DNA from: Chloropicon primus
Lineage: Eukaryota
Direction of reading: 5' to 3'
Assembly: GCA_023205875.1 (NCBI GenBank)
Contig: CP060757.1
Location: forward strand, 744,001-808,000
Length of the DNA: 64,000 nucleotides
Below, piece after piece: positions 1 through 64,000 of the stretch. Made by a program: the position numbers and the translations under genes. A model generated the notes under the pieces. It had not been told where the DNA came from, ran no database searches, and saw only the letters and a program-made list of their open reading frames with translations. Positions within the stretch are counted from its first letter, which is position 1. Each line of letters begins with the position of its first letter.

Positions 1-1
1 G

Positions 2-142
2 ATCAAGGGTGAGCAGGGCCTCCTCAACGTCAAGAAGAAGACCCTCGGCGGAACCATCACGAGCAAGGCCGTTGCTCTCAACAAGACGACCGCAGGCGAA
101 TCGGGAGAGACCGAGATGGTCAGCATCAACGTCGATAACTAA
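2..142 (+). CDS. 3' end of a protein-coding gene entering from upstream (partial, unknown product)
   Basis: Open frame IKGEQGLLNVKKKTLGG...MVSINVDN-TAA with host-like GC3-rich codons, followed by an A/C-rich UTR-like stretch. Confidence 0.55.
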   Translation: MKGEQGLLNVKKKTLGGTITSKAVALNKTTAGESGETEMVSINVDN

Positions 143-333
143 AACACACAAACCAACAACAAGATCTTGCCCTTTCTTGCAATGCTTCTGCTTCTACCTC
201 GAGACGACTTTGAATCCATCCTCTCTTCGTCCTCCCAAACAAGCCCTCCCCCCAAGGGCTTGAAAAATAAATTTCCAATAACCATCATAATCGGAGTGAT
301 CATCGAGGAGAGCCCTGAGGGAGCCAAGGCGCG

Positions 334-1037
334 ATGGTCACAACCAAGCCCTTCCATGTGAAGTGCCCTTATACGAACTTGCTGGTGTGCACGTGCACGC
401 ACGGGGCGACGAGGTTCAAGACTACAAAGGGTGCGTGTCTTGCGCGCGTGTGCGTGCGTGTGTGTGTGTGCTCGGAAGAGATCATCTGTCTCTTGTGTGT
501 TGTTGTGTGTGAGGGAGGAGAGAGCTTGTCTGAGAGGTGCGCTCGCTGCTTGCCCCTCCGGAGAGCCTTGCTGACACCGTTCCTCGTTTCCTTTCGTGAT
601 TTGCAGAGAAGGAGGAGTTCTCGGAACATGCGGAGAAGCTGTGGAAGCTCTACAAGAAGTCGCGCTCGGCGGACTCCGAGTGTTGCACGGTCGTGTCCGC
701 GGAGACCCGGCGGGAACCTCGTCCCCACCCGCTGCTCTTCCGTGGGATGCACGCGAACATCGCCCTCCCGGCTCTCAAGCCGCGGTTTCCCTTGTCGAAC
801 GCGAGGCGGACGCAAGGCTGGACAGTGGCCGAGCTGCGAGAGGCCTTTGGGGACGACGACGTGAGGCTGATCCTGGAGTCTGCCTTCTCACCCAAGCAGT
901 GGAAGCAGATGGCCAAGGTGCAAGGGGGCTTGCCTCAGTCACGGGGCCCTGGTTTTGGGGGTGGCGACCTGGATGAGCTGGCGCAGGTAAGTTGAAGAGC
1001 GAGCGAGGAAGTCTCCTCGAGCTAACCCCCGTAGCCG

Positions 1038-1072
<35 letters not shown>

Positions 1073-1691
1073 GCTGATCGACTTTGAACTCTTGTTTCCG
1101 TGTCACCAGATCATGGGCAACACAAGAATAAGGCTGGAGGACGTGAGGAGGTACCACGCGGTCTCGCGGGAGCAATCAGAGGGGCTCGAGGCGCGGTCTC
1201 TGAAGATGCAAGAAGCGGCGGACGCCTTTGAGGCGGAGGTCAGCAAGGAGCTCCAGGCTGGGGCCAATGAGGGAGAAGGTGCGAGCAAAGCCCTCGGGGG
1301 CGCGGGCGAGGCGGAGGAGGCCCCTGAGGACTCCGTGAGGAGGGTGGACGCCCAGAAAGCGACGCGGCCGAGCGACGCGGCCGCTGCCACCGAGGACGAT
1401 GGCGAGGGGGACAATGACGACAAGACTGGAGGGCGCGGCGACGAGGACGACGACGTCTTGGTTCCCTTCCCGAGGCGGAAGCGAACCAGTAGGTCGAGGA
1501 AGGCGAGGGAGGACTTTGGTGGAATGGTTGCCTTCGCGGCGCAAGAAGAAGAAGGTGGTGACGGTGAGGGCAAGGGGGAGGGGAACAGCCTCGTGAGCGA
1601 CGAGCAGCTCGCCCTGCGGCTCCACGAGGAACTGAACGCCCCTCCAACGAAGCGGTTGAGGTTCGCCCAAGCCGACTGTGGCGCCGAGTAG
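334..1691 (+). CDS. Hypothetical 3-exon protein with an acidic region and a C-terminal ubiquitin-binding-like helix (SDEQLALRLHEELN)
   Basis: Exons 334-430, 607-986, 1110-1691 joined in frame by GT-AG introns (GTGCGT..TTGCAG; GTAAGT..CACCAG). Confidence 0.6.
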
Positions 1692-2200
1692 TCAATAAAA
1701 CAAAACAGTGAGCCTCTTTGCGATATCTGTGCGACCACGGGACCCCCTTGGTCCCCGCTTAACTTGCAATTGTTCTTGTTTGTCTTGAAGTGCAAACTTT
1801 CATTGATCTCTGGACTTCGAGAGCCCCCGCCCCACTCCGGTTGGCGTTTTCCAGTCCATGGAGGTACAGCTCGAGGAGTGTCCTCTGAAACATCCATCCA
1901 TCGGTTCAGAAAAAAATTGCCCAGCTGTCCGTAAGATTAGAGCATCTCCCCGAGCCAAGAGTTGCAATAACGCTTTTTTTCTGTGGCGGCGGAGAAAAAG
2001 GACGAGAAGACGAGGACGAGGACGAGAGACCTGTTCAGTTAAGGGCGAGGGACGGACGAAGGGGACGGAGGGACGACGCCAGGGACGGACGAGAGAGGTC
2101 GAGGGCCAGGGGGGTCGCGGTGGGCGGAGCCGCGAAGTGAACTGCCGGGGAAGGGGGGGGCGAGAGAGAGGGAGTCGTTTGGGCCGAGCGTTTGCGAAAT

Positions 2201-4024
2201 ATGGATGCAGTCGTGTTGCTTCGAGGGGACGCGTGTATTGGGGAGGTGAAGGTGGTCGTGGAGGACAAGGATGGGAACAACGGGTCGTGTGCGTCTAAGG
2301 AGGAGTGGGTCAAGGTGATTTACGCGGAGACCGGCTTGGGCGACGACGCTCCGGGGAAGGAGGCCTCGGCGAAGGTTGTGTTCCGGGTGCCGGCCTCGGG
2401 TCTGAGCAGCGGCGTGCAGAACCTGCTTGCGGCCCTGAGCGAGGTGAACGAGAAGGTCGAGGCCGACGCGACGGGGGACCAGCCCGCGGCCGCGGGCGTC
2501 TCCCTGACCATCGCCTGCGTCAACAGGTCCCAGAGGGACGAGTTGGTGTCTTGCTTCGGCAACGACATTATGGCCAGCATGGGAGGAGCCGCGGTGGTGA
2601 GCGCTTCCAAGGCGAGCAAGAGGATGGTCCAAAGCATCCGAACGATTGAGAGCGGGATTAAGGAGGCGCTGGGCAGCGAGTCGAGCGTCCAGGACGACGC
2701 GCTCCAGGCAAGGATGGAAGACCTCTTGAGGGTCATCGAGGCCGACACCACCGGAGACTACGCGAACAGGTCGTCCCTGTGCATCGGGGCGGCGTCGATC
2801 GCGACGAGGCTGCTGCAGCTCCTCAAGGGGGAGATGCTCAAGCAGGGCGACGCGGAGGACGCGAAGGGCGCCGAGCTCATGACCGCGGAGGACGTGAGCG
2901 CTCTGGTTCAGAAGGAATTTCTCGCCGACGAGTTCAGCGATGGCTTCAAGAGGGTGTTGATGGTCTCGGAGGCGTGCAGAGCGGATGGCGCGGCAGGAGT
3001 CACCGCGGCTGAGGTGATCGTCGTCTTCGTGGCCCTGATGACGATTCTCGAAGCGGTTCTCAAGATCGAGAAGAAGACGGTGGAGGACTTTACCAAGGGC
3101 ATCGTTCTGCCCGACGGAGTCCCACAAAGCATTCAGGGCCCCAAGTCCAGCGGCGGATTCGACAACCAGCTTCAAGGCATCTCTGGCGTCAGGGAGGGAG
3201 ACTGGATCTGCTCCCAGTGTGGGGACTTCCAGTTTGCGAGAAACTTCAAGTGCAGGAGGTGCGGGGCTCGAAAGCCGGGCCAGTCCTCATACGATTCGAG
3301 GATGTCCCAAGGAGACTGGGAGTGCCCGGAGTGCAACGACTACCAGTTTGCCAGGAACACCCACTGCAGGAGATGCGGCGCCCCCAAGCCCGGTGATGGC
3401 GGCGGCATGTTCGGAGGAGGAGGAGGAGGAAGAGGAGGAGCGGAGGACCACGAACACTTTGGCAGCAGAGGAGGCGGCAGGGGCGGGGGCTTCGGCTCCG
3501 GCGGGTGGGGCTCCGGAGGCGGGGGTAGGAGCGGAGGAGGCAAGCCAGGAGACTGGGAGTGCCCGGAGTGCAACGACTACCAGTTTGCCAGGAACACCCA
3601 CTGCAGGAGGTGCGGCGCCCCCAAGCCCGGCGAGAGCGGAGGCATGTTCGGAGGAGGAGGCGGGGGAGGAGGCGGGGGCTTCGGCTCCGGCGGGTGGGGC
3701 TCCGGAGGCGGGGGCAGGAGCGGAGGAGGCAAGCCAGGAGACTGGGAGTGCCCGGAGTGCAACGACTATCAGTTTGCCAGGAACACCCACTGCAGGAGGT
3801 GCGGCGCCCCCAAGCCCGGCGAGAGCGGCGGCATGTTCGGAGGAGGAGGAGGAGGAAGAGGAGGAGCGGGGGACCACGAACACTTTGGCGGCGGCAGGCA
3901 GGGTGGCTTCAGCTCCGGGGGTTGGAGCTCTGGAGGCAAGCCTGGCGACTGGGAGTGTCCTAACTGCGGCGATTATCAGTTTGCGAGGAACACTCACTGC
4001 AGGAGGTGCGGGTGCCCTCGATAA
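2201..4024 (+). CDS. RanBP2-type zinc-finger, Gly/RGG-rich putative RNA-binding protein (5 fingers)
   Basis: Five GDW-x-C-x2-C-x4-FARN-x2-C-RR-C motifs separated by Gly-rich linkers; first in-frame ATG at 2201. Confidence 0.85.
   Translation: MDAVVLLRGDACIGEVKVVVEDKDGNNGSCASKEEWVKVIYAETGLGDDAPGKEASAKVVFRVPASGLSSGVQNLLAALSEVNEKVEADATGDQPAAAGVSLTIACVNRSQRDELVSCFGNDIMASMGGAAVVSASKASKRMVQSIRTIESGIKEALGSESSVQDDALQARMEDLLRVIEADTTGDYANRSSLCIGAASIATRLLQLLKGEMLKQGDAEDAKGAELMTAEDVSALVQKEFLADEFSDGFKRVLMVSEACRADGAAGVTAAEVIVVFVALMTILEAVLKIEKKTVEDFTKGIVLPDGVPQSIQGPKSSGGFDNQLQGISGVREGDWICSQCGDFQFARNFKCRRCGARKPGQSSYDSRMSQGDWECPECNDYQFARNTHCRRCGAPKPGDGGGMFGGGGGGRGGAEDHEHFGSRGGGRGGGFGSGGWGSGGGGRSGGGKPGDWECPECNDYQFARNTHCRRCGAPKPGESGGMFGGGGGGGGGGFGSGGWGSGGGGRSGGGKPGDWECPECNDYQFARNTHCRRCGAPKPGESGGMFGGGGGGRGGAGDHEHFGGGRQGGFSSGGWSSGGKPGDWECPNCGDYQFARNTHCRRCGCPR
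3311..4020 (+). repeat. Intragenic tandem repeat of ZnF plus Gly-linker units (starts about 3311, 3548, 3737, 3944)
   Basis: Near-identical DNA copies of GGAGACTGGGAGTGCCCGGAGTGCAACGACTA...CCCAAGCCCGG; the last copy is more diverged. Confidence 0.9.
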
Positions 4025-4391
4025 GCAAGCCACTAAACAAGCTAAGGCCACCTTCTTAGTGAAATAAAAATCCGAAGACAACACGAAACAGTAACACACA
4101 CGCACGATATCGCCCCTCAACCTCACCTCCCCCCACCCCTCTTCCTCGCCTCTCTTGGAGGACGACAGAGATTCTCCGCGCTCAAAGAGAAAATTAGAGA
4201 GGGATCACGGACGCGGTCTTTTAACCTCCTAGTGGCAGTTACGCGAGGAGACGACCTTGGTTGGGTGGAGGAGGGAAACGATCGTTTGGGAGCAGTCACC
4301 GCGTGTCCCTATGGGCGTGGCGAAGGCCGACCTGAGTTGTTTTGTCGTGTCCTTTTAAGCGCGCGGTAGGCGAGAGAAGAAGGGAGCGATT

Positions 4392-7300
4392 ATGACAAGG
4401 ACAACCGCTCCTGCTGCGGAGACGGGTCGTCGGGTCAACGAGGTGCTGCTTTGCTTTCCTGTCGCGCTCCTCGTCACTCTCGCGGCTGGCGCGGCGTTGG
4501 GGGTCGCGGCCCAGGGGACGGACGAGATAGGCGCTGACCTGAAGGGGGTCGACTGCGGTGGGACGGCGGAAGTGCAAGACGTTCTCGATTTTCTGAGCCG
4601 AGGGGGAGGGAACGGGAGCGGCCTCGTGGCCAAGGGTAATTCGTCCGCGGCGGTGGATGGGCTGGGAGGCGGTGCGAGCGAGTGGACACTGGCGGACTTG
4701 TGCGGCCTGGGCGGTGTCGTCTGCCTGGAGCAATGCACGGAGCAATTCGGGAGAACCCTCCTCGAACCCTTGTGCACCCTGGGCAACGGCACCCTGGGCC
4801 CCGAGGTTTCGTGGAGTGACGACGAGGACTTGGCGTCCCTGCTGGGGGGCAGCACCAGCCCTGCCCTGGCTCTCGTTTCGTACTGCGTCACCCAGTTGAA
4901 TTTTGCGGACAGGGGTTGGGAGGGAAGTCTGAAGAGCTTGCGCAGCCTTCGGAATCTCGAGGTCTTGAACCTCACGAAGAACGCGATCACGGGAACGGTG
5001 CAAGACCTGAGCTCCATGAAGAAGCTCGAGAAGCTGGACTTGGGATACAACAGGATCGAGGGCAACTTCAGTGGATTTGCGAACCCTGCGCTCAAGTACT
5101 TTTATGGAGGGAACAACTTGTTCAGAGGCACCTTGGCTGGGTTGGAGGGGCTCCGGAGCTTGGAGGTTTTGGACCTGAGTTTCAACGAGATTGAGGGAAC
5201 GATGGATTCCCTCGAGACCATGAGCCAGCTGAAGAATGCGCTGCTGTCGCACAACCAGCTTACGGGGAGCATTAATGTGATACAGAACATGACAGAGCTC
5301 CTCGTGCTGAACGTAGTGGACAACAGGCTGAGCGGGGCATTGCCCCAGTTCGGGGTGTTTGACAACGTGGTCGTGCTCTCGCTGAGCTACAACAACTTCA
5401 CGCGAGTCGGGAATGCTCTGGAGACTATGAAGAACATACAGCTCTTGGATTTGTCTGCGAACCAGTTCGATGACAACATCAACGACGTTCTCTCCATCTC
5501 GAGCGTATGGATGGGGCGAATGGATTTGAGGGTAAACAACTTCAGAGGCGTCATGAATCCTGACGCCTTGCAGCACCTCCCAAACCTCGAGATGTTCTTC
5601 GTCCAGGACAATCCAAAGCTTCAAGGGAGGCTTCTGCCCAACTTTGAGAACTTCGAGCAGATGCTGGTGAGCACGAACGATCAGCTGATTTATTACACGG
5701 TGGACGAAGACTTCTTCAGAGCCATAGAGACGACAGACAGCAATTACTTCCAGATCAACACTGGCTTTATTTCCTTGGAGCCAACATGCAACGAGGTGCA
5801 CCAGTCCCTGGCAATCAACGAGAATGACGACAAGGAGGCGGAATTCTACGTGGAGATTCCAGAGGAGGTCGATCAGATCTACTTCTGCTTTGCGACGCCC
5901 AGAGGGAAGTTCTTGATCGACCCTGTGACTCAGACCCCCCTGGAGTTCAATGTCACTTTCAATGCAAATGCTGTAGCATGTGGAGTACCAGTTCAACAGC
6001 AAGGTCAGTCAAAGGGAGGCACCACGAGTGGAGATGGAAGGTTTATTCCTGTTGCTCTGCCGGTTGCGACGTGCAACAAGAAAGATGCCGAAAATTTCAT
6101 CAACGAGGCCATCAGGCTGAGCATGTACACCGTGGGCCAATATGCAGATGGTTCGAGCAGGGGCAAAATTCAGCAGTTTGCTTTTGGGATCAACATTCAG
6201 GAGGACACGAGCCAGCCCCTTGGCTCAGGAGGAAAGCTGGCTGCTTACATTTCGATGATCGTCCTGTTCAGCGTAATCGCTTTTGTCTTGGCAGGATTCG
6301 TGTGGATGACAGTCGCCATGTACCTCAGCTTCCAAAAGTCCCAGAAGTACAGCAAGATGAAGAAGAGCGCAGAGAGTGCTTTTGTGAAGTCGAGGAAAGA
6401 GGCGAGGCTGCAGATGGACAAAGACAGCTGTATAGTCTTCACAGACATCCAGAATTCCACTGTCCTGCGCGATGCTTCGTCCCAGCTGTACAATGAGATC
6501 ATCCTCGTCCACGATGGAATCATTCGGAAGCTCACCGCAAAGTTGGGAGGTTTGGAGTTAGCCACAGAAGGAGACGGGTTCGTGCTCTGGTTCGAAAACG
6601 TCGCACACGGAACGCTGTTCTGCATGGAGTTGCAGGAGGAGCTCATGCAGTGCTCCTGGGACCGCAAAATCACCAAGCTCTGCAACAAGGCGTACGAGGA
6701 GAGTCACGATGGGGCGAGCACGAGGTTCGCGAGCAAGGGCTCTATGCGCTCACCGCACCACTCGAACCATTCAAACATTTCCTTCAACTCGGACGCGCCC
6801 ACCCTGTACAAGAGGTTTCAGAACAAGTACTTCAAGCTCCTGTTCAGAGCGAAGAAGGAGAAGTGCTTCAATGGCCCAAGAGTCCGCTGCGGTGTGCACG
6901 TGATACGGTCGGGGATGAACACCATCGAGAATCAGGCTCTCGGGGTGTACTCCTTTTCTGGACCAGACTTTGAGATTGGACGCATGGTGTGTGACATCGG
7001 GCACGGCGGGCAGGTGCTTGTGACCGGGCAGGCCCAAGGAATTATCCTTGAGAACCTGAACGCGACTCAATTTCCCCAAATATGGCACTGGGGCGGGTAC
7101 ACGTTCGATGACGACGAGGACAAGGACATTCACCACATCTACGAAATCGCCCCGTCTCACGGAGTGCTCAAGATGAGGAACTTCGAGAGTCTCAGGGGCC
7201 ACATCCAGCTCGCGTATCCTCCAGGTGTCAACATCACGAGCAGAAGCCTTCCCCTGGAAGACGCGATCATCGTGTGCGCGACCGTGAAGGATCCGAACAT

Positions 7301-9107
7301 GACCAAAGCAGCCTACGACATCGCAGACGGTCTCATCTCTGACATGCAGCAGAGGTTTTGGGGCTGGAGGGTCATGCCTGATGACATGGTGAAGACCCCC
7401 ACGAAGCCAGGTGGCGGGAGAGGGAAGGCGTTCGCCCGCCTGGGGAGGGTCTCCATGCGTAGCACAGGCCAGGAGGAGTTGGGTGCTTCGCCCACCGGTG
7501 AAGTCATATCGCCGGCGTCCACCGGCGCGTTCCCCTCGAACAACAGCGTGCTGGAAAAGGCCATGCCCTTCCGGTTCCAGGAAGTCTCTTTCGAGGAGCA
7601 CGAGATGTCGAAACGGTGGTTCTTCGCTTTCGCCAAGCCAGAGGATGCCCTGCGGTTTGCGCTGTGCTGCCAGCTGGAGCTCGTGTACGCGAACTGGCCA
7701 AAAAGCATAAAGAGCAGGTTCAAGAAGCAGGTTACGGCAGAGAAGGCGCCCCTGTGGCAGGGCTTGCCCGTGGCCTTTGCAATCCACGTCTGCAAGTCTC
7801 CGAATTTCGACCAGAGGAGGCACTTGGAGCTGATGCCCATCAGTTCCTTCCGCATGAAGCCTCCGTCGAAGAAGAATTTGACGTTATGCAATCCGAGCAG
7901 GAGGAACATCTTGTACACCACTCGAGACACCGTTAGGGCGACCATGAGCATCCTCGACAGCGTTGCCCTGGACGGGCAGGTCGTCGTGACGACGGATCTG
8001 ATCCAGAGCATGACCCTCCCCATCGCGAGCGTGGGGGATCCCGTCGTCGAGCACTTGGGCCGGGTCGCGGTGAAGGACTTCAAGAGCTCCGTGGATGTCT
8101 ACCAGGTCCTTCCCGTGGAGCTCGCGGCCCGGAGGTTTCCCACGCTCTCGGAGGCCTTGAGCACGGGCCACCTCCTGTCCGTGGGCGCCAGGTGCGCCCC
8201 GAAGCCCAAGGTCGGCCTCGCCTTCGTCTTCATGTACACCGTGGTCTCGAGCGAGACCCAGGACAACGAGGGGAACAACGCCTTCTCGTCGGATTCCATC
8301 TTCGACGGGGACCAGCTGCAAGTCCTTCTCACCAGGTTCTCCGGGTACCTGGTGGACGAGGTCAGCATGAGCAACATGGTCTTCGCCTTTGAGGACGTGA
8401 GCGGGGCCGTCTGCTTCTGCGCCACGATCCAGAAGTCCCTGGCCATCTTCAAGCTGAGGCTCAAGGACTCGCTGTGGGAGGAGGACGGGGTCCAGGGCGA
8501 CAGGTCCTTCGAGCTGAGCGAGGGCGCGCCCCAGGACGCCGTGGACGCGGTCAACCTGCTCAAGAGCAACCACGACGTCAACAAGACCCTCAAGTTCGGG
8601 ATCGCCTCGATCGAGACCCAGGCGGAGGTCCACGACGTGTACCTCGGGATAGACTCCACGACCGGGCGCAGGAGGTACGGCACCCCCGTGCTGAACATGG
8701 CCGCAAGGGTGGCCAAGAGCGCCCGCACGGGGCAGATCCTCATGGTGGGGAGGAACCCCACCAAGAGGTTCTGGGACAGCCGCAAGGTCGGCGAGCTGGA
8801 GGACTCGGTCGGGGGGGTCCAGATCCTGCAGCACGGCTACTACAAGCTCCGGGGCTTCGGGGAGAAGCCCAGGTTCATCTACGAGGTGCGGTCCTCGATG
8901 GTCGCGACCTGCTCCCTCCTGGACCTCAGCCAGGCGGACCACGTCCTCAACTCGGACGACATCGAGGCCGTGTCCTCGCAGCGGTCCTACCTGTCGGGCT
9001 CCGAGGGGGCTCTGAGCATCGATAAGGTCGCCAGCACCGCGAGGACGGGGTCCAGGAGGAAGAAGAGGAGGGACGGGGGCCGGGGAGTCCGAGGAGGAGG
9101 GCGGTAG
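4392..9107 (+). CDS. LRR receptor-like class III adenylate/guanylate cyclase (signal/TM, LRR ectodomain, TM, three cyclase-like domains)
   Basis: Plant-type LRRs (LEVLNLTKNAITG, LDLSFNEIEG); TM at about 6240-6325; cyclase motifs VFTDIQNST, TEGDGF, GPRVRCGVH, GHGGQVL and later NMAARV..GQIL. Confidence 0.85.
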   Translation: MTRTTAPAAETGRRVNEVLLCFPVALLVTLAAGAALGVAAQGTDEIGADLKGVDCGGTAEVQDVLDFLSRGGGNGSGLVAKGNSSAAVDGLGGGASEWTLADLCGLGGVVCLEQCTEQFGRTLLEPLCTLGNGTLGPEVSWSDDEDLASLLGGSTSPALALVSYCVTQLNFADRGWEGSLKSLRSLRNLEVLNLTKNAITGTVQDLSSMKKLEKLDLGYNRIEGNFSGFANPALKYFYGGNNLFRGTLAGLEGLRSLEVLDLSFNEIEGTMDSLETMSQLKNALLSHNQLTGSINVIQNMTELLVLNVVDNRLSGALPQFGVFDNVVVLSLSYNNFTRVGNALETMKNIQLLDLSANQFDDNINDVLSISSVWMGRMDLRVNNFRGVMNPDALQHLPNLEMFFVQDNPKLQGRLLPNFENFEQMLVSTNDQLIYYTVDEDFFRAIETTDSNYFQINTGFISLEPTCNEVHQSLAINENDDKEAEFYVEIPEEVDQIYFCFATPRGKFLIDPVTQTPLEFNVTFNANAVACGVPVQQQGQSKGGTTSGDGRFIPVALPVATCNKKDAENFINEAIRLSMYTVGQYADGSSRGKIQQFAFGINIQEDTSQPLGSGGKLAAYISMIVLFSVIAFVLAGFVWMTVAMYLSFQKSQKYSKMKKSAESAFVKSRKEARLQMDKDSCIVFTDIQNSTVLRDASSQLYNEIILVHDGIIRKLTAKLGGLELATEGDGFVLWFENVAHGTLFCMELQEELMQCSWDRKITKLCNKAYEESHDGASTRFASKGSMRSPHHSNHSNISFNSDAPTLYKRFQNKYFKLLFRAKKEKCFNGPRVRCGVHVIRSGMNTIENQALGVYSFSGPDFEIGRMVCDIGHGGQVLVTGQAQGIILENLNATQFPQIWHWGGYTFDDDEDKDIHHIYEIAPSHGVLKMRNFESLRGHIQLAYPPGVNITSRSLPLEDAIIVCATVKDPNMTKAAYDIADGLISDMQQRFWGWRVMPDDMVKTPTKPGGGRGKAFARLGRVSMRSTGQEELGASPTGEVISPASTGAFPSNNSVLEKAMPFRFQEVSFEEHEMSKRWFFAFAKPEDALRFALCCQLELVYANWPKSIKSRFKKQVTAEKAPLWQGLPVAFAIHVCKSPNFDQRRHLELMPISSFRMKPPSKKNLTLCNPSRRNILYTTRDTVRATMSILDSVALDGQVVVTTDLIQSMTLPIASVGDPVVEHLGRVAVKDFKSSVDVYQVLPVELAARRFPTLSEALSTGHLLSVGARCAPKPKVGLAFVFMYTVVSSETQDNEGNNAFSSDSIFDGDQLQVLLTRFSGYLVDEVSMSNMVFAFEDVSGAVCFCATIQKSLAIFKLRLKDSLWEEDGVQGDRSFELSEGAPQDAVDAVNLLKSNHDVNKTLKFGIASIETQAEVHDVYLGIDSTTGRRRYGTPVLNMAARVAKSARTGQILMVGRNPTKRFWDSRKVGELEDSVGGVQILQHGYYKLRGFGEKPRFIYEVRSSMVATCSLLDLSQADHVLNSDDIEAVSSQRSYLSGSEGALSIDKVASTARTGSRRKKRRDGGRGVRGGGR

Positions 9108-9653
9108 CAGCCGCTGCAGTCGTGCTTTTTTCTGGTTTTGGGGGAAGGGGAGTTGCAGCAGCCAGCGTGTGGCGCAGCGTGTCGAGGAGAGCAAGTAAGA
9201 GAGAAGGACGTTTCTCCTTGTGTGTTCTATTTTTTTTTCCGCTCTTTTTCACGTCCCAGAGTTAAACCTAATGAATCGTTCGGCATTCATTCTATCCTCG
9301 AACCCCTGCCTCATTCCCATCCAATTCTCCTGCTCATTCTTGGACGCCTGCGCGCCTTAAATGTTTGAACATTTGAGAACAACATGAGAACGAGGGATCC
9401 GCTCAACCACACACTCGCGGTCAACAAAGCGCGGGAAAAGAATTGGTCAACGCCGCCAGACGAGACGAGAGACGAGAGACTTCCTTCCTCGACGCCGACG
9501 ACGGTTGGTTTTGTTGCCTGAGACTGACGCACCCACGTCGGGCGCGCCATCCGTTACGACTGACGCGACGCGCGCGCCCGCCGTAACGGTAACGCCACAG
9601 GGAGAGATTCCGCGCGCTCGCGGGGTGTTTCTTCGGTTGTGAGGACGACGACG

Positions 9654-11150
9654 ATGACTCGTTACGCCGCCTTGTCGAGCCTTCGGGTGTTGCTCTGCCT
9701 GGTGTGTCTCTGGTCCCCTCGCGCGGTGGAGGGGTTCGACTGGAGGTTCGAGGGCAGGGGGGAGCGCATCGTGCGGTCCCTTGGGGCGAACAACAACAAG
9801 GCCGCCAAGGAGATCAGTGGGGTGGTGGCCAGCAGGACGCAGACGGCGAGGGGGGGGAACGGGACGGCGGGCGGGGTGCTTTGGTCGCACAACGACAGCG
9901 GGAGCGGCCCGTACCTTTTCGCGCTCAACGCCTCCACTGGGGAGCACATCGCGTGGTTCGAGCTCGAGGGGGACAACATCCCGAACTCGGATTGGGAGGA
10001 CATCGCCATCGGGCCGGGCCCCGTGTTCGGCCAGGACTACATCTACATCGGGGACGTGGGGGACGCGGGGGGGCACTCCAACGGGAACAAGATCATCAGG
10101 TTTCCCGAGCCGAAGCTGCCGTACTACTACGGCGGGAACGCCGCCGTGGTCCGCGCCGCGGGCCGTGCCGGCGACGGCGGCGGCGAGGCCCCGGCCCAGT
10201 CCTTCGACCCCTGGGAGCTGATCCCCATCACGGACTTCGAGGTCATCCACTTCAAGTACCCGTCCGGGAAGACGCACAACTGCGAGGCCCTGACCATCGA
10301 CCCGATCACGGGGGACATCTTCGTTGCCGCCAAGCACTCCAACCGCCTGGACGTGTACGTCCTGCACTACAAGGACCTCAAGACGAAGGGCGTCAACGAG
10401 CTCAAGCTCCACTACAGCAGCTGCAACGACTATGGGCGCACGGGCACGGAGGAGTGCGAGCACTGCAAGGGCTGCGTGGACAGCCGGGCGGACTACAACA
10501 CTCTGGTGGCGGCCGACATCTCCCCGTCCGGGTACGGCCTGATCATGTCCGACTACAAACAGGTCTTCTACTGGAAGAGGGAGTTCCTCAACGAGAGCTT
10601 CTTCGAGTACGAGGCCGTCCAGCTCCCTTACATGAACCGCCACGGCACGGAGGAGGCCTTGGCGTGGTCCTGGGACTCGAAAGGGTATTTTGTTGTCCCG
10701 GAAGGCAGCTTCCCAGAGTTGAGGTATTACCCCTACTATGGCGACGTGTGGTGGTCGAAGCTCAGGGACTACGAAGGGTCGTGCTACGCGTTCATCCACC
10801 CGCCGACCTCCTCCATCCCCAGAATCAGGTCAAACTTGGCCGGGAAGGGCGCGCCCTTGGGCTCGGAGGCCGGGAGGGGCCCCGTGTCCTCTTGCATCTC
10901 CGTCCCCTGCTCGGAGGTGTCCGACCAAAAGCAACGGGTGGCCGCAAGCATGGTCTCCTTCTTCGAGGGAAAGGAGCAGTGCGAGACTTGGAAGAAGTTT
11001 TACAACAGAATGACGAGGCACGGCGTGGACTGGCTGAAGGACCACAACAAGATCGACTTTGTCAACGTTGACGTCCACGAAGAGTTTGATTTCATCCACG
11101 AAGACATGGTTGATCTGATCGAGGACCACCTCGACGGGATCGAAGGCTGA
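9654..11150 (+). CDS. Secreted protein resembling a bacterial beta-propeller-like family (function unknown)
   Basis: Signal peptide; motifs EISGVVAS, LWSHNDSG, DWEDIA, YIGDVGD, NCEAL, ADISP, EEALAW; no introns. Confidence 0.7.
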   Translation: MTRYAALSSLRVLLCLVCLWSPRAVEGFDWRFEGRGERIVRSLGANNNKAAKEISGVVASRTQTARGGNGTAGGVLWSHNDSGSGPYLFALNASTGEHIAWFELEGDNIPNSDWEDIAIGPGPVFGQDYIYIGDVGDAGGHSNGNKIIRFPEPKLPYYYGGNAAVVRAAGRAGDGGGEAPAQSFDPWELIPITDFEVIHFKYPSGKTHNCEALTIDPITGDIFVAAKHSNRLDVYVLHYKDLKTKGVNELKLHYSSCNDYGRTGTEECEHCKGCVDSRADYNTLVAADISPSGYGLIMSDYKQVFYWKREFLNESFFEYEAVQLPYMNRHGTEEALAWSWDSKGYFVVPEGSFPELRYYPYYGDVWWSKLRDYEGSCYAFIHPPTSSIPRIRSNLAGKGAPLGSEAGRGPVSSCISVPCSEVSDQKQRVAASMVSFFEGKEQCETWKKFYNRMTRHGVDWLKDHNKIDFVNVDVHEEFDFIHEDMVDLIEDHLDGIEG

Positions 11151-11423
11151 CATGTCATGCATGTGATCCCCGAAAGCTACTTTCCGATTTTAATACAAGA
11201 CTTACCCTTAAGTGGGATTCTTTCCTCTCCCAATCTCTTCGCAGGACTAGAAGCAGGAGGAGGCCAAGACCGGAGAGCCGACGGAGCGGAGCGCGGGGTT
11301 GGAAGGCGAAGACGAAGGCACGATGACTCGAGATCCTGGTTCGACGGCGGTTAGGGCAGGGTCGCACTAATCATCGCGAGTGTTGTTGGTGTCGAGGCCA
11401 CCACGTGGTGGGAAGATCGAGCG

Positions 11424-12803
11424 ATGAGGAAGTCCTCGACCAAGCGAAAGGGTTCGAAATCCAGGCTCTTTGTCACGATGCTGTGCGCGTTGGCCACGGT
11501 TCTCATCATCGCGCCCCCCACTCCGATGGAGCTGCACATGCAAAACCGCGTCATCTACATCTCCAACAAGCAGTCGAGCCAACTGACTCCCCCGGACGCA
11601 GCGGGTCAAGTTGTCCCGGCAGCAGCAGACTCTGCTGCTGCGATGAGCGACGAAGTTGGGAAGGGAGCGGGAAGCGATCAGCTGCCGAGCAGCGACGGGG
11701 GGGACGCCGACGAGGACAAGGAGGATGCCGAGCCCGGGGCCGCGAGCGGCTACAAGAGGTGTCCCCGGACTATGGCGCCAGTGAGGCCAACGCTGGAGGG
11801 GTTGAGTTTGGACTTCAGGGTTGGCAGGCACGGGTTTAACATCAGCGACAGCTTTATCCACAAAGGGAACTACGAGCAGCTTTTGCGGGGTGACTACACT
11901 CTCCACCGCCACACCATACCCATGCTCCCCAAGTCATACGAAGACATCGCTGCCAACTACAAGTTCAACAGCTGCGCCGTCGTGGGGAGCAGTGGCTATA
12001 TGAAGCTGGCGCAGTTCGGAGCTGCGATAGACACGCACGACGTCGTGGTGCGGCTCAACCAATCGCCCACAAAGGCCTTCGCCAAGTGGGTCGGCACGAA
12101 AACGACGATGAGGATGCTGAACAGTTTGTGGAGCAACCACTACGGTGCCGGGAGATACGAGCCCATGGCCCTGCCGCTCGAAAACGATGTGACTCTCATC
12201 GTGTCAAGGACGACGGGGCATGCTTTTGACAAGATCGTGAAAACAATGAAGCAGAAGCGGCCGGACGTGAAGGTTCTCCAACTGAGCTCAAGGGTTGTCT
12301 CGGCAGCCAGGCGACTCCTGGTCCGATACAGGGTCAAGCTGTGCAAGGATGGTTACGGACCGTACAGCGGAGGAAGCACTCCCTCGTCTGGCTTCGTCGC
12401 CGTTTACTTCTTGCGCACAATCTGCAAGCGCGTGACCCTGTACGGTCTGGGAACTGTGAACATTCCCGATGTACCATATCACTATTTCACTGGGGTGGGA
12501 AGCAGGCAGAAGGGTAACTCGGTGCACTCGTTTGATTCCGAAAGTGCTACGCTCGATGCTCTCGCGTTCGAGGACAAGATCGAGCAGTGCAAGTACCGGA
12601 CGAGGGACATCGTTCCTCACGGAAACCAAATCCTGTCGAACTTGAGGACGAACTTCACACTCCTCCAGGATCACAGATACAACAACAGGTTCTGCGGCTG
12701 GAATTTGTGCAACCGGAGGGGGTACAAGAAGCTGGGAGAAATGGTAGGCGTGGCGAGAGAAATCAATTACGCCGATTGCAGGAAGATCATGTACAATGAA
12801 TAG
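11424..12803 (+). CDS. GT29 sialyltransferase-like glycosyltransferase (type II membrane), copy 1
   Basis: N-terminal TM; sialylmotif L (CAVVGSSG..IDTHDVVVRLN), S (PSSGFVAV..C.RVTLYG), III (YHYF), VS (HSFDSE). Confidence 0.9.
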   Translation: MRKSSTKRKGSKSRLFVTMLCALATVLIIAPPTPMELHMQNRVIYISNKQSSQLTPPDAAGQVVPAAADSAAAMSDEVGKGAGSDQLPSSDGGDADEDKEDAEPGAASGYKRCPRTMAPVRPTLEGLSLDFRVGRHGFNISDSFIHKGNYEQLLRGDYTLHRHTIPMLPKSYEDIAANYKFNSCAVVGSSGYMKLAQFGAAIDTHDVVVRLNQSPTKAFAKWVGTKTTMRMLNSLWSNHYGAGRYEPMALPLENDVTLIVSRTTGHAFDKIVKTMKQKRPDVKVLQLSSRVVSAARRLLVRYRVKLCKDGYGPYSGGSTPSSGFVAVYFLRTICKRVTLYGLGTVNIPDVPYHYFTGVGSRQKGNSVHSFDSESATLDALAFEDKIEQCKYRTRDIVPHGNQILSNLRTNFTLLQDHRYNNRFCGWNLCNRRGYKKLGEMVGVAREINYADCRKIMYNE

Positions 12804-14526
12804 GCCAAGAAGCCTTCGCCCCCCTCCACTGTATTATACTTTGAACCATCCCCATGTGCCCATGTCCCGAAATCAATCCCCCTCCGATCCCTCTCCACAA
12901 AACTGCCTCCATTCCACGAATGAACCGCAGGGAGAAGAAGGAGAAGAGGAGGAAGCAGCAGCAGGCCAAGTCTCGAAGCAGCCTTGGTCCAATGGGCACA
13001 ACATGAATCTAAATGGGGACAGGAGACCTTTGTCCGTGAAACTGTTTGTGCTTTGCGTGATACTCGTGGCGTTCACCGTTCTACTGGCTCCTTTCAGGCC
13101 TTCTTCACCAAAGCCAAAGGTGCTGGCTGGCTTGGATGCCACAGTGAAAGAGCGAGTGGAGGAGGTGCAGATCGAGGGAGTTGGCGCCAGCAGCCTGCAG
13201 GGTGGCGATGCCTTGAAGTTAGCAGAGACGGTTGAGCTCCAAGACGAGGATCTTGCGGAGGATGAAGAGGAGCAGCAAGAGGAGCAGCAGGAAATCAAGG
13301 CGATTAACAAGTGGGAAGACTGCTCGGACGTGAAGGCAGATGCGAGACCGACGCTTGAGGGCATCCCCTTGTTCTTCACGGACGAGAATGACAATCTCAA
13401 TTACGACGACGTCTTTATCCACAAGAAAAACTACAAGCGGTTTTGGGCTCGGGGCAGTTACGTCGTCGACAACGACACCATCGCCACGCTGCCGAGCTCG
13501 CACGAAGAGATAATTGGGTATCACAAGTTCAACAGCTGTGCAGTCGTTGGAAACAGCGGTTACCTCAGGTTTACTGAGTTCGGTGATGCCATCGACACGC
13601 ATGACGTCGTCTTGCGTCTGAATCAGGCACCCACAAAGAAGTTTTCGAAGTGGGTGGGCACCAAGACATCCATACGGCTTATCAATAACCTTTGGAGCAT
13701 CAGGTACGGCTCGGAACGGGACTTTGGCAAGATCCCCTTGGAGAAGAACCTGACCCTGGTCGTGTCCAGGACACGGGGTTTTGTTTTTGACAACATCGTC
13801 AAATTCTTGGGCGAGAAGCGGCCTGACGTCAAGGTGGTTCGGCTGAACTCAAGGATGGTCTCAGCCTCGAGGAGACTGCTTGTGGCGTACAGAGTCAAGA
13901 TGTGCAAGGATGGCTACAAGTACGAGGGAGGAATTTCGCCGACTTCTGGATTCGTTGGCACGTACATTCTTCGCATGCTCTGCAAGCGGGTGACCTTGTA
14001 TGGTCTTGGAATGGTCAAGTCCAGGGCGGTGCCGTACCATTACATGACGGGAACGATCGGAGCGAGGACGGCGCCCACGTCAGTACACTCCTTCCCGGCT
14101 GAAAGCGCTACGCTGGATGCTCTTGCATTCGAGAACAAGATCGAGCAGTGCAAGTATCGCGAAAAGGCTTACATTGCCCGCCCAGGCGAAAGCGTATCAA
14201 ACTTGAGGAGCAACTTTACGGTCTTAAACTACGCCGCCCACAACAATCATTACTGTGGGTGGAACGTGTGTCACCACAGACGCTACTGGCGGTTCTGGCG
14301 CAGGGTCATTAAGGAAAGCTTGCCTTTTGGAGGGAAAGACGTGCCTTACAAGGACTGTTGGAGGGTAATGTTTTCGGACATCGATGTGCCACCCGGAAAG
14401 GCTGAGAAGGCCCAGGAGGAGGAGAAGCAGGCCCAGGAGGAGGAGGAGCAGGCGCTTGAGGAGGAGGAGACGCAGCAAGCGCTGGAGGCGCTGAAGGAGG
14501 AGGAGGAGGAGGAGGAGGAGGTATAG
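12796..14526 (+). CDS. GT29 sialyltransferase-like glycosyltransferase, copy 2 (true start may be ATG 13003)
   Basis: TM; CAVVGNSG..IDTHDVVLRLN, PTSGFVG..C.RVTLYG, YHY, HSFPAE; colinear paralog of the upstream gene; Glu-rich tail. Confidence 0.88.
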   Translation: MNRPRSLRPPPLYYTLNHPHVPMSRNQSPSDPSPQNCLHSTNEPQGEEGEEEEAAAGQVSKQPWSNGHNMNLNGDRRPLSVKLFVLCVILVAFTVLLAPFRPSSPKPKVLAGLDATVKERVEEVQIEGVGASSLQGGDALKLAETVELQDEDLAEDEEEQQEEQQEIKAINKWEDCSDVKADARPTLEGIPLFFTDENDNLNYDDVFIHKKNYKRFWARGSYVVDNDTIATLPSSHEEIIGYHKFNSCAVVGNSGYLRFTEFGDAIDTHDVVLRLNQAPTKKFSKWVGTKTSIRLINNLWSIRYGSERDFGKIPLEKNLTLVVSRTRGFVFDNIVKFLGEKRPDVKVVRLNSRMVSASRRLLVAYRVKMCKDGYKYEGGISPTSGFVGTYILRMLCKRVTLYGLGMVKSRAVPYHYMTGTIGARTAPTSVHSFPAESATLDALAFENKIEQCKYREKAYIARPGESVSNLRSNFTVLNYAAHNNHYCGWNVCHHRRYWRFWRRVIKESLPFGGKDVPYKDCWRVMFSDIDVPPGKAEKAQEEEKQAQEEEEQALEEEETQQALEALKEEEEEEEEV

Positions 14527-14616
14527 ACAAGGAGCAGACCTGGTTCGTGCATGCACATTGACGAGCCTGCCGGCAGGGGTGTATGATATTTTACAACGTA
14601 CAAGAAAGAAACCGAG

Positions 14617-15075
14617 TCACTCGTCCAGGCAGGGCCTGAACACTTCATAAGAGTGCTCCGAGTGCGGATTGGAAGGTCCTCTTATTTGCCTTTGTTCATA
14701 AGAGTACTCGACAACTTCGTAGTCCTCGACGTCGCGAGGGTGGAACTCCTCCTCGTCGCCTACCGTCCACCAGTCCTCGTCCCCTTCTTCCTGCTCCTTC
14801 GGCGGCACGAGCAAGCTCGCTCTCACGACTCCAGTCTCCTCGTCCACCCCATCCACACGCAACACCTTTACCTTCGCCTCTTCCTCACTCCGCACCACCA
14901 CCACATCCCACTCGTTGATGGATGGTGAGGCCCTGGTGGTGCACACCTTGCGACGAGGAGGGGAGGCGCGCCGCGAAGACTTCGTGGTGCCTGGTCTCCA
15001 AGCACACAACGACGACGCGACAGATACCCCGCGCCACGTCGTCCGTCGCCTCCAGAGGACCGCCCTGTCCATCAT
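14617..15075 (-). CDS. Hypothetical protein with an organelle-transit-like N-terminus
   Basis: ATGATG at 15075; Arg/Ser-rich leader, then an acidic domain ending ..YEQRQIRGPSNPHSEHSYEVF.. Confidence 0.55.
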   Translation of the reverse strand: MMDRAVLWRRRTTWRGVSVASSLCAWRPGTTKSSRRASPPRRKVCTTRASPSINEWDVVVVRSEEEAKVKVLRVDGVDEETGVVRASLLVPPKEQEEGDEDWWTVGDEEEFHPRDVEDYEVVEYSYEQRQIRGPSNPHSEHSYEVFRPCLDE

Positions 15076-15139
15076 CTCTCCTCTCCGCCGGACGGGGTCA
15101 GAAGAAGAAGATCTCTGAGATCTCAAATACAAGAGAGAG

Positions 15140-16024
15140 ATGGCGAGTGCGGAGGAAGTGGGCGTGGAGCCACCGCCGCTGGTGAATTCTCTCGGGGTGT
15201 TGAAGGGCATCGAGGCTGAGGAGGGGAAAGTGAAGCTTGCCCAAGGGGGGTTCACGGGTCCTTCGGATGCGGAGGACGCGACGTGTGCCGATTGGGCGAG
15301 GCGGGAGATCAAGGGCGCCAGGGGATCGGCGCTATCGACAAAAACGATCTTCAGCCACTGCTTTGTGGTCCCCTGGTCAAGCGTAGGGTTCCGTAGCCTC
15401 TACGGCATCCTCATGGTCTTCCTGGCCATCGTGGTCCAGGTCGCGGTCCCACTCATCATCCTAGTGACGCGCCAGCCGGTCAAGGACCTCAGCAGCGCGT
15501 GCCCGAACCAGTCCAGCTACCAGACCAAGATCGTTGGGTTCACTCTGAGCTTGTACTTTGTTGTCCAAACCATATCGCTTTGCGTCAACAAGCTGCGAGG
15601 CCTCGGGTTTTTGCACGAGTTTGTGGATCTGGGCTTTGCGAGGTCCCTCTTCATCAAGCTCGCCGTTCTCTCTCAATTTGCCGGGATGGCGGCAGCGGGC
15701 GGGGCCCAGTTCCTCCTCTTCGTCGGCAATGCCAACGGCGCCTTCGTGGTTCTGGTTCTCCAGTCACTGGCGATGACCTTCTGCCTGACCGTCGACCAGA
15801 ACGTGGTCGGCCACCAGATCGGGTCGTGGACCCAACACCGTCTATCCTCGATCACCAAGGACGAGATGCTCAACAACGGCATCGGCATTGGGAGGGAGGG
15901 AGAGAGCATCCCAAAGTCTTCCTTCGACAAAATCAAGCTTTTGGTCTTCTCCGAAAAGCTCGTGCTTCTAACGGTTGTCGCGACGGGGACGGGGTGGATC
16001 ATCGGCGTCACATACTGTATGTGA
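15140..16024 (+). CDS. Hypothetical multi-pass membrane protein
   Basis: 294-aa ORF with about 5 hydrophobic segments and host codon usage. Confidence 0.7.
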   Translation: MASAEEVGVEPPPLVNSLGVLKGIEAEEGKVKLAQGGFTGPSDAEDATCADWARREIKGARGSALSTKTIFSHCFVVPWSSVGFRSLYGILMVFLAIVVQVAVPLIILVTRQPVKDLSSACPNQSSYQTKIVGFTLSLYFVVQTISLCVNKLRGLGFLHEFVDLGFARSLFIKLAVLSQFAGMAAAGGAQFLLFVGNANGAFVVLVLQSLAMTFCLTVDQNVVGHQIGSWTQHRLSSITKDEMLNNGIGIGREGESIPKSSFDKIKLLVFSEKLVLLTVVATGTGWIIGVTYCM

Positions 16025-16147
16025 ACTCTTTTGTTTTGTATCCAATTTTGTTTTGTATCCAATAGAAGACAGTCGAAAACACGCTACTCCTCCTCTCTAT
16101 CAGTTAAAACACAAAATTATCGGTCTCTAGTTTTATGCCCTTGTCCC

Positions 16148-17716
16148 TTACCACCGGGTGAGGTCCCTGCCCATGAACTGGGTGGTCGCCCAGTTCAAAA
16201 CGACGTAGATCTTGTTCTGGATGTTCCCGAGCTTCGTCAAGTACACCCCACGCCACGTCAACCAACTGAGGAAGCCCGAGAAGCTGAGCTGAGGGGTTCC
16301 GGATCCCCCACCGAGGTCTGTCACAGCGCTTCCAGTTGTCATGGCACTCATCGTGCCCAAGTGGGTGTACCTGAAAGGCTGAGGCTCAGCGTCTTCTGCC
16401 TCCTTCTCTGCGTTCACGTCATTCACGTAGCTCGAGAGCCACTTGCCCTGCTGCTCCGCCACCTGCGCGGTGCAGGGAAGGGGGTTGAGGTTGTTACACG
16501 CGCAGTCCCCCATCGCAAAGACGTTCTCCACGGGGTTGCCCTCGAGGTCCTCCACGTTCAGGAAGTCGTCCACCGCGAGGCGGCCGTCCTTACTCTTCCC
16601 AAAGGGAAGCGAGGTGATGAAGGGGGTGGGGCCGACTCCAGTGGACCACACGAGCAGGCCGTGCTCAATCTCCGACCCGTCGGAGAGAACCACGGTGGTC
16701 TCCTTGACCTCCTTGACCTGGGCCTTCACGATCTCCACGCCTGACTTGGAGAGGATCCGAGCGGCGTACAGCCTGAGGTCGGGGTTGAACATTCCCAAGA
16801 TGTCCCGCGCCTCGATCAGGGTGATGCGCACGGAGCAGCTGACTTGGGGCACCAGCCTCGACAAGTCCTCCTTCACCAAGTTCGAGAGCTCCCCCGCGAA
16901 CTCGACTCCGGTGGGCCCGCCGCCAACGATCACGAAATTCAGGAGCCTCCTCCTCTCGGACTCTTTGATGGTCGGGATCTGGCTCCTCGCTATGTTCTTC
17001 ACGAGCTTGTCCCTGATGGCGCTCGCGTCCTTCACGTCCCTCAGGGGAAGGGCGTATTCCTCCACCCCGGGAATGCCGAAGGTGCTCCCCTGGGCCCCCG
17101 TCGCGATCGCGAGCTTGTCGTACTCCACCTCGAACTCCTTGCCGTCCGCCTGGCAGATCACGACCTGCCTCTCCGGGTCGACCTCCTTGGCCTTGGCGGT
17201 GAAGAAGTTGTTCGGTTGCATGCCCAGGGCGGGCTGCAGGGTCCTGATGTTGACGGCCACCGACCTGAAGTCCAGGGTGCCCACCGTCGTCGACGCGAGG
17301 AGCGGGGTGAACACCATGTGGTTCCTGGGGGAAACCACCGTCAGGTCGTAAGTTGCCATATCGAGTTCCTTGGCCAGGCGGGCCGCGGCCCAGCCCGTGC
17401 CGAGGACCACGACGCGCTGCTTCTTCGCGGGCCTCGTCGCGAAACTCAGTCTGAATTGCTTCGCGGCCGTCTTCACGGGCTCAAGCGCGCCCACCTTGCC
17501 CACCTTCTCGAGCGTGTCCGCCACGCCCAACGCCTCGACGCTTCGCTTGCCCTCCCCGCTTCCGCCATCCCGAGGCACGCTCGCGCCAGCCCTGGTCAGC
17601 GCCCTCGAGGACAGCGGCCAAGACGTCGACGACGACGATCGACCGGCCTTCCTCCCCGCGGCCACGCTGCTCTGCCACACCCCCAAGCTTCCTCTGCTCG
17701 TCCTCGCCTGCAACAT
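16148..17716 (-). CDS. Type II (alternative) NAD(P)H:quinone dehydrogenase, NDA-like
   Basis: VVVLGTGWA, SPRNHMVFTPLL, FVIVGGGPTGVEFAGEL, TAQVAEQQG, C-terminal GRDLTR; transit-like leader. Confidence 0.92.
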   Translation of the reverse strand: MLQARTSRGSLGVWQSSVAAGRKAGRSSSSTSWPLSSRALTRAGASVPRDGGSGEGKRSVEALGVADTLEKVGKVGALEPVKTAAKQFRLSFATRPAKKQRVVVLGTGWAAARLAKELDMATYDLTVVSPRNHMVFTPLLASTTVGTLDFRSVAVNIRTLQPALGMQPNNFFTAKAKEVDPERQVVICQADGKEFEVEYDKLAIATGAQGSTFGIPGVEEYALPLRDVKDASAIRDKLVKNIARSQIPTIKESERRRLLNFVIVGGGPTGVEFAGELSNLVKEDLSRLVPQVSCSVRITLIEARDILGMFNPDLRLYAARILSKSGVEIVKAQVKEVKETTVVLSDGSEIEHGLLVWSTGVGPTPFITSLPFGKSKDGRLAVDDFLNVEDLEGNPVENVFAMGDCACNNLNPLPCTAQVAEQQGKWLSSYVNDVNAEKEAEDAEPQPFRYTHLGTMSAMTTGSAVTDLGGGSGTPQLSFSGFLSWLTWRGVYLTKLGNIQNKIYVVLNWATTQFMGRDLTRW

Positions 17717-18217
17717 CGTCCCCACGACAACAAAACACAAAACAAAGCGATCCAACCCTTCACACCTTCCCGACCGTCACAACCGCGTCGACCGCCGACC
17801 TCGATCCAAACCTTGCCCGAACCTTGTGTCTGTCGACCTTCCTCTCGAAAACCGTCTCTCTCTCTCTCTCTCTCCTGACGGTTGGCGTGCAGGTCTGGCA
17901 CCCGCACGTGATACACTTCTGTCCGTCCAATTTTGTTTCAGTAGAAGACGTTCATCCAGTCCAGGGAGGAAGAAAGGGGGCGGACTCTGCGAACTCGGGT
18001 TTGTTTGGGTGTTGTCGGAGGGACGGGGACCGTAGGACCTTAGAGAGAAGGAAGGGAAGGACCTCTTGTTCTTCTCGTGGTGGTGGTGGTGGTGCTCTTC
18101 CTCTTCTTCTTCTTCGACGCGTGCCTTGTTGTTTCGAGAGGGCCTCGACGGCCGCGGTGGGGAGGATCGGATAGGAGAGATTGAGGAGTTTGAGGGGTTG
18201 TTGGTTGTTGGGTTGTG

Positions 18218-20764
18218 ATGGAAGGAGGGGGGAAGTGGGGGAGGGGGAGGGTCAATCGGGATCAATGTGGGTGGGCGACCGCCCTGATCCTCTTCATCCT
18301 CGTGGCGTCGTCCGGAGGCTTCGTGGGCGGTGCCGCTGCCACGGTGCCCTCCTCGAGCCTGGTGTCCTCGAGCCTGGCGAGGGACGCTCAAGCGGCACTG
18401 TCCATCTACGGCCCCGCGGAGGCGTCGGGCCTGAACGCGGAGGAGGCCGTGAACCTGTTCGAGAGGGCGCAGATCGCCCTGTCCAAGACCCCCCTGGCGT
18501 TCGTGGACTCCCTCGTGGAGAAGCCCAGGGGGGCGGAGGGCGTGGGGGGCGTGAGCATCGTTGACGGGGCGGCGGTGATGGACGAGGACTCCGACGGGTT
18601 CTCGGAGGTGGAGGCCGTCGAATTGCTCAAGGTGGCGGCCCTGTCGGGTCATAGGGAGGGCGTCGCCCTCTTCGCGAGGCTGATGCTCTTGGGGGCCGTG
18701 CCCAAGCTTGGGGAGGGGCCGCCCAGCAGCCTGGAGCGGTCGTGGTCTCTGCGGCTGCTCACCCAGGCCGCGTCCCTCGGTTCGCCCCTGGCGCAGACCT
18801 ACCTGGGCCTGCTGTACTCCGCGGGGGTCGCGCCGATATCGTCGGAACCCCCCACCGGGGGCTCCCAGCCTGCGGCGACGGAGGACTCCTTCTCCGTGCC
18901 GGAGTCCCTCCTGCACCTCTACATGGGCGCCTCTGGGGGGGACGCCCTGGCCCAGCTGTCCCTGGGGTGGAGGCACGCCCTCGGCATAGGAGTGCCCAAG
19001 TCGTGCCAGGCGGCCGTGCTCTATTACGACACGCCCGCCTTCCTTCTCGTGGACAAGACGAGGGAGCCCGGGTCGACGCTGAGGCACGCCTTTGGGGCGC
19101 CGAACAAGGACAGGATATCGAGCTCCGAGGCCCTCAAGTCCGTGAGGTGGCAGAAGTTCGACGAGGACACCTTCGTTGGCAGGTTCAAGTCGGCCTACAA
19201 CAAGGTCGCCGCGAATTCGGCGACATCCTCCGGGGCGCAGCACGAGACGGACATGCTCCAGTACTACGAGTACAGGGCCAGTGCGGGGCACGCGGCGGCC
19301 CAGACGGCCATGGGCGAGGTCCACCTCTCGGGCTCGAACGGGATGCCGCAGGACTTTGAGAAAGCCGTCGAGTACTTCGAGCTCGCTCACTCCGCGAACG
19401 ACAGGGAGGCGACCGCCCAGCTTGGCCACATGTACGCCAACGGCTTGGGGGTGGAGCAAAGCAACTCCACCGCCATGGAGTACTTTCAGGAGGCGGCCGA
19501 TATGGGCAGCGCGCACGGCATGTACGGCCTGGGCTACTTGTATCTCTCTGGTTTCACGGGCGACGCCGAGGAGGGAGATGGCCACGAACTCGAGGGAGGG
19601 GATCGCCCTGCCATAAACGTCGAGAAGGCGATCACGTACCTCTCAAAAGCGGCGGACAGGGGTCATGTCGAGGCCATATTTCTCCTTGGGGTCATGTACT
19701 TGAACGGCTGGAACGCAAACAGCAAGCGGATCATTGCCAAGGTGAGGGATGTGATCCACGACAAGACGAACGTCGCTCTCGCCAAGGAGAGCGACACGCT
19801 CAAGGCCTACAACTTCTTGCAGGTCGCTGCCTATGCCGGCCACCCGATTGCAATGTACAACACAGCAATGATGCGGTTGCTAGGGATGGGGACCCAGGCC
19901 TCCTGCTCTGGTGCCTTGGAGCTCCTCAAGCCTCTCGCGGAGCGCCTCAGCCCTGAAACAAAGTTGCTAGAACACGCGTTTCGGCAGGTGTCGACGGGCG
20001 TCGACAATGCAGCGCTGAGCTACATGCTTGCGGCGTACTCGGGGATGGAGGTCGCCCAGACGAACGCGGCTTACCTCCTGCAGCACGGGTCAAACGTCGA
20101 CTTTGACGTTATATCCTTCGAGGACGGGCAGAGGATCGTGTCCTCGGAAATCGACAGTCAGCGCCAAGCCATCAAGTTCCACAAGTACGCCGCCGAGCAG
20201 GGGAACATGGCGAGCCTTCTGGCCATAGGAGACATTTATTTCTATGGATACGGCGTCCCGGTGAACAAAGAGAAGGCGGGGGAGGCGTACAGAAGGGCAG
20301 CGGAGATCGCCACGTTGAAGAAAGCGGACAGCCACGCCTCCACTCTCGCTGGCGGAAGGCCCAAAGGGGGTGGGGACTCGAGCTCCGATTTCGAGCTCAC
20401 CCCCCCCGTCGCAACCGCGTTCGCGTACTTCAACTTGGGGGTCATGCACCAGATGGGAATCGGTTTGCCACAAGACTTGCATTTGGCGAAAAGGTTTTAC
20501 GACCTTGCCATGGGCAGCCACTCGACCGCATCGGGGCCCTGTACCATAGCGCTCTTCTCCCTTCGTGCCCACAAGTCCCTGGAGCAGCTCGCGCCTCTCG
20601 CCAAGAAGGCTGCAGAGCTGTTTGTGAACTACGTCCCTGACTTCACAAAGGCTTTCAAGGAGGCCTTCCCAGACTTTGCGGACACCGAGGATACGGTTCT
20701 GATTCTCTCATTAATCCTGCCGCCAATCCTCCTCGTCATGCTCATGCGGCGGAGAGTGTTTTGA
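18218..20764 (+). CDS. HRD3: SEL1L/Hrd3 ERAD component (Sel1-like repeats)
   Basis: Signal anchor, multiple Sel1 repeats, G.EVAQTNAAYLL, GLPQDLHLAKRFYDLA, C-terminal TM. Confidence 0.88.
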   Translation: MEGGGKWGRGRVNRDQCGWATALILFILVASSGGFVGGAAATVPSSSLVSSSLARDAQAALSIYGPAEASGLNAEEAVNLFERAQIALSKTPLAFVDSLVEKPRGAEGVGGVSIVDGAAVMDEDSDGFSEVEAVELLKVAALSGHREGVALFARLMLLGAVPKLGEGPPSSLERSWSLRLLTQAASLGSPLAQTYLGLLYSAGVAPISSEPPTGGSQPAATEDSFSVPESLLHLYMGASGGDALAQLSLGWRHALGIGVPKSCQAAVLYYDTPAFLLVDKTREPGSTLRHAFGAPNKDRISSSEALKSVRWQKFDEDTFVGRFKSAYNKVAANSATSSGAQHETDMLQYYEYRASAGHAAAQTAMGEVHLSGSNGMPQDFEKAVEYFELAHSANDREATAQLGHMYANGLGVEQSNSTAMEYFQEAADMGSAHGMYGLGYLYLSGFTGDAEEGDGHELEGGDRPAINVEKAITYLSKAADRGHVEAIFLLGVMYLNGWNANSKRIIAKVRDVIHDKTNVALAKESDTLKAYNFLQVAAYAGHPIAMYNTAMMRLLGMGTQASCSGALELLKPLAERLSPETKLLEHAFRQVSTGVDNAALSYMLAAYSGMEVAQTNAAYLLQHGSNVDFDVISFEDGQRIVSSEIDSQRQAIKFHKYAAEQGNMASLLAIGDIYFYGYGVPVNKEKAGEAYRRAAEIATLKKADSHASTLAGGRPKGGGDSSSDFELTPPVATAFAYFNLGVMHQMGIGLPQDLHLAKRFYDLAMGSHSTASGPCTIALFSLRAHKSLEQLAPLAKKAAELFVNYVPDFTKAFKEAFPDFADTEDTVLILSLILPPILLVMLMRRRVF

Positions 20765-21016
20765 TGTATATTCCTGTAAAAGTGTACTTATATAGATTAT
20801 TCGTGTGGCGTCCAGGTGCCATCCCATATCCACATCCGCAGCCTCTCGCAGAGTTGGTCCACATTGGTTCCGGAAGCGTCTTCGCCTCGTCCCCGTGAGG
20901 CATCCACTCGGTCTGCTCCTCGTCGGCCTGGCCGGCTCAATCTCGGGAAATCCTATTGTTGCCTGGCGGGCCGGGACTGCCGAGGAGGACAAGGTATCGA
21001 AGACACGCTACGCACA

Positions 21017-22192
21017 ATGGATTACTTCAAGTCGCGATCGCTGGTGCTGCCCGTCCAGCCCATGGATGTGTGTGCCCGCGGTGACTATGCCGCGGTCGCC
21101 CTGATAGACGGCCGCATTGCGCTGGCGAGAGTGGGCGAGAACGAAGGCGAGGCCGGGAGAATGACGACGCACCTCTGGCAGGCTCACGACGGGGCCTCGT
21201 GCAGGTCGGCGATATTCCTGGACGACTTCGTCGTCAGCGGTGACGCGCAGGGCAGCCTCCGCCTCAGCAGCATCGAGAGGAGCGCTGGGGCTAGCGCGGA
21301 TCAGGGCAAGCCGTACGGGGTCCAGAGCGAGGGCCGCCAGGTCGAGGAGGACGAGGAGGACGAGGAGGAGGGGGGCGACCTCGGGTGTGGGACGAGCTGC
21401 ATCGTGGGGCTCGGCGATGCGAACACGTTCGCCGTTGGGTACGACGACGGGAAGCTCGAGGTTTACGACAGGAGGGCGCTCGGCAAGGGGGCCTCGCCCG
21501 TTCCAGTGGCCCACTTCGTGGAGCACACGGACTTCGTTTCCGCCATGGACTTGGTGTCGCCGGGGCAGCAGCTCGTGTCGACCAGCGGGGACGGCACCCT
21601 CGCGCTCTTCGACCTCAGGAAGAGGAAGCTCGTCGCGAGGTCGGAGGACGACGCGGACGACGAGATGCTCTCGGTGCGGGTGATGAAGGGGGGGAAGAAG
21701 GTGGTCTGCGGCCACCAGAGCGGCGTCCTCAGCATCTTCTCCTGGGGCTACTGGAACGACTGCAGCGACAGGTTTCCGGGCCACCCGGAGTCCGTGGACG
21801 CTATGGTCAAGGTCGACGAGGACACCCTCCTGACGGGCTCCTCCGACGGCCTGATTCGGATCGTCAGCGTCCTGCCGAACAAGGCCTTGGGCGTCGTCGG
21901 CGAGCACCTCGCCGAGAACCCGATCGAGAAGCTATGCCTCGAGCCCACGAGCTCTCGGACCTTGTACAGCATCTCCCACGACAACGTCGTCAAGGTGTGG
22001 TCCGTGGGCGAGCTCCTGGACGAGGACGAGAGCGACGACGGGGAGGACGCCAAGGCCGAGGAGGAGGGCTCGGACTCGGAGGACGCGGATCGCCCTCGCC
22101 CGCAGAGGAAGAAGCACAAGAAGGGGAAGCAGAAGGGCGGTTTCAAGGGTCAGAAGCACGCGGAGCGGTCCGCCTTCTTCGCGGACCTTTAG
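21017..22192 (+). CDS. WDR55: WD40 protein WDR55/JIP5
   Basis: SGDGTL..DLRK, GGKKVVCG.QSG.L, DCSDRFPGHPESVD, TGSSDGLIR, basic tail ending FFADL. Confidence 0.85.
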   Translation: MDYFKSRSLVLPVQPMDVCARGDYAAVALIDGRIALARVGENEGEAGRMTTHLWQAHDGASCRSAIFLDDFVVSGDAQGSLRLSSIERSAGASADQGKPYGVQSEGRQVEEDEEDEEEGGDLGCGTSCIVGLGDANTFAVGYDDGKLEVYDRRALGKGASPVPVAHFVEHTDFVSAMDLVSPGQQLVSTSGDGTLALFDLRKRKLVARSEDDADDEMLSVRVMKGGKKVVCGHQSGVLSIFSWGYWNDCSDRFPGHPESVDAMVKVDEDTLLTGSSDGLIRIVSVLPNKALGVVGEHLAENPIEKLCLEPTSSRTLYSISHDNVVKVWSVGELLDEDESDDGEDAKAEEEGSDSEDADRPRPQRKKHKKGKQKGGFKGQKHAERSAFFADL

Positions 22193-22825
22193 CAGGCAGC
22201 AGGGAGAACTTCATATAACATATACATAAGCATAAGCATAAGCATACCTTTGAAATCATCATCCATCTTTGGTTTAACTTTGCGCTGCGCAAAGTTCACC
22301 ACCAGGAGGCCACACACCACCAGGAGGCCACCACCACCAGGAGGCACGAGGCTTGGATTGGCTTCGCGGATTGCTCCCCAGCATCCCCTCCCAGCTGTTC
22401 GATGGATACTCCTTCCCCCCCCCAAAAAAATAGAGAGCAGACCAGAGCTGGCCCCCGAGTCCAGCGAACAAGAAATTTCTCTCTCTCTCTCCCTTTCAAA
22501 CCCTTCCCCCTTCGTTTTTGGACAAGGGATTTGAAAGGGGCAAGAGAGAGAGAGAGAGGCGGAGGCGGAAAACACCACTTGTGTTGGCGCGCCAAGGGAA
22601 CGAGGGACGCACGAGGGGGGGATTGAGTGAGGATCCTTGGCGAGTTCGTGACTCTGTCTCTGGTCTGGGCCGGCTCGGGTTTGTGTGAAACACTTGTGCT
22701 TCTTTTGAAGGCGAGGCTTTCGGGGGCGCGCGCGAGAAGAACCTTGCCTTACCTTTCTAGTTGTACCCCAGGGCCAAAGACCGTGGTTGTGCGTGTGCGC
22801 GTGAGGGTCAAGGAGAGAGGACGAG

Positions 22826-23773
22826 ATGGGAGAGAAGGACATATTGTCGCTGGCGGATGCGAGCGAGCTGGACAACCACATCAACAACCTCATGGAGTGC
22901 AAGCTGCTCTCGGAGGAGGACGTAGAGGCCCTGTGCAAGAAGTGCAAGGAGATCCTTGAGACGGAGCCTAACGTGACGCCCGTGAGCTGTCCGGTGACGG
23001 TCGTCGGGGACGTGCACGGGCAGTACCACGACGTAATGGAGCTCTTCAAGATAGCGGGCACGGCGCCCAACACCAACTTTCTGTTCCTCGGAGACTACGT
23101 GGACAGAGGGTACTACTCGGTCGAGACGGTGCAGATCGTGCTCGCCCTCAAGGCGAGGTACCCGAAGAGGGTGACGATCATCAGGGGCAACCACGAGAGC
23201 AGGCAAATCACGCAAGTCTACGGGTTTTATGACGAGTGCCTGAGAAAATACGGGACGGCGAACGTTTGGAAGATGGTGACGGACCTTTTTGACTTCTTGC
23301 CCCTCGCGGCCATAGTAGAAAACCAGCTCTTCTGCCCCCACGCGGGCCTGTCCCCGGGCCTGAACACCATCAGCAACATCGACCAGCTCTCTCGATTCGA
23401 GGAGGTTCCCCACGAGGGCCCCATGTGCGACTTGCTTTGGAGCGACCCCGACGAGAGGCCTGGTTGGGGGCTGTCCCCAAGAGGAGCGGGGTACACTTTC
23501 GGGCAGGACGTGAGCGAGCAGTTCACCCACACGAACGGCCTCAAGTTCATCATGAGGGCCCACCAGCTCGTGTCGGACGGGTACTGCTGGGTGCACGAGG
23601 GCAGCGTCGTGACGGTCTTCAGCGCGCCGAACTACTGCTACAGGTGTGGAAACCTGGCCGCAATCTGCGAGATTGACGAGCACCTCAACTGCAAGTTCCT
23701 GCAGTTCGAGCACGCGCCTCCAAGAGGAAGCGGAACGGAGATCAAGCGCATGGTTCCGGACTACTTCTTGTGA
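22826..23773 (+). CDS. PP2A-family Ser/Thr phosphatase catalytic subunit
   Basis: [30 protein letters not shown]-terminal PDYFL. Confidence 0.95.
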
Positions 23774-24088
23774 TCCGCCGTTTGTTGTTTGTGTTGCAGG
23801 ATTGCCTGTGTGTGGGTTGTGGGGTAGAAGAACAAGAAGGAGAAGAAGAAGAAGAAGGAAGGTATGTTTGTATTTTTTTCTAGTATTTAAGGCGGAGCGA
23901 AGGAAGGAGGAGGAGGAGGGGGCGACGAATATCATAGAGGAGTTCCAAAAAACGCAACATAGAAAACACTTGTAACACGTCCGTGTATTATCACAGAGAA
24001 AAGAAGGAAAAATGCATGCGCGCGCGGTCCTTTCCCCCCCTACCCCCCCACATACACCCCGCACGGCACCAAAACTTAGTTTAATTAT

Positions 24089-25636
24089 TTACACGGCGTC
24101 CTCCACGGCTTCAAGCAGGAAGGCCGCCTTCCCCGTCGCGATCTCGAAGATGATGATGGTCAGCAGGGCCATCATGGCCAGCCTCCCGTTCACGAGCTCC
24201 GCGGACCGGGTCCAGCCCCACTCCCACTCGAGGGAGACCTCCGGCAGGGGCAGGACCTTCCTGTCCCCGTCGTACGTCTCCAGCAGGGCGTCCACGCTCC
24301 CCATGGGGACCAGGCTCCCCGACTGCTTCAGGAGCGCGGGGGTCTGGGGGTCCCTCAGGTCGGCCTCGTACGCCACGTTCCCCATGTTGGGCAGGGCGTA
24401 GGGCAGGGCCTCGATCGCGGCGCTCGCGAGGTCGGAGATGAAGACCTCGTCGCACCCCAGGGCGGGGACCCTCCTCCAGCCCTGGATCCCGCAGTCCTCG
24501 GCGACCTCCCTGTACTCCATGTCGATCTCTTCCAGGGTCTCGATGTGCTCGCTCACAAAGGAGATGGGCACGACGACGAGGGCCTCCACCCCCTGGTTCG
24601 CGAGGTACCTGATGGAGTCGCCCGTGTAGGGCTCCAGCCACTCCACGGGTCCGACCCTCGACTGGTACGCCAGCGTGTGGCCGTTGTACTCGATCCCCCT
24701 GCCCCTGAGCTCCTCCACGATGAGGTCCACGGTCTCCTCCATCTCCTCCTTGTACGGGTCCCCGGCCTCCGTGACGTAAGACTTGGGGACCCCGTGCGCG
24801 GAGAAGAAGACGTGGGCCTTGCGGGAGCTCAGGCCCTTCTTGGCCGACTGCTTGCACGCGTCGAACGCCAGGATCTCCCTCTCGATCAGGTTGGCCATGG
24901 CGCACACGTACCCCCTCCTCTGGTACCAGGACGGGATCACCGTGTGCCTCAGGTCCTTGAGGGCGGGGTCCTCCTTGAAGATCTTCTCCAGGAGCCTGAG
25001 GGAGGACCCGGACGTGGACACGGAGAACTGCGGGTACAGGGGCAGGATCACCAGGTCGGTGATCCGGTCCCTCTTCACCCTCTCGATGGCCTCCTCCGTG
25101 AAGGGGTTCCAGTACCTCATCGCGACGTAGCACTTGGCGTCCACGTCCTGCGCCCGCATCGCCCCCTGCAGGGCCCGGGCCTGCTCCTCGGTCGTCCTCC
25201 TGATGGGCGACCCGCCGCCGATGGCCTTGTACCCCTCCTGGGAGGTCGGCGCCCTGGCGTACGACACCACGGAGGCAAGCAGGGGCTGGGCCCACCCCAC
25301 CGCGTCCGGCAGCCTCAAGATGTCCGGGTCCGCGAACAGGTTGTACAGGAACTCCTGCACGTCGTCCAGAGTCTCGGGACCGCCCAGGTTCAGGAGCAGG
25401 ACCCCGACGCGACGCGACGAGCTGGTCTCGGCGTCGTCGGTGGCGTTGTCGGGTGCTGACGACGACGGCGAGGAGGGGGTGTCCGTGGTCGCCCGGAGGG
25501 GGCGAGCGCAGTGTGTGTGTGTGTGGGGGGGGTGCCGCTGCCTCCCCCTGAGACTCGCGGCGGGGTGACTCGTGGCGGGGGGGCACCGCGGTGCCGCCGC
25601 CCTCCCTCGCGTCGCCGCCGACGCCGTCCTCCTCAT
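24089..25636 (-). CDS. hemH: Plastid ferrochelatase with C-terminal CAB (chlorophyll-binding) motif
   Basis: [49 protein letters not shown]; tail [16 protein letters not shown]. Confidence 0.95.
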
Positions 25637-25882
25637 CGCGCTGTTCGTTTAGGGTGTTCGCACTGTTCGTTAGTGTGCCGTCGGGACGCCGTAAGAGTTC
25701 GTCGTTGGCGTTCGTTCCTTCTCCTTCTGGAGGACGAGGGAGGAGATCTGGATTCGTGGCCCTGCTGAGGTTTTCGGCGGGTGAGCTCGGCTTCGGTGCC
25801 TGGGGGAGGATCGGTGTTTGGATGGATTTAGGAACCTTGTTCCGGAACTGCTACAATTCCGAGCTCAGGGCGAGTCGAGGGA

Positions 25883-26897
25883 TTAAGTAGCGTGTAATAT
25901 AATATAACGGGTGGCGCCGGACTTGGGCATGTAGTGCGACGCCGCGTACACGGCTTGCCCGTCCGAGGTGCTTGCAGCCTTGCTCATGTACTTTTTGAGC
26001 TCCTCTTTCTTTTCCTCCCCAATCAAAGTTGCTGCGTGGGGCGTCGGGATGCACGCCAGTATAGAGGCCTGCCCTGCGCGCTCAGCAAGGTAGTCACCTG
26101 TTCAGGAAGATCTTTGCCGAGCAAAGCGCTTGAGATCGTGGCCGCCTGACCAGCGAGCTTGTTCCCAAGCCCCTCCTGCACAATGGACTCGCGGAGGAAG
26201 ACGATGAAGTGGGTCAGTCCTTTCAAGCCCTCAACGCGCTCCAGGTGGACTCCGCCACGGCCTCGGACCACGCGGACCAGGGTCAGCTCCTCAGGCTCGC
26301 GAGTTCGCTCCGCCCGTGTACCCTCGCGTGCAAGGGTGGGCTGCGCGCCAGCTAATTCGTCTGCGAAGCGAAGAGAGGCAAGAAGTCCATCCGCATTGAG
26401 AAGCGTCGTCGGATCCGCGTTCTCCTCGATGGCGGCCATCTCCCGCTGCCTATGAGGTCCCGCGGAGGTCGCCAGGGCCACTGTGCAAGCGTTGGTGTCC
26501 AGGCTTGTTCCGAGTGCCACCGCGCCGCACGGCTGCCCGCTGCCCTGCAATTGGGTGAAGACAGAGACATTGGGCACCACAATCCTTGGGCGCCACCCAC
26601 CTGGAGAACCGCGGCCGGGGTGGCGTCACCAGCCCCTTCTTCACATGACGACGTCGCGACGTCGGACGTGGAGGACCCAGTATTCGTCAGTCTCCTCTTC
26701 TTCGGCCTCGGCGGCAACCAGTTTAGGGTCGCCACTTCTCCCGTGGGATAACATAAGTCAGTATGATTTGCTTCTCCCCTTCGCCCCATTCGGGAGCCCT
26801 CCCCTTCTTCGTCGGTGGTGCTTGACCCAGACCATGGTCCTCTCCCAGCTCCCGCCAGGTCACACACCTCCTCGCCGTCCTCCGCCGTTACGATCAA
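25883..26897 (-). CDS. Probable multi-exon hypothetical gene (exon structure and start uncertain)
   Basis: Plausible short GT-AG introns (about 26600-26545; 26150-26098); protein-like terminal exon DYLAERAGQ...EEKKEELKKYMSK...IILHAT-TAA. Confidence 0.35.
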
Positions 26898-26965
26898 CGA
26901 TCTCGTTGTCCTTGGGTATAACTAACGTCTCTAACCGAATCATTGTCTCACGGAGCAAGATTGAA

Positions 26966-27039
26966 AGACCTGTACGGGGGTCGAACCCGCGACCTCTAGA
27001 TTCGAAGTCTAGCGCTCTGATCCACTGAGCTAACAGGTC
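26966..27039 (-). tRNA. tRNA-Arg (anticodon UCG), intronless
   Basis: Acceptor stem GACCTGT/ACAGGTC, D-arm TAGCTCAGTGG..AGAGC, anticodon arm CTAGA-CTTCGAA-TCTAG, T-arm GCGGGTTCGACCCCCGT. Confidence 0.95.
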
Positions 27040-27156
27040 TTTGTCCCATAACAAGAGCTTTTCGACTACAAGTACTGTTGCGCCACCCCGACGATCGGGA
27101 TCGGGGTCGGTCTGCTGCTGGCCCTCGCCCTCGTCGTCGTGCCCGTTCCCGTTCCC

Positions 27157-27855
27157 ATGACGACGACGAGGGCGAGGTCGACGACCACCCGGGGGCGGCG
27201 GGCGACGAGGCGGCCCTCCACGCCTCCTCAGCACGAGCACGGGCACGAACGTCGCCGTCGTTGTGGACAGCATCTTGACGTCGCCCGCGTCGTGGCCTCC
27301 GCGGAGCGGAGGAACCTCCGCCTGGAGTACGCCGGCCTCGGCCCGGCCTTCCGGGTGACCGCGACCACGACGACCTCCTCGACCTCCTCGACCTCCTCGA
27401 CCTCCTCTTCTTCTCCCGGCGTCGTCGTCGAGGTCGGGCACATCACGGGGTTCTTCGTCCCGGCCAGCGGGTACGTCCACTTCGACGAGATGCGCGTGGT
27501 GCCGTCGTCCTCCCTGCGGGCGTCCGGGGCGTCCGCCGGGGCCTTCGGCACCGGCTTGGTGATGGGCGTGTTCGCCCTGTGCGAGCTCAGGGACCGGGGG
27601 TGCAGGACCGCGGAGCTCCTGGCGATCAACGACAACTCGTACCAGTTCTCCAAGCTTGTCCGGTACTACGAGCGGATGGGATTCGAGAGGGTCAGGGAGG
27701 TCGGGGGCGTGGACGAGGATCAGAGCCCGTGGCACGTGGAGCTCGTGGACCGGCTCGTGTGGGGCGGGTCCGGCATGCTCATGAGGGCCGACGTCGGGGA
27801 CGTTCTCGCGAGGTGGTCCAAGGCCTTCCAGGACAAGGGCCAAAGCCCAACATAA
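27157..27855 (+). CDS. Conserved plastid-type GNAT-fold-like hypothetical protein
   Basis: [32 protein letters not shown] motifs, as in a plant/cyanobacterial conserved family; transit-like leader. Confidence 0.65.
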
Positions 27856-27986
27856 TAATGTCATACAGAGAAAAAAGCAAAAGCAAAAAAATTCTCGCTC
27901 CCTCCCTCCTTCCCTTTCCTTCGTTTCTGGTCAGACACCCGCGCGCGCAACCCAAAGGAGACTTCGCTCTCCTCTCTGTGCCAACC

Positions 27987-30134
27987 ATGGCTGCCATGGC
28001 TTGGGTGGTGCGCTCGCTGGTGCGGACGTCGTCGGCGGCGACGACTCGGGTCTTGCGTCCGTCGTCGTCGTGCCTCCTCCAGAGGGTTGTTGTTGCCCCT
28101 CGCTTTTTTTCCACGACGACCGAGGAGTACCCGCCTCACATCACTTTGGATATGCCGTCCCTGTCGCCAACCATGTCCCAGGGAAACATTGCCGGCTGGA
28201 AGAAGGCCGAAGGGGACCAGGTAAGCGAGCCACCCAAGCAGCATCCCGTCTCTCCCGTCTCTCTCTGAGATGATACTTCTTCACATCTTCTTCTCACACA
28301 CACACACACACACACACACTGACTCTTCTTTCTTTCTTTCTTTCTTTCCTTCTTCCACCCTCTTCGTCGTCGTCGTCGTCGTCGTCGTCGTGACACCACC
28401 ACCACTACTACTGCCACTACTACTGCCACTGCTACTGCCACTCCACCCAACTCCACCCAACGTCACCTAAAACACACCGTTCGTCGTCATCATCAACAAA
28501 ACCACCACAAGGTCGCCGCGGGGGACGTGCTCGCCGAGGTGGAGACGGACAAGGCGACGATAGAGTGGGAGTCCGTGGAGGAGGGCTACCTGGCCAAGAT
28601 TTTTTTGCAGGACGGGGCCAAGGACGTCCCCGTGGGCACGCTGGTGGCCGTGCTGTGCGAGGAGGAGGGGGACGTGGGGAAGTTCGAGTCGTACTCCCCC
28701 GCCGCGGCGTCGGAGCAGCCCGCCCAGGAGGAGGAGCCCTCCCAATCAACCTCCTCTCCCTCGTCGGCGGCGCCCTCGTCCCTCGCCCTCGCCCTCCCCC
28801 CACACACCGTGCTCGGCATGCCCTCGCTCTCCCCGACCATGACCCAGGGGAGCCTGTCTTCCTGGTCGAAGAAGGAGGGCGACGCGATCGAGGCGGGGGA
28901 GATCCTCGCCGAGGTGGAGACCGACAAGGCGACCATCGAGTGGGAGGCCGTGGACGGGGGCTTCCTCGCCAAGGTGCTCGTGCAAGCCGGGACGTCGGAC
29001 ATAGAGATAGGCAGGCCCGTGGCCATAGTCTGCGAGGAGGAGGAGGACATGGGGGCGTTCAAGGACGTCACGCCGGAGATGCTGGCGAACGAGGGGGACC
29101 AGGAGGCCCCCTCCGCCCCGGCGCCGCCCCAGGAGGCGAAGAAGGAGAAGGCAAGGCCGGCGGCAAAGGCCGCGGCCCCCATGTCCTCCTCCTCGCAGGC
29201 TCCTCGCACGCACCCCTCGGGCCACGTCCTGGCGAGCCCCAAGGCCAGGGCGATGGCCAGGGACGGGAACGTGGACCTCTCCCTCGTCGCCGGGACCGGT
29301 CCTGGGGGCAGGGTCATCGCGGCCGACGTGGCGGAGTACGAGGAGTCCGCGCCCCGCCAAGCGACGCACGCGGGTGCTGCTGGGGACGACAACGTTCCGG
29401 ACGCCTACGAGGACGTCGAGGTCTCCCAAATGCGGAGGGTGATCGCCCAGCGCCTCCTCATGTCCAAACAGACGATCCCCCATTACTACCTCACCATGGA
29501 CTGCGAGGTGGGCGCTCTCATGTCCCTGAGGTCAAGCGTCAACGCCTCCGTCGCGGAGAAGATGGGGAAGGTCTCCCTGAACGACTTTGTCATCAAGGCC
29601 TGCGCCTTGGCGTGCCAGGAGGTCCCGGAGTGCAACGCAGAGTGGAGGGACGACGCGATCAGGCTGCACAAGAACGTCCACGTCGGGGTGGCGATGGACC
29701 TCGGGTCCCTCGGCCACACCCAAGGCGGGCTCGTGGTGCCGGTCGTCAAGAACGTGCAGCTCAAGGGGGTGGCCTCCATATCGAGCGTGGTCAAGGACTA
29801 CGCGGCCCGGGCCAAGCCCGCGGATGGGGTGGATGGGAAGATGCGCCTCACTCCGGAGGAGATGGACGGTGGTACCTTCACGGTGTCTAACCTGGGGATG
29901 ATGGGAGTGAAGCAGTTCGCCGCGATCGTGAACCCGCCCCAGTCGTGCATTTTGGCGGTCGGGGGGGTGAGAAGCGAGGTGAAGAAGGATGGCCCGGACG
30001 GCTTCAGGGAGGCAAAGGTGATGAGCGTCACGCTGTCTTGCGACCACCGCGTGGTGGACGGTGCGGTTGGAGCCAAGTGGCTCCAGAAGTTCAAGAACCT
30101 GCTAGAGAACCCTCTTCAGATGCTCTTGCAATAA
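27987..30134 (+). CDS. DLAT: Mitochondrial pyruvate dehydrogenase E2 (dihydrolipoamide acetyltransferase), two lipoyl domains
   Basis: Exons 27987-28220 and 28512-30134 (GTAAGC..CAAG intron); MPSLSPTM and EVETDKAT twice, ASPKAR binding domain, CDHRVVDG. Confidence 0.93.
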
Positions 30135-30188
30135 TTCTTTAATTGTAACAATGCTCTTTTCCAAGGATTGAGAAAACAACAACAAGGA

Positions 30189-32033
30189 TTACAGAGACCC
30201 GTCCTTGGTGACGTAGCGGACCTGGATGCTGCGGATGACGTCCGCCGTCGGGCCGACGTCGCTGACGACGACGACCAGCTGACCCTCCTTGATCAGGTCC
30301 CTGGCGCGCAAAAGCTTGAAGGTGCGCTCCACCGTCTTCTCTGGGTTGGCGTCCAGGGGGAGGCCAAAAGGGATGATCCCCCAAAGGAGATTCATCTTCC
30401 TCCTGACCGCGTTTGTGTCCGTGAAGGCGAAGATGGGGCACGACGGCCTGCACCGGCTCACGAGGCTTGCCATGTACCCCCTCTTCGTGTACACGAAGAT
30501 GGCAGCCGCTCCCAGTTGCTCTGCCAGGTTTGCAGCGCTCGAGCAGATGCCCTCGCTGATCTGCTCTTGTTCCGTCCCGTCCCCTCCACTGGAAGCCCCC
30601 AGCATGCTCTGCTGCTGCTCGGTCCTCACGGCAACAGCTCTGAGCACCTCGAGGCTCTTCATGGGGTGAAGCCCAGCCGCGGACTCCCCGCTAAGCATAA
30701 GCGCGTCCGCCCTCTGCTGCACCACATCAGCGATGTCAGCCACCTCGGCTCTTGTCGGGGTTGGGTGCTCGAGCATGGACCTGAGCAGGTGGCTGGCAAC
30801 AATGCACGGCTTGTTGAGGCGCCTGCATGCCGTGGTGATCTGCTGTTGCACCACGGGAACGTCTTCCAGGGGGATTTGCGACCCCAGATCTCCCCTGGCC
30901 ACCATGACGGCATCGCTTGCCGCGACGATGTCGTCCAGGTTCCGCAGCGAATCACTGCTCTCGATCTTGGAGACGACGCCCGGAGCGGCCCTCGTTCCCG
31001 CGCCGGGACCGTCCTGCTTCGGCATGCATTTGGACGTCAGGTAAGACCTCAGGTGTTTCACGGTGTCCGCCGTCTTCACAAAGGAGATCGCGATCAAGTC
31101 CACTTCGTTCTCGATGGCAAAATCGATGTCCAGCCAGTCCTTCGCGCTGATCGTCGGGAGCATCGAGTTCCTCGCCCTCACCGGCACGCCGTCCCTCCTG
31201 AAGGTCAAGTTCGCTTTCGGGAGGAGAATGCCTGGCTCGATGCACTCGCAGATCACGTCAGGACCCTGCAAGGACACGACTCGGAAGTTCACCATCCCCC
31301 CGTCCACCAGAATCTCGTCCCCGACGCTCACGTCCTCGGAGAAGCCGTCGTAGCTCACCGACGCGATTCGGGGGCGCTTCGCCTCAGGCTGGCCGCCAGG
31401 CTCCCCGGCGCCGTCCTCGGGGTGGTCCGAGGGCCCGGGCCCAACGCTCTCCGCGTCGAGGGAACGGATGGTGAAAGTCCACCTGTCGTCCATGTCGACC
31501 CGACTGGGCTCCGCGATGTCCCCTATGTGGACCTCGCTGCCTTCGGTGTCGACCATAATCGCCAAAGAGTAACCAAGCTCCTGGTTGAGCTTCCTTATCC
31601 TCTGGATCACCTCCCTGTGCCACTCGTGGCTCCCGTGACACATGTTCAGCCTCGCCACGTTCATGCCGTTCTGCGCCAGCTGCTCGAGCTCCCTGTACCC
31701 GCTGGTGGCGGGCCCGATGGTGCAGACCAGCTTGGTCCTCCTGGTCGAACGGAAGCCGTTCTCCTTCAACTCGTTCTCGAGGGCCGTGTCCACGTCCACG
31801 TCCATGTCCACGGACGAGTTCGGCGTCGCCACCCCCACCCTCCACGAGGCCCTCCGACCCTGGCTTGAGGCGCGAGCGAGCGGGCGGCGAGGGGTCGCCG
31901 ACGCGCCTGCGGTCCTCGCGGCATACCTTCCACCGGATCTCACCCCGGGGGTCCCTGGCACGGGCCTCCTCACTCCCACAGCTCCACCAAACGAAACCGA
32001 AACCCCTCTCATCATCGTCATCATCATCATCAT
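30189..32033 (-). CDS. Plastid pyruvate kinase
   Basis: [47 protein letters not shown]; transit peptide. Confidence 0.95.
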
Positions 32034-32579
32034 CCCCAAACGGATTGTTCCTCACACAACGACGCACGCACACACCCTGCGTCCCCCCCCCCTCAAAAAA
32101 AAAAAAGCAAAGCAGACGGACGTCAGGCGCTTGGCCTCCGCGTTCGTCCGTGTCCGTGCCCTCGCGATCCCCCTTCCCGTCCTGCTCCCGTCCTCTCTCT
32201 CTCTCTCGCTCGCTCGCTCGCTCGCCGTCCGTCGCGCGCTGCTGGCGTTTTTTATCCTTATCGCAAACCAAGTCACCGGTGATCCCAAGGAAAGGTTATT
32301 CAAAAAAATAGAATATTGACAGATTGATATCTTGGCCCAAGACAGCGTCGTTTGATCGAGAGACAGACAGAGAGAGAGAGAGAGAGAGGGAAGGACGAAT
32401 TTCTTCCTTGCTTGCTTGCTTTTCCTCGGCTCGGCTTGCGTTCCTTAAGCTTCGTTTGCTGTTCGAGACGAATCGTTTTCGCGACTCTCCTTGAGGGGTC
32501 AGCTTGGACCAAGATCGCCAGAGGGATCGTTCGTGCTGGGTCTGGGAGGCCTGTGTCGAGCTAGGGAGTCCTCGCGAGG

Positions 32580-34499
32580 ATGGCTCCGCTCAGTCCGAAA
32601 TGGACCTGGAGGCAGACGGAGGCGACGGTGACGGCGGACGTGGACGTGAAGGGCGTCTCGAAGAAGGCCTGCGACATATTCTTGTCCGACAGGTTTCTCA
32701 AGGTGAACGCCCCGCCCTACCTCCTGGGTCTCGACCTGTGGGGGGAGATCGATGAGGAGAGGTCGACGGCGACGGTGTCCCAGGGCTTGATCACGGTGCA
32801 CATGTACAAGAGGGCCCCGGGGTCCTGGGACGAGCTGCACCTCGACCTGAGCGACAGGGCGGAGCGCGCCTCCGTGCTCGAGAGGAGGAAGGAGAGCATC
32901 GAGCGGGCGCACAAGAAGCAGGAGGAGAAGAGGAAGGAGAGGATCGCGTTGCGAGAGAGGGAGCAGAGGGAGGCCCAGGACCGCAGCTTCGAGCTCGACC
33001 GGAAGAAGAGGCAAGCGATAGACGACGCGAAGAACAGGGAGCTCTTGGACGCCAGGGAGGAGATCGCCTCCTTCACCTCGAAGAAGCCCGCCGCGCGCCA
33101 GGAGGACCAGCAGCAGAAGCGCGAGGAGGCGACGGACAGCGAGAGCGACCTCGAGGAGGACGGTGGGGCTGGCGGCGAGGAGGGGGAGGCCCCCCAGGAG
33201 GAGGAGAGCCAAGGAGAGGAGGAATCGGAGGAGGAGGAGATCGTGATCCTTCCCCCACCGAGGGAGAAGATGGCTTCGGTGGAGGTGGAGTTCACCCCAA
33301 CCATAGTCGACAACCTTCCAGCGAGGGAAGGGCGGGAGGAGGAGCTGAAGCTGATTCGGAGGAGCCAGGGCAAGCCGGATGACCTGGCCAGCGAAACGGA
33401 CCTGACGGAGAGGCACCCCATCTTCCTCAAGGACAAGGGGGACAAGATGTCGAAGCACGGGAACTTCAAGGGAGCCTTGCGAGCCTACAACCGGGCCTTG
33501 GAGATCGATCCGAGTCACTTGCTTTGCATCTGCAACCGATCCATGTGCTACCTCCGCCTCGGGGAGGCCTCCAAGGCGGAGGAGGACTGCAGGAAAGCCC
33601 TCGGGATGATCGCTGGGGAGGAGTCCACCTCCGCGCCAGAGATGGAGGACTCCGAGAAGAAGCACATGCTGAGAATCAAAATGAGTGGCCGCCTCGCCAA
33701 GGCCCTCGCTGCGCAGGACAGGACCAAGGAAGTCATCGAAGAGCTAGAGAATGCGTTGAAGCTTTCGAGCAATTACCCCGAGATCAAGGAGTCCATCCAG
33801 CGAGACCTGGACGACGCCATCGCCTGCGAGAGCGTTTCCTTCGAGGGCCCTCTCGATCAGATCGTGGACTTGACCACGACCAAGCTGAAGCCCAAGATCG
33901 AGTCGATCAAGAAGCTCGCGGATACGCGGATAAAGCAGCAAGACCCCAAGGGGGCTCTGCGGGTTTACAAACAGATCAGTAATTTCATCTCTGAAGTGCG
34001 AAACAAGTGCGACCTCGACGCGTTTCAGCTGATGGACAAGGAGTTCTTGCTGGAAATGAAGCTGGCTTGCTTCTCCAACAGTGCCTCTGCGTATCTCATG
34101 CTCGGGGACTTTGTGTCCTCGATAGATAGTTGCAAGGGTGCGATCTCCGCCGTGGTTACCCTGTTCGAACTTTACTACGATTTCCCAAAGGACGAGGAGG
34201 ACGGCGACGTGGAACGGCTGATAGCATTGATAGAGAAGCTGCTGGACCTTTTGAGGGAAACTCCGGGGAGGTCTTCCCACTTGTTCGAGGGGAAGAGAGA
34301 AAAGTACGTCCTTTCCCTGGTTCGTATCTTGAGAAGGATGTCCTCCGCGTGCGGCCACTTGAAGGACTACGGGCTGGGAGTGAAAATCCTCGAGGTCGGA
34401 CTCACGGCGACGCGGATGTGCGAGCTTGGGAGCATCTCGACTGAAATTACAAAGGACCTGAGAAACTTGAGCGTCCTTCAAGCACAGCACTGCAAGTGA
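32580..34499 (+). CDS. DNAAF4: Dynein axonemal assembly factor 4 (DYX1C1/PF23): CS/p23 domain, coiled coil, TPRs
   Basis: N-terminal W.QTE..V...KGV..DIF.SD.FLKVN.PPYLL.LDL...ID motif, LPPPR..V.FTP..PARE, ERHPIFLKDKGD TPR. Confidence 0.85.
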   Translation: MAPLSPKWTWRQTEATVTADVDVKGVSKKACDIFLSDRFLKVNAPPYLLGLDLWGEIDEERSTATVSQGLITVHMYKRAPGSWDELHLDLSDRAERASVLERRKESIERAHKKQEEKRKERIALREREQREAQDRSFELDRKKRQAIDDAKNRELLDAREEIASFTSKKPAARQEDQQQKREEATDSESDLEEDGGAGGEEGEAPQEEESQGEEESEEEEIVILPPPREKMASVEVEFTPTIVDNLPAREGREEELKLIRRSQGKPDDLASETDLTERHPIFLKDKGDKMSKHGNFKGALRAYNRALEIDPSHLLCICNRSMCYLRLGEASKAEEDCRKALGMIAGEESTSAPEMEDSEKKHMLRIKMSGRLAKALAAQDRTKEVIEELENALKLSSNYPEIKESIQRDLDDAIACESVSFEGPLDQIVDLTTTKLKPKIESIKKLADTRIKQQDPKGALRVYKQISNFISEVRNKCDLDAFQLMDKEFLLEMKLACFSNSASAYLMLGDFVSSIDSCKGAISAVVTLFELYYDFPKDEEDGDVERLIALIEKLLDLLRETPGRSSHLFEGKREKYVLSLVRILRRMSSACGHLKDYGLGVKILEVGLTATRMCELGSISTEITKDLRNLSVLQAQHCK

Positions 34500-34555
34500 G
34501 GGAGACAGGCCTGGGGCAAATTCTTCGCTGTAGAAGGAACAAAAAGGTAAATTAA

Positions 34556-34624
34556 AAGCCTCTGTTTCGAATCCGACCCCTTATACTTTCGAGTCAGATT
34601 GTCATATATCAATGTAAAAAGCTT
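34556..34624 (-). promoter_or_regulatory. Eukaryotic SECIS element in the thioredoxin reductase 3' UTR
   Basis: AUGAC-AAUCUGACUC-GAAAGUAUAAG-GGGUCGGAUU-CGAA: GA/GA core, 10-bp helix II, apical AAA; helix I AAGCUUUU/AGAGGCUU. Confidence 0.88.
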
Positions 34625-34672
34625 CGTCAACCCAAATCCACTCAGCCAACACTCCACGAAGTGTTGGCAGAG

Positions 34673-36235
34673 CTAACCTCAGCAACCACGCTTTGTGGGG
34701 TCCATACCCGAGCTCCTTGTCACCTTCAGCATGGTGAACTCCTCTGCGACGGTGGGGTGGATTCCCACCGTGTCATCGAAGTCCGCTTTGGTTGCTTTCA
34801 TTTTGACGGCTACCGCAAAGCCCTGAATGACCTCGCCCGCGTGGGGCCCGACATAATGAAGGCCAATGACCCGCTCGTTCTCCTCCTTGAGGGTGATCAT
34901 CTTGAAGAAAACGCTGTTGTCCTCGCGGTGCTCGACGCCTTTCTTGGCGTCATGGAACTCCTGGTTAGTTTTCCACTCCAAGGGCCTCAGGAAAGAGAGG
35001 TAGATCTCTAGCTTGTCCATGCCATACGTCTCCACGGCGAGCTCCTCAGACATTCCAACGCAGCCGTATTCCAAAGGCGTGAACACTGTGGTGGGAACCT
35101 CCAGGTAGTCCATCTTGAACTCGGGTCTGCCTCCGAACAGCCTGTCCGCAAGGCGCTCCCCAGACTTGATCGCCACAGGGGTGAGCTCCTGACGCGTGTC
35201 CACCGCATCTCCAATGGCGAATATGTTTCTCGTGCTCGTCTGGTCGTACTCGTCCACGTAAACCTTCCCCGTCTTCTCGTTGAGCTTGATGCCAGCTGCA
35301 TCGAGGTTGACCTCCGTCGTGCAAGCGTCCCTGCCCACGGCAAGAAGGACGGTGTCAAAGTACTCGGTCGTCTCGAACTCAAAGTCCAGGTTCTTGTACG
35401 TGCAGGCGATCATACCGTGGTTGGGGCTGCTCTCGTCTTCGACCTTCTCGAACTTGACCGGAACGCAGCGCTTTATAATCTTCGTGCCGTGCCTCTCCAT
35501 GTAGGAGCCGATGTGCTCCGCCACTTCCTGATCGAAGCCACGGAGAAAGATGGACCTCGCCATGACGTAAGTGTCGTATCCGAAAGCCGTCAAAAAGCCG
35601 GCGCACTCCAGGGCTATGTAACTCGCCCCCACGACGAGCGTCTTCCCCGGCGATTTCTGGAGGGAGAAGATGTCATCGCTCGTGATGCACAGCTCCTTGT
35701 CTCCGGGGACGCCGAGATACCTCGGCCTACCACCAGGGGCGAACACGATGTACTCCCCCGTGATGTTCTTCTTCTCCCCTCTCTTGTTCGTGCACTCGAT
35801 CGTGTGCTCGTCCACGAAGACGCCAAACTCGTTCTTGTAATCAACGCTCTGCTCCCTCAGCTCCGTCCTGTACCCGAAGTTGAGGCCCCTGACGTAGTTC
35901 TGCACAGACATCACGAGTGTCTCCCAGTCGTGGGTTGGGTGTTCCTTGCCGTCCTCCTTGCCGAAAGTCGTCCAGCCCAGGGACCTCGCGTCACCGGCGG
36001 ACTCGCCGAGCAGGGCACCGTAGTGCATGAGCTTCTTAGGGATGCAGCCCACGTTCACGCACGTTCCTCCGAGGCCCCACTTGGTCCCGTAAGGCGAGGG
36101 TTTCACGAAGTCGAGAAGGGTCACCTTCTTCCCGTGCTTCGCGCAACGCTTCGCGCACGCAAGGCCTCCGCTCCCCCCTCCCACGACGATCACATCGTAG
36201 TCGTACGAACCGGACCCCCCCTCCGATGATCCCAT
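34673..36235 (-). CDS. High-molecular-weight (animal-type) selenoprotein thioredoxin reductase
   Basis: GGGSGG, GGTCVNVGCIPKK, HPTVAE; 3' end GGT TGC TGA GGT TAG = Gly-Cys-Sec-Gly-stop. Confidence 0.93.
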
Positions 36236-36473
36236 CTCCTTCCTCCTCCCCTCGCTCGTGTCCTGGTCCCCCAACCCTCTCAGCAGTTTCGCCACGTCCA
36301 CTCCCACGCAGAACCCGTTCCCGCGTATCTGCGATACCGTCGCCCTCCCCCCAGCCACCGTCCACAACGCACGCCCTAGTATCGTATCGTTCCTCCCCTT
36401 CGACCAAAGGGGCGTCCCTCCCTCCTCCCCCTTCTCTCTGCCAAGCTTGGCGGGAAAAAGTGAAAGTGAGAGG

Positions 36474-36476
<3 letters not shown>

Positions 36477-36518
<42 letters not shown>
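36477..36518. repeat. (GA)n microsatellite abutting the start codon
   Basis: About 20 GA units immediately before ATG 36519. Confidence 0.9.
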
Positions 36519-36521
<3 letters not shown>

Positions 36522-37547
36522 TCGGCGGCGGCGAAAGAGGTTTCGAAGGAGGCCCTGCACCTGAGGACTCCGCTGGTATTGTCCAAGCCTCTGAGTGAGA
36601 GGGTCGGGGTGAAGACTTACCTCAAGCTGGACAACCTGCAGCCGACGGGGAGCTTCAAGGTGCGTGGGATGGGTGCTGCCACACAAAGGGCCAAGGAAAG
36701 GGGTTGCAGTCGGTTAGTCTCGAGCTCCGGGGGGAATGCTGGTTTAGCAACGGCATACTGCGGGAACGTGCTGAACCTTCGAACCACGGTGGTCCTTCCG
36801 ACGACCGCCTCGGAGAATGCGAAGAGGAAGGTGGCGAGCCTGGGTGCCGAGGTCGTTGTGGAGGGGGGCCAGTGGTCGGAGAGTAATTCGTTCGCGGAGG
36901 GTCTCGTGGCCGAGAGCGAGAGCAGTGGCGACAAAGCTGTGTTGATCCATCCGTTTTATGGGGAAGACATCTGGGAAGGGAACTCGACCCTCGTGGACGA
37001 GATCGCGGAGCAGCTTCCTGCAGGGGTGAAGCCATCTGCGATACTCGCGAGCGTTGGGGGCGGCGGGCTGCTGATGGGAATACTCCAAGGCCTGAGAAAG
37101 CGGGGCTGGCGGGAGGACGTCAAGGTACTGGCCTGCGAGACCTTTGGGGCGAACGCGCTCGCTCTGTCGCTAGAGAAGAAAGAGAGGGTGGAGATAGCGA
37201 TCACTTCTGTGGCAAAGTCCTTGGGTGCCGACAAGATCGGGGAGGATATTCTCAAGGAGTGCTTCGATCCTGGATACGACTTGGAGCCTTTCGTAGCGAC
37301 GGATGAAGAAGCCGTGGGGTCGTGCTTCAAGTTCGCCTTGGACCACGGCATGCTGGTCGAACCCTCTTGTGGCGCTGCTCTCTCTCCCATCTACTACCAC
37401 AGCGAAAGGGTTCGGGAGCTCGCGAAAGGGGAAGACAAGTGCATCGTGGTCGAAGTCTGCGGAGGCGGAGCCTTCAACTCCATCGAAACGTTGCAGGCTT
37501 ACGCAGAGCAGCTGGGCTTGGACTTGAACGGCGACAAGATTATTTAA
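36519..37547 (+). CDS. PLP-dependent L-serine/threonine dehydratase (SDS/CHA1-like)
   Basis: LKLDNLQPTGSFKVRG, SSGGNAG, SVGGGGL, LVEPSCGAAL, VCGG. Confidence 0.88.
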
Positions 37548-37587
37548 AAATAAAGTTTAATAAATTATTTGTGCCAAAGGGGGGTCC

Positions 37588-39435
37588 TCATCCTTCACCG
37601 CCTTCTCCGGCCTGCTCGGACTTTGAGACGCTCTGGAGCACCCTCTCCAAGTAGCTTGCTTCCGCTTCATCCTCGCTGTCCTCTAGGGAGGCGTCTTGGC
37701 CGTCCTCGGAAGGGAAAAGGGTCTCAAAATCTGGGTACAGCCTCGAGACGCATTTGCCGGAAGACTCCACGATGTTCTGGAAACCCAGAGAGGCATCGGG
37801 GCCGCCGAGTTGCACGATGCCTTCTCCCAACTCTGCGAGATCAGATCTGCCATCTCTCTGCGTGTAATAAAGACACAGCAGCGCTTTTGGGAGATCCTTG
37901 GATTCGGAAGCTAGCTCGGGCGCACCATCGAGGTCTTGGAGACTCGCAAGCTTGCACAAGGCTCCCTCGAGCACGTGTCGTGGACTGGTGCGTTCTGATG
38001 ATGGGTTCTGAGCTTGAGCCCTGCAGGAGAGATAGATAACCACCAAGCTCTCGCTCCCACAAGTGTTCAGAGCATTGCCTTCGATGCAGACCGCTCGAAT
38101 CGTGTGGGGGTTGCCCCCAACAGTGTGCGGGGAAAACACATGCAGTTGTATGTTGCCACCCTTCTTCGCGGGAGATTCTTTCTTCTTGGCCACGCAAGCA
38201 CATCGAAAGACTTTTCCTACCTCCTCATTCCGGTCACTCGACAGGCTGACCTCTGGGCCGAGCAAGATTTTCTTGCAACGCACTGGAACAGCACCCTTGA
38301 TATGAACTTCGTAGGTGTCGGGCTTCTCCTGCTCTCCTGCTCCTTCTTCTGGGCAGGACGCAGGTAAAGCTTCTGCCCTTGTTGGAGCATAGTTGAGCAC
38401 GTAGGTGGCTCCGTGCACAGCAGCTAACCTGCAAAAGGCTTGGCTCAGCTCTCCATTTCCGTAATTGCATGCTAGGAGAGCCCCCACCCCCGGCCCAAAA
38501 CGATTGATGGACTTGGCGTACTTGTAGAGCCTCTGTCTCCCCTCCTCGGCGCTCGGACCCTCTTCCTCGCCGCCTTCGCCGTCTAGATCTGCTATCCCGT
38601 ACATCACGATCGACCTCAGTTTCTTCGGCAGTTTGTGCACGTCTCTGAGGTACTCCACCATGCTCAGACCGGCAACCTCTGCCGAGGAGGGCCCCGGGCC
38701 TCCGTTGTCTCCCGCACCGAGAGAGTCTTGCTCGGACTTCAAGTACCGCATCAGCAGCCTTTTCTCGACCGGGCCCAAGTCCTTGCTCTTGAAGATATCA
38801 GACCGGCTCGCGGGCACGACGAACGACGAGGCCTCTTGGCCATCATGGTCGCCGGCACCCTCGTTAGCTACCCAAAGGGTGCTGCTTTGGACTGCTTTGA
38901 ACTCCAAGTATCTGTGCGCATCAGACGCTATCAGCGTGTCGATCATGTCGCCAGCGCCGAGGCATAGCTTTGGAGCACACGCGAGGTCGAACTGGATGGA
39001 CTCCACATCCTTGGCGAAGTCCTCCGCCAGAGATACCCCGGCCTCGTTGAGGCTTCCCGCTTCCGCGGAAACCAGGACGCTCACGTCGCCTATGTTTCTC
39101 GATCGGGGGTAAGCGAAGTTGACGATTCCGGGGTCAGCTTCCACCGTCCCTGTCGACCCTCCGTCGAGGCCAGTTCCATCTCGCGCCGTCGCGAGATCAC
39201 GCAAGACGTCCCCCAACCTGCGCGTTGCCCAACACTTCCCTCCGTAGCTATCATTGGGCTCCAGGTGCAGAACCCTAACACCCCTTCTCGCTAGCGCTGC
39301 TGCTGCTATGGACTCCGGCAGTCCAGTGCCCACAACTATGACGTCGCAGTGCTGCCACTCCTCGCACGCGTCCTCCTTTTTGTCCTCCCCGTCCTCCGCG
39401 CTGGGTTCGTGCAGCAGCCTCACTCTCGACGCCAT
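37588..39435 (-). CDS. Rab escort protein (REP/CHM; GDI superfamily)
   Basis: DVIVVGTGLPESIAAAALAR.G..VLH....YGG, YLEFK, VPASRSDIF, YGNGELSQAFCRLAAVHGATYVL. Confidence 0.88.
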   Translation of the reverse strand: MASRVRLLHEPSAEDGEDKKEDACEEWQHCDVIVVGTGLPESIAAAALARRGVRVLHLEPNDSYGGKCWATRRLGDVLRDLATARDGTGLDGGSTGTVEADPGIVNFAYPRSRNIGDVSVLVSAEAGSLNEAGVSLAEDFAKDVESIQFDLACAPKLCLGAGDMIDTLIASDAHRYLEFKAVQSSTLWVANEGAGDHDGQEASSFVVPASRSDIFKSKDLGPVEKRLLMRYLKSEQDSLGAGDNGGPGPSSAEVAGLSMVEYLRDVHKLPKKLRSIVMYGIADLDGEGGEEEGPSAEEGRQRLYKYAKSINRFGPGVGALLACNYGNGELSQAFCRLAAVHGATYVLNYAPTRAEALPASCPEEGAGEQEKPDTYEVHIKGAVPVRCKKILLGPEVSLSSDRNEEVGKVFRCACVAKKKESPAKKGGNIQLHVFSPHTVGGNPHTIRAVCIEGNALNTCGSESLVVIYLSCRAQAQNPSSERTSPRHVLEGALCKLASLQDLDGAPELASESKDLPKALLCLYYTQRDGRSDLAELGEGIVQLGGPDASLGFQNIVESSGKCVSRLYPDFETLFPSEDGQDASLEDSEDEAEASYLERVLQSVSKSEQAGEGGEG

Positions 39436-39511
39436 CCTCTCCCCCTGTAACTGCCAATCCATCCCAAGGAAAGGAAAAAGCAAAAGCACCTCCTCATCTC
39501 AGAGCGAGAGG

Positions 39512-41644
39512 ATGGAGGAGGGGTTCCTGCAAAGGCTGTTCCCCCGGGGAGAAGGGGATGGGCACTACAGGTAATCTAAGAGTCACGAGGGACTTGTTCT
39601 GTGAACACGAAGCGTGGGGAGTTCTCAGAACCAGTAACAACCATCGTGGACACCTAACCCTCGAGGGGGTAAATCAATAAACTGACAGGTGTGTGTTTGT
39701 GTTTGTTGCTCGATAGAACGGCGGCATACTCGAAGCTGTACAACGTTCTCTGTCCGCCTCAGCCCAATTTGCGTGAAATAGCCCAAGGTTTTGCCCTCTC
39801 AAAAGAGAAATCAAAAGGTAAGCGCGAGAGTGCAGAGGCGAGGCAATGGGATGTGTTCCTGACTCTTTCCACTTGTGGTGCACAGCGAACGTTTGGGAGA
39901 GCTTCCTGGATGCCCCAAGCGATCTGGCCGGAGGGTCTTCTGGAAAGGAAGGAAATTCGCTTGACAAAGCCTCGGAGGGAGACGACCAAGGCTCAAGCCA
40001 GCACGCGCCCGTTAGAACTGTGCGGGGCTTTGAGGCCACTTCCAGCAGCAACAGCGCTACGAGCAGTGGCGACCAACTCGAAAGGAAGAAGGAGACGGAC
40101 CAGTCCGAGCTGAGCATCGGTTTCTTTCGAAGGAAAAAGGTAGTGAAAATATCCTTGACCACTGCGTTGGATTGTGCTTTCCGATGACTGACAACGCGTT
40201 TTGGTTTCGACAACAGCTACGAGTCGTGCTGTTTGCAGCGAGACTCCATGCTGACAAGGCTGGAAATAAGAGGGATGTCATGGAATTCCAAGTGGATGCG
40301 GACAGAACTTTGACAGCGAGCATGCTCACCCAGGTCATACTGGGAAAGATTAGCGCCAAGGACTACAAGGTGGACTTCACGGGCTATGAAGTGAGATTTC
40401 CGGATCGGGATGACGATGGCCTCAAGCCAGAAGAGGCCACGGCTGACACGACTTTGCCTCCTCTTGGCTTTCAGCAGCCAGTTTCCCAACTCAATAGCAA
40501 CATGTTTGTGATCACGGAGAGGCCCGTGAACAACAAAGCTCTCGCAATGAAGACAAGGGTATCCATAAACAGCTTTGAGAGAGACCGAAGCAGGTTCCCG
40601 ACTCTGTCCCAGCTGTCTCCAGAGGAGCTGGACGAGTACTTCAAGAAAAACACCCCAAAAGATTCCAAGAACCCAATCACGTGCATTGTGAAGCTGGCGA
40701 TATCCCCGCTGTGCACCAAGAAGCTGGTCGGCAGCATCGGAAGAAGCCTTCAGAGCTTTGCTGATTGCATCCCACAGAGCGTCGTCCTTCGTGCGGACAG
40801 CGGCATGACTGTCGAGGACCTCACCAAATTCTTCCTCGGCTCCCTGTGCAAGGGCTACGAGGAGCACTGGAAGGACTGGATGATCAGAAAGACAAAGGTG
40901 TCTGTGTTTGACACAGTGGACGAAAGGTGAGTCTCTCGCGCGGCCCGCCCCCTCGGCAGCATTTCTCTCTGGCGACCATCAAATCCTGACCTTCTTTTTT
41001 CTAGGTGCTCCTTTTGGATGCACCAGGGGAACAACCCGCTTGGAGAGGTTCTAGACACGGACGCCAAAGTCACAGATGTGGCGGCCTGGCAAACGATCGT
41101 GCTCCTTCCCCGAACGAGCAAATACGCTCTCGAGAAGAAGGCCTCGGAATCGCAGCGCGGAAAATCTGAGCAGCCCAAAGTCACGTACCTGTTCACCGAG
41201 CAGACGGCGAGCATGTACGTCGAGTACAACGTGGTGAAGTTCAATCGGTACGGGAAGAAGCAGGAGCGCATACTCGGAATCGACAGGGAGCAGATTTACA
41301 ACTTGCTGCCGAGGCTCCAGCTGGACGAGGACAGCATGGACATGGAGCTGACCGCCAGCGATCTCATCGAAGCGAAGGGCGCGAGCGCTGACTTGTCTGC
41401 CAAGTCCCTTGCCGCGAAGGTCTCGAGGGGATTGCTGCAGAGCACCACAAGCGAGACGAAGAAGCGCGTCAGGCAGGTCAACCAAGTCAAGAGCTGCGAG
41501 GTGAGCGGGGACAACAAGGCCGTTGGGTGCCTCCGCTACAAGGACGGGTCGACCTACAATTTCGAGTTTGAGAACGAGGACCTGTGTGCCGAGGCCGTGG
41601 CGAGAATCAACTACTTGGTGAAGTTGTGCACCGAGAGCCTGTAA
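39512..41644 (+). CDS. SIN1/Avo1/Rip3-like protein (CRIM-like, RBD-like, PH), 5 exons, 587 aa
   Basis: Exons 39512-39570, 39717-39817, 39886-40139, 40217-40926, 41005-41644 splice in frame at GT-AG with CTGAC branch points; YEVR..DDDG..D.TLPPL..PVSQ; YNVVKFNRYGKKQERILGIDREQIYN..YNFE..AEAVARINYL. Confidence 0.7.
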
Positions 41645-41690
41645 AAACAGATCCGAACAAAAATCTTTTTGAAATAAACAAACACTCACT

Positions 41691-41954
41691 TTAGATCCTG
41701 GCCGCCCTCCTCAGTGCCGCCTTCTTCGCCTTCTCCTTCATCTTCTTCGCCTTTGCCTCGGCCTTCCTCTTCCTTGCATCGATCTTCTCCGCCTTCTTGG
41801 CGGCACCGCTGGGGGCTCCGCTGGGCTCGTTGAACCTCACCTCCTTCCTCCTGGCCCCCTCGCAGCTCCCCTTGCTCCTCCTCCACCCCCCGCTGCGGAG
41901 GAACACGAAAACGGATCCAATCGCCGCGAGCGCCAAAGTCCCGGAAGCTTGCAT
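41691..41954 (-). CDS. Small hypothetical protein (N-terminal hydrophobic segment, Lys/Ala-rich tail)
   Basis: 87-aa ORF with ATG, host-like codons and a convergent stop next to the upstream gene. Confidence 0.35.
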   Translation of the reverse strand: MQASGTLALAAIGSVFVFLRSGGWRRSKGSCEGARRKEVRFNEPSGAPSGAAKKAEKIDARKRKAEAKAKKMKEKAKKAALRRAARI

Positions 41955-42288
41955 GCCAATCGCGTTGGGAACGGGCCAAGTATTATTCCTCGTCGTTCGG
42001 TAAGCTGGTGCTGTCGAGAAGTGTCTCTCTCAACCACCCATCCATCCAGCTCTGCAGCTCCACGTCATCGTGCAGATCGAAAAATTCGATGTCAGCGAGA
42101 TGGAGCGAGAGGAGGAGGAAACGCCTGGGAGATATCGACCGTTTCGACTGGGGCAAAACGAGACCCCATTACATTACTCTTGGGTTGAGAGTCGTCGAGC
42201 CCCGGACGCTAGCATCATAAGGACTTTGAAACAACAACACGCCGTACCGTCTTCACCGTTGGACCAGCGTCGGATCGAGGATTACACG

Positions 42289-43437
42289 ATGACATCGCCA
42301 TCAGCAGGACGATCTACGATGTTGTGCGTTGCTGCCGCCCTTGTGGCCGTGCTCTCGAGCTCGGGGGCCCACGCGCAGATGAGCACGGCGGACGTGATGG
42401 AGAAGGCCCCGGTGTTCGGGGTGCCCGCCCTGACGCCCGAGGAATGCGGGGCCACGATCGAGAACTCCACGACCGACATGATCATCGCTTTCTCGTCGTG
42501 CCTAGCGACCGACTCCGCTTCCGAGGCCTGCTGCGGTGCCGTGCAGGACACGTTTGCCTTCGAGAACGAGAAGTTCGGGGGGTGCTTGTGCCACCCCGTC
42601 CTGATGAACACGGTGATGGAGCTGGCCGAGGGGTTCTTGCCGGGGTCCAAGGAGCTCATTCCCAGGGTTATGAACGACTGCGTCGATCCGGATGGGAACT
42701 ACTCTTCGTCCTTCCCGTTCTACGGGCAAGCCTCTGGGAGCGAGCAGTGCGATCCAAGCGTGCTCGTGAACACGGATGCCGTGGATCTCTCCGTGCTCGG
42801 AGAGCTCGCCCCCACCGTGGGCGCGCAGTCCAAGGACACCGAGGAGGAGGCGCCTGCCGCGGGCGGGTCAGACGCCCCTGACCAGGCGGACAGGAGAATG
42901 GACACGGCCCTCACCGTCTTCAGCGTCGTTGCCGCGGAGGACTGCGGCGCGAACTTGCAGAGCGGGAAGGGGGAGCTGATCGGAGCTCTGACGCCTTGCA
43001 TCATCGCCGAGGCGCCGACGCAAGAGTGCTGCAACGCGGTTGAGCAGGTGTTCAGACCGGACAACGAGAGGTTTGGAGGCTGCTTGTGCCACAAGGAGGT
43101 TATGGACGGCATCTTTGACGAGGCCGAGGGCTTCCTTCCTGGATCCACCGCCTTGATCGAGAACGCCTTCGAGGTCTGCACGAACGATTTTGGATCTCAG
43201 TTTTCCTTCCACGGCCAAAAGGTTGGGCACGTGGCGTGCTCCAGCGAGGACAAGCTCCAGGCTCCGAGCCTGAACCAGGCGGGCTCGAGCGGATCAGAGC
43301 AGGAGGAGGAGGGCCCAACCCTCCTGGGTGACTTGCAAAACATGTTTGGGTCGAGCTCTTCGGCGGCGAGCCCCGGCGCCGTCGCGTCCTACGCTCTCGT
43401 TGCCGCCTCGACCCTCGCGTACGCTTTCCTCCTCTAG
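42289..43437 (+). CDS. Secreted, probably GPI-anchored protein with two eight-cysteine (nsLTP/prolamin-like) domains
   Basis: Signal peptide; two C-C-CC-CLC-C-C repeats; Ser-rich omega region and hydrophobic C-terminus. Confidence 0.75.
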   Translation: MTSPSAGRSTMLCVAAALVAVLSSSGAHAQMSTADVMEKAPVFGVPALTPEECGATIENSTTDMIIAFSSCLATDSASEACCGAVQDTFAFENEKFGGCLCHPVLMNTVMELAEGFLPGSKELIPRVMNDCVDPDGNYSSSFPFYGQASGSEQCDPSVLVNTDAVDLSVLGELAPTVGAQSKDTEEEAPAAGGSDAPDQADRRMDTALTVFSVVAAEDCGANLQSGKGELIGALTPCIIAEAPTQECCNAVEQVFRPDNERFGGCLCHKEVMDGIFDEAEGFLPGSTALIENAFEVCTNDFGSQFSFHGQKVGHVACSSEDKLQAPSLNQAGSSGSEQEEEGPTLLGDLQNMFGSSSSAASPGAVASYALVAASTLAYAFLL

Positions 43438-43544
43438 TGCTGCCGCGAAGAACTTCAGAAGTGTAAAGAAGGGGTCCGAGGGACCGAACGCTGCTTCCCC
43501 GACGCCCGTCTCTGTGCGCAAGACTAGTAGTATTCTCTCTTACT

Positions 43545-44094
43545 TTATGATTTGCTGGTTAATACTTTGTGCAATGCATACTTACACGCTTTGGTGAACT
43601 GAAGCTGGGTTATTGGGCCGTCCCCGCTTCCGAGGTCGTTCGAGAGGTCGAGTGTTGCTAGGGCGGCGGAACCAACCAGGTTCTCTACCGCGTTCATGGC
43701 CTGAGCCTTGGACATCGTGCCGGTGTTGTTCATGTCGTACATGTTGAACATGGTCGACAAGTCCTCGTCGCTGAAGAGGCAGCCTACAAAATTCGTCGAG
43801 GCGAGAGAAACGTCCTCCTCCACCTGGCTCGCGGACTGCATTTGGCGCAGTATGTCCACCAAGTGACTCTTCACATCGCTTGGTTTGTGGTATATCAGCG
43901 AAGCGGTCAGAACCTGCGAAGACAAGAGAGAGGGAAACAGAGGTCGAGGTGGTCAGGAAACGCCGGAGAGCCCCGTCGAACGGTCGAAGAAGCACGAGGC
44001 AGCGTAGAGTTGAGCGAGCGCGCACCTGGAGGAGCCCCGTGATGTTGTGTCCCTTAATATACTCCTGGGCTTGTTGAATAGGGTCTGCCACCAT
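43545..44094 (-). CDS. EFCAB10: EFCAB10-like protein (RIIa/Dpy-30-like N-terminus plus EF-hand)
   Basis: Exons 44094-44026 and 43913-43545; AQEYIKGHNITGLLQVLTASLIYHKP; LFSDEDLSTMFNMYDMNNTG. Confidence 0.75.
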
Positions 44095-44455
44095 CGTGCT
44101 CCGAGCACCAGCAAACTTCTTTTCCTTTTCTCTTCGATTCTCGCAGAACGAAGGCGAGGACCCTCCTAAGTCTACTCCCAGCCTCGCGTAAGGCTCGCTG
44201 CGAAGACCGCGTTTCAGTTTCTGCGCTGCACAGGCCTCTGCACACCGCAAACTCCTCTGTTGACTGGGACGCACTGGGACGACGAACTCGAACTGAGGAA
44301 AAAAAAAATTGAAAAACAAAAAATTTCCCTCTGGGAGGAAGGGGCCCCTCGAGGGGTGAGGGTGACCCTCGAGCTCCTTCGCAAGGCACTTGGGTACTTG
44401 GTGGGATCCTGGGTGTTTAGGGCAGATCGAGAGGTGCCTGTGCTCGCACGACTGC

Positions 44456-45107
44456 TCACGGAAAAATTTGAACGCCGTTTGTCGTGAGCTTCTTGACCGC
44501 GGATACCTCGCTCATCTCCGAGAACCACGAGGCGAACTGCAGGGGAGAAGAGGGGTGGAGAAGTGAAAGGTGTCAGATCGCGGCTTGGGCTTCAGGGGTC
44601 TCTCGACGACGGGGTTCTTGCCTTGGGATACTTTTCTGGTTCTATCTTCCCCTTCTTCATCACGATGAGGCTCGCGACCCAGAAAGCGTGGAGGTCCGCG
44701 ACCGTGATTTCGGAAGAAACCAGAAACTTGCTGGCCTGGAGCCTCTTCTCGACGAGGGCGAACCACTTGTCCTGCCTTCCGTTCTCCGCAGTCCACTTGC
44801 CGTCCTTCTGCACCTCGTCGAACATGTCGTTGAAGTCCAAAAGCAGCTGCTTGCAATCCACTTTTTCTGCCGGCGTGCTTCCGCCCAAGCCGAACTCGCT
44901 TCCCAGAACGTCCATGATCATCGGCGTCTGGCTCATGAGCTGCCCCGTCGAGAGCTTCACGATCGGCACCGCGAAGCAGAAGCTCTCGGGCAGGTCATCG
45001 TTCCCAAGCACCTCGTAAGGCACGCCCGCAAACTCCAACGCCAGGGCGATGGGAAACCCCCTCCCCTGGAACTTCTTCATCGCCGCCCAGTAGTAGATCG
45101 TTATCAT
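44456..45107 (-). CDS. Glutathione S-transferase (sigma-like), with a GC-AG intron
   Basis: YYW..GRG..I, FAVP, SQTP.I, ITVADL; exons 45107-44622 and 44536-44456 restore KYPK-FASWFSEMSEVSAVK. Confidence 0.8.
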
Positions 45108-45362
45108 CTCTCTGCCTCCTGCTGCTGCGCTCCTCAATCGATCGGTGGTCCTGGCGTCCAGATCTCGAACCTCAAGTAGACCAAAACAAACAACCACACA
45201 CACACACACCGTCAACCAAACCGTCACTGTCACTCACCGGCTTGCCTGCTACATCAGCCCTTGCCCCAGAAAGCGAAGCGTTAGAATTGAAATATCTCAG
45301 AGAGGGCTGGCGCGCTCCGCTCAAGCTCCTACAAAAAGTGCAGGGTTCGTCGTCGAGGGAGG

Positions 45363-46650
45363 ATGGTGTTGGCGGGGAGGGCGCGAGGTGGCCGGGTCGC
45401 ACTCCGCACGGCGCCACAGCGCAGGCGGGGTGTCGCGAGGACCTTGGCGGATCGTGGAGCGGTGCGGTCGCGAGCGACCTTGGAGGATGAGAACAAGAGC
45501 AAGGGGGAGGGGAAGAGCGAGAACGAGAACGAGAGCGAGAACGAGAACGTTCCCTGGCCCGAGTGCGAGTACAGTTTCACGGCGAAGGGGAGCTCGGGGG
45601 TGGAGGGGCCGAGCACCCCTTCGAGCGTTGCGGTGCTCGCCGTGTCGAACTTTAGGAAGGAGTGGCAGGCCTTGCGGGAGTGGCAGGCCTCGAGGAAGGA
45701 CCTCGAGCTGACGCAGGACTCGGGGTACTACGACGAGGGTTCCTCTGGGCCCGGTGGTGGGGCGTTCGAGCTCGGCAGCATGGGGGACGAGGAGCTGTGC
45801 GTGACCTTCGAGGACCAGCTCAAGAAGCTGACCCTGGACGCGGAAGGTGAGTCAGCGGTCCCGGGTGCGAAAACCTTGCCTGTCTCACTGACTCTCTCTC
45901 TCTCTCTCTTTTGCTCTCCGCGAAACGGCTCCAGGGATTTACGAGAGGGAGCTGAAAAGGCAGAAGGACGGGGACTACTTCAAAAAGAAGTCGTGGATCA
46001 TCAAGGGGCCCTACATCGTTCTCTGCTGGGCCTTGGACAGGTTGTACGGCAAGGATCGCCCCATCCAAAGGTTCTGGCTCCTGGAGACCGTGGCCAGGAT
46101 GCCGTACTTTTCCTACATCTCGATGCTTCACCTCTACGAGACGCTCGGCTGGTGGAGGAAGGGTGCCGCGGTGAAGAGTGTCCACTTCGCGGAGGAGTGG
46201 AACGAGTTCAACCATCTCCTCATCATGGAGTCCCTCGGCGGGGACGACTCTTGGATAGACCGCTTCGCGGGCTACCACGGCGCTATCGTGTACTACTGGG
46301 TCCTGAACCTGCTGTGGCTCATCTCGCCCTACCTGGCCTACCAGTTCTCAGAGTTGCTCGAGAACCACGCAGTCGACACCTACTCGCAGTTCGTGGACGA
46401 GAACGAGGAGCTGCTGAGGACTCTCCCCGCTCCCGCCGTCGCGAAGAACTACTACCAGAACGAGGACTTGTACATGTTCGACGAGTTTCAGACGTCGAGG
46501 AGTAGCGCGGCCAGCAGGAGGAGGCCGCAGATAAACACGCTCTACGACACCTTCAGCAACATAAGGGACGACGAGTTGGAGCATGTCAAGACGATGGTGG
46601 CGTGCCAGAACACCAACAAGCCGGTGAGGTCGCCGCACCAAAGCAGGTGA
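45363..46650 (+). CDS. PTOX: Plastid terminal oxidase
   Basis: Intron 45847-45934; RFWLLETVARMPYFSY, EEWNEFNHLLIME, ENHAVDTY, IRDDELEH diiron motifs. Confidence 0.93.
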
Positions 46651-46831
46651 CGGGGCGGAAGCCAAGGCGCAGCACCGTTCAAGAAAGTTGGCTCCGCGTA
46701 GAGTTGTAGAAGTAACAATAGGTTGTTTTTGTAAAGTGTATTTTTCTTTCCCTTTTCTACAAACAAATGGCTTCTCTTCAGCCACATAAAATAACCTCAC
46801 CAGCGCTTTAGTAGTGTTACACCTTCTCTAA

Positions 46832-47773
46832 TTAATGGTCAAGGCTCTGCAAGACCATCGTCCTCTTGTGGTATAGCTCCCTTCTCTTACAAAACTCCTC
46901 GAGGAAAGCCTCCACAGAGATCTTCTTGTCCACGAGTTGCTGGCTCAGCTCTTCACTCTCCTCGTCCGCTTTCGTGGCGGCCTCCGAGAGCTTCTCCTTA
47001 AGCGTATTGACGTTGATGCTCGACAGGATGCTGTTGTGCTCCTTCGCGAGGGCTTCGTACTTGTTCTTCACCTCCAGCACTTCGGTCGAACGAATGATGG
47101 CTATCTGGTTCTTCACGTCCGCAATCTGGTTCTGCTTCTCCAAGCTCGACTCCGCCACGGCTTGGTTCTTCAGCACGAGCTCCCTGATCGACAACCCCAT
47201 GTTGTTCAGCTGCTTCATGCCCGCCATGTATTGCGCGTAGGCCTCCTTGTCCGTGAGCAGCTCCAGGAGCTTCTCCTCGGACAGCTTCGCTATCTCGCTC
47301 TTCACCTCCTCCAGGTTTATGTCGTGCGAGGGCACCGGAGCGGGGCTGCTGCTCCCTTGCTGCTGGTCCTTCTGGACTCCCGGAACCTCGGGCGGGCCGC
47401 TCTGGCGCGCGTACTGCCCCCCGGACGCCCCCAGACCCGCCTTCTCGAAGGATCCCAACAAGTGGCCAACGAGTTTCGCAAGCGCCTTCTCGTCGTGCTG
47501 ATAGTAAAACTTCTGGATGCTCTCGTGCCACACCTTTCCCTGCGGCTGAACCCAAGGGTGATCCAAGTTCGCAGGCGCAACCGCGACGTGGGGGACCACG
47601 CTCGGGTACTCCTTGGGCAGCACAAGGTTGAGGGTGAGTCCCGGAACGTTTCTGTTGTTCACGGGCACCCGTATCGTTCCCGCTTTCCGGTTCACGATAG
47701 TCGCCTGCGGATACTTCGTTATCAGCTCCGTCAGCTGCTCATTCACTCGTATCTCCACCACCTGGGAGAACAT
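46832..47773 (-). CDS. VPS37: ESCRT-I subunit VPS37-like (UEV-like N-terminus plus Mod(r) C-terminus); 5' end uncertain
   Basis: LPKEYPSVVP..HPWV; ADEESEEL..FLEEF...RELYHKR. Confidence 0.75.
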   Translation of the reverse strand: MFSQVVEIRVNEQLTELITKYPQATIVNRKAGTIRVPVNNRNVPGLTLNLVLPKEYPSVVPHVAVAPANLDHPWVQPQGKVWHESIQKFYYQHDEKALAKLVGHLLGSFEKAGLGASGGQYARQSGPPEVPGVQKDQQQGSSSPAPVPSHDINLEEVKSEIAKLSEEKLLELLTDKEAYAQYMAGMKQLNNMGLSIRELVLKNQAVAESSLEKQNQIADVKNQIAIIRSTEVLEVKNKYEALAKEHNSILSSINVNTLKEKLSEAATKADEESEELSQQLVDKKISVEAFLEEFCKRRELYHKRTMVLQSLDH

Positions 47774-48005
47774 CCTTTCCACCTAAACTCTCCCTCTTCT
47801 CTCCCCTCCCCCTCGCTCGCGCTCGCGCTCTATTGCTCTTGCCTTTGTGGAGACGGCCCGCGGCTGGGAGAGATGGGGTAAAGGATGATGGGATGGAGGA
47901 GGAGGATAGGATAGGGAGGATGGCAAATCGAGCTGATGGGTGTCTCCCTTCGTCGAGCTTGCGTTACAGGTAATGATACAACGGACCAGCTTTTGCTTTC
48001 GGTGG

Positions 48006-48947
48006 TCAGGTTAGGGCTTTCATGGTTGCCATCGCGATCAGGGACCCGGCGGATATCATGAGGCCGTTGACGACGTCGTTGGTGAGGATGCTGGACTCCT
48101 GCTGCAGCGTAGCCCCGATCCAGCTCTCAAGGCCGGTGGCGAGGAACGCGGCGATCACGCAGACGCACGCACCCAGGGGGTTGACCTGGCCCAGCTTCCA
48201 GGAGAGCCCGGCGTACGCGGCGCTCGCCAGGAGCCCGGCCAGCGTCCCTTCGAGGCTCACGGCCCCGTCGGTCCCCCGAGGCACAGGCTTCAAGCTCGTG
48301 ATCAGTATTGTCGTCCTGCCGCAGGCCTTCCCGATCTCGCTCGCCACGGTGTCCGAGAGCTTGGTGGCGAGGCTCGCCACGAACCCAACCCGAAGAAGTC
48401 TGCACACCGCTTCATCCCCCGCGAACGCAAGGGCCAGGACTGCGCACACCGCTGCCGCGAAACCCGAGCCCCAGACGCTCGCGGGCGTCCTCTTCCCCTC
48501 GTTCCTCTCGAAGGTCCCCTCCTCCACCTTGACCTTCTTCCCGACCTTCGTGACCAGAGTCCCGAACACAAAGTACGCGCACACCAGAACGTATCCTCCC
48601 GCCTGGAAGCCTGCGAGGACGAGCGTCCCCAACATCCAGGAGTGCGCGATGGCGAGGTTGCTCAATCCGCTCCTCAGCGCCGGATACCCGAACAGGAACA
48701 CCGACGAGTTGGTCAGCAGCACCTGGCCAAGCGGGGGGAGAGCACCGCAGGTGGCCGAGCTGGGACGACGCCGATCCAATTCTTCCAGTTGTGGTGTCAC
48801 GTGCTTCCGCCTTTGGCGCGATTCGCGCCGCCGCGGGGTCAACCGCGACGTACGCCGCGTCCTCCCGGGAGCCTTGCGACGGCAACCCCGTGACTCCAAC
48901 CCCGCGGCGCGTCCCGCCGATGCCTGCGCCACCGGGGACGCAACCAT
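48006..48947 (-). CDS. VTE6: DUF92/TMEM19 family plastid protein, phytyl-phosphate kinase VTE6-like
   Basis: G.R.PASVWGS, GFVASLATKLSDTVASEIGK, VPRGTDGAVSLEGT, ESWIGA, TNDVVN; transit peptide. Confidence 0.85.
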   Translation of the reverse strand: MVASPVAQASAGRAAGLESRGCRRKAPGRTRRTSRLTPRRRESRQRRKHVTPQLEELDRRRPSSATCGALPPLGQVLLTNSSVFLFGYPALRSGLSNLAIAHSWMLGTLVLAGFQAGGYVLVCAYFVFGTLVTKVGKKVKVEEGTFERNEGKRTPASVWGSGFAAAVCAVLALAFAGDEAVCRLLRVGFVASLATKLSDTVASEIGKACGRTTILITSLKPVPRGTDGAVSLEGTLAGLLASAAYAGLSWKLGQVNPLGACVCVIAAFLATGLESWIGATLQQESSILTNDVVNGLMISAGSLIAMATMKALT

Positions 48948-49073
48948 CTCTGTCTCTCTCTCCGCTTCTCTTCGAGAGAGAGAGAAAAGTGGAAGGCGGA
49001 ATAATGGAAGGGCCTTGAAGAGGAGGACTCCGGTTGAAAACTTATTTAACTTTGGTCTGCCGTGTTGACGGAA

Positions 49074-49799
49074 TTAGAGCTCCCCGCAGTCGGCGATGAC
49101 CACGGGCTCGGCTGGCCTGTCCATGGCGCCCGTTTTGCTGCCCTCGATCGTCTGAACGATGTCAAAGCCCTCGATGACTTGACCGAAAACGGTGTGCCTT
49201 CCGTCCAGCCAAGGGGTGGGCACGGTGCAGATGAAGAACTGGGACCCGTTCGTGTTGGGTCCGGCGTTGGCCATGCTCAGCACACCTGGTCCGAGGTGCT
49301 TGAGGTTGAAGTTCTCGTCCGCAAAGGTGCGTCCGTAGATGCTCTTGCCTCCCGTTCCGTTTCCGGCTGTGAAGTCGCCTCCCTGGATCATGAAGTCCTT
49401 GATGACTCTGTGGAATCCGCAGCCCTTGTACCCGAATCCTGCCTCGCCCGTGCACAACTGGCGGAAGTTCTCGGCCGTCTTTGGGACATCGTTTCCGAAG
49501 AGCCCCATGACGATGCGTCCAGAGGGGACCCCGCCGATCTCAATGTCAAAGTAAACCTTCGAGGTGACGTCCGAGATGGTTCCCTCGCCTCCCGCGGCCG
49601 CGCAGAACAAGCGAGACGCCCTGGCCTGGGCCACGCCCTGCCTGCCCCTCACCACGCCCCCCAGGCTCGACACCCTCTGTCCCTGGAAGGTGCTCGCCTG
49701 CAACCTCCTCGCCAACTTTCCAGCACCGTACTTCCGCTGCGCCGCGGCGTACGTCGCCTTCGTCAGGCTCACCGTTCTCGCTCTCACCATCTGCATCAT
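49074..49799 (-). CDS. Cyclophilin-type peptidyl-prolyl isomerase, organelle-targeted
   Basis: [46 protein letters not shown]. Confidence 0.95.
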
Positions 49800-50039
49800 T
49801 CACCTGCACACAACACGCTCCCTCAACAACACACTCCAAAACAAACAACACCTCTCTCTCTCTCTCTCTGCGCAGCCACAAAAAACACGATAACGACGAC
49901 GATAAGCTTTGGCTTCGGCTTGCTCATGCATTGAGGGAGGTTGATACGTTTTGGCACGGGACCGAGTGTGGAGGGTTTTTTATTCATTGGTGTAAGCTTA
50001 TACGGTAGGAAGGCTGGGTACGCTTGGTGGTGGGCCTCG

Positions 50040-50534
50040 ATGGTCGTGTACTTGCTGAAAGTGAGATGCGAGCTTGAGAATGTGACCACCTTCAAGCCGC
50101 CCAAGGGGATGTGCTACTGCCTGGACCTCCAGCAGTCGGATGGGGACGAGGTCAGGGAGAAGGTGGTGGTCGATCCTGGCGAATTGGTTCCGATGAAGGG
50201 AGGCCGGGGTGAGGCGAACCTGACGCTCACTTTTGGCTCGAAGAAGGAGGCGTCCGTCTCGTTTTTGGATGGTCTGAAGGGCGAGGCCGCTGCCAGACCT
50301 TACATGGAAGAGGACAACGGCCAGTTCGTGACTTTTGCCGCGTTCGAGTGCCGCAACTGCGTTCCGACCAAGTGGCACCAGCTCAGCGAGCTCAGTTGCG
50401 AGAGCACAGAGGGCAAGAAGTTCGATGAGGTCGACTTGAGCGAGGACGACTGGTGCGATTACGACGACGAGAACGACCTCTCCGTCTCCATCTCTAACCT
50501 TGAGAGCACGTTCGAGGTTCACAGGGGAAAGTAA
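50040..50534 (+). CDS. DUF866/CZIB (C1orf123)-like protein
   Basis: MV.YLLKV.CELENVT, GGRGEANL, FECR..VP, F.EVDLSEDDWCDYD..SVSI. Confidence 0.85.
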   Translation: MVVYLLKVRCELENVTTFKPPKGMCYCLDLQQSDGDEVREKVVVDPGELVPMKGGRGEANLTLTFGSKKEASVSFLDGLKGEAAARPYMEEDNGQFVTFAAFECRNCVPTKWHQLSELSCESTEGKKFDEVDLSEDDWCDYDDENDLSVSISNLESTFEVHRGK

Positions 50535-50583
50535 AAGGCTATTGCTGTCTCGTAGTGTACACGTTATTATTACTTTTCGCGAA

Positions 50584-52158
50584 TCATTCCGCGATTGGTT
50601 CCGCTTTCACTGGGTCGTTGCCAGGCAGCCAGAGGGACAATTTGGAGCTCCCTGTGGCAAACAGAGCGTGACGCGGGGACCACTTCAAGCAGCTTGGGAT
50701 GTCCACCCCGCCCCCCTTGAGCTTTCCAACTTCCCGGCCATCGTCTAAGCTCCATACGGCCACGCTCCCGATTCCACAGCCACTGGAAACACACAAGAAT
50801 TAACGGAGTTAGTGTCGGCCGCAGCGGCGCGCTGAAGAGGAAACAGGCAGGAAATCAAGTTTTTGCTCACCTCAAGAGGTACTTGTCGTCCGAAGTGAAG
50901 TCAAACTCGACGTTGTCCGTTGCAATGCCAGTTTCGAACGTGTACAAGCTTCGTTGCGTCGCCTTGTTCTCCTTGACATTCTTGACGGTGTTCACGTCGA
51001 TTCTGTACACCAGTATTTTCCCCTGAATCGAGACAGCCACGAGGTCTCCCTTGTTGCTCATCTTCAAGCACGATATCGGTGGCCTCAGGAGCCCAATGGA
51101 TTCGCTGTGGATGGTGTGAAAGGGGCCGCCATCCATTTTCTGCGCGCTGTACAGATATATACTCCCCCCCTCCGTGCCAACGGCTATTACGTTCTCGTCC
51201 CTGTCCAATGCCACTCGAGGTTTCAGGCAATCGAGCTTCGTTTCGCCTGACTTCAGGTCGAGGCTCCCTTGCTCTGCTTCTGCTCTGAGATCCCACCTCT
51301 TCACCGTCCTGTCCAGGGAGCACGAAAAGAAAGCGTCGCTCACTTTGGACATCTCGATGCCAAGGACCTTCTCGGTGTGGCCCTGGAAGTACCTTATGTA
51401 GGCATTGTCGTGCAGAGAGTGGTACCGGATGGCGTGGTTCTCCGACGCTTTCTTAGTGCTATCCTCGCGGGTGCTCGCGTAAAGTATTGCCATGAGGTGG
51501 TGGGTGAAGCGAGCGGAAGACACCCCGTGCTTCCCGCTGTAGTAGGTCCTCTCGTGCAAACCCTGAACAAGTCATTCGCGTCAGTGCCCACCGCCAAAGG
51601 CAAAAGCTCCCAGCCGGAACTCCTCCACAGGAAGGAACTCCTTCGCTCGCCCAATGCTCGAGTCGTGTTTTGCTCCGTCTCAATTCACTTACCTTGTCAA
51701 TGTTGTAGAGCCTGATTCCCGCGTCCGCGTCCGTAATGGATACCAACAGCGGCTCAGAGTTGTGGTAGTCCAACGATGTGACCTGTTCACGTCGACAAGG
51801 AATCCGTCAGTCACTGCCGTTGTGCCGATGTCCCTCGACGCTCAACCTTCAGAGGGTGGCGCCGAGTTGTTCCTCGAGATCTACAAGTGGGGGCGAGCAC
51901 ACAGAAGGGGAGCAACCCCGAGTGGGCTCGCCCCTAGTCTTTCTCGCCGTGCAGCCTGGCAAGGAATGTGCGGCCGCGTCGCCCAAGAAGAGAACTTGCG
52001 AGATCGTGACGTACCTTGGGTTGCTCCTTGGTCTGCTCCTTCTGGTCGGGGGCCTGCCCCCCGAAGTCAGGAGGTCCGAAAACACGCCCCTCTTGGAACG
52101 TCTGCAGCAAGCCGTCGGAGATTTCGATCTCCCCGACGCCACCGTCTCCCGTCGCCAT
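50584..52158 (-). CDS. WDR82: WD40 protein WDR82/Swd2
   Basis: Exons 52158-52015, 51782-51693, 51562-50871, 50782-50584 in frame; KHGV..RFTH, IRYHSLHDNAYIRYFQGH, KWSPRHALFAT..LWLP. Confidence 0.82.
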
Positions 52159-52365
52159 CGCTTCGCCTGGCCCTGCCGTTCTCCGTCTGAACTCTGAACT
52201 CTGAGCTCCACCTCCCTCTTCCTCGAAGAGGGCTGCCAGATTGTGATGGATGGATGCGGAACCTCCTTTCCTTTCGACGCAGCAGCTGCTGGTTTTTTGG
52301 AGGGAAGCTTTGGGATAGTTGATGAGGAGCTCCTTGTTTGTGATAAGGAATGATATTATAATTAT

Positions 52366-55300
52366 TTATACATTCTGCTTCTCCCAATTATAACGAGGAG
52401 AGAAGTTTCTATGCCTCGAGCTCTTCGTGTAAAGGATGCCTCCAACACAAAGGAGGAGCAACACGAATCCAAAGACTTGGACTTGGACCAGACTGCCGTT
52501 TTTCGTATCTCTCGCTCCGACCCCAGTGATGGGTGTGTGTGCCGAGGTGTTGGGGGTTCCGTCGCCACGTGGGGTCACGGGATCCTCGCTGCTGGGTGAC
52601 AGCCCCAGACGACTAGAAATGGACGGACCACTTTGTGTGAGCCGCTTCTTGGCCCAGTCAATCCATTTCATCATGAGGTTGCTCCTCTCTCTGACCATGG
52701 CTGACCTGTCAGGCTGGTGACTCAAGGGGGCATTGCGGAAGCACTGCAGTGGCTTCGAAAGCAGCTTCATGCTCTCGCTATCAAGGTTCTCATGCTCATC
52801 CGGGATCGCGAACTCGTACATACCAATGTTCCCTCTGAAATACGCTGGACGATCGCCCGCGAAATTGTCAAAGTCAAAGTTGTATTCTCCCTCGTGGAAC
52901 GATCCCTCTTCGATCCAGGTGGGGGTCTCCCCCTCTGACGCATACTTGACAAAATCAGTGAAAACACCCTTCATCTTTTTGATTCCCGTTTTGGCGTGGC
53001 TGATGTCCTTGTCAAAACTGCTGGAATCGCTGAAAATCACAAGGTTTCCCTCTCCCACCTTGGTCATACCCAAAACAGGAGCCTTGTCGGCCTTCTTGTT
53101 GTGTGGTTCTATCTCGAAGATGACGCTGTTTGGAGGCATTCTCCCTATCATGGCACCGTCATAAACCCCAAGTTGCTTGTCAGGGCCCAGCCGCAAATGA
53201 CCGTTCGCTGTAGCGTTAGAAAAAGCAACTTCGAAATTGGAGAGGAGCCTGTTCAATGCAGGGACATTGCACCCGCCCATCGCAGGGTGCATGGTCGCCC
53301 GATAATTGTCATTCCACAAGGTGTACTTGTCAATCATGTGACGGTCGTACCAATCGGCGAGAACGAGAAGTCCCATGCCCTCTTTGGTCACGTCAGTGTA
53401 CAGTTTGTCGATTTCTTCTTGGTCGAACTCCATTTCTGGATCTATGACTACAAGAAGGCCGTACTGAGATGCGTCAAAGCAAGTCATCGACGAGCTGAGA
53501 ACCTCCACAAAGTAACCATTTGCAACCAGTTCGTTGAAAACGTTGAAATAGTTTGTGTGTGGGTGGTCCCCTTGGAAGTCGTACGTATGCGTCTCATGGG
53601 CCGCGTCCTTTGGGATGTAAGCATATGGATACTGAAGGCTGTGGTAGTCATCCCACAGAACGCGCTTGCTCCTTGGTGGAGTTGGCTCAACACGCAACTT
53701 AATGTCGATTCTAACCTCCTGCTCCCGCTTTGTCCCCCTCTTCTCGCCTGGGAACGGGGGAGACGACACATTGAATGTAATGCTGCCTTCCGCAATACCA
53801 GAGCTGTGGGCAGCTGCATCCTCGACATGCATGTAGACCCCAAGGTACCCGGACCAAGGCCAAAGGACGTTGCTGTAGTCAAACTGAAACCTGACTTGGT
53901 TCCCAAGCTTGTTCCTCGGGTTCCATCGTGGCGGATCAGTGAAATAGCCCGTGACGCCCATCCCGTTCATGATCGTGAAATTGAGCATGAGCGGCATGGA
54001 TTTGGCGTACACCGGCTGGGCGGAGTGAGGCCAGAAGAAGCCCGAGTCCTCCTTGGACGTGAGGTCGATGTAAGATGGGAAGACGGTCACTCGTGGCTCG
54101 TAGGCCTTGGCCACTTCGACTGATTTCAACATATTCAGAGCGCCAGGCCCTTGGTCGTACATTGAGAAATGGTCGAGACGGTCTGCACCCTCTATCAGCA
54201 TCTGCTTCAGGGACATAGGTGTCACCTTCCTGTACCTCTCCTCCTCAGGAATCGCGGAGGCGCAAAGCGCCGCTGCACTTAGAGCCACAGGGGATGCCGT
54301 GCTCGTTCCCATGATCTTCGAGCAACCCTCTTGATTGTTCAGTGCCATCACCATATCTGCGTAGGCCAAGATACCTGGCGTCACGCGTCCATACCCGTAG
54401 GGCTTCTCCTGCAGGGACATCCCCCTCGACTGATAGTCGCTGATCATGAAATTGAAGTTGTGAGAACCCACACCAATGATGTAGATTTCATCGGCAGGCG
54501 AGTTCGTCGTCCCCCTGAGGGGCCCCATGTTTCCCATAGCCGCAAACACTGCCACGCCATTCGCCACAAGCTCCCGAAACTTCTCCACAAACGGGTGGTC
54601 CAAAAAATCTGGCCCACCAATGGACACGTTGACCATGTGGACTTTCATCAGCAGCGCAAAGTTTATGGCGTCGAGGTACCACGAGCTAAAGGACTCGGTA
54701 ATGTCGGTGAACACTTTGAATGTGTAAATATCCACGTCCGGCGCGGCGCTGGAGCACTCTGGGTGGATCGAAGCAATAGACCCCGCTGAGGCTGTTCCGT
54801 GGCCATTTCCGTCCGTCCTGACCGGTTGAAACGTCCAGTTACTCCGCCACTTGATGTTTCGGATGTATCGCGTCTTCTCTGCTGGGTTCAGACCCGTGTC
54901 GAACACTCCGACCCTGATTCCTTTGCCCGTGTACCCTTGGTTCCATATGAGCTCTGGCTGGTACTGGGAGTTCGTTTGGTGCTCCACGCGCTCCCTCCCA
55001 GGGTCGAAGTACAGCCTTTCCTTGTACGCAGTGCTGTACGGGGCATCCATGCTGTCCAAGTCATCTTGGACGGCGTCCTTATAAGTCGAATCCACGGCAC
55101 TGGGGCCGGGCCTCGCTTGCAGGTCCCTGACACTCGAGTCCGGGAACACCCCCTTCACGCCCCTTAGACCCCTTATGGCCTCAACCAGGCCATCCTTCTT
55201 CCCGTCGCTCGGCACGGTGATGACCCCAAAGTCCGTGGTGTACTTCGAAGCCTCATTCTGGCGGTCTCTCCAGGCCCACGCCTTGTCCACGGGAAGGTGC

Positions 55301-55599
55301 TTCTCCAGACTCAGCTTGTGCTCGTCCGCGAACTTGTACTCGTCAAAGGTCACCACAAAGCTCTCGTCGGTGGCATTTCCCCTCGCGTCCGATGCGCTCG
55401 TCGTCTCCGCGGTGAAGTCGTAGACTTTGCTCTCCTCCTCCTCGATTTTAACGCACTCGTACTGCCCGTGCTCCTCCGCCAGTTGAAACAAAAGTCCCTT
55501 CTCGTCACACGTCGTCGCATCTTTCAGGCCTTGCGCACAGTTCCACCACGATATCGACACCAGCAAAGCCAAGAACACCACTCCCTTCGCCATCTTCAT
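52366..55599 (-). CDS. Membrane-bound subtilase, site-1 protease (SKI-1/MBTPS1)-like
   Basis: Triad VFDTG/GHGT/GTSTASP, IGGPDFLDHPFVEK, TPPRSKRVLWD.YH, GDHPHTN, C-terminal TM. Confidence 0.9.
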   Translation of the reverse strand: MKMAKGVVFLALLVSISWWNCAQGLKDATTCDEKGLLFQLAEEHGQYECVKIEEEESKVYDFTAETTSASDARGNATDESFVVTFDEYKFADEHKLSLEKHLPVDKAWAWRDRQNEASKYTTDFGVITVPSDGKKDGLVEAIRGLRGVKGVFPDSSVRDLQARPGPSAVDSTYKDAVQDDLDSMDAPYSTAYKERLYFDPGRERVEHQTNSQYQPELIWNQGYTGKGIRVGVFDTGLNPAEKTRYIRNIKWRSNWTFQPVRTDGNGHGTASAGSIASIHPECSSAAPDVDIYTFKVFTDITESFSSWYLDAINFALLMKVHMVNVSIGGPDFLDHPFVEKFRELVANGVAVFAAMGNMGPLRGTTNSPADEIYIIGVGSHNFNFMISDYQSRGMSLQEKPYGYGRVTPGILAYADMVMALNNQEGCSKIMGTSTASPVALSAAALCASAIPEEERYRKVTPMSLKQMLIEGADRLDHFSMYDQGPGALNMLKSVEVAKAYEPRVTVFPSYIDLTSKEDSGFFWPHSAQPVYAKSMPLMLNFTIMNGMGVTGYFTDPPRWNPRNKLGNQVRFQFDYSNVLWPWSGYLGVYMHVEDAAAHSSGIAEGSITFNVSSPPFPGEKRGTKREQEVRIDIKLRVEPTPPRSKRVLWDDYHSLQYPYAYIPKDAAHETHTYDFQGDHPHTNYFNVFNELVANGYFVEVLSSSMTCFDASQYGLLVVIDPEMEFDQEEIDKLYTDVTKEGMGLLVLADWYDRHMIDKYTLWNDNYRATMHPAMGGCNVPALNRLLSNFEVAFSNATANGHLRLGPDKQLGVYDGAMIGRMPPNSVIFEIEPHNKKADKAPVLGMTKVGEGNLVIFSDSSSFDKDISHAKTGIKKMKGVFTDFVKYASEGETPTWIEEGSFHEGEYNFDFDNFAGDRPAYFRGNIGMYEFAIPDEHENLDSESMKLLSKPLQCFRNAPLSHQPDRSAMVRERSNLMMKWIDWAKKRLTQSGPSISSRLGLSPSSEDPVTPRGDGTPNTSAHTPITGVGARDTKNGSLVQVQVFGFVLLLLCVGGILYTKSSRHRNFSPRYNWEKQNV

Positions 55600-55757
55600 C
55601 TCCCAAGTCCCTACCTTTCCTTCACCCTCCCCTCCCCCAAGCCCCTTCCCTCACCACGAAACCCTCTCTCCTCCACCTCCACTGCCGTTCCGACGCCACC
55701 GTCTTCGTCTTCGTCTGGGGCACGAGGGCGGAAGTCGAGGGGGGACAGAGGAGAGGG

Positions 55758-58252
55758 ATGATCACAAGAAGGATCGTGAGGAGTATGAGCGCGAAAGGGA
55801 TGTCAAACGAAGGGGGGAAAGCGAAGGCGTTGCCCGCGAGGGTGCCGCATGAGGTGAAGTTCGGAGTCGTGGAAGGGGAGAACAGGGGGAGTGTGAAAGG
55901 GTCCCTGTTCGATCCACCGATCACGAGAACGGATCCTTACTTTTGGCTCAGGGACGATGAGAGGAAGAGCGAGAAGGTTATCGATTACCTGAAGCAGGAG
56001 AATGACTACTGCAAGGAGGCCACGAGCCACCTGGAGTCCTTCTCCGGCGAGATCTACAAGGGTGAGTTGGTTCTGACGTCTGCACCAGAAGACTGTTTCA
56101 GGCACGCTTGTGTTACGTGGAGACCAGACTGACACGAGGATTTGTTTCGCTCCTCGACTCCGTCTCTGCAGAGATGAAATCGCACCTGAAGGAGACGGAC
56201 GACGAGGTCCCTTGGCAGCAAGGGACCCTCGGCTGGCGTTACTTCACCCGAACTCTCGAGGGGAAAAGCTACAAGCTGCACTGCAGGACAAAGCTTGAGA
56301 GCAACGCCGAGGAAGATTTGCAGGGCGAGAACATCGATGTGATCCTCGACGAGAATGACGTCGCGAAGGATCTGGCGCACTGCGACGTGGGGTGCGTCGT
56401 CCCCTCCCCATCGGAAAACTTGGTGGCCTACGCCGTTGATTCCACTGGGTACGAGACGTACAAGGTCTGTTTCAGGGATCTGGACGGGAAGCAAAACACG
56501 GAGGAGACCATCGAGGAGACCACCGGGGACATTGCGTGGGGCCTCGACGACTCCTTGATCTTTTACAGCAAGATGGACAAGGCCCACAGGCCCCACCAGC
56601 TTTGGGTCAGAGTGAGAAAAGAGGGGACCGGGGAGGCTCGGGACCAGCTCCTGCTCGAAGAAGACGACGAGCGCTTCTGGCTCGGATTGTGGAAGTCGAG
56701 GAGCGGCAAAATCCTCTTTTCGGGGCTGAGGAGCAAGGAGACTACTGAGGTTCACATGATAGACCTGCAAGCAGTTCACGACAGGATTAAGGCGGGCCAG
56801 GACGTTGAAATCAAGGACTTCCTCAAGATGGTGTCCCCAAGGGAGCAAGGGGTCATTTACAAGGTCGATCACCTGGACAAGTTCGGCCACTTGGTCTTCC
56901 TCACCAACGCGTGGGACAAGAAGGAGTTCACGCTGTGCGCCGCGCCCGTGGATAAGCCAGACAGGGCCAACTGGTTCGAGATGGAGAGCTTCAAGTACGA
57001 CCCCGGCAAGTACCTTCTCGGGGCCTACTGCTTCAAGGATTTTGTTGTCCTGTCCGGGAGAGAGGGCGGCCTCACGAGGTTGTGGATCCTGCATTTCGCC
57101 GAGGATGGGGGAACTTTGGACGTCGCCAAGTGCCAGAGGGTGGAATTCGAAGAGGAGGCTTACGAGGTGAACTTCTCGGCCAGGAACAAGGTCTTCGATT
57201 CGGATTCCTTCCGCGTGATATACTCCTCGATGGTGACTCCTGACTCCACCGTAATGGTGAACAGCTCCTCAGGGGAAACCGAGGTCATCAAAGTCGACGA
57301 GGTTCCGGGGTACGACCCTTCCAAGTACGCAACGATCCGCCTGGAGGCGGAAGCCAGGGACGGGACAAAGATTCCCATGTCCGTGGTCTTCAAAAAAGAC
57401 AAGGATTTCGTTGACGGCGAAGACATCAAGACTCAATTCATGAGCAAGGAGCGCCCAACTTACCTTTACGGCTACGGATCTTATGGCATCTGCATTGACC
57501 CGAGCTTCGGCATGTCCAGGCTGCCGCTTCTGGACAGGGGCATGGCCTACGTGATCGCGAACATCAGGGGGGGGTCGGAACTGGGAAGGAGGTGGTACCA
57601 GACCGAAGGAAAGTACCTCACCAAGTGCAACACCTTTGACGACTTTGTGGACTGTGCAAAGTTCCTTCGCAAGGAAGGCATTGCGTCCAAAATCGCGATC
57701 GAGGGCCGCTCTGCCGGTGGCCTTCTCGTTGGGGCGTCCATGAACAGGGCTCCGCCGGGGCTCTTCGACGTTGCCGTAGCTGGCGTGCCTTTTGTGGACG
57801 TCATGGTCACCATGTGCGACCCCAGCATCCCCTTGACCGTGATCGAGTGGGAGGAGTGGGGCAACCCGAACGAGCCAAAGTACCACGACTACATCTTGTC
57901 GTACTCTCCTATCGACAACGTTGGCTCGGAGAGCAGCACGGAGAGTGGCAACGAAAAGTGCGGGGTTCAAGACTACCCGAGCCTGCTGATCACTTCGGGG
58001 CTCCACGACCCGAGGGTAGCCTACTGGGAGCCCGCGAAATGGATGGCAACGATGCGCCACCACCTGTCCGAGGCCGCCAAGGGAAGGGAGGGGGCGCCAA
58101 AGGAGGAGCCCCTCCTCTTGCTCAAGACGGACCTGACGAGCGGCCACTTTTCGGCCAGCGATAGGTACAAGTGGCTCAAGGAGCGCTCCTTCGATTACGC
58201 CTTTGTGCTGGACCAACTTGGCATCAGCAAGCCACTTGGCCCAAAGCTTTAA
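55758..58252 (+). CDS. ptrB: Oligopeptidase B (S9A prolyl oligopeptidase family)
   Basis: Intron 56062-56171; DPYFWLRDD, YGYGSYG, GRSAGG, DPRVAYWEPAKW, GHF. Confidence 0.92.
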
Positions 58253-58370
58253 GCAGCTTGATTAAAAGAAAAAATGTTATTTTTTAACCGACAGACGGTT
58301 TATTCTTGCTTGCCAGACCTTCGGTCATCATGAGGAGGAGCAGGTAGGGCAGGACGAGTGCTCGGGGAGA

Positions 58371-58886
58371 ATGGTGTGCAAGAATTGCGAGGAGAAGTTG
58401 GGCCGGGTGGCGGCCCCCGACACCTGGAAGGCCGGAGCGAGGAACACCATGGAAAGCGGGGGCAGGAAAGTTGGGGAGAACAAGCTCTTGTCCCGGAAGT
58501 TGGCTGCTGGTGGGATGGGGGCCACGGGCGGCGGTCCTCGACGGCGGTGCGTGGACTGCGGGCAGGCCTGCCACCAGGACCAAGCCACGCTGTGCCACGT
58601 GTGCGCTTACTCGAAGGGGGTGTGCGCAATCTGCGGGGTGAAGATTTTGGACACGACCTTTTACAGGATGACGGGGGCATCGGTGGCGACCCACAAGCCG
58701 AGAGGACCTGCTGAGGAGGACCAGGCCGGGGTTGGCAACAAGAGGAGCGCGAAATCGACTGATCCGACGGTACTGTGGGTCAAGGACAAGAAGACTGGGT
58801 ATCTCTTTGAGAAAACTACGAAGTATTACTACGATCCCGCCACAAAGCTCTACTTTCACCACAAGAGGGGCAAGTGGATGGAGTGA
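58371..58886 (+). CDS. CRIPT: CRIPT-like zinc-binding protein fused to a C-terminal OCRE-like domain
   Basis: MVCKNCEEKL..PDTWK.GA..GRKVGENKLL..CAYSKGVCAICG; tail WVKDKKTGYLFEKTTKYYYDPATKLYF. Confidence 0.85.
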   Translation: MVCKNCEEKLGRVAAPDTWKAGARNTMESGGRKVGENKLLSRKLAAGGMGATGGGPRRRCVDCGQACHQDQATLCHVCAYSKGVCAICGVKILDTTFYRMTGASVATHKPRGPAEEDQAGVGNKRSAKSTDPTVLWVKDKKTGYLFEKTTKYYYDPATKLYFHHKRGKWME

Positions 58887-59044
58887 GAAGGCAAGGGGGG
58901 TTGTTATTATTAAGGGGAGAAAGCGGGAGAAAGGGGTGGGGGCGTTCGTCAAGTCAGTAAGCTTTGATTTAAAAAAAAAATGGATATTTCTCAACGCTGT
59001 CGTGTCCTTCCTGCGGTGGTTTCGGTGCGCGCGCCTGACTCTCG

Positions 59045-60679
59045 TCAGATGACTTTCCACAGCAGAGTGTCCAAGTTCTTAGAGTTCAGCCTGCGGAACG
59101 GATGCTTGTTGTCACCCTCGGCAAGACCTGGTTTGGCCTTCTTTTGCTCCTCTTTTGGGCTGGGCAAGAGCTGGATCTCGCCGCAATACTTTGTGATCCA
59201 GGGGTGCCTCACCAGGTCCAGGGCGCTCGGCCTCTCCATCCAGTTGTACGTCAGGGCCTTGAGGATGAAGTTTCTGGCAAGGGGGGAGACAACTCCCTTG
59301 GAAAAGGAGATGGACCCCTCGAGGATCTTGTTCTCTGGTCTTTCATCCAAGTCGAGCTGACTGCCGAACGGGGGGCAACCCACCAGAAGCTCGTAGAGGA
59401 GAACGCCCACCGCCCAAATGTCGACGCGGTGGTCATACCGAGGCTTCTGGTGCTTGGAGCCCGTGAAGCTCGATTCAGAGAGGCGATTGTCCACCGGGCA
59501 CGACGAGTCGTTCTTTCCTTTCTTCAGCAAGGCTGTTCTCAGCTTCTGAATCTTCTGGAGCTCCTTGATGTCCAGCTCGGTGGGACACTTCAAGAGCTCG
59601 GGCGCCATGTAGTCCACCGTGCCGACCCTAATGACGGGGGTGCTCACCCTCGAGTCGATCGCGAGGCCGAAGTCGCACAATTGGATCTTCCAGCCCCTTC
59701 TCTTGATAGGATTTCTTCTCAGGTGGCGGTCATACCTCTTGGCCTTCCTGGGACCGCCAAGGCACAAAGTCCCCTGCAGCGCGGCGGCACACCCTCTTGA
59801 CTTGGTGGTCTGACCACTGCCCTTGGCCTTGCTCCCTGACCCACTCGAATCATGATCCTCATGGTCCCACTGGCCCCGGTACAGCTTCGCCTCAATGGTA
59901 TTGGCACTCTCCAAAACCTTCTCGTCGTCCTCCGACCAGGTCGAGAGCAAAATGTTCTCTGGCTTGATGTCCCTGTGGATCACGCCGTGAGAGTGCAGGT
60001 GCACCAGCAAGCAGAGCAGGGGCTTGATCACTTCTGTGGCGCACCTCCTCTCGTTGCCGTACACGCAGTTCAGGCTCCTTTCCTGGCCGCCGCTCTGGCC
60101 GCCGCTCTTGAAGTCGTACTGCTCGCTCAGGGCAAGGGTCTGGATCATGCCCTTCCTCAGCTCCCTGTACAGGTCGCCCTTCGTCTCCTCCTTCTGCACC
60201 AGGTAATAGCACGACCTGTCCTCAAAGGCAGCGAAGAGCGGAATGACGTGCATGCACTTGGTGTGCGCCCTGTGAATGTCCATCTCCCTCCTCACGTTCC
60301 TGTGGTGGACATCCTTCATCCTCTTCTTGTCGTACACCTTCATGATCACCACGGACACTTCGTCCTCGAGAGCCCGGGAAGAGTCTTGTTGCTGCTGCTG
60401 GGAGGAGTGAAAGCTACCGCCCTCCCTTATCTTCCCCATCACGCGGTCGCGCTTCCAGTCATTGCGCTGGCGATGGTGGTGGGACTTGAGGACCATGGCT
60501 CGGAAGACTTGGGACACCTTGCTGGAGGCGAGAAGCTGGATCGGCTTGAAGGCCTCGCTCGTCCAGTCGTGTTCCGCGATGGCCTCCAGGACGTTCCTCG
60601 GGCAAACCTCCGTCGCGAACGGCAGGGCTGGGCGCGGTGCCGACTCCGGCTGGACGTGGGCAGACGAGGAGGAGTCCAT
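59045..60679 (-). CDS. Aurora-like Ser/Thr protein kinase with long insertions
   Basis: HRDIKPEN, DFG, GTVDYMAPE, VDIWAVGVLLYELLVGCPPF, RPSA..HPWI. Confidence 0.85.
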   Translation of the reverse strand: MDSSSSAHVQPESAPRPALPFATEVCPRNVLEAIAEHDWTSEAFKPIQLLASSKVSQVFRAMVLKSHHHRQRNDWKRDRVMGKIREGGSFHSSQQQQQDSSRALEDEVSVVIMKVYDKKRMKDVHHRNVRREMDIHRAHTKCMHVIPLFAAFEDRSCYYLVQKEETKGDLYRELRKGMIQTLALSEQYDFKSGGQSGGQERSLNCVYGNERRCATEVIKPLLCLLVHLHSHGVIHRDIKPENILLSTWSEDDEKVLESANTIEAKLYRGQWDHEDHDSSGSGSKAKGSGQTTKSRGCAAALQGTLCLGGPRKAKRYDRHLRRNPIKRRGWKIQLCDFGLAIDSRVSTPVIRVGTVDYMAPELLKCPTELDIKELQKIQKLRTALLKKGKNDSSCPVDNRLSESSFTGSKHQKPRYDHRVDIWAVGVLLYELLVGCPPFGSQLDLDERPENKILEGSISFSKGVVSPLARNFILKALTYNWMERPSALDLVRHPWITKYCGEIQLLPSPKEEQKKAKPGLAEGDNKHPFRRLNSKNLDTLLWKVI

Positions 60680-61014
60680 GTGGATCAACAGTTGAATCAA
60701 TGAATGAATGAATCAATCAATCAATCCATGAATCAATCGGGTGGGTGGTTGGACCGCCAGGCGCCCGGCTCCTTTTGAGGATACGATTCCGAGGCCGGCG
60801 TGAGGTTCTTGGTTTGGCCCCACCCCATGGCTTGTGAATCGTCCCCTCGCGTTCCTGTTGACTCGTGCTAGAGTCTCTGACCTGGTCTCGGTGGTGCTGG
60901 TGGTCCGACCTGTCGTCCTTTCGTGATCTCCTGGACTTGGAGGAGGTCGGGGAGTGGATTCATGAATAATTATCTTCTCGTGCAGAATATTTGAAGTGAG
61001 ACGTGCGAAGGAGA

Positions 61015-61207
61015 GGGCTGCTCGACCCCCGCAGAATGTGCAAGGCAAGGGTCAAGCCTGGCGAAAGCCTGTGTAAAACACATGTCGCATCCGCCGCCCG
61101 AAAAAATTAGATTAATATCAAGACCTCATATCGAGGTCGTATCAGATATTAAACTGATAAGAACAGATACTACACTTGATCTTAGCCAAAAGGCCGAGAA
61201 AAGTAAT
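61015..61207 (-). ncRNA. U2: U2 snRNA (copy 1)
   Basis: Reverse complement of TTCTCGGCCTTTTGGCTAAGATCAAGTGTAGTATCTGTTCTTATCAGTTTAATATCTGATACG; Sm site AATTTTTTCG; stem-loop IV with TTGCAC. Confidence 0.95.
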
Positions 61208-61652
61208 GACATACACGAAATACACGAATTCAACGAATACCAAACCACCCGGGACCCAAGAAAACAATACGAATTACAAGCAAGAATCTTCCCAAGACAC
61301 CAAGATACCAAGATCGAGGGGGACCAAGCACAGGGCAATCGTTTGAGTGTCCTGGGACAAGGGACAAGGCCGATCCTGACTTGGATCCCACTGCAGAACA
61401 TCAAGGTGGCCACCGAAGCACAAAAAGTGCTCACCAGAGTCTGGTCCCAAGAGTCAGGGTTGGATTGGATCGGATTGGAGTCCAATCATTGGACTAACGT
61501 CGTGTTAAAGAGATCTTCGCCTCCTTGGCCGGCCCATTTCAGACCCCCGCCTCCTTGGCCTTCATCCCCAACGCCTCTGCATCGGCCTTCCAGAATGTCG
61601 TCGAAGCAGCCACTGTGGTAAGCCAAGAAGAGAAAGATGAGAAGGGTGCCGC

Positions 61653-61780
61653 CAGGCTTGGCATTTACGGCTGGGAAATGAAAAAAACGCGCGTATTTTT
61701 GAGTTTCATGAAAAGTACGGTTAATTACGCGTTAGAATCACGGCGTAAGAACCACGGCGTAAACGTAAATGCCAAGCCTG
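61653..61780. mobile_element. 128-bp non-autonomous hAT-like MITE
   Basis: 17-bp perfect TIR CAGGCTTGGCATTTACG / CGTAAATGCCAAGCCTG; 8-bp flanks GGTGCCGC and GGTGCTGC (7/8 identical); AT-rich core with repeated CACGGCGTAA. Confidence 0.8.
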
Positions 61781-62395
61781 GGTGCTGCAGATCCAGAGGG
61801 CGTGAAACCAGGCCGGCTGATCGTTCCCGCCGCCATGAGGATTTTCCAGCAGCAGCAGCCGAGCCACCTCCATGACAGGCGCCGTGCAAGTGCGCGGCCT
61901 CGCCACCGACGGACTCTTTGTGCACGTGCTTCTCAATAATTGGTTTAAGCCTGGCCAGCTGGACCAAGCCGGGAACGCACGGGAAAGAGGGATGCGGACC
62001 CGGAAGGAAGAGGAAGGCCGATGCAGAGGCGTTGGGGATGAAGGCCAAGGAGGCGGGGGTCTGAAATGGGCCGGCCAAGGAGGCGAAGATCTCTTTAACA
62101 CGACGTTAGTCCAATGATTGGACTCCAATCCGATCCAATCCAACCCTGACTCTTGGGACCAGACTCTGGTGAGCACTTTTTGTGCTTCGGTGGCCACCTT
62201 GATGTTCTGCAGTGGGATCCAAGTCAGGATCGGCCTTGTCCCTTGTCCCAGGACACTCAAACGATTGCCCTGTGCTTGGTCCCCCTCGATCTTGGTATCT
62301 TGGTGTCTTGGGAAGATTCTTGCTTGTAATTCGTATTGTTTTCTTGGGTCCCGGGTGGTTTGGTATTCGTTGAATTCGTGTATTTCGTGTATGTC

Positions 62396-62588
62396 ATTAC
62401 TTTTCTCGGCCTTTTGGCTAAGATCAAGTGTAGTATCTGTTCTTATCAGTTTAATATCTGATACGACCTCGATATGAGGTCTTGATATTAATCTAATTTT
62501 TTCGGGCGGCGGATGCGACATGTGTTTTACACAGGCTTTCGCCAGGCTTGACCCTTGCCTTGCACATTCTGCGGGGGTCGAGCAGCCC
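62396..62588 (+). ncRNA. U2: U2 snRNA (copy 2)
   Basis: Canonical U2 5' half including the branch-pairing GTAGTA; stem IIb GACCTC..GAGGTC; Sm site; 3' stem-loops. Confidence 0.95.
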
Positions 62589-62865
62589 TCTTCTTCGCAC
62601 GTCTCACTTCAAATATTCTGCACGAGAAGATAATTATTCATGAATCCACTCCCCGACCTCCTCCAAGTCCAGGAGATCACGAAAGGACGACAGGTCGGAC
62701 CACCAGCACCACCGAGACCAGGTCAGAGACTCTAGCACGAGTCAACAGGAACGCGAGGGGACGATTCACAAGCCATGGGGTGGGGCCAAACCAAGAACCT
62801 CACGCCGGCCTCGGAATCGTATCCTCAAAAGGAGCCGGGCGCCTGGCGGTCCAACCACCCACCCG

Positions 62866-62942
62866 ATTGATTCATGGATTCATTCATTCATTGATTCATT
62901 CATTCATTCATTCATTCATTCATTGATTTATTGATTGATTCA
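62866..62942. repeat. (ATTC/ATTG)n microsatellite, longer than its counterpart at about 60695-60737
   Basis: Tandem CATT/GATT units. Confidence 0.85.
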
Positions 62943-63651
62943 TCTGTTGATCCACATGGACTCCTGCTGCGAATCACTCCTTCCTTCAGTCATCGTGAGC
63001 CTTTCCCCATCAACTGGTACTGGTGTGACAGGAGGAAAGACAATTCGTTTGGGCGGAGGGGAGGGATCACACAACAAGTTAGGCGTCAATTTGCTGGGAT
63101 GAATGCAAAAGACTCGGGGGGGGGGGGAGGATGGATATCACCAGGGCACCGCTGAGTGGATCGAGGAGCACCCTGGATCGGATGTGGATTGGGTCTCGTC
63201 TCCATTCACAAGTGATCTCAATGCGATAAATAATCGCATCACATCCGCTGGCTTCGAGGTCAGCGTCCACCATGCCTTTTGGTTTAATGAAGTGTTTCAG
63301 GCAATCAAACAAGTTTAAGCTGATGCTCACCGCTTTGGGGCACCTAGATCCCTCTCCCGTGACTCCTTTCCATGAAGAGCGTCGTCTCGGCAAAGATCAC
63401 CGGCCCACGGGCTCGCGACCTCCCACTGGACTCGCCCCCCCTTGTAGATCATGGTCAGCGCTTGCCAGGGCCTCGACATGCTCCACAAGCCTCCCTGGCA
63501 CCACCCTGGTCGACCACGTTGTCACAGATCCGTGAGGGCACCCCATCAGGGCAAGACCGACGCCCAAAGACTCCACACTTAAACGCTTCTGGCTCGGAAG
63601 CTTTTTTCAAATTGATCAAAACAGAGAGCAACTGCAGAGTCGGTCGGTGCG

Positions 63652-64000
63652 ATGGCGATGGAGGAGGACAACGAGAAGAAGGGAGAAGACAACAACCACG
63701 AGGGGGTGGGAGGGAACGACAACAAGGGGGAGGCCGAAGCGAAGGCCGAGCCGAGCGGTCCGCCTCCGAAGGACGATGGCGAGTCGGAGAAGAAGAAGAC
63801 GAGCGTGATCTTCGCAGACAGGAAGGTGCGACGACGACGACGGACTTGGCTCTAGTCCCCCTCCCTCCGTGTCCGTGTCTCTCCGACGAGTGTTTCGTTG
63901 AAGGCTTGGATGGCCGTGCTGACCACTTTTCTTTGCTGTACCCCGCGACAAAAACAAAACTCTTCCTCTCAGATCACGACGAGCGAGAACGTGGACGAGG
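63652..64000 (+). CDS. 5' part of a gene continuing beyond the window (unknown product)
   Basis: ATG 63652, acidic low-complexity exon to 63825, intron GTGCGA..CTCTCAG (63826-63972), in-frame ITTSENVDE. Confidence 0.5.

Follow-up and report, generated by a model that had tools for sequence, protein, structure and literature searches.

The gene at positions 39,512 to 41,644 of the 64-kb stretch of DNA analysed here (the window) encodes a protein of Chloropicon primus which is almost certainly a SIN1/Avo1 orthologue. It is probably a subunit of a divergent, vertically kept TORC2 in Chloropicon that was inherited from early green plants. The homology to SIN1/Avo1 proposed in the initial annotation holds by the PH domain, both by Pfam and by fold, and by the CRIM domain in profile-to-profile comparison. 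The location of SIN1 in a green alga contradicts the current published claim, the family itself being well known. Reviews and surveys published between 2017 and 2026, as well as a 2026 moss paper, describe plants and green algae as having no TORC2 (accessible parts of PMC5745459, PMC9664231 and PMC12858634). In a 2025 survey that covered more than 800 genomes, the loss of TORC2 was placed in the ancestor of Archaeplastida (PMC12467227). Our literature search, which covered few subscription journals, returned no publication stating TORC2 in a green alga, and none that combined RICTOR with Chloropicon or RICTOR or TORC2 with Chlorokybus or Rhodelphis.

The five joined exons comprise 1764 nt and encode 587 amino acids followed by one terminal stop (Table 1). 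All four introns (146, 68, 77 and 78 nt) are of the GT-AG type and carry a CTRAC-type branch motif located 20–36 nt upstream of the acceptor. The spliced product is letter for letter identical to P0001, the C. primus protein deposited as QDZ20640.1 and UPQ99852.1 (locus tags A3770_04p31580 and HOP50_04g31620; UniRef100_A0A5B8MMV8), which is named 'hypothetical protein' at NCBI and 'Sin1 middle CRIM domain-containing protein' in UniRef. This identity, together with introns 1–3 matched in the orthologue on metagenome contig L002, confirmed the five-exon, four-intron frame of 587 residues read earlier from the DNA, and the motifs quoted at that time are present in the spliced protein. The label 'cryptic' was wrong, because the gene model was already in the databases.

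Table 1. Features of the SIN1 gene of C. primus, in positions of the window; L002 is a metagenome contig carrying a syntenic orthologue.
Feature	Position	Strand	Basis or remark
Exon 1, aa 1–20, start codon at 39512	39512..39570	+	59 nt; equal length and phase in L002
Intron 1, 146 nt, GT-AG, branch motif at -36	39571..39716	+	position and phase shared with L002
Exon 2, aa 20–54, conserved N-terminal segment, two predicted helices	39717..39817	+	81% identity to L002 over 36 aa
Intron 2, 68 nt, GT-AG	39818..39885	+	shared with L002
Exon 3, aa 54–138, Ser-rich linker, predicted disordered	39886..40139	+	48% identity to L002
Intron 3, 77 nt, GT-AG	40140..40216	+	shared with L002
Exon 4, aa 139–375: CRIM, linker, start of RBD-position domain	40217..40926	+	profile comparison and predicted model
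CRIM domain, aa about 137–244	40217..40534	+	hhalign profile match
CRIM acidic loop, aa 201–221	40403..40465	+	68-row alignment
Second folded domain at the Ras-binding position, aa about 292–412, spans intron 4, two helical insertions	40676..41116	+	predicted model
Intron 4, 78 nt, GT-AG	40927..41004	+	missing from L002 orthologue
Exon 5, aa 375–587, stop at 41642–41644	41005..41644	+	splicing
SIN1-type PH domain, aa 437–586, split by a ~40-aa insertion (aa 482–521)	41189..41638	+	PF16979, fold match

Comparison with the Pfam profile SIN1_PH (PF16979) yielded 36.6 bits for exon 5 and 32.6 bits for the full protein, above the cut-off of 27, which bears out the C-terminal PH domain of the earlier reading; the match falls in two stretches because the insertion splits the domain. 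When the predicted structure was compared with 48,161 chains, the PH domain of human Sin1 (3voq) was the best match (Z 14.4, rmsd 2.5, 102 aligned residues), 1.0 Z ahead of the next PH domain. K453 and R463 are each found in 67 of 68 aligned rows. A phmmer search of the PDB sequences with exons 4 and 5 as queries gave chance matches only, and a profile of four Chloropicon-like sequences reached the Avo1 PH domain at just E 0.21.

The CRIM domain, which recruits substrates in known SIN1 proteins, required a more sensitive comparison. Pfam CRIM (PF16978) gave no match in any of five Chloropicon-like proteins, nor did Pfam SIN1 (PF05422) or RBD_SIN1, but profile-to-profile alignment of this region with hhalign revealed a CRIM match with a probability of 95.6% (E 1.1e-8) and a score of 47.6, compared to a maximum of 24.1 among 100 column shuffles. 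An HMM built from 40 related CRIM domains scored 12.0 bits on residues 162–242 of P0001, a value reached by one of 2001 shuffled or reversed controls. Taken literally, the missing Pfam CRIM match goes halfway towards the refutation named in the initial annotation, but the more sensitive profiles do recover the domain. The acidic loop keeps D204-D205-G206, D215, P219 and L221 of the consensus, carries Thr217 at a position occupied by Asp in 54 of 68 rows, and contains an insertion of 6–7 residues that brings other acidic residues. In fission yeast, acidic residues in the second half of this loop matter most for binding of the substrate kinase, according to the available part of PMC5340527. Thr217 takes the place of one of these residues. 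The replacement of Asp by Thr217 and the loop insertion suggest that the substrate site of CRIM is altered. Folding of exon 4 as a single sequence reached a pLDDT of just 37, and the CRIM structures 2rvk and 2ruj were absent among the matches listed in two fold searches of the whole model because PH domains filled the list.

An AlphaFold2 model calculated from a 112-row alignment (mean pLDDT 71.9, pTM 0.41) shows three confident domains at about residues 137–239, 294–410 and 447–586. Helices are predicted with low confidence at residues 20–31 and 38–44, and residues 42–127 have a pLDDT below 50. Because the alignment used for the model is rich in SIN1 proteins, the fold match and the sequence evidence do not count as two independent lines. 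Similarly, the match of a 112-sequence profile to MAPKAP1 at 1e-31 was not counted for the Chloropicon protein, because this profile is dominated by non-green SIN1 rows. For the Ras-binding region, the profile score of 14.2 lay below the shuffle maximum of 14.5 and thus gave no sequence signal; position and predicted model point to a putative RBD, and the model aligned to the SIN1 RBD-PH structure 7lc1 over about residues 292–587 with a two-domain rmsd of 11.6. The earlier proposal of CRIM, Ras-binding and PH domains in the order of SIN1 proteins stands for CRIM and PH; for the putative Ras-binding domain, support comes only from position and predicted model, not from sequence. A Foldseek search with the whole model ranked FERM domains of talin first and SIN1 RBD-PH fourth, with TM-scores of 0.13–0.17; membership in the FERM family was rejected on these scores, and the talin match is read as a predicted ubiquitin-like plus PH arrangement common to both.

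The Chloropicon protein shares with human SIN1/MAPKAP1 (3voq, 7lc1) the order of N-terminal segment, CRIM, RBD-position domain and C-terminal PH domain as well as an alignable CRIM loop motif. It differs in the PH domain, which is 18% identical and split by the insertion, and in the inserted loop with Thr for the conserved Asp. In the comparison with yeast Avo1 and fission yeast Sin1 (3ulb, 3ulc, 2rvk), its PH fold matches with Z 12.0–12.2, rmsd 1.7–1.8 and 25% identity. A K-x-E-R strand motif is common to it and Avo1, whereas the Chloropicon protein is shorter, lacks the long extensions of Avo1 and has a divergent acidic loop. Its nearest sequence neighbourhood is formed by Dictyostelium RIP3 and SIN1 proteins of protists (Diphylleia, Anaeramoeba, Muranothrix, oomycetes), in which the PH domain is likewise preceded by F-T-E-x-T-A-S-x-Y-x-E-Y and the GIDRE motif is present; unlike the Chloropicon protein, the protist proteins mostly have a clear Pfam CRIM and often an RBD or RA domain.

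The syntenic orthologue on L002 is very similar to P0006 of C. roscoffensis and is surrounded by the same five neighbours, with order and strands unchanged. Identities to the C. primus neighbours amount to 91% for the thioredoxin-reductase-like protein, 75% for the PALP enzyme and 58% for GDI/REP and, beyond SIN1, in order, to 70% for the LTP-like protein and 84% for a short downstream ORF. Introns 1–3 occupy identical codons and phases (20/2, 54/1 and 138–139/0), and the L002 orthologue has uninterrupted coding sequence where intron 4 would lie. The two SIN1 proteins are 62% identical, with dN 0.32 and dS 1.49 (NG86, 582 aligned codons; dS near saturation) and hence a dN/dS of about 0.2. Identity reaches 88% in the first PH block and 70% in the N-terminal 53 residues, and the N-terminal segment and all three domains are conserved. 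Judged by these substitution estimates, the gene is under purifying selection. Its GC3 is 0.72, with values of 0.66–0.98 for eight neighbours, and among the plant-type genes of the window are a ferrochelatase extended by a long stretch at its N-terminus, an ORF of the alternative-oxidase family and DUF92. TOR-pathway genes were not recognised among the 97 further long ORFs of the window. According to a table in PMC6731263, the average RNA-seq depth of the SIN1 gene in a normalized library is 2.8 at an expression threshold of 1.0, with far higher values for TOR (18.2), LST8 (17.3) and RAPTOR (27.6) elsewhere in C. primus.

Searching 1.84 billion proteins with the four-sequence Chloropicon-like profile retrieved 304 proteins at E<=0.001. 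Among 65 longer proteins scanned from 150 listed of these, 59 matched SIN1_PH and 53 CRIM (51 both, four neither; E<=0.01). The three top feature matches in the atlas were SIN1 clusters (0.91, 0.88 and 0.85), and all atlas structure scores fell under its bar. A second word-index search gave 15 proteins, Chloropicon-like only, and a search with the Chlorokybus protein P0123 returned P0123 alone. P0123, from the streptophyte Chlorokybus atmophyticus (Chlat1|6620), contains CRIM (43.7 bits) and PH (26.7 bits), as does P0088 from Rhodelphis limneticus (39.4 and 40.0 bits); in both archaeplastid proteins CRIM is, unlike that of Chloropicon, canonical enough for Pfam. Further relatives among 20 looked up came from Diphylleia, Muranothrix and Anaeramoeba, that of Anaeramoeba including an annotated MAPKAP1. 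A BLASTP match to the SIN1 gene in Klebsormidium (GAQ80110.1, 8e-15) listed in PMC6731263 is a candidate homologue.

An IQ-TREE phylogeny was calculated from 66 rows and 278 columns, the rows being picked by similarity to Chloropicon; fragments, P0092 (no PH domain) and the near-duplicates P0040 and P0197 were omitted from the trees. The four Chloropicon-like rows cluster with 100/100 support on a stem of 1.6 changes per column. Together with Chlorokybus and six further rows they lie on one side of a branch with UFBoot 87 and SH-aLRT 79, a grouping also obtained with FastTree (0.918) and in a quick tree (81). This green group was defined after the first tree, lies below the starred threshold and includes some long or compositionally odd rows, and support for a green SIN1 clade is thus moderate. 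Within it, P0123 shows 29% PH identity to the Chloropicon protein; the stretch that usually leads into the PH domain is missing from the P0123 model, which may contain a splicing error. Rhodelphis branches apart from the green group, and the backbone of the tree is unresolved. The initial annotation had left open whether this lineage kept or reacquired SIN1; the grouping of Chlorokybus with Chloropicon favours that it was kept. Taken with the scattered presence of SIN1 in chlorophytes and streptophytes, this moderately supported grouping is explained most simply by vertical descent and repeated loss, although the tree by itself would also be compatible with transfer.

The case for a TORC2 is second-hand, built on RICTOR scores in two published supplements. 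In Table S1 of Johnson et al. (PMC12467227), C. primus has a RICTOR HMM score of 193.2, C. roscoffensis reaches 186 and Cymbomonas 342.2, the last with a SIN1 score of 109.3. The table calls these green RICTOR rows NA, the rubric of that survey being 150–300 for medium and >300 for high; unexpected green matches were dropped in general as often being contaminants or lacking aligned domains. The C. primus score is weak beside an oomycete RICTOR row of 804.9. TOR and LST8 score high for C. primus in the same table, 48 other chlorophyte rows in one part of it have no RICTOR or SIN1 score, and the supplement omits Chlorokybus, Mesostigma, Prasinoderma, Rhodelphis, Cyanophora and Nephroselmis. In the available part of Bock et al. 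2021 (PMC8245530), Supplementary Table 2 records the PiaA/RICTOR HMM as present in seven of 17 green datasets (C. primus, C. laureae, Crustomastix, Cymbomonas tetramitiformis, two Dolichomastix and Pterosperma) and the RIP3/SIN1 HMM in four of 17 (C. primus, C. tetramitiformis and the two Dolichomastix), and its main text, as far as accessible, mentions neither TORC2 nor pianissimo nor rapamycin. A 2026 preprint, in its accessible part, reports RICTOR as absent in 13 of 14 chlorophytes, one being not assessable, and 'largely absent' from Archaeplastida (10.64898/2026.09.26.754375).

Genes listed for C. primus in PMC6731263 include TOR (A3770_10p60410) and LST8 (A3770_02p17500) as well as RAPTOR, S6K (A3770_09p55040) and PDK1. 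Labels for RICTOR, K08267 and K20410 were not found in 6,460 of the 8,639 gene rows or in files 1–12 of that source, an absence which is uninformative because the SIN1 gene itself is unlabelled in that table. KO labels for KRAS, HRAS and RHEB were likewise not found in 6,460 of the 8,639 rows. A gene labelled SGK2, A3770_01p03220, is a candidate substrate with an RNA depth of 0; as with SIN1, its match in Klebsormidium (E 0) by far exceeds those in the other algae.

An origin of the gene from contamination, mis-assembly or chance splicing can practically be dismissed. Johnson et al. discarded unexpected green matches on such general grounds, but contamination is excluded here because the syntenic orthologue keeps three introns and shows a dN/dS of about 0.2. 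Synteny and intron conservation, as read from the two loci, already refute this explanation; in addition, the identical protein occurs on two contigs of up to 1.47 Mb, C. roscoffensis has an orthologue (WZN64281.1), the neighbours are plant-type and the RNA depth exceeds the expression threshold. It also appears very unlikely that SIN1 (and RICTOR) was lost early in green plants and came back to Chloropicophyceae from a heterotrophic protist through horizontal transfer. The fact that 12 of the 13 green algal genomes in the comparison had no homologue at E<=1e-10 and the other transferred pathways reported in the C. primus genome (PMC6731263) would agree with such an event, as would the unresolved backbone of the SIN1 tree. 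However, the Chlorokybus SIN1, the Klebsormidium candidate and the Cymbomonas and Dolichomastix matches would need many separate transfers, and the Chloropicon-like rows sit with Chlorokybus and not inside a strongly supported outside group. A short PH-loop signature, moreover, occurs in 13 of 13 rows of the green group and in six of 55 outside, the group having been defined post hoc.

Less improbable than transfer, though still unlikely in our view, is a vertically inherited SIN1 that acts outside a canonical TORC2, with RICTOR degenerate and SIN1 either working on its own as a membrane adaptor or acting on changed substrates. Such uncoupling would be in line with the very long stem branch, the Thr for Asp in the CRIM loop, the insertions in CRIM, RBD and PH, an RBD unrecognisable by sequence, the low RICTOR score, the KRAS, HRAS and RHEB labels missing from the rows covered, and an SGK2-labelled kinase at RNA depth 0. 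On the other hand, RICTOR-like and SIN1-like matches occur together in C. primus, Cymbomonas tetramitiformis and both Dolichomastix (PMC8245530, available part), and SIN1 was never found without RICTOR in the survey of PMC12467227. The available part of the 2026 preprint describes RICTOR and SIN1 losses as rate-dependent on all 28 trees (10.64898/2026.09.26.754375), and the three domains and the N-terminal segment of SIN1 are conserved. We therefore consider a vertically kept TORC2 the probable context of this protein.

In such a complex, by analogy to yeast and human SIN1 as described in the accessible parts of PMC5745459 and PMC5340527, the N-terminal segment would lie along RICTOR and LST8 and thereby tie SIN1 to RICTOR-TOR-LST8; from its position, the segment encoded by exon 2 is a candidate for this anchoring part. 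Through its acidic loop, CRIM would bring an AGC kinase to TOR to be phosphorylated, and the PH domain would bind plasma-membrane phosphoinositide and target the membrane. The middle domain appears to keep an RBD-like position and predicted fold, and Ras binding may have been lost; because KRAS, HRAS and RHEB labels are missing from the rows covered, it may bind another GTPase or none. The output could, speculatively, be membrane and actin control, perhaps linked with bacterivory or with a life stage that has escaped observation. A phago-mixotrophic habit is predicted for C. primus with a score of 0.707, and the alga may possess a flagellate stage not yet seen (PMC8245530, available part); because phago-mixotrophy is predicted, the presence of SIN1 fits the link between TORC2 and mixotrophy made by the survey (PMC12467227). 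A connection of SIN1 with feeding is nevertheless speculative, because strains of C. roscoffensis score just 0.002–0.109 in the same available part and yet carry SIN1.

The raw signals were already contained in two supplements and a UniRef name, and the correction of the published claim stands. A native SIN1 and RICTOR-like matches in C. primus would move the loss of TORC2 to several later branches; a single loss at the base of Archaeplastida would thus give way to several losses within green plants. TORC2 likely persisted in early green lineages, with more than one loss afterwards. C. primus is a small marine alga, fully assembled and culturable, in which the role of a TORC2 in a photosynthetic cell with a primary plastid may be addressed, and its SIN1 raises the question which jobs of TORC2 land plants had to reassign.

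Rhodelphis is a predatory lineage and the sister of the red algae. A Rhodelphis limneticus protein (P0088, EukProt) is a SIN1 bearing both CRIM and PH domains, with the SIN1-related protein P0095 as its sister, and represents a further exception within archaeplastids. In the streptophyte alga Chlorokybus atmophyticus, which is missing from the table of the 2025 survey (PMC12467227), we identified SIN1 protein P0123 (EukProt, jgi Chlat1|6620), whose CRIM domain scored over the Pfam cut-off and whose SIN1_PH domain scored slightly below it; the gene model may be mis-spliced upstream of the PH domain. For the C. primus gene (A3770_04p31580), the sole green algal BLASTP match given in PMC6731263 Supplementary Data 2 was Klebsormidium GAQ80110.1 (8e-15). 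This protein is a candidate SIN1 of a terrestrial streptophyte alga; every score in the Klebsormidium row of the survey (PMC12467227) is blank.

A candidate kinase acted on by TORC2 is A3770_01p03220, labelled SGK2, which in the same Supplementary Data 2 (PMC6731263) matched Klebsormidium GAQ80193.1 with an E value of 0, other matches being far weaker, and had an RNA depth of 0.

Among the other genes of the window, the thioredoxin reductase was also present in the Chloropicon-like metagenome contig L002, and selenocysteine read-through at its stop is possible. The Cys-rich protein, whose hydrophobic tail is possibly a GPI anchor, was kept in both L001 and L002.

Features of the window
Feature	Position	Strand	Details
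GT29 sialyltransferase-family ORF, first of tandem	11355-12800	+	108 bits
GT29 sialyltransferase-family ORF, second of tandem	12748-14523	+	103.6 bits
Thioredoxin reductase, animal-type (glutathione-reductase-like)	34682-36232	-	C-terminal Gly-Cys, then stop
SIN1 intron 4	40927-41004		
Cys-rich secreted protein	42319-43434	+	two weak lipid-transfer-protein-like repeats, hydrophobic tail

Intron 4 of the SIN1 gene has no counterpart in the relative at L002:6021-7469, which points to a recent gain or loss of the intron. At this junction, the SIN1-related proteins P0004 and P0005 apparently retain an in-frame intron, and P0028 is without it. Metagenomes yielded at least four additional Chloropicon-like SIN1 lineages with 39-63% identity (P0003, P0028, P0030-P0035 and P0038), indicating that the gene is widespread among Chloropicon-like algae.
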